Shown piece after piece: positions 1 through 64,000 of a DNA stretch of 64,000 bases. Made by a program: the position numbers and the translations under genes. The stretch's first letter is position 1; every line of letters begins with the position of its first letter. Under the pieces are notes generated by a model, which saw only the letters and a list, made by a program, of their open reading frames with translations, made no database searches and was not told the origin of the DNA. The DNA comes from Nitrospira japonica (GTDB lineage Bacteria; Nitrospirota; Thermodesulfovibrionia; Thermodesulfovibrionales; SM23-35), in assembly GCA_020725385.1 (NCBI GenBank), contig DYFC01000010.1:1-64000 (forward strand), written 5' to 3'.

Positions 1-128
1 TTCGATACCTTAGTGTACGTTTAAAGATGATTTACCATAAACCTTTTTATTCATCACCAATAAATATCTTTTAATATAAAAATCATCGAGTTAAATAAAT
101 TTTTGAGCAATATCTGCATTATTTGAGA

Positions 129-542
129 TTATTTAATTTCAAGTGCCGAGAAAAAATATGGTATCTCATATGATGCAGATTCTTTTGAATCCGAGCCATG
201 TACAATATTATGTTCTATATCAGAAGCAAAATCTGCTCTTATGGTTCCCGGTGCAGCATCTTTTGGATTTGTAGCACCCATTATTTCTCTAACTTTAGTT
301 ATAGCACTTTCTCCTTCAATAACCATGACAACAACAGGTCCTTCGGACATAAATGAAGTAAGGCTTTCGTAAAAAGGTCTTTCTTTATGAACTATATAGA
401 ATCCTTTTGCATCTTCCCTGGACATTTTAATCATTTTTAGAGCCGCAATTCTAAGACCTTTTTCTTCAAATCTTTTTATTACCTCACCAATAATATTCTT
501 TTTTACACCATCAGGTTTTATGATTGACAATGTTCTTTCCAT
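129..542 (-). CDS. ndk: nucleoside diphosphate kinase
   Basis: [13 protein letters not shown]-terminus and NIVHGSDS catalytic His motif; start moved to ATG 542, which has a GGAGG RBS. Confidence 0.97.
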
Positions 543-684
543 CTTTCCTCCATTAAATTTAATTCTTAAATAAAATTCTAATAAAAATATATTTATGAAA
601 GCCAATACCCCCCTCTTATAAGGGGGAATTTATTGAAGTATCCACTTTATTAAGTTGGATACTATAGGTAAAACCAAAAAATGT

Positions 685-836
685 AGACATTGCTCAAATA
701 CCGCAAAACGCAAAAAGTAAATTATGAACTGTCAATTCGTCATTCTCTGGCTTGACCAGAGAATCCAGAAAACTTAAAAAACTGGATTCCCCGATCGAGT
801 CGGGGAATGACGTTAAAACTTTTTACCGTGTCCGTT
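685..836. repeat. palindromic REP/MITE-like element, family B copy 1
   Basis: GTCATTCTCTGG..CCAGAGAATCCAG-N-CTGGATTCCCCGA..TCGGGGAATGAC double hairpin; its reverse complement aligns with 51947-52020. Confidence 0.8.
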
Positions 837-993
837 TTTTAATACGTATAGCGAACAGCGTATCACGGATTACAAATAATGAATTTCGTAATATGTGCAT
901 TATGTTAACTGCATTTTTGGGTCAACCCTCTTATTTCCCCGTTTCTAAAGGTGTTATGTGGTTGTTATTCCCAAACTTGCCTGCCAGCCATTT

Positions 994-1917
994 TTATATT
1001 AATTTTTCTACAAGTTTTCTGACAGAAGCACAGGATTTCTTAAATTGTGCTTTTTCTTCTTTTGTAAGTCTAACTTCTATAACTTTTTCGACACCTTCTT
1101 TTCCTAAAATAACCGGCACTCCCATATATAAATCTTTTACTCCATATTCACCATTAAGATAGGCCGCACAGGGAAGGGTTCTTCTTTCATCAAGCAATAT
1201 ACTTTTTACCATCTGAAAAGTTGAGGCTGCCGGCGCATAATAAGCGCTTCCTGTTCTTAGAAGAGAAACTATTTCTGCACCACCATTTCTCGTCCTTTCT
1301 ATGAGCTTCTCAATCTTTTTCTTGGGCATTAACTCTGTGATAGAAACGCCTTTTACTGTTGAAAATCTTGGCATAGGAACCATATCATCGCCATGTCCAC
1401 CAAAAACAAGAGCTTCGACATCTTCAGGTGAAACTTTTAATTCAAAGGATATAAAAGTTCTCAATCTTGCTGCATCAAGAATTCCACCCATACCCATAAC
1501 TTTCTTACAAGAAAACTCTGTTGTTTTCCATGCAAGCTGTGCCATTACATCCATTGGATTGGTTACGATGATCAATATACAGTGAGGAGATGTCTTTGCA
1601 ATTTCTGCGCTTACATTTCTGATAATCTTTGCGTTTGCTTCGAGCAGATCACTCCTTGACATTCCGGGTTTTCGCGCAAGTCCTGCTGTAACTACAACAA
1701 TATCAGATGACACTGTATCTTCGTAATTGTTTGTTCCTATTACAATAGATGACGAACCCCATAAAGGACATGCTTCTGCAATATCCAGAGCCTTACCTTG
1801 CGGCATACCTTCAACAACATCAAATAGTACAACATCAGCAAATCCTGACTGCGCAATCAACTGTGCTGTTGTTGCCCCTACATTCCCTGCACCAATAATA
1901 GATACTTTTTTCTTCAT
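994..1917 (-). CDS. mdh: malate dehydrogenase (LDH-like)
   Basis: GAGNVG Rossmann motif; TAGLARKPGMSR, LDAARLR and GGHGD motifs. Confidence 0.95.
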   Translation of the reverse strand: MKKKVSIIGAGNVGATTAQLIAQSGFADVVLFDVVEGMPQGKALDIAEACPLWGSSSIVIGTNNYEDTVSSDIVVVTAGLARKPGMSRSDLLEANAKIIRNVSAEIAKTSPHCILIIVTNPMDVMAQLAWKTTEFSCKKVMGMGGILDAARLRTFISFELKVSPEDVEALVFGGHGDDMVPMPRFSTVKGVSITELMPKKKIEKLIERTRNGGAEIVSLLRTGSAYYAPAASTFQMVKSILLDERRTLPCAAYLNGEYGVKDLYMGVPVILGKEGVEKVIEVRLTKEEKAQFKKSCASVRKLVEKLI

Positions 1918-2091
1918 AGAAATCAAATTATAAAAGAAATTGAAATATTAAGGCAACATCATTCTTCTCAACCACAAGAATAAATTCGAAATAATCAATA
2001 AAAATTGTTTTTTATAATAAAGATGTTGCGAGAAAATTTATTTTTGGATTAACTGATTTGGATTAAGACTCAATCAATGAATTAATTCTGA

Positions 2092-3069
2092 TTAAATAAT
2101 TCCCTGCTTAAGAATATCATGGAGGTGAATAATACCTATTGGCCGGTTATCATTATCAGGAACTATTAAAGCTGTTATTGATTTGCTCTCCATTATTGAA
2201 AGAGCTTTCGCGGCAAGTTCATCCTGAGGGATAGTTTTTGGATTTTTTGTCATAATTTCCTCGGTTCGCATTTCAAACAGTTTCCCAGCATATTTTTCTA
2301 ACCCTCTCCTTACATCTCCGTCAGTAATAACTCCTGCAATTTTACCACTATTATCAAGTACTATGGCATGGCCGAGCCTTTTCGATGATATTTCTATTAG
2401 AGCTTTTGAAACAGGGGTATCAGATGATACTAGAGGAAGTTCTGAACCTATATGCATTAAATCTTTTACTTTTATAAAAAACTTTTTGCCAAGATTCCCG
2501 CCCGGATGGAAAAAAGCAAAATCCTGCTCGCTGATTCCACGTTTTACAAGTAATGATACAGCAATCGCATCTCCCATTGCCATTGTTGCTGTAGTAGATG
2601 CAGTCGGTACTATTCCCATCGGACAGGCTTCTTCTCTTACAGAAACATCGATTGCAATATCAGAAAGTTTTGCAAGAGTCGAATTGATATTCCCTGTCAT
2701 TGATATTAAACTAATATTGAATCTTTTAAGAAAAGGGATAAGATTTACTATCTCTTCTGTTTCTCCACTATTTGAGATAGCTATAACAATATCTCTTTCG
2801 GTAACCATGCCGAGGTCACCATGACTTGCCTCTGCGGGATGAAGAAAAAATGATGGTGTTCCGGTTGAAGCAAGTGTTGCAGCAATTTTTTTACCTACAA
2901 GTCCTGACTTGCCCATTCCTGTAACTACAACTCTTCCTTTGCAGTTTAATATCATATTGACAGCTTCGTTAAAACTGTTATTTATCCTGTCAACCAAAGC
3001 TTCGACCGCATTTGCCTCTGTCTTTAAAACATTTCTTGCAATATCAATTATATTTGCATTTGGATTCAT
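2092..3069 (-). CDS. kdsD: arabinose-5-phosphate isomerase (SIS + CBS)
   Basis: GMGKSG, HGDLG and FHPGG motifs; C-terminal CBS pair; follows kdsA. Confidence 0.95.
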   Translation of the reverse strand: MNPNANIIDIARNVLKTEANAVEALVDRINNSFNEAVNMILNCKGRVVVTGMGKSGLVGKKIAATLASTGTPSFFLHPAEASHGDLGMVTERDIVIAISNSGETEEIVNLIPFLKRFNISLISMTGNINSTLAKLSDIAIDVSVREEACPMGIVPTASTTATMAMGDAIAVSLLVKRGISEQDFAFFHPGGNLGKKFFIKVKDLMHIGSELPLVSSDTPVSKALIEISSKRLGHAIVLDNSGKIAGVITDGDVRRGLEKYAGKLFEMRTEEIMTKNPKTIPQDELAAKALSIMESKSITALIVPDNDNRPIGIIHLHDILKQGII

Positions 3070-3152
3070 GTGAATATTATATATTAACTACAAAGTATCT
3101 GTACATGTTTAACAAAAAATGCAGAAAATGCCGTAAAATGTCTTAAATATTG

Positions 3153-3233
3153 GAGATGCTAAAATAAAAGACAGTTGAGGATTCAGCATTACGCTTTTTT
3201 TCTTTGTGTCACTCTGAACTTAATTCAGAGACT
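3153..3233. repeat. degenerate palindromic REP-like element
   Basis: GAGATGCT..TTCAGCATTAC plus GTCACTCTGAA-CTTAA-TTCAGAGACT hairpin, the same GTCA(T/C)T..GA(A/C)T style as other repeats in the window. Confidence 0.5.
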
Positions 3234-4065
3234 AAAACTGCTTATAAAGCTTTATCAACTCGTCGATAGCTTTGAGGGATTTAAGAAGTTTAGGCATGTC
3301 GTCGAGTTTGATCATATTAGGACCGTCACATAATGCTTTTTCTGGTTCAGGATGAACTTCCATAAATATTCCGTCAATTCCTGCTGCCACTGCTGCTCTT
3401 GAAAGTGGCTCTGCAAATTCTCTCTGCCCGGATGAACTTGTTCCTTTTCCGCCGGGTAATTGAAGACTATGGGTTACATCGAAAACCACAGGGTATCCAA
3501 AAGAGCGCATGATAGAAAAAGATCTGAAATCAACTACAAGATTGTTATATCCAAAAGATACCCCTCTTTCGGTTATGAAAATTTTATTATTTCCGGTTGA
3601 GATGAATTTATCAATAATATTCTTAACATCCCACGGAGCAAGAAACTGTCCTTTTTTAACATTTACAGGTTTTCCTGTTTTTGAAGCTTCTATTATAAGA
3701 TCAGTTTGTCTGCAAAGAAATGCAGGTATCTGAATAGCATCGAGGATTTGGGATGCTATTCTTATTTCTTCAACTGAATGCACATCTGATATTACAGGCA
3801 CTCCAACCCTGTCTTTTACATCGGAAAGTATTCTTAGCCCTTTTTCAATTCCAGGCCCTCTAAAAGACAATATTGATGTGCGATTAGCCTTGTCATAGGA
3901 ACTTTTAAAAATAAACTGCAATCCAAGAGATGTACATATTTCTTTTAAACGTTCCGCTGTATGAAAAACAATATCTTCATTTTCTACTACACACGGGCCT
4001 GCAATTATAAGAAGTGGATTATTTCCGCCGAGACTTAATTTACCTATTTCGATATTCCCGGTCAA
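3232..4065 (-). CDS. kdsA: KDO 8-phosphate synthase
   Basis: AGPCVVE, KSSYDKANRTS, QIPAFLCRQTD and KKGQF motifs. Confidence 0.97.
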   Translation of the reverse strand: MTGNIEIGKLSLGGNNPLLIIAGPCVVENEDIVFHTAERLKEICTSLGLQFIFKSSYDKANRTSILSFRGPGIEKGLRILSDVKDRVGVPVISDVHSVEEIRIASQILDAIQIPAFLCRQTDLIIEASKTGKPVNVKKGQFLAPWDVKNIIDKFISTGNNKIFITERGVSFGYNNLVVDFRSFSIMRSFGYPVVFDVTHSLQLPGGKGTSSSGQREFAEPLSRAAVAAGIDGIFMEVHPEPEKALCDGPNMIKLDDMPKLLKSLKAIDELIKLYKQF

Positions 4066-4067
4066 AT

Positions 4068-6457
<2,390 letters not shown>

Positions 6458-6664
6458 AACTTTTTTTTAATTATATAATGAGCCGATACATATTGACAAC
6501 ATATTTTTCACCCCGATGATCCAAAAATTCATTTAGAAAAGCTAACAAACCATCTTACGTTTTACGTTATTTTATCAATAGCTCTATTTTTCGTGTTAAA
6601 CACAATCATATTTGGTCGTTTGTTTAGTGAAGTATAATATATAAATTATGTGTTAAAATTGATA

Positions 6665-7333
6665 ATGGATTTTAATGATATTATACGTCAGGTTATTATT
6701 TCAGCCATACCCGTGCTGATAGCGATTGTTTTCCATGAGCTTTCGCATGGTTTTGTTGCATATAGACTTGGTGATCCTACTGCAAAAATGATGGGCAGGC
6801 TTACTATTAATCCAATCGCCCATATTGACCCATTCGGTACTATTCTTATGCCACTAATGTTAATTGTATTTACAGGTGGTCAGTTTGTTTTTGGATATGC
6901 AAAACCTGTCCCTATTAATCCGATGAATTTTAAGAATCCAAAAAGAGATATGGCAATCTCTGCTGCTGCAGGTCCTGTAACTAATTTCATTCTTTCAATA
7001 ATCAGTATAATCTTGATTAAGTTTTTAGTTATTCCGGCATCACATATTTTTCCGGATATTGTAGGTTCAACTGTACTTGCTCCTGTTTTTCTAATTCTTC
7101 AAAGAAGTATAGAGGTAAATGTTGTGCTCGCTGCATTCAATATGATTCCAATTCCACCACTTGATGGTGGCAGGGTGCTTGTTGGCCTTTTGCCTTATAA
7201 ACAGGCAGTTTCTTTCAGCAAAATAGAACCCTTTGGTTTTTTAATTGTGATTATATTAATCGCGACCGGAATCGCCAATTATTTTGTTATGCCTTTGGTT
7301 CATCTGTTTTCGCAAATACTTCAATTATTTTAA
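6665..7333 (+). CDS. site-2 protease (M50 family) membrane metalloprotease
   Basis: HELSH zinc motif, AGP, and FNMIPIPPLDGG; hydrophobic. Confidence 0.92.
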   Translation: MDFNDIIRQVIISAIPVLIAIVFHELSHGFVAYRLGDPTAKMMGRLTINPIAHIDPFGTILMPLMLIVFTGGQFVFGYAKPVPINPMNFKNPKRDMAISAAAGPVTNFILSIISIILIKFLVIPASHIFPDIVGSTVLAPVFLILQRSIEVNVVLAAFNMIPIPPLDGGRVLVGLLPYKQAVSFSKIEPFGFLIVIILIATGIANYFVMPLVHLFSQILQLF

Positions 7334-7354
7334 ATTATTCTATAGAGGTGAAAA

Positions 7355-8341
7355 ATGTCAAAAGATATTGTTTTAAGTGGAATGCAATCAAGTGGAAAAC
7401 TTCATCTTGGGAACCTGATAGGAGCCTTAAGCAACTGGGTAAAGCTTCAGGATAAATATGATTGTTATTATTTTATCGCAGACTGGCATTCACTTACAAC
7501 TGGTTATTCAGATACTTCATTTATTAAGGAATCAACAAAAGACCTTCTTGTTAATTTTCTCGCTGCCGGATTGGACCCTGATAAATGCACGATATTTATT
7601 CAGTCCAGAATAATTGAACATGCAGAGTTGCATCTTTTACTTTCAATGATTACACCGCTTGGCTGGCTTGAAAGGGTGCCTACTTATAAAGAAAAACAGG
7701 ATGAATTAAAAGACAAAGACTTGAATACTTACGGCTTTTTAGGCTATCCTTTGCTTCAGACTGCTGATATAATAATTTACCGTGCCAAATATGTGCCCGT
7801 CGGTATAGATCAGGTTCCACATCTTGAAATTAGCAGGGAAATTGCGCGTCGCTTTAATTTTCTTTATAAAGAAATATTTCCGGAACCAGAAGCTTTGTTG
7901 ACTGAATTCCCGAAAGTTGTTGGTATAGATGGAAGGAAAATGTCAAAAAGCTACGATAATGCAATTTACTTATCGGATGACCCGAAAACAGTCGAACATA
8001 AAATAAGAACCATGGTTACAGATCCTGCAAGGGTCAAAAAAACAGACCCGGGTAATCCCGAGCTTTCACCAGTCTATCAATTACATAAAATATTTTCATC
8101 TAAAGAAGAACAGGAAGAAGTTGCTGAAGGTTGTCGAACTGCAAGAATTGGATGTATTGATTGTAAAAAAATTCTTATAAAGAATGTTGTTAAAGTTATG
8201 GAACCGATCTGGGCAAGAAGAAACGAACTTTTGAATAATCCCGAACTGCTTTATAGTGTTGTAGAAAAAGGAAATACAAGAGCCAGAAAAACTGCAAACG
8301 AAACAATGGTCCTTGTTCGTGAAGCAATGGGATTATTCTAA
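7355..8341 (+). CDS. trpS: tryptophanyl-tRNA synthetase
   Basis: HLGN (HIGH), VPVGIDQVPH and KMSKS motifs. Confidence 0.97.
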   Translation: MSKDIVLSGMQSSGKLHLGNLIGALSNWVKLQDKYDCYYFIADWHSLTTGYSDTSFIKESTKDLLVNFLAAGLDPDKCTIFIQSRIIEHAELHLLLSMITPLGWLERVPTYKEKQDELKDKDLNTYGFLGYPLLQTADIIIYRAKYVPVGIDQVPHLEISREIARRFNFLYKEIFPEPEALLTEFPKVVGIDGRKMSKSYDNAIYLSDDPKTVEHKIRTMVTDPARVKKTDPGNPELSPVYQLHKIFSSKEEQEEVAEGCRTARIGCIDCKKILIKNVVKVMEPIWARRNELLNNPELLYSVVEKGNTRARKTANETMVLVREAMGLF

Positions 8342-8347
8342 TTTTCT

Positions 8348-9532
8348 ATGCAGAAAGAAGAATCAAAAAATCTTTTGGAAAAAATCAAAACAGGTTACTC
8401 TTTGCCGGCTCTATCTGTTGTTGCCACAAAACTTATTGAAATAGCAAGTGATGAGAATGCTTCTATAAAAGAACTTGCAGAATTAATCGAAAAAGATCCC
8501 TCGCTTACTGTAAGGCTTATCAGTACGGCAAATTCAGCTTTCTTTAGAACATCTGAATTAGTTACTTCAATAGAGCAGGCTATATTCAGGATAGGGTTCA
8601 AGCGCTTGAGAATAATGGCGCTTACCCTTTCATTACGGGATACGTTTCCGATGGGGAAACGCGGGAAAATGGATTACGAACATTTCTGGAAAGTATCTTT
8701 ATATAGAGCTCTTCTTTCTAAGTCTCTTGCATTACATTTTAAGAATTGTAGCCCTGAAGAAGCATTCATTGCTGGGCTTACACAGGAGATAGGTTTTTTA
8801 ATTTTTTATGATCTTATTATGTCAGGAGATGACACAATTGCAGAACATGGTTTGTTTCCTGTTGAAGACTTAATTTCATTAGAAACTGACAAATATGGAA
8901 TAAATCATAGAGAAGTTGGAGAGATTGCTTTAAGATACTGGATGTTCCCTGAAGAGATTGTCAAATGCCAGTGTGTTACAAAAGGAGAAAAACCTTCTCC
9001 TCTTTGTTTGAATTGTGAAATTGCTTTGTTGTTATCTTCTATAATTTTCCAAAGTTCTGTAGATTTAAATGAGGTATTGGATAAAATAACAAATGTTTAC
9101 AAAATAAACAGTGAACTGACAAGTGAAATTTTGTCATCAGTATTCAGACAGGTCGAGGACACTGCAAAAGCGTTTAAACTTGAGGTAAGTAAAGATAGAG
9201 ATATTCTCGGTATCATGGAGAAAGCCAATGAAATTCTTGGAAAACTTTCTTCCGATTTATCGTCCTATCATGATTCTCCGCCCGAATGTGTTCTGCCATC
9301 CTTAAAAAGTCTTCGGAACCTTTCCGAAAAATCCACAGTCGATTACACTCTTCAAGCAGTTGCTCATGAAATCAGGAATCCGCTTGTATCGGTTGGAGGA
9401 TTTGTGAAAAAATTATCAAAAGTTATAGATACATCTTCTAAAGAGTGGGAATATGTTCAAATCATTCTCGAGGAAACAAAAAAGATGGAACAAGCTCTCG
9501 CACGTTTTTCAAATGATATAAAATTTAAATGA
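8348..9532 (+). CDS. HDOD-domain protein with C-terminal HisKA (DHp) segment
   Basis: LPALS..IEKDPSL..ANSA..AIFRIG HDOD signature; C-terminal AHEIRNPL H-box; no HATPase domain. Confidence 0.8.
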   Translation: MQKEESKNLLEKIKTGYSLPALSVVATKLIEIASDENASIKELAELIEKDPSLTVRLISTANSAFFRTSELVTSIEQAIFRIGFKRLRIMALTLSLRDTFPMGKRGKMDYEHFWKVSLYRALLSKSLALHFKNCSPEEAFIAGLTQEIGFLIFYDLIMSGDDTIAEHGLFPVEDLISLETDKYGINHREVGEIALRYWMFPEEIVKCQCVTKGEKPSPLCLNCEIALLLSSIIFQSSVDLNEVLDKITNVYKINSELTSEILSSVFRQVEDTAKAFKLEVSKDRDILGIMEKANEILGKLSSDLSSYHDSPPECVLPSLKSLRNLSEKSTVDYTLQAVAHEIRNPLVSVGGFVKKLSKVIDTSSKEWEYVQIILEETKKMEQALARFSNDIKFK

Positions 9533-9556
9533 TAAGAGGATTAAAAGGAGTAAATT

Positions 9557-10279
9557 ATGAATTATAAAGGTCTATCGGAAATGGTGCAATCTTCTTCATT
9601 ATTAAGTCAGGTAGTTGGTGCGGAAAAGCTTTTTCTTTCGGGCAGAAGAAAAAGGGGAGAGGATCTTGAAAGTGCCGTGAGATTTTTTCTTGAGTTCCTT
9701 CACGGCTTCGAGAGTTTTGAATTCGAAGGCCCTTGCGTTACTGTCTTTGGTTCGGCAAGATTTCAGGAAAGACACCGCTACTACGAACTTGCACGCGAAC
9801 TCGGACGTGCACTCGCTATGGCAGGATATGCTGTGATGACAGGAGGAGGACCTGGTATTATGGAAGCTGCCAACAGAGGTGCAAAAGAAGGGGGCGGACT
9901 TAGTCTCGGGTGCTCGATTACACTTCCTTTCGAACAGAAACCGAATAAATATCTTGATAAATTTATTGAATTTGAACATTTCTTCGTCCGCAAGGTAATG
10001 CTTGTCAAATATTCATCTGCTTTTGTAGTAATGCCCGGTGGATTTGGAACTCTTGATGAAGCATTCGAAGTTATAACACTTGCCCAGACAGGCAAGCTTG
10101 AACGTTTTCCGGTAGTCGGGATGGTCAGAAGTTTCTGGGATCATCTTCGACGTTTTATGAATGATACAATGCTTGCCGAAGGCACTATAAGTCCTGAAGA
10201 TATGGATTTTATTCAGGGTGCTGACACTGTTGAAGATGCGATAAGAATTATAAGGGGATTAGCACGAAAGACATTTTAA
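9557..10279 (+). CDS. LOG family nucleotide phosphoribohydrolase (TIGR00730-like)
   Basis: VFGSAR, TGGGPGIMEAANRG and PGGFGTLDE motifs. Confidence 0.9.
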   Translation: MNYKGLSEMVQSSSLLSQVVGAEKLFLSGRRKRGEDLESAVRFFLEFLHGFESFEFEGPCVTVFGSARFQERHRYYELARELGRALAMAGYAVMTGGGPGIMEAANRGAKEGGGLSLGCSITLPFEQKPNKYLDKFIEFEHFFVRKVMLVKYSSAFVVMPGGFGTLDEAFEVITLAQTGKLERFPVVGMVRSFWDHLRRFMNDTMLAEGTISPEDMDFIQGADTVEDAIRIIRGLARKTF

Positions 10280-10292
10280 AGGAGGTAAAAAT

Positions 10293-10643
10293 ATGCCTTC
10301 CGGGTTATCGAATGAAGAATGGGAGAAAACATTAAATGTTACTCTAAGAAGGATGATTTTAATTGATGGAAAAGTCTATGGTCTTGAGGATGAATCAGAA
10401 CCGGATGCCTTCATGGATTGTGGAGCACATACAGATTCCTGTCTGGCTTATTGCTGTAAATATGTTTTTGCATTAACACTGGAAGAAGTGAAAAAAGGCA
10501 TATATAAATATAATCAAGAAAGACCTTATTATATGGCAAAAGATGAAGACGGATATTGTACTTATCTTGATAGAGAAACATTCAAATGTACTATCCATGA
10601 AATCAGACCAATACGCTGTAGAAAATTTGCCTGCGAGTTATAA
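10293..10643 (+). CDS. YkgJ-like cysteine cluster protein
   Basis: Cys pattern C..C..CC and CTYLD..CTIHEIRPIRCRKF; GGAGG RBS. Confidence 0.75.
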   Translation: MPSGLSNEEWEKTLNVTLRRMILIDGKVYGLEDESEPDAFMDCGAHTDSCLAYCCKYVFALTLEEVKKGIYKYNQERPYYMAKDEDGYCTYLDRETFKCTIHEIRPIRCRKFACEL

Positions 10644-10827
10644 TTTAAATTAGTCAAAATTATACAGATATTTCTAAAATAGAAGATATTTATCATTTAA
10701 GGAAGAAATTAAGGTGTATTATGCTTAATAAATCATTTTCTATTAAAATTCCGGATTATTAAGCCTTTATTCAACCTTGAAATTTAGTCTAAAAAGAGTA
10801 AACTATAATTAAGAAAAGAATTAAAGA

Positions 10828-10992
10828 TTGCGATTCCCGTAACGGAAGTCACCTGAGGATCAAGCAATATATAAAGGGAGCGGGAGTCAGATGTGGTGTG
10901 CATGCCTCTGTAGTTAGGAGGAAGCCTAAAACATCTACCGAAGCACCCACTTAAACAAAAGAGCTCATGGTATTCCGGAGACGGGAACGCAA
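10828..10992 (+). ncRNA. ssrS: 6S RNA
   Basis: Rod fold by eye: TTGCG-TTCCCGT/ACGGGAACGCAA closing stem, CGGAA/TTCCG, ACC-TGAG/CTCA-TGGT, A-rich central bubble, GGGAGC/GCACCC, AGATGT/ACATCT; upstream sigma70-like boxes. Confidence 0.78.
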
Positions 10993-11002
10993 AATATATT
11001 TT

Positions 11003-11093
11003 AAGCCATAAAAGAATTTAAAGGTTATCCTGAAAAAAAGCTTTAAGAGCTAATCGTTCAGGTTATAAAACTTTAACTTTTATGGCTTTTTTT
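11003..11093. terminator. long imperfect hairpin or terminator between convergent units
   Basis: AAGCCATAAAAG...CTTTTATGGCTT inverted repeat followed by a T-run. Confidence 0.55.
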
Positions 11094-11841
11094 ATTTAAG
11101 AGATGATGATAATACAATATCCTGAACTATATTACAAATCTGGGAGGATCTACACTTGCCATATTCTTCATATATAACAGGTTGATGAATTAATACTTCA
11201 ACATTTATTTTTTTTTTCTTAAAAACAATAAAAGAATTCTGTATTAAAGTTTGGGGGGTATGCCATGCTATTTCAGAATCATCTTCATATAAAAGTGACA
11301 CAGGGAGAATTGATATATCCGGATCAAATTCGAGCACCTTAAAAACTCCTCTATTAAAAGGCTTTTTATCCGATACACGGCTTGTAGTTCCCTGCGGAAA
11401 AATAACAAGTCTGTAATTGCTACAAATGTTAGAAATTCTTTTTATAAGTCTATATCTTTCTTTTGATGAATTACGGTTCAGGAAAACAACCCCCATAAGC
11501 CATGCTATCTGTCCTATTACCGGATAAAATTTAATATCAGATTTACTCACAAAAACTGTTCTGAACAGATATGAAAGCACAAAAATATCCAGAAAACTTG
11601 AATGATTGGAAACAATTAGCAGTTTTTTCTTCATTCTACTAAATTTAGAATAGTTTTTACTACAAGTAATATTAATCCTGAAGATAATAAGACATATTTT
11701 TGAATAAAATCTTAAAAGTTCGGGTCCCACGTTACAACGCCACTTATATAACGCAAACAAAATAAAAAAATAAAATGGTGCGAGAATAGCTGTAGCGGAA
11801 AAAAACAGAAAAGTTTTTATTATTACTCTAAGAGTTTCCAT
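11092..11841 (-). CDS. lysophospholipid acyltransferase (PlsC family)
   Basis: NHSSFLD (HX4D) and FPQGT motifs; N-terminal transmembrane segment. Confidence 0.88.
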   Translation of the reverse strand: METLRVIIKTFLFFSATAILAPFYFFILFALYKWRCNVGPELLRFYSKICLIIFRINITCSKNYSKFSRMKKKLLIVSNHSSFLDIFVLSYLFRTVFVSKSDIKFYPVIGQIAWLMGVVFLNRNSSKERYRLIKRISNICSNYRLVIFPQGTTSRVSDKKPFNRGVFKVLEFDPDISILPVSLLYEDDSEIAWHTPQTLIQNSFIVFKKKKINVEVLIHQPVIYEEYGKCRSSQICNIVQDIVLSSSLK

Positions 11842-11931
11842 TTTTATAATATTATATTGTATTATATTCAGGCTATTAGCTGAAACTAAACATTATTTGG
11901 ACTGACATGAAAATATATTTAGAATTATGAA

Positions 11932-12219
11932 ATGAAAAAAGAACAACAAATAATTAATGAATTCAGAACAAAAAAGAACCGGCAATATCTTGCGATAGCT
12001 ATGACTTTATTATTATTACTAATTTGTATTCTTGTCTATAAACGTTCCGATATCTTCGGACAGGTCTCAAAAAATACCGTTTTTTCAGCTCAAATAATTA
12101 TTATTGTATTATTTATAATCTTCAGCATTATCAACTGGCGTTGCCCTTCCTGTAATAGATACCTGGGACATGATATAAGCAGACGTAAATGTAATAAATG
12201 TGGCAAAAGACTCGAATAA
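11932..12219 (+). CDS. small membrane protein with C-terminal Zn ribbon
   Basis: Two transmembrane helices, then WRCPSC..CNKCG. Confidence 0.7.
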   Translation: MKKEQQIINEFRTKKNRQYLAIAMTLLLLLICILVYKRSDIFGQVSKNTVFSAQIIIIVLFIIFSIINWRCPSCNRYLGHDISRRKCNKCGKRLE

Positions 12220-12333
12220 TAAAAATAATACTTTTTGAATTCAAGACTTATATATAACTCAATAAACTTTAAATCTTTACCGCTCCATAGCTATTATGCT
12301 ATTCTTTCTAATAATTTAAAATCAATAATAATT

Positions 12334-14139
12334 ATGGCATTTACTGGCGACTTAGAACATCTTCATATAGTTGATGTAATTCAACTAATACACACGACAA
12401 GAAAAACAGGAACTCTGACTGTGAAAGGTGAAAAGGGTGTTAGCCGGATAGTTTTCAGTAATGGTTATATTGTTGGCGCTAATCATCTTAACAATAGAGT
12501 GCGAATAGGTGCAGTTCTTGTTAAACTTAATGCAATAAAAAAACAGGATCTTGAAGAAGCCCTTGAAATTCAAAAAAAATCCGGGAAAGCCCGGAAACCA
12601 TTAATTACCACCCTCATTGAAATGGGAAGGTTATCGCGTGAAGACGCTTTCAAGGGGCTTAAAGAACTTATAGTAATGACTCTTGTTGATCTTATAGGAT
12701 GGACAACCGGAACTTTTACTCTTGACCCCGATGCAATAGCAGCCTCTCCTGAATGCAGCTATTTTCCCAACCAGATGGAACAGGAGATAAGTCTTGATGC
12801 TCAAATGGTTTTGATGGATGCACTCAGGATTTATGATGAACTACAGCGGGACAAAATAGAAGGCAAAAAGGCAACCTCCTATGAAACTCTGTTTGAACCT
12901 CTTGAATTGTCAGAAGAAAGTCCCCAAGAAAATCATTCTATTACTGCTGAAGATCTGGGACTCGAGGATATAGACCGTCTGAAAAAAAAGATACCCAAAA
13001 CATTTTCTATTATAGAAAGCTTCAATACAGCATCCGTGCACCGCGAAAATATTAGCGAAACTTTGAGGGAATTTTCTCCTGAAGAACAAGGAATTTTTAT
13101 TTCATTCCTTGAAAAATCTACTTCAATAAAAAGCAAACAAAAAATGCTTTCAGCTCATGATATAAATACAAGAGCGCTAATATTATTAAGTACCGATAAA
13201 TTAATAAAACATTCAATTATGACAATATGTAAAAATGAAGGCATACTTGTTTTCTCGCCTAATTCCGAAAAAGAGCTTGATAGTATTATCTCTCAATGTA
13301 TTCTAAAAAAATATTTTCCTATTCTTGTATTTGACAGTCCTGATCCGGCTGACTCAGAAATGTCCGAAGAAAAAATAAAAGCAATCAGGCAGGAAATAAA
13401 ATCCAGATATCCCGAAGTCCCGCGTATTCAACTCGCTTCTCCCCTAGATTATTTATTTACATTGCAATCACTCAGCGGCGGGATACGGGCTGTTTTTCCT
13501 AAACCACTCAGAGAATTTAGAAAAGAAAGTTTTGTTGAAGATACTATAAAATTCTTGCAGGCATTTAAAACCTATATCAAAGAACTTTCAGAAGAAACGA
13601 TAAAAACTTCAAAAGAAGGTGTCATTCTTCAAAAACTTAAAGATAGGTTTGTCTATATAAGAGACCGCAATGAACCAACCGATATCTCATTTGTTCTCCT
13701 TCAATCAGTATCTGAAATATTCGACAGAGCAATAACGTTTTTCGTACGTCAATCCGAACTTTTAGGAGGAAGAGCAATCGGAATTGATAATAAATCTAAT
13801 GGATTAACAACAGCATCCCATTTAAAAATTCCATTAGACGAACATTCCATTTTCAGAGATGTAATTGAAAGCGGAAAGATATTTTATGGAGAAAGCGAGG
13901 ATATAATTCTAAAAAAGTACTTATTTGAAAAAATAGGAACACCACTTAATCCAAATTTTATAATTCTTCCTTTGAGAAGCAGAACAAAAGTTGTAACGCT
14001 TACTTACGGCGACTTTGGTGTTAAAGAGTCATCACAGGTTGTAAATATCGAAATGTTTGAGATACTCTCAAATTTTACAGGTATAGCCTTAGAAAATATT
14101 TTTTACCGTAAGCACTATAAAAAGTCTTCTCAAAAATGA
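12334..14139 (+). CDS. DUF4388 (PatA_N-like) multidomain signalling protein with C-terminal GAF-like region
   Basis: MAFTGDL..DVIQLI..RKTGTL..G-F N-terminus; MshEN-like RIGAVLV..LEEALEIQ; C-terminal ILPL..TYGD. Confidence 0.7.
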   Translation: MAFTGDLEHLHIVDVIQLIHTTRKTGTLTVKGEKGVSRIVFSNGYIVGANHLNNRVRIGAVLVKLNAIKKQDLEEALEIQKKSGKARKPLITTLIEMGRLSREDAFKGLKELIVMTLVDLIGWTTGTFTLDPDAIAASPECSYFPNQMEQEISLDAQMVLMDALRIYDELQRDKIEGKKATSYETLFEPLELSEESPQENHSITAEDLGLEDIDRLKKKIPKTFSIIESFNTASVHRENISETLREFSPEEQGIFISFLEKSTSIKSKQKMLSAHDINTRALILLSTDKLIKHSIMTICKNEGILVFSPNSEKELDSIISQCILKKYFPILVFDSPDPADSEMSEEKIKAIRQEIKSRYPEVPRIQLASPLDYLFTLQSLSGGIRAVFPKPLREFRKESFVEDTIKFLQAFKTYIKELSEETIKTSKEGVILQKLKDRFVYIRDRNEPTDISFVLLQSVSEIFDRAITFFVRQSELLGGRAIGIDNKSNGLTTASHLKIPLDEHSIFRDVIESGKIFYGESEDIILKKYLFEKIGTPLNPNFIILPLRSRTKVVTLTYGDFGVKESSQVVNIEMFEILSNFTGIALENIFYRKHYKKSSQK

Positions 14140-14190
14140 TTTTTTTTAATAAAATTAAAAATACGAACGATATTATCTTAAGAGGATAGA

Positions 14191-15258
14191 ATGGATATAG
14201 CAACCTTTAACCAGATTCTCGGAATAGCCTTTGAAAAAAGGGTCTCGGATATACATTTTGAGGTTGATAATCCTCCTTTGTTTAGGGCACGTGGGCATCT
14301 GATAAAATCCAAATTGAAAAACCTTACAAAAAAGGATACGGAATTTATAGCAAACACAGTAATGCAGCAAAGCAATAGAAACCTTCCGGAAGATGTAACA
14401 GAGTTCGATACATCTTACACATTGTCCAACGTGGGACGTTTTAGGGTAAGTATCTTCAGGCAGCGTGGAAATATTGGAATAGTAATGCGTGTGATTCCTC
14501 ACCATATTGGAAATTTCAAAGAGCTTAACCTTCCACCCATACTCGGTAAAATTGTTCAGGCACCTAATGGATTAATACTTGTTACCGGTCCGACAGGGAA
14601 TGGAAAATCGACTACACTGGCTTCCATGATACGTTTTATAAATGAAAATTTTAACTATAATATAATTACTATCGAGGATCCGATAGAGTTTGTCTTTTCA
14701 TCGGAAAAAAGCTGCATAATTCAGAGAGAAGTTGGTCTGGATACGGAAAGTTTTCATAGCGCCTTAAGAGCTGCAATGCGTATGGATCCGGATTTGATTA
14801 TGGTTGGTGAGATGCGGGACCTCGAAACAATAGACGCCTGTATAAAAGCAGCGGAAACCGGGCATTTAGTCCTTTCTACACTTCATACTCATAATGCTGC
14901 CTCAACTATTAATAGAATAATAGCGTATTTTCCACAACAAGCTCAGGAAGTAATCCGGAACAGACTTGCAGATATTCTGGTAGCTACAGTTTCTCTAAGA
15001 CTTGTTGTTAATAAAACTGGAGATAACCTCATCCCGGTCGTAGAGGTTATGTCAACAACCTCCACAATAAAAGCATGCATAAGGGATGGCAGATTCGATG
15101 AAATTGAAGAATATATCGAAAAAGGCAGCGATGAATACAACATGCAAACATTTGATCAACATTTAATACAATTATGTAAAAAAGACATCATAAGTCTTGA
15201 AGAAGCAAAAAGAATATCCCGTTCAACAGACCTCGAACGGAAGATAGTATATTATTAA
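14191..15258 (+). CDS. pilT: type IV pilus retraction ATPase, PilT/PilU family
   Basis: GPTGNGKSTT Walker A, TIEDPIE, VGEMRD, AETGH..STLH and MQTFD. Confidence 0.88.
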   Translation: MDIATFNQILGIAFEKRVSDIHFEVDNPPLFRARGHLIKSKLKNLTKKDTEFIANTVMQQSNRNLPEDVTEFDTSYTLSNVGRFRVSIFRQRGNIGIVMRVIPHHIGNFKELNLPPILGKIVQAPNGLILVTGPTGNGKSTTLASMIRFINENFNYNIITIEDPIEFVFSSEKSCIIQREVGLDTESFHSALRAAMRMDPDLIMVGEMRDLETIDACIKAAETGHLVLSTLHTHNAASTINRIIAYFPQQAQEVIRNRLADILVATVSLRLVVNKTGDNLIPVVEVMSTTSTIKACIRDGRFDEIEEYIEKGSDEYNMQTFDQHLIQLCKKDIISLEEAKRISRSTDLERKIVYY

Positions 15259-16604
15259 ATTTTCATACAAGATGAATTGTGGCAATTGAATTTTTCTCTC
15301 TTTTTTGTTCCATATTCTTCAGGTATTTGTATATCTCCATATGCAGCATACAGGGCTGCAGCAGCTATTTCTTCAATTTTATATGAACCCGACAACTCTC
15401 TGATTGATTGAAAATAGCCTTCATGTTTTCCATTCGAAATTATCCCGGAAATATCCCTGAACACATTTCTTTCTTTAGCTTTTACAACATCTTCCTTTGT
15501 TGGCAACTTTCTTTTATTTATAATTGTTCGTGCGTTTTTTTCAATTTGGCGGAGATGTCTATACTCCCTTTGTGTAATAAGTGTAATTGCAATTCCGGAT
15601 TTTCCAGCTCGCCCTGTTCTTCCTATCCTGTGCACATAACTGTCAGGATTCTGGGGAATCCCGTAATTAATTACGTGTGTGACATTCTGAATATCAAGTC
15701 CCCTTGCTGCAACATCTGTGGCTACAAGTATATCAAGCATACCCCCTCTGAATTTCTGCATAACCTCATCCCTTTTAGCCTGTGTAAAATCTCCATGAAT
15801 TGCACCGGCATTATACCCCAAATTATTCAATTTCATTGAAACGTCATCAACTTCTCTTTTTGTGTGACAGAAAACAATAGCAAGTTCCGGATCCTCGACA
15901 TCGAGAAGTCTCGATAATGCATCGATTTTGTTTTCTTCTTTTACCTCAAAGAAGATTTGCCGTATCTTAGGAATTACAACATCGCTCTTATTTATGAGTA
16001 TTTTTTCCGGATTATTCATATATCTTTTTGCGATATTCATTACCGGTTGGGGTATTGTTGCCGAAAATAAAAGGGTCTGTCTATCAGAAGGTGTCACCGA
16101 CAGAATTGTTTGAATATCATCGATGAATCCCATGTCAAGCATTTCATCTGCTTCATCGAGCACAGCGATCTTTATATCCGACAATGAAAGAGCTTTTCTA
16201 TTCATAAGGTCAATAATTCGTCCCGGAGTGCCAACTATTATATTTACTCCAAGTTGCAAAGTTTTAATCTGACGGTTTATAGACGTTCCACCATATACAG
16301 GTAGAACTTTATTTTTTCTATGCTTTCCTATTTTATAAATTTCCTGGGCAACCTGAACCGCAAGCTCTCTTGTGGGCTCAAGAACTATCGCATAAGGTTT
16401 TTTGCTTTTATTATTATTTTTCTCTACAATTGGAATGCCAAAAGCAGCGGTTTTCCCTGTTCCTGTTTGAGCTTGCCCGAGTATATCTCTACCATTCATA
16501 ATTAAAGGTATAGTTGATATTTGTATTGGAGTTGGCTCCTCAAATCCCATTTCCCTAATAGACTTGATTGTTTCTTTGCTTAACTTAAAATCTACAAAAT
16601 GCAT
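15255..16604 (-). CDS. DEAD-box RNA helicase (CshA/DeaD-like)
   Basis: AQTGTGKT, PTRELA, DEADEM, SAT, ARGLD and HRIGRTGR. Confidence 0.95.
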   Translation of the reverse strand: MHFVDFKLSKETIKSIREMGFEEPTPIQISTIPLIMNGRDILGQAQTGTGKTAAFGIPIVEKNNNKSKKPYAIVLEPTRELAVQVAQEIYKIGKHRKNKVLPVYGGTSINRQIKTLQLGVNIIVGTPGRIIDLMNRKALSLSDIKIAVLDEADEMLDMGFIDDIQTILSVTPSDRQTLLFSATIPQPVMNIAKRYMNNPEKILINKSDVVIPKIRQIFFEVKEENKIDALSRLLDVEDPELAIVFCHTKREVDDVSMKLNNLGYNAGAIHGDFTQAKRDEVMQKFRGGMLDILVATDVAARGLDIQNVTHVINYGIPQNPDSYVHRIGRTGRAGKSGIAITLITQREYRHLRQIEKNARTIINKRKLPTKEDVVKAKERNVFRDISGIISNGKHEGYFQSIRELSGSYKIEEIAAAALYAAYGDIQIPEEYGTKKREKFNCHNSSCMKI

Positions 16605-16678
16605 AATTTCCTCTTCTTTGTCTTAAATTAAAAATGAATGAAAAGCATAAATCCGAAGGAAAGTTTAAAAGCAGATCT

Positions 16679-16888
16679 TTATTTTTTATCTTCTTTCATT
16701 ACTCTCTTAAAACGCACCGACTTTTTCCTTTTCTTCAATGCTTCTCTCTGTTTTCTTCTATCTTTTTCCGAAGGTTTTTCATAAAAACTTCTGTTCTTAA
16801 TCTCTCTAAAAAGCCCTTCTTTCTGCAACTCGCGCTTGAGAATTTTCAACGCTCTTTCTAAGTCATTGCCATTAACTCTTATTTCCAA
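16679..16888 (-). CDS. rpsU: 30S ribosomal protein S21
   Basis: LERALKILKR..G..EI..R.FYEKPS; probable TTG start after GGAGA. Confidence 0.9.
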   Translation of the reverse strand: MEIRVNGNDLERALKILKRELQKEGLFREIKNRSFYEKPSEKDRRKQREALKKRKKSVRFKRVMKEDKK

Positions 16889-16925
16889 AACATAGTCTCC
16901 AATCTTCACATAAAATTTTTGTCAT

Positions 16926-16966
16926 AAAAACAAAAAACCCTCAATGCTTTTAAAGCATCTGAGGGT
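16926..16966 (-). terminator. intrinsic terminator immediately upstream of rpsU
   Basis: Minus strand ACCCTCA-GATGCTTTAAAAGCAT-TGAGGGT followed by TTTTTGTTTTT. Confidence 0.7.
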
Positions 16967-17043
16967 ATCAATAGTTAAAACTCCAAAAGCTTATTATTAT
17001 AACTTATAATTTGAATTAAATTCCAACGGAAAATATCTTGACA

Positions 17044-17751
17044 TTACTTTACCTCAAATGTAAGAACCGTCGTATAGGACAAGTAGTCGGCATCTGGATC
17101 ATTTTTTGTAGCGACTCTATGTTTTGACAGAATAATTTGCATACCTTTTTCAGCAACTTTTATACTTAAATTACCATCTTTATCAGTTTTTCCTACATCT
17201 GTATGATTACTAGTTTCTACTTTAACACCTTCAAGGGGCTTACCTTCAAAGTATACCTGTATCGGGAGAACATCATTCACTTTTAATTCACATGGATTTT
17301 TTAGAGGAATGATTTCAAACTTTAGTCCGACGGGCTTTATGATGTTTTGACTGCAGGAAAATATACCTTTTGCATACTGTGTAGAATAAAATGAATCTAT
17401 TATCTGCACGCCTGATTTTTCAGCTTCTCTTTTTGTAATCTTCTTTTTCCCATCAGGTGTAGTTACAATATACCCACCTTCAAATAAAGCTGTTAGGATT
17501 GAAACATTCGATTTTGAAGTGAGATATACAACATCCTTTTCAACTTTTTTTAATAAAGTTACTTCTTTATCTTTACTATCTAAAGCCTTTACCTCTTTTA
17601 AATTTTTGGGATCATAATTGTATACTTCGGGCGGATGACCCCATAATACTCTGAAAGTACTATTCTCTTTTTCTATCCAGACATGATGGGCAAATCCCGG
17701 AACTGTCAAAAAAAGAAAGATCACAATTGCTGCAAATAGTTTTTTCTTCAT
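17044..17751 (-). CDS. DUF4198-like periplasmic protein (Ni/Co uptake associated)
   Basis: Signal peptide ending AHHVWI; WGH; EIIPLKNP..V.FEGKPL; TDKDG. Confidence 0.8.
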   Translation of the reverse strand: MKKKLFAAIVIFLFLTVPGFAHHVWIEKENSTFRVLWGHPPEVYNYDPKNLKEVKALDSKDKEVTLLKKVEKDVVYLTSKSNVSILTALFEGGYIVTTPDGKKKITKREAEKSGVQIIDSFYSTQYAKGIFSCSQNIIKPVGLKFEIIPLKNPCELKVNDVLPIQVYFEGKPLEGVKVETSNHTDVGKTDKDGNLSIKVAEKGMQIILSKHRVATKNDPDADYLSYTTVLTFEVK

Positions 17752-17772
17752 TATATACTCCTTCAATAGTCC

Positions 17773-18504
17773 TTATTTCGATTCTCCGACTACTTTAAAA
17801 GTAATTGATGCAGAGAAATCAACTTTATGATTACATACAAGCATCCACGTTCCGGGATGAGGAATTTTTATATAAGCAATACCATCTTCATTGCTCTTCG
17901 TAAAAAAGGGGAATGGTTCATCTTCAGAGTAATAACCTTCATAAGTGGCATATAAATATGTTGAGAGTGGTTTGCCTTCAAAAAGAAGTCTCACAGGCAT
18001 GCTATCGCCAACTCTTAAATCTTTTGGATCCTTTAAAGGTACAATCTCAATGCGGTGTCCTAAAGTGCTACTTATGTAACTTTTCCCTTCACCGACAGAA
18101 ATAATGGATTTTGCATATTTTTCAGAAGCTACATGTTGTTTATCTCCTTTTACTTTACGATATGCTGTGACTATATAAGAGCCCTTCTTTTCCACAATTA
18201 TTTCGCCTACCAATGCACCGGTTCTTTCCCCGGTTCTATCTTCCCATGTTTTTGTAATTTCTTTCTTAATACCATCGGGGTCAATATAACAAAAATCTCC
18301 AAGACTCTCTCTACTTATTAAAATATCGTAGTAAGGAAAATTGTGACCAAATACTACCTTAGCAGTAACCTTTTCTCCTGTTGACGGATATGCATTATCA
18401 ATGTTTATCCATAAATCATGGGCAAACGACACCCCGGTTATAATTATTAAAAAAAGACTAATTACAAATAAAATAAAATAACATTTAAATACCCTCGTCT
18501 TCAT
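17773..18504 (-). CDS. DUF4198-like periplasmic protein, paralog
   Basis: Signal peptide ending AHDLWI; FGHNFP; EIVPLKDP..LFEGKPL; GTW. Confidence 0.8.
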   Translation of the reverse strand: MKTRVFKCYFILFVISLFLIIITGVSFAHDLWINIDNAYPSTGEKVTAKVVFGHNFPYYDILISRESLGDFCYIDPDGIKKEITKTWEDRTGERTGALVGEIIVEKKGSYIVTAYRKVKGDKQHVASEKYAKSIISVGEGKSYISSTLGHRIEIVPLKDPKDLRVGDSMPVRLLFEGKPLSTYLYATYEGYYSEDEPFPFFTKSNEDGIAYIKIPHPGTWMLVCNHKVDFSASITFKVVGESK

Positions 18505-18515
18505 GATAGTTCCTC

Positions 18516-20336
18516 CTATATTTTTACAGTTAATTTCCCGAAATAGACTCTTCCAAGCCATTCTTTATCAGGCTCTCCATAATCAGAGTTAAAAACATTA
18601 TCAATGTCTAATGATAAAGATATGTTTTTCGTTACTTCTTTAATTATTTTCAGATTTGAAACTGAATAGCTTTTTATTTTTGTCGTATTTGTTTCATTAG
18701 TAAAAGCCTCAGAATAATAGTTTGTTCTCCAGTGAATAGAAGCAAGCAAGGGCTTCACCTCATAACTTAGTCCTACATTTATTGTATTGTGTGGGCTATA
18801 AGGTAAATCCTTATCAAGTTCTTCATTGTTAGTATCAAGATATGTATAACCTAAACTTGTCTCGAGTGTATCAATGATAAGAGCTTTTATATTAAATTCT
18901 ATACCCTGTGTATATGCCTCTCTCACATTTTTCCATGTGCGCACAGGAACATTATCTATCTTTTCAGATGTACCAACAGCAACGATAATATCTTTCACAT
19001 CATTTCTGAAAAGACTTAGACTTGTGGTTATTCTGTCTGAAATAATATGTTCAATTCCTGCAGAATAACCCCAGGAAACTTCGGGATTTAATCCCGGATC
19101 AGGTTTATTCCACCAATTACCGTGTTTGAAGAATACATAAAGTTGCCTGATGGTTGGTGACTTAAAAGCTCTTCCAATTGATGCTCTTAAACGCGTTTTT
19201 TCAGAAACCTCCCACATAATACTTGCTTTAGGATTAAACTCGGTATCATATAGTGAATGATTATCTATCCTGCCACCTATGACAATATTAAAAGGTTTTG
19301 GAGATATTTCATCCTGAATATAGAAACTCCATACGGTATCTCTTTTATCTGCAAAACTTGCAGTAATATCTCTTAACAGATATTCGGCTCCTGTGGTTAT
19401 AAGATGTGTTTTACCAAAAGGTCTGGAATATTGTATTTCCACATCCGTATAGGTAATATCACCAAAACGTCTGGTATAACCGGGGGAAAAACTGTCCATA
19501 TTTAGTCTATGCCAGTATCCTTTAATCTTAAGAAAAGATGCATCGGGTAATGTTAACTCTACCGAAGGACTAAATCTAAGTTTTTCGTCTATTTGATATT
19601 TCCATTCTGATTTATCGTAATTCATTCCAAATAAGACATTAATGTTTTTTGAAAACTCATATGAAAGTTTTGTCAATAAATGTCTTGCTTCATAATCATC
19701 CTCAGATGCACTATAACGTCCTCTTTCAGATTTTTCATCTTGAGCACTTATTAAGAAACCAATATTTTTTATTCTTTGACCATAACTTACACCTATCAGA
19801 GACATTTTATTGGACCCGTATCCAGCATTTACCGTAAATAATGGGTTTTCAGGGATTGGTTTCGTTATTATATTTACAATACCTGCTATCGCGTCGCTTC
19901 CATAAAGTACAGAACCAGGCCCCTTAACAATTTCTATTCTATCAATTAGATCAACAGGTATCTGGTTAAGGCTGATTCCATATTCACCCATGCCACCGCC
20001 TAAAACTCTTTCACCATCTAAAAGAACAAGACCATATCCTCTATCAAAATCGAATCCCCTTAATCTCGAAAGATAAGATGAAGACCCTGGCACATTCTCG
20101 CCTCTTATATAGAATCCTGTAACATCTTTGAGAAGCTCGGATACATTTTTTGAATTGGAGTTTTCAACCTCTTCTTTACTTATTAGCACAGTTTCTACAG
20201 GCACATCTTCTAAAGTATGTGGCGTCTTTGTTGCAGTGACAACAATCTCTTCAAGTTTTGCATCTTTTAATTCCTCGGCAAATACATTTGAAAAACCCGT
20301 TAACAATATTAAAATTATTAAAACTCTGAAAAACAT
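18516..20336 (-). CDS. TonB-dependent outer membrane receptor
   Basis: EEIVVTAT TonB box; plug motif IDRIEIVKGPGSVLYGSDAIAGIVNIITK; barrel end N.F..Y..GR; AGGAGG RBS. Confidence 0.95.
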   Translation of the reverse strand: MFFRVLIILILLTGFSNVFAEELKDAKLEEIVVTATKTPHTLEDVPVETVLISKEEVENSNSKNVSELLKDVTGFYIRGENVPGSSSYLSRLRGFDFDRGYGLVLLDGERVLGGGMGEYGISLNQIPVDLIDRIEIVKGPGSVLYGSDAIAGIVNIITKPIPENPLFTVNAGYGSNKMSLIGVSYGQRIKNIGFLISAQDEKSERGRYSASEDDYEARHLLTKLSYEFSKNINVLFGMNYDKSEWKYQIDEKLRFSPSVELTLPDASFLKIKGYWHRLNMDSFSPGYTRRFGDITYTDVEIQYSRPFGKTHLITTGAEYLLRDITASFADKRDTVWSFYIQDEISPKPFNIVIGGRIDNHSLYDTEFNPKASIMWEVSEKTRLRASIGRAFKSPTIRQLYVFFKHGNWWNKPDPGLNPEVSWGYSAGIEHIISDRITTSLSLFRNDVKDIIVAVGTSEKIDNVPVRTWKNVREAYTQGIEFNIKALIIDTLETSLGYTYLDTNNEELDKDLPYSPHNTINVGLSYEVKPLLASIHWRTNYYSEAFTNETNTTKIKSYSVSNLKIIKEVTKNISLSLDIDNVFNSDYGEPDKEWLGRVYFGKLTVKI

Positions 20337-20666
20337 ATTCTTATCCCTCCTTTTTCTTCTCACCCCTTTCTGTTAAAATTAAAAGGGGCGTTGTATTTCG
20401 CAGCGTTTTCCCAAAGGGCAGGGTGTCCCCGCAAAAGACCAACCTTGCCCTGAGTTTTAATCATTACATTCTGCATTAATAATTTTAATTTTTTTGAATT
20501 CTAAATTTTCTTTGTAATCACCCCCTCCTTCAACCCTTTAATCAAGTCTGCACCCTTCATGTTCCGAAAGATTAGTATTTGTCCGGATAAGTTTATTATT
20601 CATTTCATAAAAATTAAACATCTTTATACTTTTACCGGTTAACCCGAATATTCTGTTTTTAACTCC

Positions 20667-20775
20667 AAAAACAAAAAAGCCACGAAAGCTGATGCATTCA
20701 TTGCATCTTCAGCCTTCGTGGCTTTGAATTTCTATACTTTAAATTTTCTTCTTTATACCGGACTTCTTGCCCGGC
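20667..20775 (-). promoter_or_regulatory. structured 5' leader / attenuator, copy 1
   Basis: GCCGGGC-AAGAA-GTCCGGT hairpin, then GCC-ACGAA-GGC overlapping a terminator stem ending GCTTTCGTGGCTTTTTTGTTTTT; homologous to 25548-25638. Confidence 0.75.
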
Positions 20776-20783
20776 GTGTATTT

Positions 20784-20813
20784 AAGATAATAAAAGCTGT
20801 TTAAATATGTCAA
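20784..20813 (-). promoter_or_regulatory. sigma70-type promoter of the TonB operon
   Basis: TTGACA-N18-TATCTT directly upstream of leader copy 1. Confidence 0.55.
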
Positions 20814-20862
20814 TACATAACATTTTAGACTACTTATAAATTTTTGTTTTTGGATTTGATTA

Positions 20863-22764
20863 TTACACGTTATCAAGCATCTCTCTGACTTGAATCAATA
20901 ATTCCTGTGGTAAAATAGGTTTTTGAATAATATATATGCCATTTTCTGTAACACCTTTCTTCTTAAGAATATTGTCGATATATCCGCTAATAAATATCGC
21001 TTTAATCTCGGGTCTTATTTTTTTTATCTCTTCATATACTTCTTTGCCATCTTTTTTCGGCATCAATACATCCAAAATTAAAAGATGAATTTTATCATTA
21101 TTCTCATTAAATATTTTCATAGCATCTTCTCCATCAGATGCTAACAGTACGGTATATCCAAATTTCTCAAGTGTATTTTTTATAAAGCTTCTTACCTGAA
21201 TATCATCTTCGGCAATTAGTATAGTTTCATTGCCCGTTGGCATATCAATCTGTTTCTTTTGCACGTTTTCAATAGGCTTGGATTTAATTAAAGGAAAATA
21301 TATTTTAAACAACGTGCCTTTACCTAATTCACTATATACATTTATATAACCTTTGTGTTGTTTTACTATGCCATAGACTGTAGCAAGTCCAAGTCCGGTA
21401 CCTTTACCTAATTCTTTTGTTGTGAAAAAAGGCTCAAAAATTTTCTCTCTGGTCTTAATGTCCATACCACAACCTGTATCCTGAAAAGACAGTTCTGCAT
21501 ACTCTCCCGGCACACCATATCCATGGGCTGAAACATATAATTCATCAATAGTTATAACATTTGTATGAATTAATATTTTTCCGCCATCAGGCATTGCATC
21601 CCTTGCATTTGTAGCAAGATTCATCAATATCTGATCTATTTGAGCTACATCTGCCATAATTATTAAATCTTTCTCTAAAAGATCAACTAAGATTTCAATA
21701 TCCTCTCCAATAATTCTTGAGAGAAGTCTTTCAGAGGATCTAATAATTTCATTTAAATTAACAGGCTTAGGAGAAATTATCTGTTTTCTACTAAATGCAA
21801 GAAGTGCCTGGGTAAGGCTTGCTGCTCTTTGAGAAGCTGAGAGTATTTGGTCAAGCTCAAAATTTTTACCAATATTCATTTGTAATAGATTTCCATATCC
21901 AATTATTGCTGTCAGTAAGTTATTGAAATCATGTGCAATTCCTCCTGCAAGTTGCCCGATTGCATCCATCTTTTGTGAATGAAGAAGACGTTCTTCAAGC
22001 TTTTTTTGTTCAGTAACATCTCTTGATATTTCCAATACAGTTAAAGGCTCGCCATTTTTATCTCTAAGAGCAACATTTGCCGTGCAATGAAAGTAGTGAA
22101 TATTGCCATTTTTATCTATAACACTCGTTTCATGTTTATGTATTTTTCCATTACTGAAAGTCTTAAGCGTCAGACATGGAGACGGTTCACAGGGTTTGTT
22201 TCTTCCATGATATGCTTCATAGCACTTTCTGCCTATAATATCAGAACCAAAAATTTCTTTTGCAATTTCATTTGCCCAGATAATATTTAATTCTTTATCC
22301 ATCATGCTCATATGATCACTAATAGAGTGTAACATGGCTTCGAGTTTTGCTTCGCTCTCCCTTAATGCGATTTCAACTTTTTTAAGAGATGTTATATCCC
22401 TGAATGAATAAAGATACCCGGCAATTTTTCCTTCGGTATTTCTTATTAGGGAAGCACTAATTATTACCGGTACAATATTACCGTTAGCATTCTTAATAAG
22501 TGTCTCGGTCTCAAAAATATTCTGTCTCTCATCCAGAGCTTTTTTAACAATACAATCAGTTTCACACATTTCAGTTTTCATGACATCTTTACAGTACATG
22601 CCACATGCTTCATGTGCTCTAAATTCTGTTATTTTTTCTGCTTCTGCGTTGAAATAAACAATTCTCATCTGGGTATCGGTAAAAAACACCGCATTGGGTA
22701 AAGAGTACAGAATAGCTGAAGCGCTTACTCCTACAGGGAATTCAATAAGATTATTTGTTTTCAT
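20863..22764 (-). CDS. cytoplasmic hybrid histidine kinase (PAS-PAS-HisKA-HATPase-REC)
   Basis: AHDFNNLL H-box, [22 protein letters not shown]; C-terminal receiver ILDVLMP. Confidence 0.93.
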
Positions 22765-22781
22765 GTTTTCTAAATTATGTT

Positions 22782-23375
22782 TTATCTTTCTGCCACAAAT
22801 CTACAAATGTTATTACCCATTGAGCGGCAGCTTACTTCCTTTGCTTCAAACGTGCCAATTCCTTTTGGGTACTTCTCTCCATATGCGAGATCCATGTAAG
22901 AAGCAGTGCATGCACTGAACATATAACATCTACCGTATGGTTGTTTACCATATTCAATTAAATATCTTTCAGGGTCATAGGCATTTTTTACAATCGTTAC
23001 TAATTTCTTATTAGGTATAAGCTCTTCTATTTCAATATATCCAATTCCAAAAATATTTGTAAAAGCAACAAGTGCATAAACTTCATCTTCAGGAGAAGAT
23101 AACATCGGAATGATATGTTCTCTCCAGTGCATTGATGTTCTAATGCCATGAAAAGTATGATAACCGCATTCAAGTACAGCGTTATATAATTTTTGTTCTA
23201 CGGTTGGTGCTTTAAGGTCACCCAATGTATGAATAACTCTGGATACTACTTTAAAATAAAATTCATTGTAATTCATTGCAGCATAGACTCCAAATGCTGC
23301 CATAATGCCTTTTTCATTGCTTGCTATCTGCAATTTTGAAGCTATTTCGATGATTTTTTTGCTGTCTATTGCCAT
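22782..23375 (-). CDS. V4R-domain protein
   Basis: FGIG.I; C-terminal E.SCRSMG..ICRF V4R cysteine motif. Confidence 0.7.
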   Translation of the reverse strand: MAIDSKKIIEIASKLQIASNEKGIMAAFGVYAAMNYNEFYFKVVSRVIHTLGDLKAPTVEQKLYNAVLECGYHTFHGIRTSMHWREHIIPMLSSPEDEVYALVAFTNIFGIGYIEIEELIPNKKLVTIVKNAYDPERYLIEYGKQPYGRCYMFSACTASYMDLAYGEKYPKGIGTFEAKEVSCRSMGNNICRFVAER

Positions 23376-23887
23376 TATTCTATCAATCTTATACTAAATT
23401 CACAAAGTTCATTGCCGGATATCATGCACCGGGTTTCCTGAACAATATATGCACTAACTGATTTTTTAAATATTGCAGAAAGAATACCGGAAATAAATCC
23501 ACAAGTAACATAACAAACCGGGGTTGTCCGCCGCCCGTATTTAGCCAGCCAGCCGGTCACATAATACGAAGAGTTAGAATAAACTTTTCCACCGTTTTCT
23601 CTTAATTCCGAAAAATCAATAATTCCAAACCCCATAAATTTATACAATTCAACTGCTACTTTTATTTGTTCATCTATGCTTTCTTTACTTAAATGACTTA
23701 CTATATAGTTTTTAAAATTATAATAAAATTCTTCCTGCGCAGCTTTAACAATAATTGAATATGCATCAATTCCTTCAATTTCTTCAATCGCTTTTATAAG
23801 CCCGCAGTTATAATGATGGCAGTGGAGGGATACACCGACATTGTCAAGCTTCAAAATATTCAATTCAGGGGAAAAATCAATGTGCAT
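23375..23887 (-). CDS. V4R-domain protein with HCHHY motif
   Basis: HCHHYN near N-terminus, GFG, PVCYVTCGFISG and ETRCMISG..LCEF. Confidence 0.75.
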   Translation of the reverse strand: MHIDFSPELNILKLDNVGVSLHCHHYNCGLIKAIEEIEGIDAYSIIVKAAQEEFYYNFKNYIVSHLSKESIDEQIKVAVELYKFMGFGIIDFSELRENGGKVYSNSSYYVTGWLAKYGRRTTPVCYVTCGFISGILSAIFKKSVSAYIVQETRCMISGNELCEFSIRLIE

Positions 23888-24011
23888 ATAATTTATTTAA
23901 AATTAACTTATCTATAAGAAAATTTCTACATCCAAACAAACTTATAGAATTAATGATATTTTATACTATTTCCAATAACAATAACTTTTTATTGCTTAAA
24001 AACATTAAATA

Positions 24012-25382
24012 TTAAAATGTTCTCCAGGTAGTTCCTCCATATGTATACGTTGAACCATGATAATGGCAGCAATTGCAATTTATTGCTGTTCTTGTGCTCG
24101 TGCATTCTCCCCATTGACCCGAATTATGGCAATTACCACATCCACCGCTGGTATAGAATGGGTCGCCTGCCAAGGAATCGTGATGGACTATATACCAGTG
24201 ATCGTTCTGACATGAAGTGTTAAAATCGTAATCGTCTTTATGACATTTATTGCAAAGATTCGAAATGCTGTTTGATTTTAAAGTGTCATAGTTAGAATAT
24301 GGTGTAGAGCAGGATGGGGGTACAAATGGGTCCATTGTTGTGATACTTCCTAAATTTGTTCCATTCACTTCTGTTCTAATAAGCATCAAGTTTGATGAAC
24401 CATGAGGTTCGTGGCAATCCGTACACGAAAGTACTTTACCTAAAGCAGTTCCATATGGATTTTTCATACTGATTGCAACATCCGCATTTCCCTTCCCGTG
24501 TTTTTCAACATTCCAATTAATAGTTCTCAAATTTCTTCCAAGTGTCGTGCTGTAAATCGAATTTGTTGAGTTGTGGCAATCTGTACAAAATGTATTATAA
24601 TCTGGCAAATTTGTGCCATCAGAAGTAGTATTATTTGCAGGTTCATATGTCGTTACACTATTGTACCAGTAAGGTGACTGATAATTTGTTGTAAAGTTTG
24701 GATTCATTTTCTCGGAAGAATCATCTCCCCATAAATTATTATGGTCCGAAGGCTTAGAAATTGCAGATTTTGTTGCATCATATGAATTTGAAAGTGGAGG
24801 TTTCCCACAACTTTTTTTTGCAATATGTACATTATGACAACCCGAACATGGATTAGAACCTGATGGAAAACTTGTAAATGTTTTGGTTCCGGAAAGCCCG
24901 GTGATAAATCTATATACATCATATAAATTATGATAAGAAAGGCTGTTAAATGCCTCAAAAATATTATTAGGTAATGAATCGGGATTACCGCCAAAAGTAA
25001 TACTATAATTAAAATTACTAAAAGATGTGGTTTGAAGTGTTCCGGTCCCAATATGACAGTAAAAGCAGACATTATCACTCTGGGAATATGGTTTCAAAGT
25101 TATACCGCTAAAATTATCAGCTAAAAGTTCATATGCGCTCGGTCCGCCAACAGGTGCGGGTTCTGTTCCACCAATCATTCCATGTTGTTCATGACAGTGG
25201 GCACAATTGCCTCTTGAGTAACCAAATGCGGCAATACTTGTACGATTAACTCCATATGTTGTATTTCCGTGCGCAGAATCAAGATATTTACCGCAATAAG
25301 CTTTTTCAGGGCATATAAAAAAATATAAAGCTAAAAATAGAAATAGCAAGCGAAAACCACTTTTATTACAGAAATCCGTCAT
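24012..25382 (-). CDS. exported octaheme c-type cytochrome
   Basis: Signal peptide; 8 CxxCH motifs: CAHCH, CFYCH, CSGCH, CTDCH x2, CNKCH, CGNCH, CNCCH. Confidence 0.9.
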   Translation of the reverse strand: MTDFCNKSGFRLLFLFLALYFFICPEKAYCGKYLDSAHGNTTYGVNRTSIAAFGYSRGNCAHCHEQHGMIGGTEPAPVGGPSAYELLADNFSGITLKPYSQSDNVCFYCHIGTGTLQTTSFSNFNYSITFGGNPDSLPNNIFEAFNSLSYHNLYDVYRFITGLSGTKTFTSFPSGSNPCSGCHNVHIAKKSCGKPPLSNSYDATKSAISKPSDHNNLWGDDSSEKMNPNFTTNYQSPYWYNSVTTYEPANNTTSDGTNLPDYNTFCTDCHNSTNSIYSTTLGRNLRTINWNVEKHGKGNADVAISMKNPYGTALGKVLSCTDCHEPHGSSNLMLIRTEVNGTNLGSITTMDPFVPPSCSTPYSNYDTLKSNSISNLCNKCHKDDYDFNTSCQNDHWYIVHHDSLAGDPFYTSGGCGNCHNSGQWGECTSTRTAINCNCCHYHGSTYTYGGTTWRTF

Positions 25383-25547
25383 AAAACAACCCCCTATATA
25401 TCATTAATAATAAGTTTAAAAAAATATATTATTTCTATTTTTCAATTTACTTAATATATCGTTATTTGTACTTTATTTATTATCATTTGTTAAAAAATAT
25501 TCTTTTTTCTTTCTATAAATTTAACCTAATAACGCATTTATCATGTC

Positions 25548-25638
25548 AAACAAAAAGCCACGAAAGCTCTGCATTCTCTGCATTTTTAGCCTTCGTGGCT
25601 TTTAATTCTAATTACGAATAAGTGGACTTCTTGTCCAC
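25548..25638 (-). promoter_or_regulatory. structured 5' leader / attenuator, copy 2
   Basis: GTGGAC-AAGAA-GTCCAC hairpin, then GCC-ACGAA-GGC overlapping terminator ..GCTTTCGTGGCTTTTTGTTT; extended -10 TGcTATAAT at 25644-25652. Confidence 0.75.
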
Positions 25639-25749
25639 AATTAATTATAGCAAATATATAAAATTATTTTCCATATTTTGTGAATAACTAATGACTATAG
25701 ACTCTTATGCTACGAGGGAATTGTTTGCTTCATTCAAGAAGTTAAATTC

Positions 25750-25828
<79 letters not shown>

Positions 25829-25836
25829 ATTGTTGC

Positions 25837-26550
25837 TTAATATTTGAGTATTTCTAAGTAATCAGAAATATCTTTTTCTTCGAGTCCCTGTGCTCTTATT
25901 TTTCTTTCAAGAAGATCATCTGTTGCCTTTTGTTTGTTACCCTGATATAAAGGGTCAAACTCAATTGCTTTAGTGATTGCTATTGAAGCTTCACCATACT
26001 GTGCTTTTGCATTATAGGCAAGAGCCAGTCCATAATAAGGCAAGTGAAAGGTAGAAAACCTTTTTATTGATTCCTTGAAAGAATCAAGGGCATCATCATA
26101 TCTTCCGAGTCTATAATATACCATACCGAGATTATTTAATGCCATAGCTGCATTTTTATATTGAGGATTTGATACAGACTTTTTATATGCTTCTATTGCT
26201 TCACTGTATTTTCCGAGCTTTGCATATGCATTGCCGAGATTGTTTGAAGCTTCGGAGAAATTTTCATCGATATCAAGAGCTTCTTTAAAGTGTTCAATCG
26301 CTTTTGGATAATTTTCAAGTTTTACAAGATAGATTACACCTAATGCATTATGAATGTCTTTATTGTATTTATTGAATTGAAGCGCTTTCTGAAATTCAAC
26401 AAAAGCAGGTTGTATATTGTTATCATTAAGATAAGAAACTCCTATCTGGTAATGGTAATTCGCCTTCTGTGCCGCTTCTTCAGAGACTGTTCCAGCACAT
26501 GAACAAAATAGAAATATCGAGCATATTAAAATAATACAGTTTTTCCTCAT
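25837..26550 (-). CDS. TPR lipoprotein (PilF/PilW-like pilotin)
   Basis: Lipobox-like CSC; multiple TPR repeats (NALG..Y, NNLG..Y). Confidence 0.75.
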   Translation of the reverse strand: MRKNCIILICSIFLFCSCAGTVSEEAAQKANYHYQIGVSYLNDNNIQPAFVEFQKALQFNKYNKDIHNALGVIYLVKLENYPKAIEHFKEALDIDENFSEASNNLGNAYAKLGKYSEAIEAYKKSVSNPQYKNAAMALNNLGMVYYRLGRYDDALDSFKESIKRFSTFHLPYYGLALAYNAKAQYGEASIAITKAIEFDPLYQGNKQKATDDLLERKIRAQGLEEKDISDYLEILKY

Positions 26551-26573
26551 ATCACTCTCCTTTTGATTTTTTA

Positions 26574-29500
26574 TTATTGATTTCTAACACTAACAAAATC
26601 TGATAAACATGTAAAGAGTTTAAAGAGAATATTATACCTTTCCTCCCATGAACTTCCATCTGTATAAATCTCAAAACCATCGCTTAGAAATCTTATCTTT
26701 TTTCCAGCTTTATCTCTTAGTTTAAAAATATCTTCAGGTTGAACTTTTGTGTCATTTGAAAAATGTACACCTATTATGCCTTTTGCTTCGTTTATTTTCT
26801 TTATTAATAATCGTCCCGAAAATATCTTAAGATTCATTATATCAAGAAGGCATTTTACTTCAACAGGCATCTTACCGAAACGATCTTCTATTTCTGAAGC
26901 TATTGAATATAACACATCAGGAGATTTTGAAGCCGCAATTTTTCTGTATAAGCTCAATCTTATAGTTATATCTTCAACATAATCTTCTGGTATGAAAGCA
27001 TTAACTTTCATATTTATAGTAGGCTCAAATTCTTCCTCGATCCTTTCACCTTTTAACTCTGCAACTTCTTTTTCGAGCATCTCCATATAAAGATCAAATC
27101 CTACCGCATGGATATGTCCTGATTGTTCAGCTCCAAGAAGATTGCCCGAACCTCTTATCTCAAGGTCTTTTAATGCAAGTCTAAAGCCGGCCCCGAGATA
27201 ACTCATTTCCTGTATTGCCTGAAGTCTTTTCTTTGATTCATTCGTGATAATATCTTCACCGGGAATTAGAAAATATGCATATGCGCGTAGATTGCCTCTT
27301 CCAACACGTCCTCTTAATTGATACAAATCCGCAAGTCCCATCATATCCGCTCTGTTTATTATTATTGTATTGGCCGATGGTATATCAAGCCCCGAACCTA
27401 TTATTGCAGTTGAAACAAGCACATCAACTTTCTTCTCATAAAAGTTAAACATACCTTTTTCAAGTTCTTTTTCATTCATTTGGCCATGCGCTACCGCTAT
27501 TTTGATGTTCGGTATTAAGTTCACAAGATAATCAGCGATTCTATATATATCCTTGATTCTGTTATGCACAAAAAAGACCTGACCTTTCCTATCCAGCTCA
27601 TGCAAGATTGCATTCTTAATAATATCTTTATTGAAAACCGATACAATGCTTTTAACCGCAAGTCTTTCCTCAGGAGGGGTCTCAATGATACTCATATCTC
27701 TAATATCCGAGAGAGCCATAGACAATGTCCTCGGTATAGGAGTTGCTGTCAATGTCAATACATCAACTCCTTTTTTTAGTTCTTTTATTTTTTCTTTTTG
27801 TCTTACTCCGAATCTGTGTTCTTCATCTATTATCAGGAGTCCGAGATTATGAAATTTTATATTTTTCCCGAGTAATGCATGAGTTCCGATGATAATATCA
27901 ATATCTCCATTTTCAATCGCCTTTATAGTTTTTTTCTTATCACTTGTTGATTTGAACCTGCTTAAGAAATCTATATTAACTGGAAATCCAGAAAATCTTG
28001 CCCTGAATGTTCTGTAATGTTGTTCGCAAAGAATTGTTGTTGGAACGAGTACAGCTACCTGCATCCCGTCATATACTGCTTTGAAAGTAGCGCGGACAGC
28101 AACTTCTGTTTTCCCGTATCCTACGTCTCCGCAAATAAGTCTGTCCATTGGCCTGTCGGATTCCATATCTTTTTTTATATCCTCAATAGCCTTCAATTGA
28201 TCCGGAGTCTCTTCATAGGGGAAAAAGCTATCGAACTCTCTATGTAATTCAGTGTCAGAACTAAAAGGATAACCTTTTTGAATTTTTCTTTGTGCATACA
28301 GAGCAAGGAGCTTTTCAGCCATATCGTGAATTTTTCTTTTCACCCTTTGTTTAGTTCTACTCCATGTTTTTCCGCCAAGTCTATCAATTTTTGGAATTAC
28401 ACCTTCTTCTGCATGGTATTTTCTGATTTTGTTTATTGCATGAAGCGGAACATATAATCTTCCTCCATCATATTCAATTAGTATTAGATCTTCTTTTATA
28501 TCTTCTGTACTTTGCTGGATTAGTCCAATAAATTTTCCGATTCCATGGTCAGTATGTACGATGAAATCTCCCGGACGCAAATCATCAAGAGAAGTCAGTA
28601 GTCCGGAAACCTTTGATTTACGTAAAGGCCTGTAAGAAGGTCTCTCTCCAAAAAGTTCCTTTTCTGTCAGAATAAGAATTCCGGGAAGGAATAAGCCTGA
28701 AGAGAGACTGCCAATCACTACCATTATATTGCCTTTATAGGTAAAGACATCTTCTTTATCAATTAAAGGCGCAATTATATCACCTGCCCTAAGAATATCC
28801 CTAAGCCTTTCAGCCTGACCATTAGAGGATGAAACAAGGATTATCCGGTTTTCATCGAGTAACTTTTTTAGTTTAGACGGGAGTTCATCAATGCTCTTTC
28901 GTTCCTGATGGGTTATACCGAGTCCTTTAATATTCAAGACACCCGAATCAATACCATCTCCTGCGATTGAAAATCTTGATAATATTATTGAACTTTCAGG
29001 AATGTTTTCTTTTTCTTTAACTGAATCGAAAACAAACCAGATTTTATTTGAGAATGTCTCCAATAAATTTTTTCCGCCCGGAGACTCAATTGCAGGGAAA
29101 AGATATAGGACCTTGATATTTTCTTTCGAACGCTGTGTATCTACGTCAAAGTATTTTATATTTTCAATTTCATCACCAAAAAACTCTATTCTTACAGGGT
29201 CCTCAAAAGTTGATGGAAAAATATCTATAATCCAGTTACGTCTGCTGAATTCACCCTTTTCAGAGACAAGCGGTACACGGTTATAGCCAAGCTTTTGAAG
29301 TATATTTTCAAATTCATCTCTTTTTATTTCCAGACCTTTTTTAATAAATAATATACTTTTTTCTAATTCTTCTTTTGACCATATAGGTGAATTTAAATTG
29401 CCCGAAGAAAAAGTGAGGGAATCATTTTCGCTGGTTTTATAGATTATTTCTGCTCTTTGCCCTGAAATGCCCGGGCCATCAGGCTCGGGCAAGAAAAATA

Positions 29501-29705
29501 CTTTATTTTTCTTTAGTGCGCTACGATAGAAATTTATGTCATCGCATAATTCTGTTGCAAGAGTCCCGTCGCCATCAACAGCGACAAATGGTTCATTGCA
29601 TATAGCAAGAAACAGGGCAGATGACGAGCCTATTAGATTGTATATTCTTGAAATTTCTATTTTTTTTCTTAAAATATCCTGAAAATACGAAAGACTTATT
29701 TGCAT
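26574..29705 (-). CDS. mfd: transcription-repair coupling factor
   Basis: UvrB-like module, CarD/RID (HGIGKF), GDVGYGKT, DEEHRFG, ATPIPR, DLEIRG. Confidence 0.96.
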   Translation of the reverse strand: MQISLSYFQDILRKKIEISRIYNLIGSSSALFLAICNEPFVAVDGDGTLATELCDDINFYRSALKKNKVFFLPEPDGPGISGQRAEIIYKTSENDSLTFSSGNLNSPIWSKEELEKSILFIKKGLEIKRDEFENILQKLGYNRVPLVSEKGEFSRRNWIIDIFPSTFEDPVRIEFFGDEIENIKYFDVDTQRSKENIKVLYLFPAIESPGGKNLLETFSNKIWFVFDSVKEKENIPESSIILSRFSIAGDGIDSGVLNIKGLGITHQERKSIDELPSKLKKLLDENRIILVSSSNGQAERLRDILRAGDIIAPLIDKEDVFTYKGNIMVVIGSLSSGLFLPGILILTEKELFGERPSYRPLRKSKVSGLLTSLDDLRPGDFIVHTDHGIGKFIGLIQQSTEDIKEDLILIEYDGGRLYVPLHAINKIRKYHAEEGVIPKIDRLGGKTWSRTKQRVKRKIHDMAEKLLALYAQRKIQKGYPFSSDTELHREFDSFFPYEETPDQLKAIEDIKKDMESDRPMDRLICGDVGYGKTEVAVRATFKAVYDGMQVAVLVPTTILCEQHYRTFRARFSGFPVNIDFLSRFKSTSDKKKTIKAIENGDIDIIIGTHALLGKNIKFHNLGLLIIDEEHRFGVRQKEKIKELKKGVDVLTLTATPIPRTLSMALSDIRDMSIIETPPEERLAVKSIVSVFNKDIIKNAILHELDRKGQVFFVHNRIKDIYRIADYLVNLIPNIKIAVAHGQMNEKELEKGMFNFYEKKVDVLVSTAIIGSGLDIPSANTIIINRADMMGLADLYQLRGRVGRGNLRAYAYFLIPGEDIITNESKKRLQAIQEMSYLGAGFRLALKDLEIRGSGNLLGAEQSGHIHAVGFDLYMEMLEKEVAELKGERIEEEFEPTINMKVNAFIPEDYVEDITIRLSLYRKIAASKSPDVLYSIASEIEDRFGKMPVEVKCLLDIMNLKIFSGRLLIKKINEAKGIIGVHFSNDTKVQPEDIFKLRDKAGKKIRFLSDGFEIYTDGSSWEERYNILFKLFTCLSDFVSVRNQ

Positions 29706-29791
29706 GAAAGAATAATTATTATGTTAAAATAAAAATCCATTATTAAATTATATCATTTTACCAATAGATAGAAGAAAGAAAGGAATTTATC

Positions 29792-30667
29792 ATGAACAAA
29801 ATTCTTCGAATCGGGCTGCCCAAAGGCAGTCTTCAAGAATCTACATTAAAACTCTTCAGAAAGGCCGGTTATCATATTTCTGTATCGAGCCGTTCATATT
29901 ATCCATCATTTGATGATCCTGAAATTGAAGCAATGCTCATAAGAGCACAGGAAATGGCAGGTTATGTAGAAAATGGTATTATTGATTGTGGTCTTACCGG
30001 CAAGGACTGGATAATGGAACAGAACGCGGATGTCCATGAAGTAGCCGAGCTTATTTATGCTAAAGAAGGTTTAAGACCTGTAAGATGGGTTATAGCTGTT
30101 CCTAATGATTCAAAAATTAAGACCGTGAAAGACCTTAATGGTAAGAGGATAGCAACAGAATTGGTTGGATTTACAAAAAGGTATTTAAAGAAAAACGGGG
30201 TAACTGCTGAAGTTGATTTTTCATGGGGTGCAACAGAGGTAAAACCACCTCATCTTGCTGATGCTATTGTTGAACTTACAGAGACAGGAACTTCTTTGCG
30301 TGCAAATAATCTCAGAATAGTTGAGACAATTCTGGAGTCAAGCACCCGTTTTATATCAAACAAAAAAGCATGGCAGGATAAATGGAAAAAACAGAAAATG
30401 GAAAATATTGTAATGTTACTAAAAGGCGCTCTTGCCGCTGAAGAGAAAGTCGGGCTTAAGATGAATGTTGAGTCAAAATCAATTAAACGCGTAATGAGTC
30501 TTCTTTCAGCAATGCACTCACCAACTATTTCTTCATTATCAGAAGAAGGCTGGTTTGCCCTTGAAGTTATAATTAACGAAAAAAGCGTTAGGGATATAAT
30601 TCCTAAGCTCAAAATGGCCGGAGCTACAGGCATTGTAGAATATCCCCTTAACAAAGTAATACCTTAA
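29792..30667 (+). CDS. hisG: ATP phosphoribosyltransferase (long form)
   Basis: GLPKGSL, GATE and [11 protein letters not shown]; C-terminal regulatory domain (SPTIS). Confidence 0.95.
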
Positions 30668-30687
30668 ATTATTTGATAGGAGAAAAT

Positions 30688-31359
30688 ATGTTTAAGGATC
30701 ACAGAAAATTGAATTATGATATTATCAGTCTTCTGATTTCCGGTGTATTTCTAATGTCTTTTACTTTCTGTCTTAACAAAACATCATATGCTTTATCCCT
30801 GAACGATGAAGTTGCAAGAATTCAAAAGACTTATGAGAATATTATTGACATGAGCGGTAATTTTGTTCAGAAAAGCCATATAAAGGATCTTAAGCGGACC
30901 GATACTTACAAAGGCCAGTTTTTCATTAAAAAACCCGAGAAAGTAAAAGTAATATACAAAGGAGAAAATCCTGCTGAAATAACTGTTAATAAAGACATTG
31001 TATTAATCTATCAGAAAAATGAAAATCAGGTTATTAAGGGGAAATTCGATAGCAACACATATGGTCAAACACCTGTTATATTATTGAGCGGTCTGGGGAA
31101 GATGGAAGAAGAATTCAATATATCAGAAAAAAATGGTCTGTTGCTTTTAAAGCCTAAAAAAAGCATGGGAGCGATTGTCTCAATTGAACTAAAGTTATCA
31201 GACAAAGAATTTCCGATACAGTCTTTTACAATTTATGACACATATTCAAATAGGACAGATATTACACTCAGCGATATGAAAATAAACAAAAACATTGATG
31301 ATAAAATTTTCAACTTTACATCTCCTAAGAACGCAACAATTTTGGAACACAACCCATGA
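30688..31359 (+). CDS. lolA: outer-membrane lipoprotein carrier LolA
   Basis: Signal peptide, F.QK..G.F.IKKP and C-terminal F.FT.P. Confidence 0.8.
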   Translation: MFKDHRKLNYDIISLLISGVFLMSFTFCLNKTSYALSLNDEVARIQKTYENIIDMSGNFVQKSHIKDLKRTDTYKGQFFIKKPEKVKVIYKGENPAEITVNKDIVLIYQKNENQVIKGKFDSNTYGQTPVILLSGLGKMEEEFNISEKNGLLLLKPKKSMGAIVSIELKLSDKEFPIQSFTIYDTYSNRTDITLSDMKINKNIDDKIFNFTSPKNATILEHNP

Positions 31360-31368
31360 GGGGTTCCT

Positions 31369-32385
31369 GTGCGTATACTCGGAATTGATACATCATGTGA
31401 TGATACATCTGCTTCAGTTGTTGAAAACGGCATAAAAATAATATCAAATATTGTCTCCGGTCAATCCGAAATTCATAAAAAATATGGCGGCATAGTCCCT
31501 GAACTTGCATCCCGTAAACACGTTGAAATGATAATCCCTGTTGTTGAACAGGCTCTGAAGAAAGCTGAAATTGAACTTAAGGATATAGATGGTATTGCTG
31601 TATGTCATGGTCCGGGACTTATAGGTTCACTTTTAGTAGGATGTTCATTTGCAAAAGCAATATGTTATACAACCAAAATCCCTTTGCTCGCTGTCAATCA
31701 CCTCGAAGGACATATCTTTGCTTCGTTCCTTGAAGAGCCAAGACCGGAATTTCCATTCATTGCACTTATAGTTTCAGGCGGGCATACATCTCTTTACATG
31801 GTAGATGGATTTGACCGGTATAGAGAACTCGGCAAGACAAGAGATGATGCTGCTGGTGAAGCTTATGATAAAGTATCTAAACTTCTTGGGCTCGGATATC
31901 CTGGTGGTCCTGTTATTGACAGTCTTGCAAAAGAAGGTAACCCAAAAGCAATAGATTTTCCAAGAGCATATTTGCCGGAATCTTTTGATTTCAGTTTTAG
32001 CGGAATCAAAACCGCTGTTCTAAATTTTGTTAAATCAACAGGATTTGAAAATTATGAAATTAAAACTAAAAAACCAGAATTATTATTAGATATAGCAGCC
32101 TCTTTTCAGGCCGCTGTTGTGGATGTGCTTGTAAGAAAAACAGAATGGGCAATTAAAAGAACATGGATAAAAAGAGTTGTGCTCTCAGGCGGTGTTGCAG
32201 CAAACAGCCAATTAAGAAGAAGAATGAAAGAAATGGGTGATGAAAGAGAAGCAGAAATTATTATTCCTTCAATTCCATTATGTACTGACAATGCTGCTAT
32301 GATAGCTGCTGCCGGTTACCACCATTTATTGACCGGTAAATTAGCAGACCTTACTTTAAACCCGAAAGCTTATTTGCCTTTATGA
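31369..32385 (+). CDS. tsaD: tRNA threonylcarbamoyltransferase TsaD
   Basis: GIDTSCDDT, GIVPELASRKH, HLEGH, VSGGHT and CTDNAAMI. Confidence 0.96.
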   Translation: MRILGIDTSCDDTSASVVENGIKIISNIVSGQSEIHKKYGGIVPELASRKHVEMIIPVVEQALKKAEIELKDIDGIAVCHGPGLIGSLLVGCSFAKAICYTTKIPLLAVNHLEGHIFASFLEEPRPEFPFIALIVSGGHTSLYMVDGFDRYRELGKTRDDAAGEAYDKVSKLLGLGYPGGPVIDSLAKEGNPKAIDFPRAYLPESFDFSFSGIKTAVLNFVKSTGFENYEIKTKKPELLLDIAASFQAAVVDVLVRKTEWAIKRTWIKRVVLSGGVAANSQLRRRMKEMGDEREAEIIIPSIPLCTDNAAMIAAAGYHHLLTGKLADLTLNPKAYLPL

Positions 32386-32473
32386 TTAATCCTGAAAATG
32401 TAGTTGAAATTATATTGTGGCATAGCCTCAGGGTCAGGAAATCCGGAAATACTTAAAAAACGGATTTTTCAAT

Positions 32474-32809
32474 ATGTTTAAATTCAACAGAATAAATAGA
32501 GAAAAGAAAACTGTTGAAGCTATGATTAAAATATATTGCAGGAAAAATCATGGCAAAAAAAATGAAATATGTTTTGATTGCAAAGAACTTCTTGATTATG
32601 CATTCAAAAGACTCGATAAATGTCCTTTTCAGGAAGGCAAAACAACCTGCGGGAAATGCAAAATACATTGTTACAAACCTGTAATGAGGGAGAAGATAAA
32701 ACATGTTATGCGATACTCTGGTCCAAAAATGGCATATTTACACCCACTTCTTGCACTATATCATTTTATTGATAGTTTCAGAAAAACCGCTGCCAAACAA
32801 AATTTTTAA
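32474..32809 (+). CDS. YgbA-like (nitrous oxide-stimulated promoter family) protein
   Basis: REKKTV..MI.IYC..H; RLDKCPF..K..C.KC.IHCY; VMRYSGP. Confidence 0.85.
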   Translation: MFKFNRINREKKTVEAMIKIYCRKNHGKKNEICFDCKELLDYAFKRLDKCPFQEGKTTCGKCKIHCYKPVMREKIKHVMRYSGPKMAYLHPLLALYHFIDSFRKTAAKQNF

Positions 32810-34228
32810 TTATCTTTCATTGTAATGTGTAATAATTTGTTCTGCCAGATGAATAGCATCTTCATGATTCTTTATTTTTCCACTATCCTGGGCTTCTCTG
32901 ATTCTGCTAATTATTTTTCCGATTTCGGGGCCCTGTTTTACTCCTAATTTTATAATATCATTTCCGGTTATAAGATTAGGTGCGCTTATTTTCTCTTTTA
33001 TCCAGTCAAAATAATCTAAGATAAGCCTCTTCAAAGAAAGAATCTGACTACTCTTGATTTCTTCTGTAGAATCCCTGCCATTTGAACTCATAACATCGGC
33101 TATGGAGAGAACAAGAACAGCGATTGAATCCTCCTTCATTCTGTGAAACCATTTTATTTTTGTTAGTTTTTTTGCGCGTCTAAGAGCAAAGTTAAGGGCA
33201 TTCATATGTTCTGCTATCATTTTTAAAATAAACTCCGAGTCAGCCCTTGAAAATTTCAGACGTCTGGCGATATTTAAAAATATCTTTGCTCCTTCTTTAT
33301 CATGTCCATAAAAAGTTATTTTGCTTTTCTTTAAATTGAATGCTTTTGTTGAAGGCTTGCCAATATCATGTAATAATGCAGAAAGTTTCAGTAATTTTCC
33401 TTTTTTATTATCTATTATTTCTGATATTTTATTTCCATATGTACCAAAAATTTCTGATAAATTATTCAAAATACTCTCTGCATTTTCCATCGTAAGCAAT
33501 GAATGCTCCCAAACATCAAGATGATGAAATCCATTTTGCTTACATTTTTTCATTGGTACTATTTCAGGAAATATAATGTCAAGAACGCCAAACTTATCCA
33601 TTTCCCTGAAGGTTGAACTGCTTCTGGAAGTAGCCAAAATAAGATAAATTTCGTACATTATTCTTTCCGCTGAAACATTTTCAAGCAAAGCCACAGAACT
33701 TTCCAATTGATTTAGAGTTGAATTCTCTATTTTAAATTCAAAAAACGAAGAAAAACGAAATGCTCTTAGAATTCGTAAAGGGTCATCAAAAAAACTTTTA
33801 TCACCGGTCATGCAAATTATTTTCTCTTTTAAATCTTTCTCACATTGGAAGGGATCAATTATTTTACCGGATGTTATTTCGATTGCTCCGGAATTTATAG
33901 TGAAATCTCTTTTTGCAAGGTCCTCTTCAATGGTCTTCCCCCGCATTTCTGATATATCAATAAAACTTGAAATATCATCTCTGTCAACAACTCTATAGCA
34001 GGGTTCATCGGCCTTTTTCTCAAAAGGCACAAAAGTAGCATTTTTTCTCTTTGAAATTTCAAGAGCTATTTCTTTAGCATTTTTGCATGTAATATCAATA
34101 TCTTTCGGCTCTTTTCCTAATAGAATATCCCGTACTGTACCACCTACGAGATAGAATTCTGTCTTTTCGAGAATATCCCTGTCAAGCCATTTCCTAACTA
34201 TATAATCCATTTTTATCATATTTTCCAT
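32810..34228 (-). CDS. tRNA nucleotidyltransferase / poly(A) polymerase family protein with HD domain
   Basis: VGGTVRD..DIDI, RDFTINS, DPLRILRA, SAERI, H..DVWEHS and LLHDIGKP. Confidence 0.88.
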   Translation of the reverse strand: MENMIKMDYIVRKWLDRDILEKTEFYLVGGTVRDILLGKEPKDIDITCKNAKEIALEISKRKNATFVPFEKKADEPCYRVVDRDDISSFIDISEMRGKTIEEDLAKRDFTINSGAIEITSGKIIDPFQCEKDLKEKIICMTGDKSFFDDPLRILRAFRFSSFFEFKIENSTLNQLESSVALLENVSAERIMYEIYLILATSRSSSTFREMDKFGVLDIIFPEIVPMKKCKQNGFHHLDVWEHSLLTMENAESILNNLSEIFGTYGNKISEIIDNKKGKLLKLSALLHDIGKPSTKAFNLKKSKITFYGHDKEGAKIFLNIARRLKFSRADSEFILKMIAEHMNALNFALRRAKKLTKIKWFHRMKEDSIAVLVLSIADVMSSNGRDSTEEIKSSQILSLKRLILDYFDWIKEKISAPNLITGNDIIKLGVKQGPEIGKIISRIREAQDSGKIKNHEDAIHLAEQIITHYNER

Positions 34229-34275
34229 ATTTTTTGTAATGGTGTATTATATTATCTAACATTTTTTTAAAATAG

Positions 34276-36318
<2,043 letters not shown>

Positions 36319-36338
36319 ATAAAGGAGGTGGATTTAAA

Positions 36339-36713
36339 ATGAAAGCTTTAACTTTAGGTATGGTCTTGATTTGTGTATTAATTACAGCAGCAGGATGTGC
36401 TTCTAAGGGAACCGGACACATTGAAAGCATTGCAAGCGCTGAACTCGGAATTAAAATAGCAAAAGATAGCAATGCGACAATTAACGCACCTCTTGAACTC
36501 AAATTTGCCGAGGACAAGCTGTCTGCTGCAAGAATAGCAGCAACCAGAGAGGATTTTGTAACCGCAAAACGTCTTGCTGATGAGGCTCTGGTTGACGCCA
36601 AGCTTGCCGAGTCAAAATCAATTACAATCAAAGCAAAAAAACAGGCACAGGAAATGCGTGATGCTATAGATACATTACGCAAAGAAATTGACCGCACACA
36701 AATGCAGAAATAA
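36339..36713 (+). CDS. DUF4398-like lipoprotein
   Basis: Lipobox AAGC; APLEL..AEDKL..A..LA..A.VDA.LA. Confidence 0.8.
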   Translation: MKALTLGMVLICVLITAAGCASKGTGHIESIASAELGIKIAKDSNATINAPLELKFAEDKLSAARIAATREDFVTAKRLADEALVDAKLAESKSITIKAKKQAQEMRDAIDTLRKEIDRTQMQK

Positions 36714-36732
36714 TAAACATGGAGAAAATGCT

Positions 36733-38367
36733 ATGAAAAATCATTTATATAATTTAACCAAAGGATTTTTACTCTTTTTTATTGCTTCAGTTTTTGCTGC
36801 AGGATGTGCAACTGTACCTGAAAGAAATGTTGCACTTGAAAATGCACGCGCAATATATGAAAAGGCTCAAGCAAACCCTGAAGTCTCAAAAAATGCTCCT
36901 GTAGCTTTGCATGAAGCTGCCCAGGCACTTAATAGAGCAGAGAAGGCAAAGAACAATGAGGAAAAAACACATCTTGCATATATAGCAGAAAAAATGGCTC
37001 AAATAGCTATTTCACTGGCCGAACAAAAAACATCGGAAAAAGAAGCTGAAGAGTTAAGTCAGGAGAAAAACAAGATAGTTCTTCAGGCTCGCGAGATTGA
37101 ACTTAAGAAAGCGCTTAATTTAGCTGAAGCAAGATTGCAGGATGCAGAACGTGCAAGAAAGCAGGCAGAAACAAAAGCTCTTGAATTAGAAAAATCCAAA
37201 GGGGAAGCTGAACTGCTTGCACGACAGGCCGAAGCTGCAAAAAAAGAGATAGAAGCAAGAATTATTGAGCTTGAAAGAGCAAAAAAAGAAGCTGAAATTC
37301 TTGCACAACAAAGGGAAGAAGCAAGAAAAGCTGCTGAAAATTCTGCTGTTCAGGCTGAACTTGCAAGAAAAGAAGCAGAAGCAAGGGCAATTGAACTTGA
37401 AAAAGCAAAACAACTGGCTGAAACAAGAGCTATCGAAATTCAAAGAGCCAAAGAACAGGTTGAATCTCTTGCAAGGATAAACGAAATAGCGAGAAAGGAA
37501 GCAGAGGCAAAAGCTCTTGAAATAGAACGTACAAAAGGACAGGTTGACTCTCTCTTAAAACAGAATGAAGCTGCAAAGAAAGAACTCGAGGCAAGAGAAA
37601 TTGAGATCGAAAGAGCTAAAAAATTAGCAGAAGCATTAGCCCAGCAAAACGAAGCTGCAAGAAGAGAAGCCGAAGCAAGAGCACTTGAGATTGAAAGAGC
37701 TAAAAAATTAGCAGAAACACTGACACAGCAAAACGAAGCTGCAAAGAAAGAACTCGAAGCAAGAGAAATTGAGCTTAAAAAAATAAGGGGCGAAGCAGAA
37801 GAAAAGACCATCGAGGCTGAAAAAGCAAGAAAAGAAGCCGAGAAAAAAGCCTTTGAGCTTGCCAAGGCAAGAGAAGAGACTGAAATCAAGAAACTTGAAG
37901 CAGAAATGGCGCGCAGTAAAATTGAAGAAACAATGGCTCAAAGAAGACTTCTTGAAAAAGAATTAAGTGAGCTAAAAGCTAAACAGACTGACAGGGGCAT
38001 AGTGCTTACTCTTGGGGATATTCTTTTTGAAACAGGAAAAGCCAATTTAATGCCAGGCGCCAGAAGAACAATCAACACAATCGCAGATTTTTTAAAGAAA
38101 TACCCTAAAAGGAATATTGTTATCGAAGGATTTACTGACAATGTAGGCAACGACAAATTTAATATCAAGCTCTCACAGCGTAGAGCCAGTGCAGTAAGAA
38201 CTGCTTTAATGAATAAAGGCATTTCCTCCGATAGAATTGCAGTAAAAGGATATGGTAAACAATATCCTGTAGCTACAAACAAGACAGCAGAAGGAAGACA
38301 ACAAAACAGAAGAGTAGAAATAGTAATACTCGATGAAGGTGTTCCTGCAGAAAAAATGTTACGCTAA
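36733..38367 (+). CDS. OmpA-family lipoprotein with very long coiled coil
   Basis: Lipobox AAGC; DUF4398-like start; about 300 aa of A/E/K heptads; OmpA_C motifs EGFTD..LSQRRA..NRRVE. Confidence 0.88.
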   Translation: MKNHLYNLTKGFLLFFIASVFAAGCATVPERNVALENARAIYEKAQANPEVSKNAPVALHEAAQALNRAEKAKNNEEKTHLAYIAEKMAQIAISLAEQKTSEKEAEELSQEKNKIVLQAREIELKKALNLAEARLQDAERARKQAETKALELEKSKGEAELLARQAEAAKKEIEARIIELERAKKEAEILAQQREEARKAAENSAVQAELARKEAEARAIELEKAKQLAETRAIEIQRAKEQVESLARINEIARKEAEAKALEIERTKGQVDSLLKQNEAAKKELEAREIEIERAKKLAEALAQQNEAARREAEARALEIERAKKLAETLTQQNEAAKKELEAREIELKKIRGEAEEKTIEAEKARKEAEKKAFELAKAREETEIKKLEAEMARSKIEETMAQRRLLEKELSELKAKQTDRGIVLTLGDILFETGKANLMPGARRTINTIADFLKKYPKRNIVIEGFTDNVGNDKFNIKLSQRRASAVRTALMNKGISSDRIAVKGYGKQYPVATNKTAEGRQQNRRVEIVILDEGVPAEKMLR

Positions 38368-38378
38368 AAATATATCCG

Positions 38379-38457
38379 GAGTCTGTGTATAAACACTTCG
38401 TTTGTCTTTTCCGGGTCAGTTAAGAATTTATAAGATAAACGGGATATACACAGACTC
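38379..38457. repeat. 79-bp inverted-repeat element (MITE-like or bidirectional terminator)
   Basis: Perfect 13-bp IR GAGTCTGTGTATA..TATACACAGACTC with inner CGTTTGTCTT/AAGATAAACG pairing. Confidence 0.65.
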
Positions 38458-38460
38458 TAC

Positions 38461-39381
38461 CTATAGTCTGCCTTCTTCTTTTAGCCTGCTAACAATTTTC
38501 TGTATTTCTGGTAAGGCTGAGATTGCAGCTTTTTCTCCTTCAAGCACTGCTTCATGTCTTTTCGAGAAATCTGCTGCGCCAATATAGCCGACTTTCGGCT
38601 TTATAACCACATCAGCTTTTGCAAGCTGTATTGAAGATAATTTTGAATACATTATATTTATTGACTGCATAATTGTTTCAATTGTTCCTTTAGGCATTGC
38701 TGATGAGGCATCACCTGAAATATCCACTGCAATTACAACATCAGCTCCCATTTTTCTTGCAGCATCTACTGCAACAGGACTGACAACCCCGCCATCAACA
38801 TACATCTTTCCTGAAATTACCGGAGGAATAAAAACACCTGGAATCGAGCAACTTGCTCTAACAGCAGTACCTGTATTTCCTGTTCCAAATATTACCTCAT
38901 TACCCGTTTGAACATCTGTTGCCACTGCATAAAAAGGTATTCTTAATTTTTCCATGGGAGTATTTCTGAGCATAAAATTGATATATTTTTCGAGTTTCTC
39001 GCCCTTGATAAATCCATTATCAGGAATCCCGAGGTCAACTAAATCATCTTTTTGAAGCTCGAATGAAAATTTCTGGAGTTCGAATGCATTGAATCCGTAA
39101 GCGTATAAAGAACCTACAAAACTTCCTGCGCTTGTTCCTACAACCATATGTATAGGAATCTTATTAGCTTCAAGAATTTTTAAGACGCCAATGTGGGCAA
39201 ATCCCTTTGAAGCTCCGGCTCCAAGAACTACTGCTATCTTTGCTGGTTTTACAGGTGGTTTAGTTTCAACAGGAGCACAGGAAAACGAATTAAAAAAAAT
39301 TAACAATAAAAGAGTAAAAAAGTTAATTCTTTTTATAAAATTTGTGGTACAGATATATTTTGTTTCCAGTAACATAAACAT
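38461..39381 (-). CDS. patatin-like phospholipase, probable lipoprotein
   Basis: GAGASKG, GTSAG and DGG motifs; FSC lipobox-like site; start uncertain. Confidence 0.9.
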   Translation of the reverse strand: MFMLLETKYICTTNFIKRINFFTLLLLIFFNSFSCAPVETKPPVKPAKIAVVLGAGASKGFAHIGVLKILEANKIPIHMVVGTSAGSFVGSLYAYGFNAFELQKFSFELQKDDLVDLGIPDNGFIKGEKLEKYINFMLRNTPMEKLRIPFYAVATDVQTGNEVIFGTGNTGTAVRASCSIPGVFIPPVISGKMYVDGGVVSPVAVDAARKMGADVVIAVDISGDASSAMPKGTIETIMQSINIMYSKLSSIQLAKADVVIKPKVGYIGAADFSKRHEAVLEGEKAAISALPEIQKIVSRLKEEGRL

Positions 39382-39505
39382 TGCTTTAAAGCCCTCATCT
39401 CCGTAGAAACAGTCTAATAATTATATATACCAAAAACATTATAATTAAAGAAATTATGAAAATATTATAGTCCATGTTATCTTCGATTATCTTCAATTTA
39501 AAGGT

Positions 39506-39913
39506 TTATTTAATAACCCGGGACACTATTTTTACAATGAATGTTGCTGATTTAATGGCTTCTTTTGCATCTTTTGAGTCATACTCATCTGTTGGAATAA
39601 AGTCCTCATCCCCATAAAATGCAAGTTCTCTTTCCTTGCGAAGTTTTTTAGAGATTTTTACAATCTTATCGAGTTCCCTGGAAATAAATACAGGCAATAA
39701 AGATTTGTTTTCTTTTAATATCGGGCTTACATCATGCCATTTTGGTGGTTCAATTCCAACATATCTAAGTAAACCCTTCAAAGCAAGTTCGACGATCTCT
39801 TGAGCCTCTCTTATAACATCAGAATAAGCTTCTTCTTTAAAAAGAACATCAAGTATTTTTAATCTTTTAGTTGCCTTAATTAGATAACTCTTTGCCAGAT
39901 TATTTGTTGTCAT
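39506..39913 (-). CDS. HEPN-domain protein
   Basis: REAQEIVELALKG..PPKWH..RELAFYG; overlaps the upstream MNT gene by 4 nt. Confidence 0.85.
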   Translation of the reverse strand: MTTNNLAKSYLIKATKRLKILDVLFKEEAYSDVIREAQEIVELALKGLLRYVGIEPPKWHDVSPILKENKSLLPVFISRELDKIVKISKKLRKERELAFYGDEDFIPTDEYDSKDAKEAIKSATFIVKIVSRVIK

Positions 39914-40374
39914 AGCTCGATTATTTCGCCTGGCTTTAAGTCAGGTTTTAAAATCCAATACCACCTTGTTCCTAAAAAAACTCGTTTTGATCCAAGTTTT
40001 TTAAACTTTATTTTTAAATTTTCAATTTTTCTTTTAAAAAAATCATTTTTATCATAAATAATGATTGAATCGTTAACCATATCAAAAAGAAGGGGGGTTC
40101 CATATTTAATTTCCTCAGGAGTTTTGATAATTGGTGATATATAATGAGGAACATTTTTAACTTTTTCTTCCACATTATCTATAAACTCTTCGATTCTTTT
40201 CATCTTTCTTTTATGGAGTCCTTCAACTATTAATAGCAAATCCATATCTGATTCAGGCGTACATGTGCCTCTTGAAAAAGAACCAAAAATTATCAAACTA
40301 ATAAGTCTCTCCTTGTAATAGTTAAGGACACATTCTTTTATTTCTTTAATATATTTTTTAAAGTCTTTTCTCAT
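39910..40374 (-). CDS. minimal nucleotidyltransferase (MNT)
   Basis: FGSFSRG..ESDMDLL pol-beta motif. Confidence 0.85.
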   Translation of the reverse strand: MRKDFKKYIKEIKECVLNYYKERLISLIIFGSFSRGTCTPESDMDLLLIVEGLHKRKMKRIEEFIDNVEEKVKNVPHYISPIIKTPEEIKYGTPLLFDMVNDSIIIYDKNDFFKRKIENLKIKFKKLGSKRVFLGTRWYWILKPDLKPGEIIEL

Positions 40375-40426
40375 AGAAAAACTATAACAAAATGTAATCA
40401 AATCTGCAAATTATTGTTCATAGTGT

Positions 40427-40587
40427 GAGCAAGTTATGGCAAAAAAAGAGTCAAGATTCCCGGTCACTTATATTTCTTCTGAATAACAATGCGAACCTTT
40501 TCCCCTATCATTCCAAGACCCTCACTCTCTGTCATTCCCGGCGAAGCGAGGAATCTTTAAGCTTTCTAAATTGACTGCGAATTGCTG
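40427..40587. mobile_element. MITE-like element family A, degenerate copy
   Basis: Aligns with 62057-62190; right end ACTGCGAATTGCTG; internal GTCATTCCCGG..GAGGAATCT hairpin. Confidence 0.7.
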
Positions 40588-40631
40588 TTATAGGATAGAA
40601 TTAGCGATAAAACCTGATAATACGCTGTTAT

Positions 40632-41687
40632 TTATTCTTTCCCCATTGGAGTTGCAAGTTTTCGCAATTGCTCCTTTGTAAGTGGTGAACCATATCCTGC
40701 GTATTGTAATCCTAAAAATATCATATTCTCAAATGGCTCCCATTTACCGTTTATATAGTTAAAAGGAATAAATTTATATTCAACTCCTTCAGCAATAGGG
40801 ACGATTCCTTTTGACTGCTTGAGTTCGCCATTTTCAAGCCATGTGAGTACAAAAGAACCGTTTTGTGCTGTTTTTGCATTTTCAGAACCATGACAATCAG
40901 AACATTTTCTCCCTTCTTTCACAACAGAATGACTGTTTTGAGGAGCAAATATAAGAAAAGTTTTATTGTCTTTTAAGACATATGTCTGCATATTTCCAGA
41001 AGTGACCTGACCGTTATAATTAATTAAAAATGTCCAGCCCGAGAGTTTCATATCAACACGTTTTTTATCATTAATCAAGGTTTCAAAATGACAGTTTGTG
41101 CAACTAACTACATGTCTTACATGACATGCGTTGCAATCGAGTCTTCCATTATGTATTTTGTGGGCTGTGGTTTCAGTTAAAGTCTTATGACAATTTTCAC
41201 ATTTTGCATCGATTGCCCCTGTCTGTTTCATAGAATTGTATTCCTTGCCATCTCCATGAACATCCCTTGCAGTATGGCAGTCCATGCATTGCATGCCCTT
41301 TGAAAAATGCACATCTTCCTGTTTATTATCTGAATCTATTTTCATTATTGTTCTTTCTCTTTTATGGCAACTCAAGCAAACATCCTGATTTCTCGCTGCT
41401 TTCACAGTATAGAATGATTTATTCCCCTCAATAGTTTTATGGCAAACATCACATGAACCAATATGGCAATTTATACAATCCAGCTTCTCACTTAAATATG
41501 GCAACCCTGTGTGAGTCTCAAGACCGCCATTTTCTTTATCATACCAGTAAGCCATCCCTTTTGTTGTAAAGTGAAGACTTGAATTAAAAAAAGATTGCTG
41601 GCCTTTTGATTCTGCAGCTATACCAATTCCTGAAATAATTAAAATTAAAAAAATAGCTAAAATAATTCTGTTAACTATCTTTAACAT
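40632..41687 (-). CDS. exported octaheme c-type cytochrome
   Basis: Signal peptide; 8 CxxCH motifs: CINCH, CDVCH, CLSCH, CMDCH, CENCH, CNACH, CTNCH, CSDCH; GGAGG RBS. Confidence 0.9.
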   Translation of the reverse strand: MLKIVNRIILAIFLILIISGIGIAAESKGQQSFFNSSLHFTTKGMAYWYDKENGGLETHTGLPYLSEKLDCINCHIGSCDVCHKTIEGNKSFYTVKAARNQDVCLSCHKRERTIMKIDSDNKQEDVHFSKGMQCMDCHTARDVHGDGKEYNSMKQTGAIDAKCENCHKTLTETTAHKIHNGRLDCNACHVRHVVSCTNCHFETLINDKKRVDMKLSGWTFLINYNGQVTSGNMQTYVLKDNKTFLIFAPQNSHSVVKEGRKCSDCHGSENAKTAQNGSFVLTWLENGELKQSKGIVPIAEGVEYKFIPFNYINGKWEPFENMIFLGLQYAGYGSPLTKEQLRKLATPMGKE

Positions 41688-41714
41688 AAATACCTCCATA
41701 AAATATAAAGATAC

Positions 41715-41882
41715 TCAAACCCTATCGCATGGCCTGCGTGCAATCTTTTCAAGACTTTGCTCATCAACTTCATTGATGTATTCTTTCAAAGGGAATTTTT
41801 TACCGCACTCCATGCAGTTAAATGTAATTACCCTTCAACCTATAATTAACTTTATTTTGCCACCACATTCTTTACATTGCAT
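41715..41882 (-). CDS. dual CxxC motif small selenoprotein (55 aa, UGA read as Sec)
   Basis: Reads MQCKECGGKIKLIIG-U-RVITFNCMECGKKFPLKEYINEVDEQSLEKIARRPCDRV; in-frame TGA at 41835-41837 lies between two CxxC motifs; absent from the ORF track. Confidence 0.8.
41790..41834 (-). promoter_or_regulatory. bacterial SECIS-like hairpin
   Basis: Directly 3' of the UGA: AGGG-U-AAUU..UUUA-ACUGCAU-GGA-GUGCGGU-AAA..AAUUCCCU stem-loop with a G-containing apical loop. Confidence 0.65.
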
Positions 41883-42096
41883 AACGTTATAGTATAACTC
41901 TACTTTATTTTGAAATCCAAGAATAAAATGAAAAAGCAACCAAGTTGCCAAGCTACCAAGATTGTACAGCGTAAGCATATAAAATATGAAATGATAAATT
42001 ACACTTTACACTTTATTTTTCACGTGCTCACTTTTAGCGTCTTTATTACTCTCTGCTCTTCGCTCTTAGCTTGATAGTTTATGGTATTATTAAGTT

Positions 42097-42699
42097 ATGT
42101 TATCACCCGGTGAAGAAAAGGCATGGGAAATACTTGAGAAACTCGATCCTTTAAGTGTATGTAAGAATTCTTTAGCTATATATGATGAAAAGGATAATCA
42201 TTACATTTTAAGAGCATTTGATTCAAATATCTTCATATCCCCCGATAAAAGAACGCTCAGCAGCAATTCGTCTGAAGGTGAAATTCTCATTAACCGTTAT
42301 GGATATTTTTTCGTTCACTCATGTCTTTGGTATTTAATAAAATCTAAAAATATACCTTTTACAGAGAGACTTGTTAGACCTTCTGACATTAAAGATGGAT
42401 CTTCTTTTTTCAAAGGAAGTCATTCACTTCCATTATCAAGACTTGCAGAAAAATATGGCAATGCCAAAGATACTTTTCTTGATAATTCTTATAAATTTGG
42501 GGCGTTATTACAGAATTTTGGGGATGCATCTATAAGACTTTTTCCAATGCCGAGAATTCCTGTCACAGTAATTTTATGGTTAAAGGATGAAGAATTCCCG
42601 GCAAGGGCTGATTTACTTTTCGACTCATCATGTGAAATCCATTTACCTGTTGATATTCTCTGGTCTATAGCAATGTTCAGCATTCTAATTCTATTATGA
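42097..42699 (+). CDS. DUF3786-like protein
   Basis: FFKGSH.LP, GDAS..L.P.PRIP..VILW..DEEFPARA.LLFD. Confidence 0.8.
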   Translation: MLSPGEEKAWEILEKLDPLSVCKNSLAIYDEKDNHYILRAFDSNIFISPDKRTLSSNSSEGEILINRYGYFFVHSCLWYLIKSKNIPFTERLVRPSDIKDGSSFFKGSHSLPLSRLAEKYGNAKDTFLDNSYKFGALLQNFGDASIRLFPMPRIPVTVILWLKDEEFPARADLLFDSSCEIHLPVDILWSIAMFSILILL

Positions 42700-44324
42700 G
42701 CTGGAAGCTTAAAGAGAAAGCTGATTTATTGTTATCAAAAGAACAGGGCACAATATTCAAAGACCCGGGCGGGAAAATTAACATCGCTCTTGTTTATCCA
42801 AATACATACCACATAGGAATGTCGAATCTCGGGTTTCAAGGAATATACGGTCTTTTAAATAACATAAACGATGTTGTCTGCGAGAGAGTTTTTTTACCCG
42901 ATGAAAAAGATATTGAAGAATTCTTTAGGACTAATACAGAACTTTTTTCGCTCGAATCAAAAAGACCTCTTCATAGTTTTGATATTATTGCTTTTTCAAT
43001 CTCTTTTGAGAACGATTATCCAAATATAACAAAAATTTTTGCACTTTCAAGAACACCTTTTTTCAGTTCGAAAAGGACAGAAAAACACCCTTTAATAATT
43101 CTGGGCGGTGTCTGCGCTTTTTTAAATCCAGAACCTGTTGCAGATTTTTTTGATATAGTTTTTATCGGAGAAGCGGATGAAATGCTTCCTGATTTTATAA
43201 ATATATGCAGGGGGTCTGCCGGAAAAGCAGATATATTACATAAATCTCTTTCGATTGAAGGATGTTATATACCTTCTTTTTACAGAATATCTTATACATC
43301 TAATGGAACAATAAAAAAAAGAGAAGCTTTATATGGAGCACCTGATACAATCAAAAGGCGAATTTTCAATGATATTTCAAAATCGAAAATCTTTACATCT
43401 ATAATTACATCTGAAACTGAATTTTCAGAAATGTCTCTAATTGAAGCCATGAGAGGTTGTCCATGGAATTGCAGGTTCTGCGCTGTTGGTAAGATATACA
43501 ATCCGCCAAGAAGAAAAGATTTAACTGTTATTAAAGGAGAAATACAAGAGGCACTTAAAAAGACAGAAAGAGTTGGATTAATAGGACCTTCTCTTTCAGA
43601 TTATCCTTTTATAAAAGAGACCCTTCAGATTGAAGGGGTTGATTTCTCGATCACATCATTGAGGGCAGGGACAAAGAGTACCGAACTTATAAAATTTATG
43701 AAAGGCCATAAAAGTGTCTCAATAGCTCCTGAAGCAGGCACCGACAGATTGCGCAAGGTTATTAATAAGAAAATAACAGAAGATGATATTCTCTTTACTT
43801 CTGAACAACTTTTTCTTGAAGGGATAGAAACTCTACGGCTTTATTTTATGATTGGACTTCCTACCGAGACAGATGAAGATATTAAAGGTATAGTGAACCT
43901 CATCAAAAAAATCAGAGCAATATCTTCCAGAGGTTTTATTACATTAAGTATAAGCACCTTTGTACCAAAGCCTTTTACTCCATTTCAGTGGCATCCTATG
44001 GAGAAAGAAACAGTTGTAAAAAACCGTCTGATGTATATAAAGAAGAGTCTTCTTCAAATTAAGGGTGTTAAAGTATTCCACGATGTTCCTAAATATGCAT
44101 ATATGCAGGGCCTTTTCTCACAAGGCAACAGACATATTTCAAAAGTTTTAGCAGTAATGATAAAACAATCAGATTGGTTGAAAGCAGCTGAAGAGTCCGG
44201 CATTGATAAAGATTTCTTTATTTTCAGAAAAAAGGACTTCTCCGAAATTCTGCCATGGGATTTCATTGATAATAGAATCTCTAAAATCAAGTTATGGGAA
44301 GAATATCAGGAAGCCTTTTCCTGA
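42696..44324 (+). CDS. radical SAM protein (TIGR03960-like)
   Basis: YPNTYHIGMSNLG, CERVF, RGCPWNCRFC (CX3CX2C), APEAG and FVPKPFTPFQW. Confidence 0.88.
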   Translation: MSWKLKEKADLLLSKEQGTIFKDPGGKINIALVYPNTYHIGMSNLGFQGIYGLLNNINDVVCERVFLPDEKDIEEFFRTNTELFSLESKRPLHSFDIIAFSISFENDYPNITKIFALSRTPFFSSKRTEKHPLIILGGVCAFLNPEPVADFFDIVFIGEADEMLPDFINICRGSAGKADILHKSLSIEGCYIPSFYRISYTSNGTIKKREALYGAPDTIKRRIFNDISKSKIFTSIITSETEFSEMSLIEAMRGCPWNCRFCAVGKIYNPPRRKDLTVIKGEIQEALKKTERVGLIGPSLSDYPFIKETLQIEGVDFSITSLRAGTKSTELIKFMKGHKSVSIAPEAGTDRLRKVINKKITEDDILFTSEQLFLEGIETLRLYFMIGLPTETDEDIKGIVNLIKKIRAISSRGFITLSISTFVPKPFTPFQWHPMEKETVVKNRLMYIKKSLLQIKGVKVFHDVPKYAYMQGLFSQGNRHISKVLAVMIKQSDWLKAAEESGIDKDFFIFRKKDFSEILPWDFIDNRISKIKLWEEYQEAFS

Positions 44325-44426
44325 ATTCAGACAATAAAGACATTACTTATATAATCAAAAGTAACGAGTTATCAACCTTGAAAGATAGCAAGCAAACCAG
44401 CAAAAATTGCAGATATTGGATTAAAT

Positions 44427-45731
44427 TTATTCTGTTCTCTCACTTTCGTTTTTAATTATTTCCAACTTAACTTTTGATATTCTTTTTCCAACCATCTCGG
44501 AAACTGTGAGCTTTTTGTTATCTATTTCAATAAAATCACCTACAACAGGTATTTTCTGAAATTCTAATAAAAGAAATCCGCTTAATGTTTCATAATCAGG
44601 AGATTCAGGAAGTTCAATTGAGTAATCTTCTTTTAAATCCCTGATGCTTATTGAGGCATCGATTAAATAACTGTTTTCGCCTAAATTAATAACAGGACTT
44701 TCAGTATCATATTCATCTCTAATTTCCCCGACTATCTCTTCCAGAAGGTCTTCCATTGTGACAAGCCCTGAAACCGAGCCATATTCATCTATTACCAGTG
44801 CCATATGTATTCTTTTCTTCTGCATTTCTTTTAGAAGCTTGCTTATTTTCATTGTCTCAGGGATAAAGAAAGGCGGTTTTATTAGTTTTCTTATATCAGA
44901 AATGCCTTTTGGTAAAGCATTCAAGAAATCTTTTGCATAAAGTATTCCTCTAATATCGTTTATATCTCTGCCAATGACAGGATAACGGGAGAATTGTTCT
45001 TCGCTTATTATTTGCTGTATCTCATTAATAGGCATATTTATTCCAATTGTAACCATCTGTGTTGCCGGTGACATAACCTCTTTTGCAGACATATCCGTAA
45101 ACTCAAAAACACTGTGGATTAATTCCTGTTCCGTTGGTTCAAAAACACCCTGTTCTCCTCCCTCGATAATGAGCATTTTTACTTCTTCTTCTGATATGAA
45201 AGCTCTGTCAGAATATCTTTTTCCACCGAAAGGTTTAAGGAGAATGTTTGTGCTTGCTGTTAGAACTTTTACAAGTATTACAGCAATCTTTGAAAAAGCA
45301 TCAACAACCGGAGCGGTTCTAAGTCCTATTCCTTCAGGATTATTCAGGGCAAGTGACTTTGGTACAAGCTCTCCAAAAATAAGGCTGAAATAAGTGATAC
45401 TGACTGTAACAATTCCTATTGCTATTGCTTCGCTTGAAACAGAAATTAACGGCACATCTATACGTTTTATAGCAGGCTTTATTATTTGAATAGCTGCTGC
45501 GCCACCGAGTGCCGCAGCAAGAACACCAACAAATGTAATTGCTATTTGTATTGTTGCGAGAAATTTATCAGGATTTTCTTTGAATCTTCTCAGGATTTCA
45601 GCAGTTCTATTGCCCTCTTCAATAAGCTGCTTTATACGGCTTTTTCTTATTGAAACAACAGCTATTTCAGCAGCAGCAAAGAAACCGTTTAAAAATATAA
45701 AAATAGCTATAAGTGCGATATCAGACCACAT
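44427..45731 (-). CDS. HlyC/CorC family (CNNM-CBS-CorC) transporter
   Basis: NGFFAAAE, FGELVPK, FSRYPV, DEYG..GLVTMEDLLEEIVGEI.DE. Confidence 0.92.
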   Translation of the reverse strand: MWSDIALIAIFIFLNGFFAAAEIAVVSIRKSRIKQLIEEGNRTAEILRRFKENPDKFLATIQIAITFVGVLAAALGGAAAIQIIKPAIKRIDVPLISVSSEAIAIGIVTVSITYFSLIFGELVPKSLALNNPEGIGLRTAPVVDAFSKIAVILVKVLTASTNILLKPFGGKRYSDRAFISEEEVKMLIIEGGEQGVFEPTEQELIHSVFEFTDMSAKEVMSPATQMVTIGINMPINEIQQIISEEQFSRYPVIGRDINDIRGILYAKDFLNALPKGISDIRKLIKPPFFIPETMKISKLLKEMQKKRIHMALVIDEYGSVSGLVTMEDLLEEIVGEIRDEYDTESPVINLGENSYLIDASISIRDLKEDYSIELPESPDYETLSGFLLLEFQKIPVVGDFIEIDNKKLTVSEMVGKRISKVKLEIIKNESERTE

Positions 45732-45843
45732 ATTCAAGCACCTTCAAAATTTTAAATTCCATCGACTCTTAATTGTGTTTGAGCTTGAATTTGTAGCCTG
45801 TATATGTTTTCCTTTTCTTTTGTACTTCCAATCTCCATATAAA

Positions 45844-46920
45844 TTATTTCATGCTATTAATAATCGCATCTGCAAATTGTGATGTTCCAACAGCGGTAGG
45901 ATCATCGGGATAAGGCTTAAGATCATATGTTACATTTTTGCCTTCTGATATAACATCTGAAATAGCTTTTTCAAGTCTTTCAGCAGCGCTTATTTCTCCA
46001 ATATGTCTCAGCATCATAACTCCTGACAATATCATAGCAAGGGGATTAACTTTGTTCAAGCCCTTATATTTTGGAGCGCTTCCATGCACAGGCTCAAAAA
46101 CAGCATATTCTTCTCCAAGATTTGCTCCGGGAGCAATGCCCAGACCACCTATAAGCCCTGCAGCGAGATCTGATACAATATCACCATAAAGGTTTGGTAA
46201 AACAAGCACATCATAGAGTTCAGGCTTCTGCACAAGCTGCATACACATATTATCAACTATTCTGTCTTCAAATTCTATATCAGGATAATTTAGAGCCACA
46301 TTACGGGCTGTCTCAAGAAAAAGCCCGTCCGAATATTTCATAATATTTGCCTTGTGAACAGCCGTAACTTTTCTCCTTTTATTCTTTCTTGCATATTCAA
46401 AAGCAAATCGGACAATTCTCTCGGTACCGAATACTGAAATAGGCTTGATACTAATACCTGAATCACTTCTAATTGTTTTACCTGTTAGTTTTTTAATTAA
46501 TTCGATCAACTGTTTTGAGCCTTCAGAATCTTTCTCAAATTCTATTCCAGCGTATAAATCTTCGGTATTTTCCCTGACTATTACAATATCTACATTTTCA
46601 TATCTTGTTCTTACACCTTTGAAAATCCTTGAAGGTCTTAGATTGCAGTACAGATCGAGCGTTTGTCTAAGTGTAACATTAACACTTCTGAATCCTGTGC
46701 CAACAGGAGTTGTAACAGGACCTTTAAGCGCAACTTTATTTCTCTTAATTGAATCAATTACTCTTTGTGGCAATGGAGTTCCTTCTTTTTCATATACATC
46801 TATTCCTGCTTCCTGAATGTCCCAATTTATAGATACACCTGTAGCTTCTAAAACTTTTTTTGTAGCCTCTGTTATTTCAGGTCCGGTTCCATCTCCTGGA
46901 ATTAAAGTGATATTGTACAT
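45844..46920 (-). CDS. icd: isocitrate/isopropylmalate dehydrogenase family, probably NAD-dependent isocitrate dehydrogenase
   Basis: [34 protein letters not shown] and HGSAP. Confidence 0.8.
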
Positions 46921-46956
46921 GGTATCTCCAATCGTTTAAATTTGAGTTTTGTCTTA

Positions 46957-48192
46957 TTAAGGGTTAACTGTTAGGATTTTTTGCACCTGTTCGGGATAAG
47001 TTGCAACAAGTTTCAGTTCATCGTCTGTTAAAGGTTTTTGAGTATGCAAATTAGCATATTGAACAAGTTCAAGAACCCTTCTTGCTTCATTGTCATTATT
47101 AAAATGGATGCCCAGTTTGTCATATACATGTCTGAAGCCTTTGATGCCGCCATATTCTCCTGTTGTTATTATTCTGCCGGTTTCTGCAAGTTCAGGCTCG
47201 CCTCTGCCAACGTCTTCAGGATCGTAAAGTTCATAATTTCTTCTGTCTTTTAGAGCGCCGTCAGCATGTATTCCTGATTCATGTGCAAAAGCATTCGCTC
47301 CTATGCCGGGTTGATTTATCGGTATTGGTATATTAAAAGCATATGAAGCGTATCTGCCTATCTTCCATGCTTTTTTTAAGTCCACATTCTCATCGAGAGG
47401 AAGCTTGTCTTTAAGACCCTGAGAAAATTTAAGCGCTAAAATAGTTGATACAAGATCACAGTTGCCGCAACGTTCTCCGTAACCATTAATTGTGGTATTT
47501 ATATATGCATCAACCCCTGCTTCAACAGAACCTTGGGCACCTGCAATTGATACAGCTTCTGCCATTCCAAGATCATTATGACAGTGCATCTCGATAGGAA
47601 ATTTTGTTGCAAGGGCAAGAGCTTTTGTTCTTTCGTAAATTGTTATAGGGTCATCTGTTCCGAGTGTATCGCAATACCTGAAACGGTCAGCACCGGCTTC
47701 TTTTCCTGCGAGTATAAACTCAATTAATCTGTCAAGCTCTGTTCTTGAAGCATCTTCTGCATTTATGCCTACAGTTTGCGCGCCAAGTTCTTTGGCAGTT
47801 CTTACTGCTTCTGAAAGAGATTTCACTATATCTTTAAATGATTTTCTGCCTTGAAATTTACCCTGTATCATAATCTCTGAAGTAGAAATAGAAATGTTTA
47901 GATGTTTCAACTCAGGACAATTTTTAAAACTTAATTTAACATCTTCAGGAATCGCCCTGCACCAGCCTTCAAGATGAATCCTTTTGAATACACCAAGCTT
48001 AAAAAGCTCGAGGTTTGCATTAATGTAATTAATCTCGTGTTTCAAAGTCGGGAACCCAATTTCTGTCTGGAATATTCCCATTTCATCAAGGTAAATATTA
48101 AGCATTGTCTTTGAAAGTTTAGGCAGAAGTATCCTTGAAGTCTGAACCCCGTCTCTGTTTGTTACATCGATTAAATATACTTTTGCTTTCAT
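46957..48192 (-). CDS. DRE-TIM acyltransferase (homocitrate synthase-like, probable Re-citrate synthase)
   Basis: DVTNRDGVQT, HCHNDLG, GERCGN and HESGIH; no LeuA regulatory domain; adjacent to icd. Confidence 0.75.
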   Translation of the reverse strand: MKAKVYLIDVTNRDGVQTSRILLPKLSKTMLNIYLDEMGIFQTEIGFPTLKHEINYINANLELFKLGVFKRIHLEGWCRAIPEDVKLSFKNCPELKHLNISISTSEIMIQGKFQGRKSFKDIVKSLSEAVRTAKELGAQTVGINAEDASRTELDRLIEFILAGKEAGADRFRYCDTLGTDDPITIYERTKALALATKFPIEMHCHNDLGMAEAVSIAGAQGSVEAGVDAYINTTINGYGERCGNCDLVSTILALKFSQGLKDKLPLDENVDLKKAWKIGRYASYAFNIPIPINQPGIGANAFAHESGIHADGALKDRRNYELYDPEDVGRGEPELAETGRIITTGEYGGIKGFRHVYDKLGIHFNNDNEARRVLELVQYANLHTQKPLTDDELKLVATYPEQVQKILTVNP

Positions 48193-48459
48193 TTTGTTTT
48201 CCTTTTAATAAAAATTATAACCTGTAAAAATACAGGCAGATAATCGGATAAATATTGTCATTCCTTTGATTGCCATACCATTAGAGGCTTTTCATTAGTA
48301 AAACAATTTTTTCACAGAATATTCGGATAAAATTTAACCTGATATGACTAATCAAAATTTAGCATTGATGAGGATTTTTAATTTGCATTTTTAAGCTCAA
48401 CCTCAACATAATATTAATAACATAAATTAGCTAATATTACAATAAGTTAATTTTATTAG

Positions 48460-48596
48460 CAGCAATTCACGGTAAATTTTGAAAGCCTTAAGATTTCTCG
48501 CTTTGCTCGAAATGACAATGAAGAAGGTTCTTATTGTCATTCCGAAGGAGTATAAGCGGTTGAGGAATCTTACCTTTTTTTCACCGAGAATTGTTG
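48460..48596. mobile_element. MITE-like element family A
   Basis: TIRs CAGCAATTCACGGT / ACCGAGAATTGTTG; internal AGATTTCTCG..GAAATGAC and GTCATTCCG..GGAATCT hairpins. Confidence 0.8.
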
Positions 48597-48692
48597 TAAA
48601 TTAATTTTATTAGATTAATATCAAAACAATAAAGACTGGAAAAGACAGGAGCAGTTTGTTAAAATTAAAGCCAGTTTTACGGAGGTATAATT

Positions 48693-49433
48693 ATGAACTT
48701 TAAGAGTCAAGTTGCTGTTATAACAGGTGGAACACGCGGAATCGGGAAATCTATTGCCGAACATTTTGCGAAGAATGGTGCTGATATTATTGTTTGTGGC
48801 AGAAATCCACAGGCTGCAATTGAAGCAGCAGAATCTCTATCATCTTTTGGTGTTAAAACCATTGGTTTAAGGCTTGATGTATCGAATTCTCAGGAAGTAA
48901 AGGAAACATTTGAAAAGATCATCTCTGAATTTAAAAAAATAGACATACTCGTTAATAATGCCGGAATTACAAAAGATGGACTTCTAATGCGAATGAGTGA
49001 AGAATCATGGGATTCGGTTCTCGATATAAATCTTAAAGGTTGCTTTTTATGTACGAAAGCTGTAATACCTGAGATGGCCCGTCAGAGATACGGAAGAATT
49101 ATAAATATTACTTCGGTTGCCGGCTTTATGGGAAATCCGGGGCAGGCTAATTATAGTGCTTCTAAAGCAGGAATAGTAGGATTTACTAAAACTGTTGCAA
49201 GAGAATACGCTTCAAGGGGAATAACAGTTAATGCTGTAGCTCCAGGTTTTATAGAAACTGCAATGACCGATGTTCTTAATGAAAAAATTAAAGAGGAAAT
49301 GAAAAAACTTATTCCTTTGGGAAGATTCGGTAAGGTTGAAGATATTGCAAACGCAGTATTATTTCTTGCATTACCAGAATCCGGATATATAACAGGACAA
49401 ACCATTCATGTAAATGGCGGTATGTATATGTAA
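48693..49433 (+). CDS. fabG: 3-oxoacyl-ACP reductase
   Basis: TGGTRGIG, NNAGIT and GQANYSASK. Confidence 0.96.
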   Translation: MNFKSQVAVITGGTRGIGKSIAEHFAKNGADIIVCGRNPQAAIEAAESLSSFGVKTIGLRLDVSNSQEVKETFEKIISEFKKIDILVNNAGITKDGLLMRMSEESWDSVLDINLKGCFLCTKAVIPEMARQRYGRIINITSVAGFMGNPGQANYSASKAGIVGFTKTVAREYASRGITVNAVAPGFIETAMTDVLNEKIKEEMKKLIPLGRFGKVEDIANAVLFLALPESGYITGQTIHVNGGMYM

Positions 49434-49575
49434 ACAAAATTAATGAAAAATTTAAAACATAAAAGTTATAATTTAAGTTCATAAGTCTGGCATAAACTGA
49501 AATAGTTGTTTTATGCCTTTACTTTTATGATGTTTTTTCTATTTTGAAATTTATTTTAATTTTGGAGGTGTCTTA

Positions 49576-49809
49576 ATGGTAGAAGAAAAGGTCAAAGAAA
49601 TTATTTCTAAACAACTCGGGGTAAATCCTTCAGAGGTTGTACCCGAAGCTTCATTCGTTGAGGATCTCGGAGCAGATTCCCTCGATACTGTAGAACTTGT
49701 CATGGCTTTTGAAGAAGCATTTGGCATTGAAATCCCGGATGAGGATGCAGAGAAGATTTCAAAGGTTAAGGATGCAATTGATTATATTAACAATAAAAAA
49801 GCAGCTTAA
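49576..49809 (+). CDS. acpP: acyl carrier protein
   Basis: [14 protein letters not shown]. Confidence 0.98.
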
Positions 49810-49814
49810 TACTT

Positions 49815-51059
49815 ATGAATAAGAGAAGGGTTGTTGTAACCGGGCTCGGGATGATTACCCCGCTCGGTATAGGAGTTCAGAAAAGCTGGGAAAATCTTAT
49901 AGCTGGCAAATCCGGCATCAGACGTATTACACAGTTTGATGCCTCGGCTTTTCCGACCCAGATCGCAGGCGAAGTAGAAGGATTTAATCCCGAAGACTAC
50001 ATTGAACCTAAAGAAATAAAAAAAATGGACCGTTTCATCCATTTTGCTATTGCAGCAGCTCAAATGGCTATGGATGATTCCGGTCTAAAGATAACTGAAG
50101 CCAATGCAGAAAGAACCGGAGTAATTGTAGGTTCGGGTATAGGTGGATTAAATTCAATTGAATATTACCATAATGTCTATCTTCAAAAGGGGCCCAGACG
50201 TATAACACCTTTTTTTATTCCAATGCTCGTAGTTAATCTTGCTTCGGGCCAAATTTCTATAAGATTCGGGGCCAAGGGTCCCAATTCTGCTGTTGTTACA
50301 GCCTGTGCCACAGGGAGCCATGCAATAGGTGATGCTTTTAAGATAATCCAGAGGGACGATGCTGACATTATGATTGCAGGTGGCTCTGAATCGGTAATAA
50401 CACCTCTGGCTATAGGTGGATTTAATGCTATGAAAGCATTATCAACAAGAAACAATGAACCTGAAAAAGCAAGCAGGCCTTTTGATATTGACAGGGATGG
50501 TTTTGTAATGGGAGAAGGCGCTGGAATAATTATTCTTGAAAGCCTTGAATCTGCTCTTAACAGAGGAGCACATATATATGCCGAAATAGCCGGTTATGGC
50601 ATGTCATCAGATGCCTATCATATTACAGCACCGTCGCCTACCGGAGAAGGTGCTGTAAGATGCATGAGAATGGCTATCAAAGATGCAGGGGTTGAGCCTT
50701 CGGATGTCAATTATATTAATGCACATGGCACATCCACAAAATACGGAGATGAAATTGAGACAAATGCTATAAAAACACTTTTTGGAGAACATGCATATAA
50801 AATACCCGTAAGTTCTACAAAATCAATGACAGGTCATCTACTTGGAGCTGCAGGAGGTGTTGAGTCAGTAATATCAATACTTTGTATTAATAAAAGTATA
50901 ATCCCTCCAACTATAAATCTAACAAACCCTGATCCTGAATGCGATCTCGATTATGTTCCCAATACTGCAAGAAAGACTAACGTAAATTGCTGCCTTTCAA
51001 ATTCTTTTGGTTTTGGTGGAACAAACGCCTGTCTTCTCTTTAAAAAATATACCCCCTAA
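49815..51059 (+). CDS. fabF: beta-ketoacyl-ACP synthase II
   Basis: [20 protein letters not shown] and SFGFGG. Confidence 0.97.
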
Positions 51060-51067
51060 ATTTAAAC

Positions 51068-51760
51068 ATGCATTGTGAAGACTTAACAGAACTCGAAAAT
51101 AATCTGGGCTATACTTTTAAAAATAAAGAAATTCTCAAAGAAGCACTAACACACAGATCATATTTTCATGAATACCCTAAGGATTCAACCGGATATAATG
51201 AAAGACTGGAATTTCTCGGTGATTCGGTTCTTGGTTTTATAATTGTTGAATATCTTTTTTCCCTCCCCGAAAAGTTTCTTGAGTCAACAATGGCAAAAAC
51301 TAAATCATATGTCGCAAAAGAAGCTGTTTTATTTGAAGTTGCAAATTCCATATCACTCGGCAAATTTCTCAGACTCGGCAAAGGTGAAGAGTTAACCGGT
51401 GGAAGAACAAAAAAATCCCTTCTCGCAGATGCTTTTGAGGCTCTTCTTGGAGCTGTCTTCCTTGACGGAGGGTTAGAGCCGGCAAAAGTTATTGTTATGA
51501 AACTGTTCAAAGAAAAAATTGATAAGATTATAACATCAGGTGATTTCCATGATGCCAAGACAGATTTACAGGAAAAATCACAGATGCTATATAATTCAAT
51601 TCCCGAGTATAAACTCGTTAAACAGGAAGGTGAAGAGCATAGCAAAGTATTTACCGTTGAAGTTTATATTAATGGAGAAAGGTTAGGATACGGCGTAGGG
51701 AAAAGCAAAAAAGAGGCTGAGACTAATGCTGCTAAAGAAGCATTAAAGAAACTGCATTAA
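51068..51760 (+). CDS. rnc: ribonuclease III
   Basis: NERLEFLGD signature and dsRBD. Confidence 0.97.
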   Translation: MHCEDLTELENNLGYTFKNKEILKEALTHRSYFHEYPKDSTGYNERLEFLGDSVLGFIIVEYLFSLPEKFLESTMAKTKSYVAKEAVLFEVANSISLGKFLRLGKGEELTGGRTKKSLLADAFEALLGAVFLDGGLEPAKVIVMKLFKEKIDKIITSGDFHDAKTDLQEKSQMLYNSIPEYKLVKQEGEEHSKVFTVEVYINGERLGYGVGKSKKEAETNAAKEALKKLH

Positions 51761-51876
51761 AAAATTTGATGTTTATTTTTCTTTTTGCTACACTTTAAAT
51801 ATATATAATAGTTTAAATATTATTAAAAACATCTATGAGTAATTATGAGCCTATTAAAATATTACCTAAATAATAC

Positions 51877-52060
51877 AGACATTGCGCAAAAGAACCGTTT
51901 CACATGTCTGTTCATCTTGTCCGTATTTAGAAGAACGAACACAGCTAACGGACACGATACAAAGTTTTAGCGTCATTCCCCGACTCGATCGGGAAATCCA
52001 GTTTTAAAGTTCCTGGATTCCGTCCTCTGACTTGCTTAGAGGATTAAATCGGGCAATGAC
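51877..52060. repeat. palindromic REP/MITE-like element, family B copy 2
   Basis: AACGGACACG..AAAGTTTTA.CGTCATTCCCCGACTCGATCGGG.AATCCAG matches the reverse complement of 775-836; AGACATTGC end shared with 685. Confidence 0.75.
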
Positions 52061-52113
52061 AGAAAAATGAACATGTTTTGACAACACTTTAATAGATAAA
52101 AGGAGGTGATTAA

Positions 52114-52281
52114 ATGGTAAAAGATCCTGTATGCAATATGGATATAGATGAGAAAAAAGCGGCTGCAATAAGCAATTACAAAGGGAAAACGTATTATTTT
52201 TGTTCAAAGGTATGCAAAGAAAAATTTGATAAAGAACCTGAAAAGTATCTGAAAGAAAGTTCCGAAAGTATTAAGTCATAA
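52114..52281 (+). CDS. stand-alone YHS/TRASH-domain metallochaperone (55 aa)
   Basis: MVKDPVCNM..YKGKTYYFCSKVCKEKFDKEPEKY with AGGAGGT RBS; absent from the ORF track. Confidence 0.88.
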   Translation: MVKDPVCNMDIDEKKAAAISNYKGKTYYFCSKVCKEKFDKEPEKYLKESSESIKS

Positions 52282-52369
52282 ATTTAAGGAGGTGAAAATT
52301 ATAGTAAAAGTATAAAGTTTGAGAATTACTAAACATACAAAATCTTAAACAATAAAAATGGAGGACATA

Positions 52370-52795
52370 ATGAAAAAATTAATAGTTACATTAATTATAG
52401 TCTTAGCATTTAGTCTTACAGCTTTTGCACAGATGGGTATGATGGGTCAGGGCATGAAAACAGGTGAAACCCAACAAATGCCAATGATGCAATGTCCAAA
52501 AATGCAAATGATGCAGGGCCAGGGAATGATGCAAGGGCAACAGATGCAGGCAATGCATTGTCAGGAAATGATGCAGATTATTACCAATTTAATTACTATG
52601 CAGGAAAAAATTGTTTCAGGAGTAAAACCTGAAGAAAAAGACAAGATGTTGCAGGAAATGAAGGAAATGAAAGATAAATTACAAAATATGGCTAATACTT
52701 GCAAATGTATGATGATGCAACCAACTGCTCCTCAGTCTCCTGCTACTGAAGCACCAGTTCCACAGACGCCGCCTCCTTCGGAACACAAACACTAA
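52370..52795 (+). CDS. Met-rich exported protein, putative Cu/Ag binder
   Basis: Signal peptide ending AFA; about two dozen Met plus 4 Cys; C-terminal EHKH; lies in the cop operon. Confidence 0.7.
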   Translation: MKKLIVTLIIVLAFSLTAFAQMGMMGQGMKTGETQQMPMMQCPKMQMMQGQGMMQGQQMQAMHCQEMMQIITNLITMQEKIVSGVKPEEKDKMLQEMKEMKDKLQNMANTCKCMMMQPTAPQSPATEAPVPQTPPPSEHKH

Positions 52796-52810
52796 GTTTT
52801 TTGGAATTTT

Positions 52811-55465
52811 ATGCAAGTTATTGACCCTGTATGTAAGATGATAATTGAAGATTCTGAAGCAGCGGGTAATACTGTTTATAACGGTAAGACTTATTATTTT
52901 TGCAATCCTATATGTAAAGAAAAATTTGATAAAAACCCGGAAGATTATCTCAAAGAAGAAGATACAAACCAGAAAAAAATTCAAAGGTTCACCCCGATTT
53001 TAATGATTAAGAGTCCCTCTGAAACCACTCAAAAAGAAGAAATTAATATTAAAAAAGAGAAGGACCCAGTCTGCGGTATGACAGTCGATACAGATACAGA
53101 CCTTAAATATGAATATAAAGGGAATACCTATTATTTTTGTTCTTCATATTGTCTTGATAAATTTAAAAATGAACCTGAAAAATATTTAGAAACTAAAGAA
53201 GAAAAAATATATGACATACCAAAAGATACCTCTTCATGTTCAGGATATACATGTCCGATGCATCCTGAAATTAAAAAAGAAAAAATGGGTTCATGTCCTG
53301 AATGTGGCATGGCATTGGAACCCATTTTAACCCCTTTAGAATATACAAAAACCGAATGGATTTGTCCCATGGATCCTGATGTGATAAGTGATAAACCCGG
53401 TAGTTGCCCCAAATGCGGTATGGCATTAGAGCCAAGAATTGTAACTCTTGAGGAAAAAGAGAACCCCGAACTTGTTGACATGAGTAAACGTTTTAAGATT
53501 AGTTTAGCATTAACAATTCCTGTTGTCTTTATTGCAATGCACCATATGATACCGGGACTTTCACTTGAACACTTCATTAACACAGATCTACTAAGGATAT
53601 TTGAGCTTGTTTTTACTACACCGGTTGTTTTATGGTGCGGCTTACCTTTTTTTATACGCGCATGGAATTCAATCATAAACCGCAGTCCTAATATGTTTAC
53701 ACTTATCGGTCTTGGAGTTGCAGTAGCTTATATCTACAGTCTGTTTGCTGTTTTATTCCCCTCAATCTTCCCCGAATCTTTTATAGAATCAAATAGAAAA
53801 ATCGGAGTTTATTTTGAAGCTTCAGCAGTAATTATAACTCTTGTTCTTCTTGGCCAGGTGCTTGAACTTAAAGCAAGAGGGAAGACAGGTGCTGCTATAA
53901 GAGCTTTACTCGGGCTTGCTCCAAAAACTGCACGAAGAATTAACAAAGATGGTTCTGAAGAAGATGTACAAATAGATATGGTCAAACCCGGCGACATTTT
54001 ACACATCAGACCCGGCGAAAAAATTCCTGTTGATGGAATAGTCATTGAAGGAACAAGTTCAATTGATGAATCAATGATTACAGGTGAACCAGTCCCTGTT
54101 GAGAAACAACCGGGCGATAAAGTTATTGGAGCAACTATAAATACTACCGGTACACTTCTAATAAAAACCGAAAAAGTAGGCTCTGATACTTTGCTGTCAC
54201 AAATTGTCCATATGGTATCAGAAGCTCAAAGAAGCAGGGCTCCAATTCAAAAACTTGCAGATATAGTAGCAGGGTATTTTGTATATATTGTAATTTCAGT
54301 TGCTTTTATTACTTTTATAATCTGGTCCCTACGGGGACCGGAGCCCCGTTTCGCTTATGCTATTATCAATTCGGTAGCTGTTTTGATAATAGCATGCCCC
54401 TGTGCTCTTGGATTAGCAACTCCAATGTCAATAATGGTTGCTATGGGTAAAGGTGCAACAGCAGGGGTACTCTTCAAAAATGCCGAGTCCATAGAAATAA
54501 TGAGAAAAGTGAATATATTGGTTACCGATAAAACAGGCACTCTTACAGTAGGGAAACCTGAACTCGTTAAAATAATTCCGCTTCAGGGATGGGATGAAAA
54601 TAAAGTGCTTTATTATTCAGCAAGTCTTGCAAAAGGCAGCGAACATCCATTGTCAAATGCAATAGTCATTGAAGCTGAAAAAAGACAGATTCAACTCACA
54701 AAATCTGATTCGTTCAAATCTATTACTGGCAAGGGGATAACAGGCCGGATTGAAGGATATTCAGTTGCTCTCGGGAATATGAGTTTATTGAACGAAATTG
54801 GTATTAATTCGCAAGAATATTTAGAAAAAGCAGAGCAAATGAGATTGGAAGGAATAACAGTTATGTTTCTTGTCTGTGATAACAAAATCTCGGGGCTTAT
54901 CGGAACTTCCGATACTTTAAAGCAAACTTCTAAACCAGCGATTGAGCAACTTCACAGAGAAGGAATCAAAGTTATAATGCTTACAGGAGATAGCCGTACT
55001 ACTGCTGAAGCAGTTGCAAAGAAACTTAATATAGATGAAGTTATTGCAGAAGTTTTACCCGAACAAAAAGTTATGGAAATAAAAAAATTGCAGGATAGAG
55101 GTTTTATAGTAGCAATGGCCGGTGACGGCATAAATGACGCTCCGGCCCTCGCTCAAGCACATGTTGGAATTGCAATGGGAACAGGAACAGATGTGGCTAT
55201 GGAAAGTTCTCACATAACCCTCGTAAAAGGTGATTTGGGTGGTATATTAAGAGCGAGACTCCTGAGCAAAGCAACCATGAAAAATATTAAACAAAACCTT
55301 TTCTGGGCATTTATTTACAATACAATAGGGGTTCCGGTTGCAGCGGGTATTCTTTATCCATTTTTTGGAATTCTCCTTAGTCCGATGATTGCTGCTGCTG
55401 CAATGAGCTTTAGTTCTGTTTCGGTTATAGGAAACGCATTACGTCTGAGAAGTATTAAATTATAA
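52811..55465 (+). CDS. copA: Cu(I)-translocating P1B-type ATPase
   Basis: Two YHS plus two CPM(H/D)P..CP.CGM domains; [20 protein letters not shown] and MSFSS. Confidence 0.93.
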
Positions 55466-55478
55466 ATAAAATAAAAAA

Positions 55479-55934
55479 CTATTTGTGTTCAAAAAGAGTT
55501 TTTACTTCATTCATTAGTTCATTAATATCTTTAAAAGAACGGTAAACAGAGGCGAATCTTACATATGCTACCTTGTCAAGTTCTTTAAGAGATGACATTA
55601 CTTCCTCTCCTATCCATGAACTTTGAATTTCTTTTACACCAAGTCCGATAAGTTTTTTTTCAATTGAATCGGTGATATTCTCAAGAGTTTCCATTCCTAT
55701 AGGTCTTTTTTCGCAAGCTTTTTTAAGACCTGTTAAAACTTTATCCCTATCAAATGGTTCCCTGCGTCCATCTTTTTTAATAACCATAGGAATAATATCT
55801 TCAACGCGTTCGTATGAAGTGAATCGTTTGCCACATTTAAGACATTCCCTTCTGCGTCTTATAGCACTACCTTCCCTGCTTGTACGGGAATCAATTACTT
55901 TATCCTCAATATTACCGCAGAATGGACATTTCAT
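55479..55934 (-). CDS. nrdR: transcriptional repressor NrdR
   Basis: [22 protein letters not shown] cone and AYVRFASVY. Confidence 0.97.
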
Positions 55935-55975
55935 AAAATTATTAAATTTAAATTCAGACTTCTATATTTTGAATT

Positions 55976-57214
55976 CTAGTATATAGGAAATCTTTCGCAG
56001 AGTGATTCAACTCTGAGTCTGAGAGAATTTATTGCAGATTCATTTTTACTGTTATGAATTACAGATGTAATAATATCAGCAATCTCTGCCATTTCAGGCT
56101 CACCCATTCCTCTGGTTGTAACGCAAGGTGTTCCAAGCCTTATTCCGCTTGTTATAGTAGCTGACCTTTGATCATACGGAATTACATTCTTATTTACAGT
56201 AATTCTTGCAATGCTTAAAGCCTCTTCAGCTTCTTTACCTGTGATATTTTTATTATTCAGGTCTATGAGCATAAGATGATTATCGGTTCCACCTGAAATA
56301 ATGTTAAACCCATTTTTTAAAAGTTCATCAGCAAGTTTTCTTGCATTTCTGACAACCATTGATTGATAATCCTTAAATTCAGGCGCCATTGCTTCTTTAA
56401 GAGCAACTGCCTTTGCAGCAATTACATGAACAAGCGGGCCGCCCTGTATTCCAGGAAAAATTGTTTTATCTATTACTTTTGCATATTCACCTTTACATAA
56501 AATCAACCCTCCCCTCGGTCCTCTGAGAGTTTTATGAGTTGTTGTTGTAACAAAATCAGCATAGGGGACAGGAGATGGATGCAAACCTGCTGCAACAAGT
56601 CCTGCAATATGTGCTATATCAGCCATCAAATAAGCTCCAGCCTCTTTGGCTATATTTGAGAAAATTTCAAAATCAATTATTCTTGAATATGCACTTGCAC
56701 CAACAAGTAGTATCTTTGGTTTATTTTCAATTGCCAGACGTCTAACTTCTTCATAATCAATCATCCCGGTTTCTTTGTTGACACCATAAAAAACTGTTTT
56801 ATAAAAAATACCGGAAAAGTTTACCGACGCTCCGTGTGACAGATGTCCTCCGTGGCTAAGGCTCATGCTCAGTATTGTATCCCCTGGTTTTAATACAGAG
56901 AAAAACACAGCCATGTTAGCCTGAGACCCTGAATGAGGCTGAACATTGACATGTTCTGCATTAAAAAGCTGTTTTGCTCTTTCTTTTGCAAGGTTTTCTA
57001 CTACATCAGCATATTCACAGCCACCATAATATCTTTTACCGGGATAGCCTTCAGCGTACTTATTCGTAAAAACCGAGCCCTGTATTTCCATAACAGCTTT
57101 GCTTGCATAATTCTCAGAAGCAATAAGCACAATGTTCTTTCTTTCCCTTTCGATTTCGTTTTGGACAGCTTCATAAACATCAGGGTCTGTTAATCTCAAG
57201 TTTTCAAATATCAT
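55976..57214 (-). CDS. glyA: serine hydroxymethyltransferase
   Basis: [15 protein letters not shown] and [14 protein letters not shown]. Confidence 0.98.
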
Positions 57215-57662
57215 TTTTTACTAATCTTTCCTCTATTTTTTGAATTTTTTCAAGACGCCTGCAGTGTCTATCTCCTTCAAAAGGAGTGCTCACCCAGGTT
57301 TTAACTATTTCTCTTGCAAGATCTTTTCCTATTATTCTGCCACCCATCACAAGAATATTTGCGTCATTATGTAATCTGCTCATTTTTGCAGTAAAAAGAT
57401 CATTACATAACGATGCTCTAACACCCGGAAATTTATTTGCTACAATAGACATACCAATACCTGTACCGCATATCAGTATGCCTTTCTCAATTTTACCAGA
57501 GGATATTGCATCCGAAACTTTTTCACCAAAATCAGGATAATCAACTGAAGTACTGGTATCAGTTCCAAAGTCAATATAATTTATCCGGAGTTCATTCAAT
57601 AGTGAGAGAATCTCTCTTTTGAGTTCTATCCCAGCATGATCACAGCCAATAGCAATAGTCAT
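57204..57662 (-). CDS. rpiB: ribose-5-phosphate isomerase B
   Basis: DHAG, VDYPD, CGTGIG, HNDAN and FEGDRH. Confidence 0.95.
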
Positions 57663-57737
57663 TTTTTTACCCGAAAATTAGAATATCTTAATATTATCTG
57701 ACAGATTCTTGTTAAGTCAAGAATACATGTTTTACAA

Positions 57738-57869
57738 CAGCAATTCACAGCAAATTTTGAAAGCTTCAAGATTTCTCGATTTGCTCGAAATGACAATAAA
57801 GAAGGTTCGCCTTGTCATTCCGAAGAAGTATAAGCAACTGAGGAATCTTGCATCCTTTTCACCAAGAAT
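57738..57869. mobile_element. MITE-like element family A
   Basis: Colinear with 48460-48596 (CAGCAATTCAC..AGATTTCTCG..GAAATGAC..GTCATTCCGAAG..GAGGAATCT); right end eroded. Confidence 0.8.
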
Positions 57870-57876
57870 ACATATC

Positions 57877-59433
57877 TTACACTTTCTTTTTTATATCTAT
57901 GCGGGGGAAAAGAGCAGGACCTTTTGAGATTTTTTGTCCTGGTCTGAGTATTCCCCAGTTTGCGTGCTTATTTAAATCCAGTTTTGAAATATCACCTTCT
58001 AAAGAAAGTTGATTATATATTTTTTGGGCTGTATCAGGCATAAAAGGGAAAAGTGCTATAGCTATTAAACGAATTGATTCAACAAATGTATAAAGTATAT
58101 TAGAAAGTGTATCCTGATCTTCTTCCTTCCATGGCGCAGCATTCTGGATATATTCATTTACATCATTTATAACCGACCATATTAAAGCAAGAATATTGTG
58201 AAATTCAAGATATTTAAAATGGTTATCAATCTTTGAAAATAGATTTTCTTCTGAACCTTGAAACCGCGCCTTCACTTTCTTTTCAAGTTCTTCCCTGTCC
58301 TGTTCCTCTACTGGAGAAGGAATTATTCCATCTCTATATTTCTCGACCATTGTCAAAGAACGGCTTAGAAGATTTCCAAGGTCATTGGCAAGATCTGTGT
58401 TAAATCTCTGGGTTATAGCATGTTCGGAAAAATCACCATCGAGTCCGAAAGTAACCTCCCTGAAAAGAAAATATCTGAAGGCGTCAGAGCCGAATCTTTC
58501 TGCTATATCATGCGGGTCAACAACATTACCAAGAGACTTGGACATCTTTTTCCCTTCGATAGTCCACCAGCCGTGCGCAAAAATATTACCGGGTAATGGA
58601 AGGTCAAGTGCCATTAGCATTGCAGACCAGTATATTGCATGGGTTGTTAGTATATCTTTCCCAATCAGGTGATGATCGGCTGGCCACCATATGTCTGAAT
58701 CCGGAGCAAGATATTTTGTTGCTGAATAATAATTTGTTAGTGCATCAAACCATACATAAGTTACAAAATTGTCATCAAATGGTAATGGCACTCCCCATGC
58801 AAGTCTTTGTTTTGGTCTTGATATGCAAAGGTCACCCAAAACATTATTTTTCAGAAAACCAAGAACTTCATTGCGTCTTGTCTCCGGCAGTATATAATAT
58901 GGATTATCTTCTATATATTTAATTAACCTTTCCTGATATTTTGACATTAAAAAGAAATAATTTTCTTCCGTAATCTTTTCAACTGGTCTTTTACAGTCAG
59001 GGCATTTACCTTCTTCTACTTCTTTTTCTGTCCAGAAGCGTTCGTCGGGGACACAGTACCAGCCTGAATATAGTCTTTTTTCAATTTCACCTTTATTGTA
59101 TAATTCCTGAAGCACCTGTTTTACAACCTCTTTATGTTCTATGTCAGTAGTACGTATAAAAGCATCATATTTTATATTAAGCTTTACCCAGAGTTTCTTG
59201 AAATTTTCAACCATTAAATCAGCATGTTCTTTTGGAGAGAGACCTTTATCTTTAGCTGCTTTTTCTACCTTTTGGCCATGCTCATCAGTACCTGTAAGGA
59301 AAAAGACTTTTCTGCCTCTTAATCTGTTATATCTTGCAAGTATATCAGCAGCGACTGTTGTATATACATGTCCTATATGCGGAACATCATTTACATAATA
59401 TATTGGAGTTGTTACATAAAATTTATTTTCCAT
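57877..59433 (-). CDS. metG: methionyl-tRNA synthetase (short form, no C-terminal tRNA-binding domain)
   Basis: TTPIYY..HIGH, GTDEHG, YVWFDAL and KMSKS. Confidence 0.97.
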   Translation of the reverse strand: MENKFYVTTPIYYVNDVPHIGHVYTTVAADILARYNRLRGRKVFFLTGTDEHGQKVEKAAKDKGLSPKEHADLMVENFKKLWVKLNIKYDAFIRTTDIEHKEVVKQVLQELYNKGEIEKRLYSGWYCVPDERFWTEKEVEEGKCPDCKRPVEKITEENYFFLMSKYQERLIKYIEDNPYYILPETRRNEVLGFLKNNVLGDLCISRPKQRLAWGVPLPFDDNFVTYVWFDALTNYYSATKYLAPDSDIWWPADHHLIGKDILTTHAIYWSAMLMALDLPLPGNIFAHGWWTIEGKKMSKSLGNVVDPHDIAERFGSDAFRYFLFREVTFGLDGDFSEHAITQRFNTDLANDLGNLLSRSLTMVEKYRDGIIPSPVEEQDREELEKKVKARFQGSEENLFSKIDNHFKYLEFHNILALIWSVINDVNEYIQNAAPWKEEDQDTLSNILYTFVESIRLIAIALFPFMPDTAQKIYNQLSLEGDISKLDLNKHANWGILRPGQKISKGPALFPRIDIKKKV

Positions 59434-60325
59434 CTTGTTGGTTATCCTTTTTTCTGTGAAATCTTCTTTTTTTCCTCTTTGGATGCCATCTTCTATATTG
59501 TTCTCTTTGCTCATCAGGTTTTTGCTCCGAGTCAGTTTTAAGTTCCTGTTTATTATTCACTAAAGTTTCTTCATTTATCTCAGGCTCATAAATTTGCTCA
59601 CTCGAAACTACGACAACTTCTTCATTATCATTTTCTTCAATCAATGTGATTTCTTCCTCGATATTTTCTGTTTTTAAAGAAACATCCTCTGTGTAAGTTT
59701 CTGAATATTCGTATCCAAGACAGCACATCAATCTTCCGCACACACCTGATAGTTTTCCTGTATTAAGTACAAGTTCCTGTTTTTTTGCCATTTTAATTGA
59801 AATAGGTTCAAAGTTTATTAAAAATTTTTTACAACATAATTCTCTCCCGCATATCCCGAGACTTCCGATAATCCTTGCTCCGTCCCTAACTCCTATCTGC
59901 CTCATTTCTATTCTTGTTTTAAATCTCGAAGCAAGGTCCTTAACAAGTTCTCTAAAGTCTATTCTTTTTTCAGCAGTGAAATAGAAGATTATTCTTTTCC
60001 TGTCAAGCGTTGATTCTGTAGCAATGAGTTTCATTGGAAGTCCTCTTGCCATTATTCTTTCAAGACAGAATAATTTTGCTTCTGCTTCGAGACCTTTGTT
60101 TTCTTCCTGCTGGGCAATGTCTTCTTCTGTTACTTTTCTAATTATTTTTTTAAGATTGTGTTCTGAGTCTTCAATTGTGCGTCTTTCTGTAACAACACTG
60201 CCTATATTAAGACCGAGTTCAGATTCCACAACTACAAGATCGCCCCTGTTTATCTCAACTCCGTTTACCTCAAAATCGTATATTTTCCCGCATGGTTTAA
60301 ATCTAACACCAATAACATCAGGCAT
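59423..60325 (-). CDS. ricT: PSP1/RicT (YaaT) family protein
   Basis: RIDFRELVKDLA..RIEMRQIG, CGRELCC and CGRLMCCL. Confidence 0.9.
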   Translation of the reverse strand: MPDVIGVRFKPCGKIYDFEVNGVEINRGDLVVVESELGLNIGSVVTERRTIEDSEHNLKKIIRKVTEEDIAQQEENKGLEAEAKLFCLERIMARGLPMKLIATESTLDRKRIIFYFTAEKRIDFRELVKDLASRFKTRIEMRQIGVRDGARIIGSLGICGRELCCKKFLINFEPISIKMAKKQELVLNTGKLSGVCGRLMCCLGYEYSETYTEDVSLKTENIEEEITLIEENDNEEVVVVSSEQIYEPEINEETLVNNKQELKTDSEQKPDEQREQYRRWHPKRKKRRFHRKKDNQQDGK

Positions 60326-61370
60326 TATCAAAATCCATCCTTGTTCTTAAAAGTAAACCTGTATAGTTCCATGTAAGAGATTTATTAAGATTATAACGCA
60401 AATATCCTTTTAATCTACTCATTTGCTGATAGATTTCTATTATAACCTTTAAGTTCATAGTTCTGCTTAATTTTTCTATATAGTCCTTCAAATCAATATT
60501 AATCATCCAATTTCCATCTTTCTTAACCTTTAAAAGAGCCATATCTCTAAGTAATACTAAGAATATTTCAAACCATCTTTCCATCTCCTCACGGGAACTC
60601 CATCCATCTTTTTCAGCATTTAACATATCTTCTAATAAATCAATAAACCATTTGCGTTCTTCGACAAGATTAACCGTTACTGCATATCCTGGTTTTCCCA
60701 TAGCAAGCCTTGAAATTATTTCTAACATATCAATTTCAGATAATTTATTATCTGCATTTTTCACTTTAGATGTTTTTGAAGATATTTTACTAACATTATA
60801 TTTATTTCCCATAACCTTTTTAATCACTTTTAAACATTCATTAGATGATAATGGAGCAAAGTTAACCCTGCAACATCTTGATCTTATAGTATCCGGTAAT
60901 AATTCAGGCATGGATGACACAAGTATTATAAGACTGTTTTCTGGAGGCTCTTCGAGTGTTTTTAAAAAGGCATTTGCTGCTGATTGATTCATATCCTCCG
61001 CATTATCGATTATTACAATTTTATATTGACCTTCGTAAGCTTTTAGTGATAATGCTTCTTCAATAGACCTGATTTCCTCAATTTTTATTTGATTTCCTTC
61101 TGATTCAATCATAAGGAAATCCGGATGTATTCCTTTTTCTATTTTCTGACATGAAGAACATTCATCGCAAGCATCATAAAAAAGACTATTGTTATTACTT
61201 CTTTTTTCAGAAATACAATTAAGAGCCTTAGCAAGATTTAAGGCAGTAAATTTTTTGCCTATACCTGACTCACCTGAAAAAAGATATGTTGATGGAATTT
61301 TACCCTTTTCTATAGTTCTTAATAGTATGTTTATAGCCTTGTCTTGTCCGATTACATCTTTTAATGCCAT
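60318..61370 (-). CDS. holB: DNA polymerase III subunit delta-prime
   Basis: GIGK, Zn motif C..CDECSSC, HPD, AANAFLKTLEEP and TIRSRC; follows tmk. Confidence 0.93.
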   Translation of the reverse strand: MALKDVIGQDKAINILLRTIEKGKIPSTYLFSGESGIGKKFTALNLAKALNCISEKRSNNNSLFYDACDECSSCQKIEKGIHPDFLMIESEGNQIKIEEIRSIEEALSLKAYEGQYKIVIIDNAEDMNQSAANAFLKTLEEPPENSLIILVSSMPELLPDTIRSRCCRVNFAPLSSNECLKVIKKVMGNKYNVSKISSKTSKVKNADNKLSEIDMLEIISRLAMGKPGYAVTVNLVEERKWFIDLLEDMLNAEKDGWSSREEMERWFEIFLVLLRDMALLKVKKDGNWMINIDLKDYIEKLSRTMNLKVIIEIYQQMSRLKGYLRYNLNKSLTWNYTGLLLRTRMDFDNA

Positions 61371-61388
61371 ATTCTCTCCAGACTATAT

Positions 61389-62021
61389 TTATAAACCATG
61401 CTGACTAATATAATTCGTAATTATAGAAATAACTTTTTCATAAACTCTATTATGTTCCAAGGATGCATCAACAATCTTTATTCTATCAGGTTCTTTTTCA
61501 GCAAGCGCAAGATACCCTGCTCGAACCTTTTTATGAAACTCTATATCTTCAAGCTCAAGTCTGTCAATCTTATTTATACCTTTATTTCTCATTAGCCCTA
61601 TCTCTACATCAAGGTCAAGGAGAAACGTAATGTTAGGTCTTAAGTTATTTGTTGCAATTGAATCAATACTGTCAAGCAAATTTAGACTTATACCTCTTCC
61701 ATAGCCCTGATAAGCATAGGTTGAATCAGTGAACCGGTCTGTAATAACAAAAGCACCACGATTCAATGCTGGCATAATTAGTTCATGAATATGCTGAGCC
61801 CTTGCAGCATTGTATAGAAGAAGTTCTGTCACATGAGTCATATTTTTATTATCCAAGGAAAGAAGAATTTCACGTATTTTCAGGCTTATAGGAGTCCCTC
61901 CAGGCTCTGCTGTAAGTACAGTTTCATATCCTTTTTCAGATAAATATTTTGAGAGTAAAGAAGCCTGGGTTGATTTCCCTGAGCCTTCAATTCCCTCAAA
62001 AGATATAAATATTCCTTTCAA
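61389..62021 (-). CDS. tmk: thymidylate kinase
   Basis: EGIEGSGKST, EPGG and DRF.DST.AYQG. Confidence 0.97.
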   Translation of the reverse strand: MKGIFISFEGIEGSGKSTQASLLSKYLSEKGYETVLTAEPGGTPISLKIREILLSLDNKNMTHVTELLLYNAARAQHIHELIMPALNRGAFVITDRFTDSTYAYQGYGRGISLNLLDSIDSIATNNLRPNITFLLDLDVEIGLMRNKGINKIDRLELEDIEFHKKVRAGYLALAEKEPDRIKIVDASLEHNRVYEKVISIITNYISQHGL

Positions 62022-62056
62022 TTATTGTCCTTTCTTCAATATTTTTTAAAAACCAG

Positions 62057-62190
62057 CAGCAATTCACGGTGAAAGAAGGCAAGATTCTTCAGTCGCTTAT
62101 ACTCCTTTGGAATGACAAGGGGAACCCCTTCAATGTCATTCCGGGCAAAGAGAGGAATCTCAAAGCTTTACAAAATCACCATGAATTGCT
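62057..62190. mobile_element. MITE-like element family A, inverted relative to 48460
   Basis: TIRs CAGCAATTCACGGT / ACCATGAATTGCT; internal AGATTC..GGAATGAC and GTCATTCC..GAGGAATCT. Confidence 0.8.
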
Positions 62191-62391
62191 CGAAAATCAT
62201 TTAACTACCGAATAATTCACATTTATTATGTTAACCTAAAAATTCAAACATTTCTCAAAATTTATTTGACCCGATGATTATATTTTAGCTTAAAGATTAT
62301 AAATCTATGGCTTTGCAGAGGCTAACTTTAATTTTTTCATAAAAACACAGTTGCACAAATAATCTTTAAAATGTTATTTTATTTACTCTAT

Positions 62392-62466
62392 AGGCGCGTA
62401 GCTCAGTGGGAGAGCGCTTCCTTGACGCGGAAGAGGCCAAGGGTTCAATCCCCTTCGCGCCTACCA
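62392..62466 (+). tRNA. tRNA-Val (GAC)
   Basis: AGGCGCGTAGCTCAG..CTTCC-TT-GAC-GC-GGAAG..GGTTCAATCCC..CGCGCCTACCA. Confidence 0.97.
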
Positions 62467-62477
62467 TTTAATAGATA

Positions 62478-63155
62478 TCAATGTACTTTATTTAAGAATT
62501 TCTCAATTATATCAGCATCTTCATTACTTATATCCGTAAATTTTATTCCATAGTAATTCATTTCCTCATTTTCTTTTTTCTCAAGAGTCCTTACAATTTC
62601 GGCTTCTACTGATATCTTTCTCGATTCAGGGATGCTTAAATTACACAAAATTAAGTCTCCTTCTGAAAGCAAAGCTTTCGTATTTATTAACATACCCGAT
62701 GTGCTTATATTCTCTGTATATGCTATAATACTTTTTCTTCTAAAATTACCTTCAATTTTTAATTTAACAGGTATTCTGCATGATTTTCTTTGTGCAATAT
62801 TAAGAAGCTGGTGCATCTCTTGAAGCAAAATTGCACTATTTATAGGGTATGTTAAGAATGTATTTGCCTGACATTTTAAGCAACGCTGGCGGTGTAATTT
62901 TGTGTTTGAGCATAAAATAATAATAGATACTTTATTTAGCTCTTTATCATTTCGTATGAGGGAGCAAAGTGTTTCTCCGCTCATACTTTTGGAGTCAAGA
63001 TACGTGACTATGAGATCTGCTTTTTCAGTTTTATGTATTAAGAGAACATGCTTATTTGATAAAGATATATATTTTTTTATATCTTCTCTATCAAGGAAAC
63101 TCTGTTCTTTTTCGAGTTCCTTATTTATTTTTTTATCAATAATAATTTTTTTCAT
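62478..63155 (-). CDS. degenerate receiver plus PilZ domain protein
   Basis: REC-like N-terminus (ADLIVTYLD, SG..LC, LTYP); PilZ motifs RKSCR and NISTSG. Confidence 0.78.
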   Translation of the reverse strand: MKKIIIDKKINKELEKEQSFLDREDIKKYISLSNKHVLLIHKTEKADLIVTYLDSKSMSGETLCSLIRNDKELNKVSIIILCSNTKLHRQRCLKCQANTFLTYPINSAILLQEMHQLLNIAQRKSCRIPVKLKIEGNFRRKSIIAYTENISTSGMLINTKALLSEGDLILCNLSIPESRKISVEAEIVRTLEKKENEEMNYYGIKFTDISNEDADIIEKFLNKVH

Positions 63156-63274
63156 CTGGCTTTTATACCAGTATATATTATCAGTCCTTAAGAGTAAAGT
63201 ACCAAAGAGAGCAAAAAGCATAGATTAGTTTTCTACTTGGGAAGTAACTATTAAAGTATTTGAAAGGAAATTAT

Positions 63275-64000
63275 ATGAAAAAAAGTTATGCAACAAATGA
63301 TAAACATATTGTTATAAATGAAAGATCTTTAGTTGCTGTAGAATTTACTATTGAATGGAAAAGTTTTTATGCCTGCCATACTGACTGCTTCTATACAAGG
63401 AATCTTAATTTATGGAGAGATTTACTTCCAGAAAATATTCACAAATCACTTATAGGTAAATATTCGGAGCTGACACTTAATTTTCAGTGTAATGAATTTT
63501 TCAAATTCTGCGAATTCGATGATAATTTGCTTTTTGAGATAAACCAGAAGCAATTTGATAGAAAATGTTTTTTCCCTCTTGAAATTGTTCCACAATCAGG
63601 CAGATTTTACCCTAAAGGAATTTTAAAAGGTCTCCAAAACATATTCAAAGGAAATCAGGAACCTTTTAGATGTGTTAGTTACGATGAATCAAACATTATT
63701 GTTGACTTTAATCATCCGCTCTCGGGATTGCACCCAAAACTTTCTATGTTTATTCATGAGATTAGAACTAAATCAGGTGAAACAGGGGGAGAATGTACAG
63801 ATTGGATCGAAACAATCATTAACGGTCCAGGAATGCAGGCTCGCTGGAATGAAACTCCAACAGATTTTTTCAAAGACAATCCTTTTTCAAGAACCGATGA
63901 AAATAACGATACGCTTTTTTACGAAAAACCTCGTTTTACATCACATGTAGATAAAAAAGCCCGGTCAATAATTTCAGGGATATATGGAAATATCTTAAAA
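63275..64000 (+). CDS. partial CDS running off the window end; hypothetical, possibly N-terminus of a SAM methyltransferase-domain protein
   Basis: Open frame from ATG 63275 (AAGGA RBS) to the window end; GRFYPKG, DFNHPL and D..FYEKPRF..H.D motifs. Confidence 0.6.
   Translation, partial: MKKSYATNDKHIVINERSLVAVEFTIEWKSFYACHTDCFYTRNLNLWRDLLPENIHKSLIGKYSELTLNFQCNEFFKFCEFDDNLLFEINQKQFDRKCFFPLEIVPQSGRFYPKGILKGLQNIFKGNQEPFRCVSYDESNIIVDFNHPLSGLHPKLSMFIHEIRTKSGETGGECTDWIETIINGPGMQARWNETPTDFFKDNPFSRTDENNDTLFYEKPRFTSHVDKKARSIISGIYGNILK

Follow-up and report, generated by a model that had tools for sequence, protein, structure and literature searches.

A dual-CxxC small selenoprotein gene of a known family beside an octaheme cytochrome gene in a Thermodesulfovibrionales genome

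Background

Small selenoproteins with two CxxC motifs have been described before. In the passages of Zhang & Gladyshev (2007, PMC1976440) on the Olavius symbionts, OS_HP3 is one of the new selenoproteins of these organisms and has a predicted SECIS; it is also found in the selenoprotein table of a review (PMC13188914). The family is already known and has been catalogued since 2007. NCBIfam has for it the model NF041197, 'dual CXXC motif small (seleno)protein', which is an equivalog model with a curated cut-off of 40 bits. A term search of the Haft & Gwadz preprint found no mention of NF041197 in the text covered by the search.

The same review gives, in its section 5 and in the legend of its Fig. 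2, a consensus for the bacterial SECIS: an apical loop of 3–9 nt on an upper stem of 4–16 bp, a G within the first two loop positions, a spacing of 16–37 nt from the UGA to the apical loop and a minimum free energy of –7.5 kcal/mol or lower (PMC13188914). Two other systems come close to the locus studied here. One is the pentahaem cytochrome selenoprotein MccSep / ExtKL, which in the passages of PMC13510729 that describe it has its Sec inside the exported polypeptide. The other is the selC* tRNA-Cys / SelB* system of Mukai et al. (PMC5389517); the parts of that paper on selB* name it only in two deltaproteobacterial subgroups.

Here we study a gene of the first kind. It lies in a stretch of 64,000 nucleotides from a genome of the Thermodesulfovibrionales (Nitrospirota), which we call the window. 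The features of the locus are collected in Table 1.

Table 1. Features of the selenoprotein locus and its surroundings, in window coordinates
Feature	Position	Strand	Basis or remarks
Octaheme c-type cytochrome, exported	40632..41687	–	8 CxxCH motifs; 351 aa from ATG 41687, 355 aa from ATG 41699
Dual-CxxC small selenoprotein CDS, 55 residues	41718..41882	–	Translation and NF041197 match
Extended lower stem, including the UGA itself, in this genome	41786..41838	–	Fold pairs nt 3–55 of 41840..41770
Core SECIS hairpin, 7-bp stem ACUGCAU / GUGCGGU, apical loop GGA (41811–41809)	41802..41818	–	Single-sequence fold and RNAalifold
In-frame UGA, codon 16, very probably read as selenocysteine	41835..41837	–	TGA kept across the family
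Divergent intergenic region	41883..42096	.	Promoter-like site for the (–) strand at 41990–41961; leader hairpin and T-run at 41949–41935
DUF3786 protein, divergent, recurrent neighbour in the family-level clade	42097..42699	+	PF12654, E = 7.4e-32
B12-binding radical SAM protein, TIGR03960-like	42696..44324	+	PF19864 and PF04055

The gene and its family

The start codon ATG at 41882–41880, on the (–) strand, opens MQCKECGGKIKLIIG, which is followed by an in-frame TGA at 41837–41835, the codon 16 of the gene. The peptide past this TGA is RVITFNCMECGKKFPLKEYINEVDEQSLEKIARRPCDRV, up to the terminal TGA stop at 41717–41715. The read-through product, translated from 41882–41718 of the (–) strand, is MQCKECGGKIKLIIG-U-RVITFNCMECGKKF...RPCDRV. 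A first-pass annotation, made from the sequence alone, had placed the gene in this way; its coordinates, the in-frame TGA and the frame up to RPCDRV all hold upon translation.

The read-through peptide matches NF041197 with a score of 55.8 bits (E = 3.8e-15, cut-off 40) and covers profile positions 1–53 of 53. When the genome is searched in six frames with the same model, the gene is found with 46.2 bits and the mark '1 TGA', while 0 of 14 control genomes have a match above the cut-off. With Pfam only sub-threshold zinc-ribbon matches are obtained for the read-through peptide. A word-indexed protein search with this peptide gave no candidate with enough words in common, an outcome which has no bearing on relatives. 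In the ESM Atlas a natural Cys-form ortholog, used as query, retrieves the family's own clusters only, named 'Dual CXXC motif small (Seleno)protein'. The family of small dual-CxxC proteins to which the first-pass annotation referred does exist: it is NF041197 / OS_HP3, with PCDR or PCNR ends and with Sec or Cys at the site. The gene at 41882–41718 (–) is a genuine member of this family in a Thermodesulfovibrionales genome.

Conservation of the UGA and selection on the gene

A search with the eight closest sequences finds related loci in Thermodesulfovibrionales (Nitrospirota), all of them in metagenome-assembled genomes (MAGs). We searched 21 genomes, 20 of relatives and that of the window, and NF041197 has a match in 17 of them; exactly one TGA lies inside 16 of these matches. 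The only TGA-free match belongs to G005, a species of the same genus. In a wider sample of the phylum (401 genomes) there are 170 genomes with a match at E <= 1e-5; among the 150 matches listed, 146 have one TGA and 4 have no stop, so that about 97% of them are of the Sec type. The dual-CxxC selenoprotein family is near-universal in the Thermodesulfovibrionia of this sample.

We could parse and align 42 genes, that of the window and those of 41 other loci; a further four (L041, L056, L065 and L080) did not agree with the pattern used and are excluded. At codon 16, 41 of the 42 genes have TGA and the remaining one, that of G005, has TGC; Trp never occurs. The prediction that homologues would have Cys or Sec at residue 16 is borne out in every parsed gene. 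The residues C3, C6, U16, C23, C26, Y35 and R50 are invariant in the alignment; in the 'PCDR' tail, Cys52 is shared by 33 of the 42 sequences. Residue 24 is the only Met found after the UGA in the window's gene. Since just 16 of the 42 sequences have Met at this place, there is no conserved internal start.

Selection can be followed on both sides of the UGA. When eight pairwise comparisons are summed, pN/pS is 0.17 for codons 1–15 and 0.22 for codons 17–55, values which indicate that both halves of the gene, before and after the UGA, are under purifying selection. Public sequencing data give a similar picture. At least part of the locus is present in 16 DNA runs from 11 studies; four of these runs were compared (X1, X2, X4 and X7); X1 may be the source sample and X4 has no contig over 41514–41856. 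The contigs of X1, X2 and X7 cross the TGA, with no listed difference at 41835–41837. The X7 strain is environmental and about 94% identical: 28 letters differ over 41452–41909, 26 of them in the list of differences. Those of the list that fall inside the small gene, 11 in number, are all synonymous and in third position, 2 before the UGA and 9 after it. The one listed change of X2 replaces Met24 by Thr, which is the most frequent residue here in the family.

The SECIS hairpin

A stem-loop with a GGA apical loop had been proposed to follow the UGA. It is indeed present, and its features agree with the four items of the published consensus. The 71 nt which start at 41840 fold into a stem-loop of nt 3–55 with –16.1 kcal/mol (z = –2.69), well below the consensus limit; only 2 of 200 shuffled sequences fold as well. 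The loop GGA has 3 nt and stands on a 7-bp stem. Its first base is G; the corresponding column 30 of the alignment has G in 90% or more of the 41 sequences. The UGA occupies columns 4–6 and the loop columns 30–32, a spacing of 23 nt.

The conserved part of this structure is the core. RNAalifold, applied to the gap-free alignment of the 41 Sec-type genes, finds one helix, columns 23–28 with 34–39, which is a consensus stem of 6 bp. In the version with seven pairs, 94.1% of the 287 cells are standard pairs; when the 3' partners are slid by 1–3 columns the value falls to 15–50%. Covariation is found in one pair only, 23:39, which is GC in 31 sequences, AU in 8 and other in 2. The extended lower stem is not conserved in the relatives: the folds of individual orthologs differ outside the core. 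An Rfam scan of 41600–42000 gave rows at chance level only, with no SECIS model among them.

The conservation of the SECIS is partly a protein effect, because the nucleotides of the hairpin also encode the conserved motif C-M-[DE]-C-G. The choice of codons is informative in this respect. The two Cys codons in the hairpin are UGC in 41 and 40 of the 42 genes, as compared with 34 and 30 of 42 for C3 and C6; in the whole genome, with 34.7% GC, UGU is the prevalent Cys codon (1143 vs 636 UGC). This preference for UGC appears to give some independent support to the hairpin.

The family score, the conserved UGA, the hairpin and the selection on the frame beyond the UGA uphold the earlier reading, in which the gene codes for a selenoprotein and has a hairpin of the SECIS type. 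We infer with high confidence that this organism does insert Sec at UGA-16.

The octaheme cytochrome and the gene neighbourhood

An octaheme cytochrome gene had been noted 27 nt downstream on the same strand, and this is confirmed by its 8 CxxCH motifs. The distance corresponds to ATG 41687, which is preceded by GGAGG; the alternative ATG 41699 lies 15 nt after the stop of the small gene. The protein matches the Pfam families Cytochrome_C7 and c3, and its best NCBIfam match is ExtM, with 56.8 bits, far below the cut-off of 800. It has no in-frame TGA. Its N-terminus, MLKIVNRIILAIFLILIISGIGIAAESKG, reads as a hydrophobic export signal; in the sequence of the small protein we see no signal peptide. 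Attachment of c-type haem is periplasmic. With the cytochrome exported and the small protein devoid of a signal, the two products are therefore expected on opposite sides of the membrane.

Upstream of the small gene we find the divergent DUF3786 and radical SAM genes. The latter scores 430 bits against TIGR03960, below the cut-off of 462. Consensus scans give 12 promoter-like sites where 8.9 are expected, so that the promoter-like site and the leader hairpin of Table 1 are weak candidates. A TIGR03960-like radical SAM gene, upstream and divergent, is the commonest neighbour in Thermodesulfovibrionales (15 of 22 loci with 6-kb flanks); a DUF3786 gene is upstream in 9 of the 22, often between the small gene and the radical SAM gene. 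In the other class of the phylum the small gene is found directly downstream of aspS, in 17 of the 42 loci with 1.5-kb flanks. Further neighbours are genes for ArsR, ETF-alpha, YacP-like, ADP-ribosylglycohydrolase and patatin proteins. No conserved functional neighbour across lineages was found in either the 22-locus or the 42-locus set.

The first-pass annotation had joined the small selenoprotein and the cytochrome in a co-expressed redox module, with a neighbourhood that should be conserved. The arrangement in the window would suit such a module: the genes share a strand, a 27-nt spacer separates them, and a consensus scan finds no terminator-like site between them on the (–) strand, so that in this genome they may share a transcript. 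The pairing is also found in G005, in G002 of the same genus and in G302 of another genus, and the cytochrome is under purifying selection (pN/pS 0.14 between the window's genome, G000, and G005). Nevertheless the module is very unlikely. An octaheme cytochrome follows the small gene in 5 of the 42 loci, from two genera only: the four genomes just mentioned and G001, where it is a fragment of 146 residues. With the larger flanks it is adjacent in 4 of the 22 loci, a set which shares genomes with the other one. G004 has no cytochrome beside the small gene, and elsewhere the gene stands next to the unrelated housekeeping neighbours listed above, from aspS to ADP-ribosylglycohydrolase. The spacer is variable, being 7 nt shorter in the X7 strain, and the products belong to different compartments, whereas in MccSep, the known enzyme which combines cytochrome and selenium, the Sec is described within the exported polypeptide itself (PMC13510729). 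Judged by this distribution, the cytochrome is a lineage-specific neighbour of the selenoprotein gene and not its functional partner.

Selenocysteine machinery and the undetected selD

The assembly of the window's genome, 71 contigs with 2.46 Mb in total, reaches a completeness of 96.6%. Its genes include selA (628 bits), a tRNA-Sec with anticodon UCA (tca; 72 bits) and two selB genes, one canonical and a second one (358 and 384 bits). Directly upstream of the second selB there is another tRNA-Sec-like gene, which ARAGORN reads as tRNA-Cys(GCA); this pair lies beside genes for a cysteine desulfurase and YedF.

A peculiarity of this genome is that selD was not found. Its best match to TIGR00476 has 69 bits, against a cut-off of 125. 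Three weak matches to this model were considered as selD and rejected: they are ThiL (the best one), HypE and PurM. A tblastn search with the SelD of a congener gives no fragment, and the genome has no masked bases. There is no selU in the genus. The first-pass annotation had made its reading depend on the presence of selA, selB, selC and selD. Three quarters of this stand, with selA, selB and the tRNA-Sec present; selD is not detected in this assembly.

A selD gene with an in-frame TGA is found in 19 of the 20 relatives. The exception is again G005, the closest relative, a sister species with a genome 98% complete, which retains selA, two selB genes and both tRNAs. In the congener G002, selD is divergent to a group of genes for DUF3343, YedF and cysteine desulfurase. 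At the syntenic position both G000 and G005 have a non-coding stretch of 740–766 nt with 15–16% GC, in the middle of a contig, and no remnant of selD was found in these gaps.

The rest of the machinery does not appear to decay. Between G000 and G005 dN/dS is 0.078 for selA, 0.075 for selB and 0.10 for the second selB, with dS 0.55–0.65; two control genes give 0.03 and 0.17 (n = 2), and the sel genes fall within this range. Two molybdopterin enzymes of G000 have one in-frame TGA each, and in one of them, FdhA-like, the TGA is found at the same aligned codon in G005. A TGA-type FlpD/MvhD gene is present in G001 and G004 and absent from G000 and G005; this absence, together with the Cys-form gene of G005, is in favour of a reduced selenoproteome.

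How can these observations be reconciled? Random incompleteness is unlikely for both genomes, because none of the other 19 relatives lacks selD. Most likely selD is on a piece that neither the G000 nor the G005 bin retained: the selD genes of the relatives are often on short contigs or at contig edges, and no contig of G000 is shorter than 5,155 nt. It is very doubtful that both species keep selA, selB, the tRNA-Sec and several UGA genes under purifying selection without any selenophosphate synthetase, with the recoding fed by a SelD-independent donor or by something encoded near the cluster of the second selB, the tRNA(GCA), the cysteine desulfurase and YedF.

More generally, the UGA might be decoded without the canonical selenophosphate made by SelD, either with another selenium or sulphur donor for SelA or with Cys inserted instead. 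In its favour, selection acts on the Sec machinery and on the UGA genes of two sister species in which selD was not found, none of the other 19 relatives shares this condition, and the second selB adjoins a tRNA-Sec-like tRNA close to the genes for cysteine desulfurase and YedF. Yet we consider this highly improbable. We know of no SelD-independent pathway to Sec, nor does section 4 of the review describe one (PMC13188914). The additional tRNA is not involved in this UGA, since its anticodon GCA reads the Cys codons UGC and UGU. A location of selD which is hard to bin, shared by the two species, would explain both absences, in line with the lack of G000 contigs under 5,155 nt.

That the UGA terminates, selD having been lost in the lineage and the gene being a relic which decays or turns to a Cys codon as in G005, would agree with the undetected selD and the non-coding gap at its syntenic position in both genomes, with the TGC codon of G005 and with the lack of the TGA-type FlpD of the congeners, but it is hardly credible in view of the intact selA, selB and second selB (dN/dS 0.08–0.10 at dS of about 0.6, controls 0.03–0.17), the FdhA-like gene, whose TGA is shared by the two genomes at one aligned codon, the purifying selection on the codons after the UGA, where 9 of 9 listed strain differences are synonymous, and the intact hairpin.

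Proposed mechanism and structure

In the reading that we prefer, insertion of selenocysteine at the UGA, SelB with Sec-tRNA(Sec) would bind the hairpin CUGCAU-GGA-GUGCGG, in which the second CxxC motif is encoded, and selenocysteine would be inserted at UGA-16, with the hairpin 23 nt downstream. The product would be a cytoplasmic protein of 55 residues in which C3/C6 and C23/C26 form a metal site of the zinc-ribbon type. Sec16 would be placed in the turn of a beta-hairpin between the two knuckles, and the protein would end with an acidic C-terminal helix finishing in RPC(D/N)R.

The model which AlphaFold2 gives from the 42-sequence alignment has a pLDDT of only 63. It shows three strands with two short helices; at this low confidence, residue 16 is in the turn between strands 9–14 and 19–23. 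Foldseek finds no match in the PDB at E <= 0.001, the best one having E = 0.45. With a poor model and no significant match, no function is drawn from the fold. The metal site could be structural, and the exposed selenol could do the work in a small thiol/selenol redox protein or in a chalcogen- or metal-handling protein, perhaps pairing with Cys52; this is a tentative idea, which we would sooner doubt than adopt.

Significance

For annotation purposes the gene should be called as one selenoprotein of 55 codons, and not be missed or truncated. It adds one Sec gene to the selenoproteome of the organism. A family which is near-universal in Thermodesulfovibrionia, with about 97% Sec among the matches listed, would be worth a first study of its biochemistry, although the present copy teaches nothing new about NF041197 / OS_HP3. 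Wider reach could be expected only from the failure to detect selD in two sister genomes which, for the rest, seem fully committed to selenocysteine.

Comparison with known systems

The zinc ribbons of ZifS (TTHA0897, PDB 8yoz) and aIF2-beta (1k81) resemble the small protein in their two CxxC knuckles and three-stranded sheet. They are the best Foldseek rows, at non-significant level, and zinc ribbons also appear as weak HMM matches. They differ in the hairpin turn, where neither of them has a Sec or an invariant Cys.

MccSep / ExtKL, as described in PMC13510729, shares with our locus the association of selenium with multihaem cytochromes in sulphur-metabolising anaerobes, which include Thermodesulfovibrionia. 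Here, in contrast, the selenoprotein is a separate protein without signal, and the cytochrome is free of TGA. The selC* tRNA-Cys / SelB* system, in the form described by Mukai et al. (PMC5389517), has a parallel in this genome, where the tRNA-Sec-like tRNA(GCA) is immediately upstream of the second selB.

The closest system is NF041197 / OS_HP3 itself. The gene shares with it a length of about 55 aa, two CxxC motifs which flank the Sec/Cys position, the C-terminal RPC(D/N)R and a SECIS hairpin directly 3' of the UGA. Nothing substantial differs: the present gene is an ortholog in a MAG of the Thermodesulfovibrionales. OS_HP3 was first reported in deltaproteobacterial symbionts of a worm, and its near-universal presence in Thermodesulfovibrionia concerns where the family is found and not what kind of protein it is.

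selD and other candidate selenoprotein genes

We will start with selD, which was undetectable both in the genome of the window and in its sister species. The place that corresponds by synteny to selD of a congener (G002) is occupied in both genomes by an AT-rich non-coding stretch with 15–16% GC. Strong purifying selection still acts on selA and selB in the two species. Every selD that was found, in 19 relatives (loci L022–L025 among them), has an in-frame TGA, so that SelD itself is a predicted selenoprotein throughout the order. Two full-length copies are present in the congener G001 and also in the relative G006; another congener, G004, has one full-length copy and one partial match.

Two molybdopterin oxidoreductase genes in the genome of the window, whose open frames span 909 and 1032 aa, each contain one in-frame TGA. 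They are probably selenoproteins of the formate dehydrogenase type.

Surroundings of the small selenoprotein gene

In G001 all that is left of the cytochrome 3' of the small gene is fragments in two frames, about 94 and 146 residues long, and the cytochrome appears to be broken there. A strain in the public DNA sequencing run X7 (environmental, about 94% identical) differs in window positions 41677–41712: the 27-nt spacer between both genes is short by seven bases, and three single bases are also absent within the first cytochrome codons, with a net effect that is in frame and within the signal peptide.

Further downstream there are HEPN (135 aa) and nucleotidyltransferase (163 aa) genes, likely a module of the toxin-antitoxin type; among the loci compared this pair is found only in the genome of the window and its sister species. 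A GC-containing hairpin and, after it, a T-run lie about 55 nt ahead of the small gene start codon. Together they are possibly an element of the leader or attenuator type, or else match the consensus by chance.

In the other class of the phylum (L054–L081) the small gene lies immediately downstream of an aspartyl-tRNA synthetase gene and is co-directional with it, as found in 17 of the 42 loci parsed across Nitrospirota. The synteny is specific to that lineage and has no evident functional significance.

Location of the features described in the text
Feature	Location	Strand	Remarks
AT-rich stretch at selD position, genome of the window	contig C15:18315-19054		
AT-rich stretch at selD position, sister species	L047, contig C20:10821-11586		
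Cytochrome fragments, G001	L039 ~660-950 on locus (2212-2695 in analysis orientation); also L083		
Molybdopterin oxidoreductase genes with TGA	contig C27:33434-34756 and C27:13029-14435		Outside window
tRNA-Sec-like gene, Cys (GCA) anticodon	L014:1497-1592; contig C15		Outside window; immediately 5' of second selB
Second selB	L002:1501-3357; region contig C15:21101-23099		Outside window; directly downstream of tRNA-Sec-like gene
HEPN/nucleotidyltransferase pair	window 39506-40401	-	Between cytochrome and patatin-like gene
Hairpin and T-run	window 41935-41949	-	5' leader of small gene
Promoter-like site	window 41961-41990	-	Accompanies leader hairpin

A second selB with a tRNA-Sec-like gene

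The genome of the window also has a second selB, paired with a tRNA-Sec-like gene and adjoining cysteine desulfurase, YedF-like and DUF3343-like genes; the sister species shares this layout. A selC* tRNA-Cys has been reported from Thermodesulfovibrio/Nitrospirae (Mukai et al., PMC5389517), and the relevant passages of that paper name a linked selB* for two deltaproteobacterial subgroups only.
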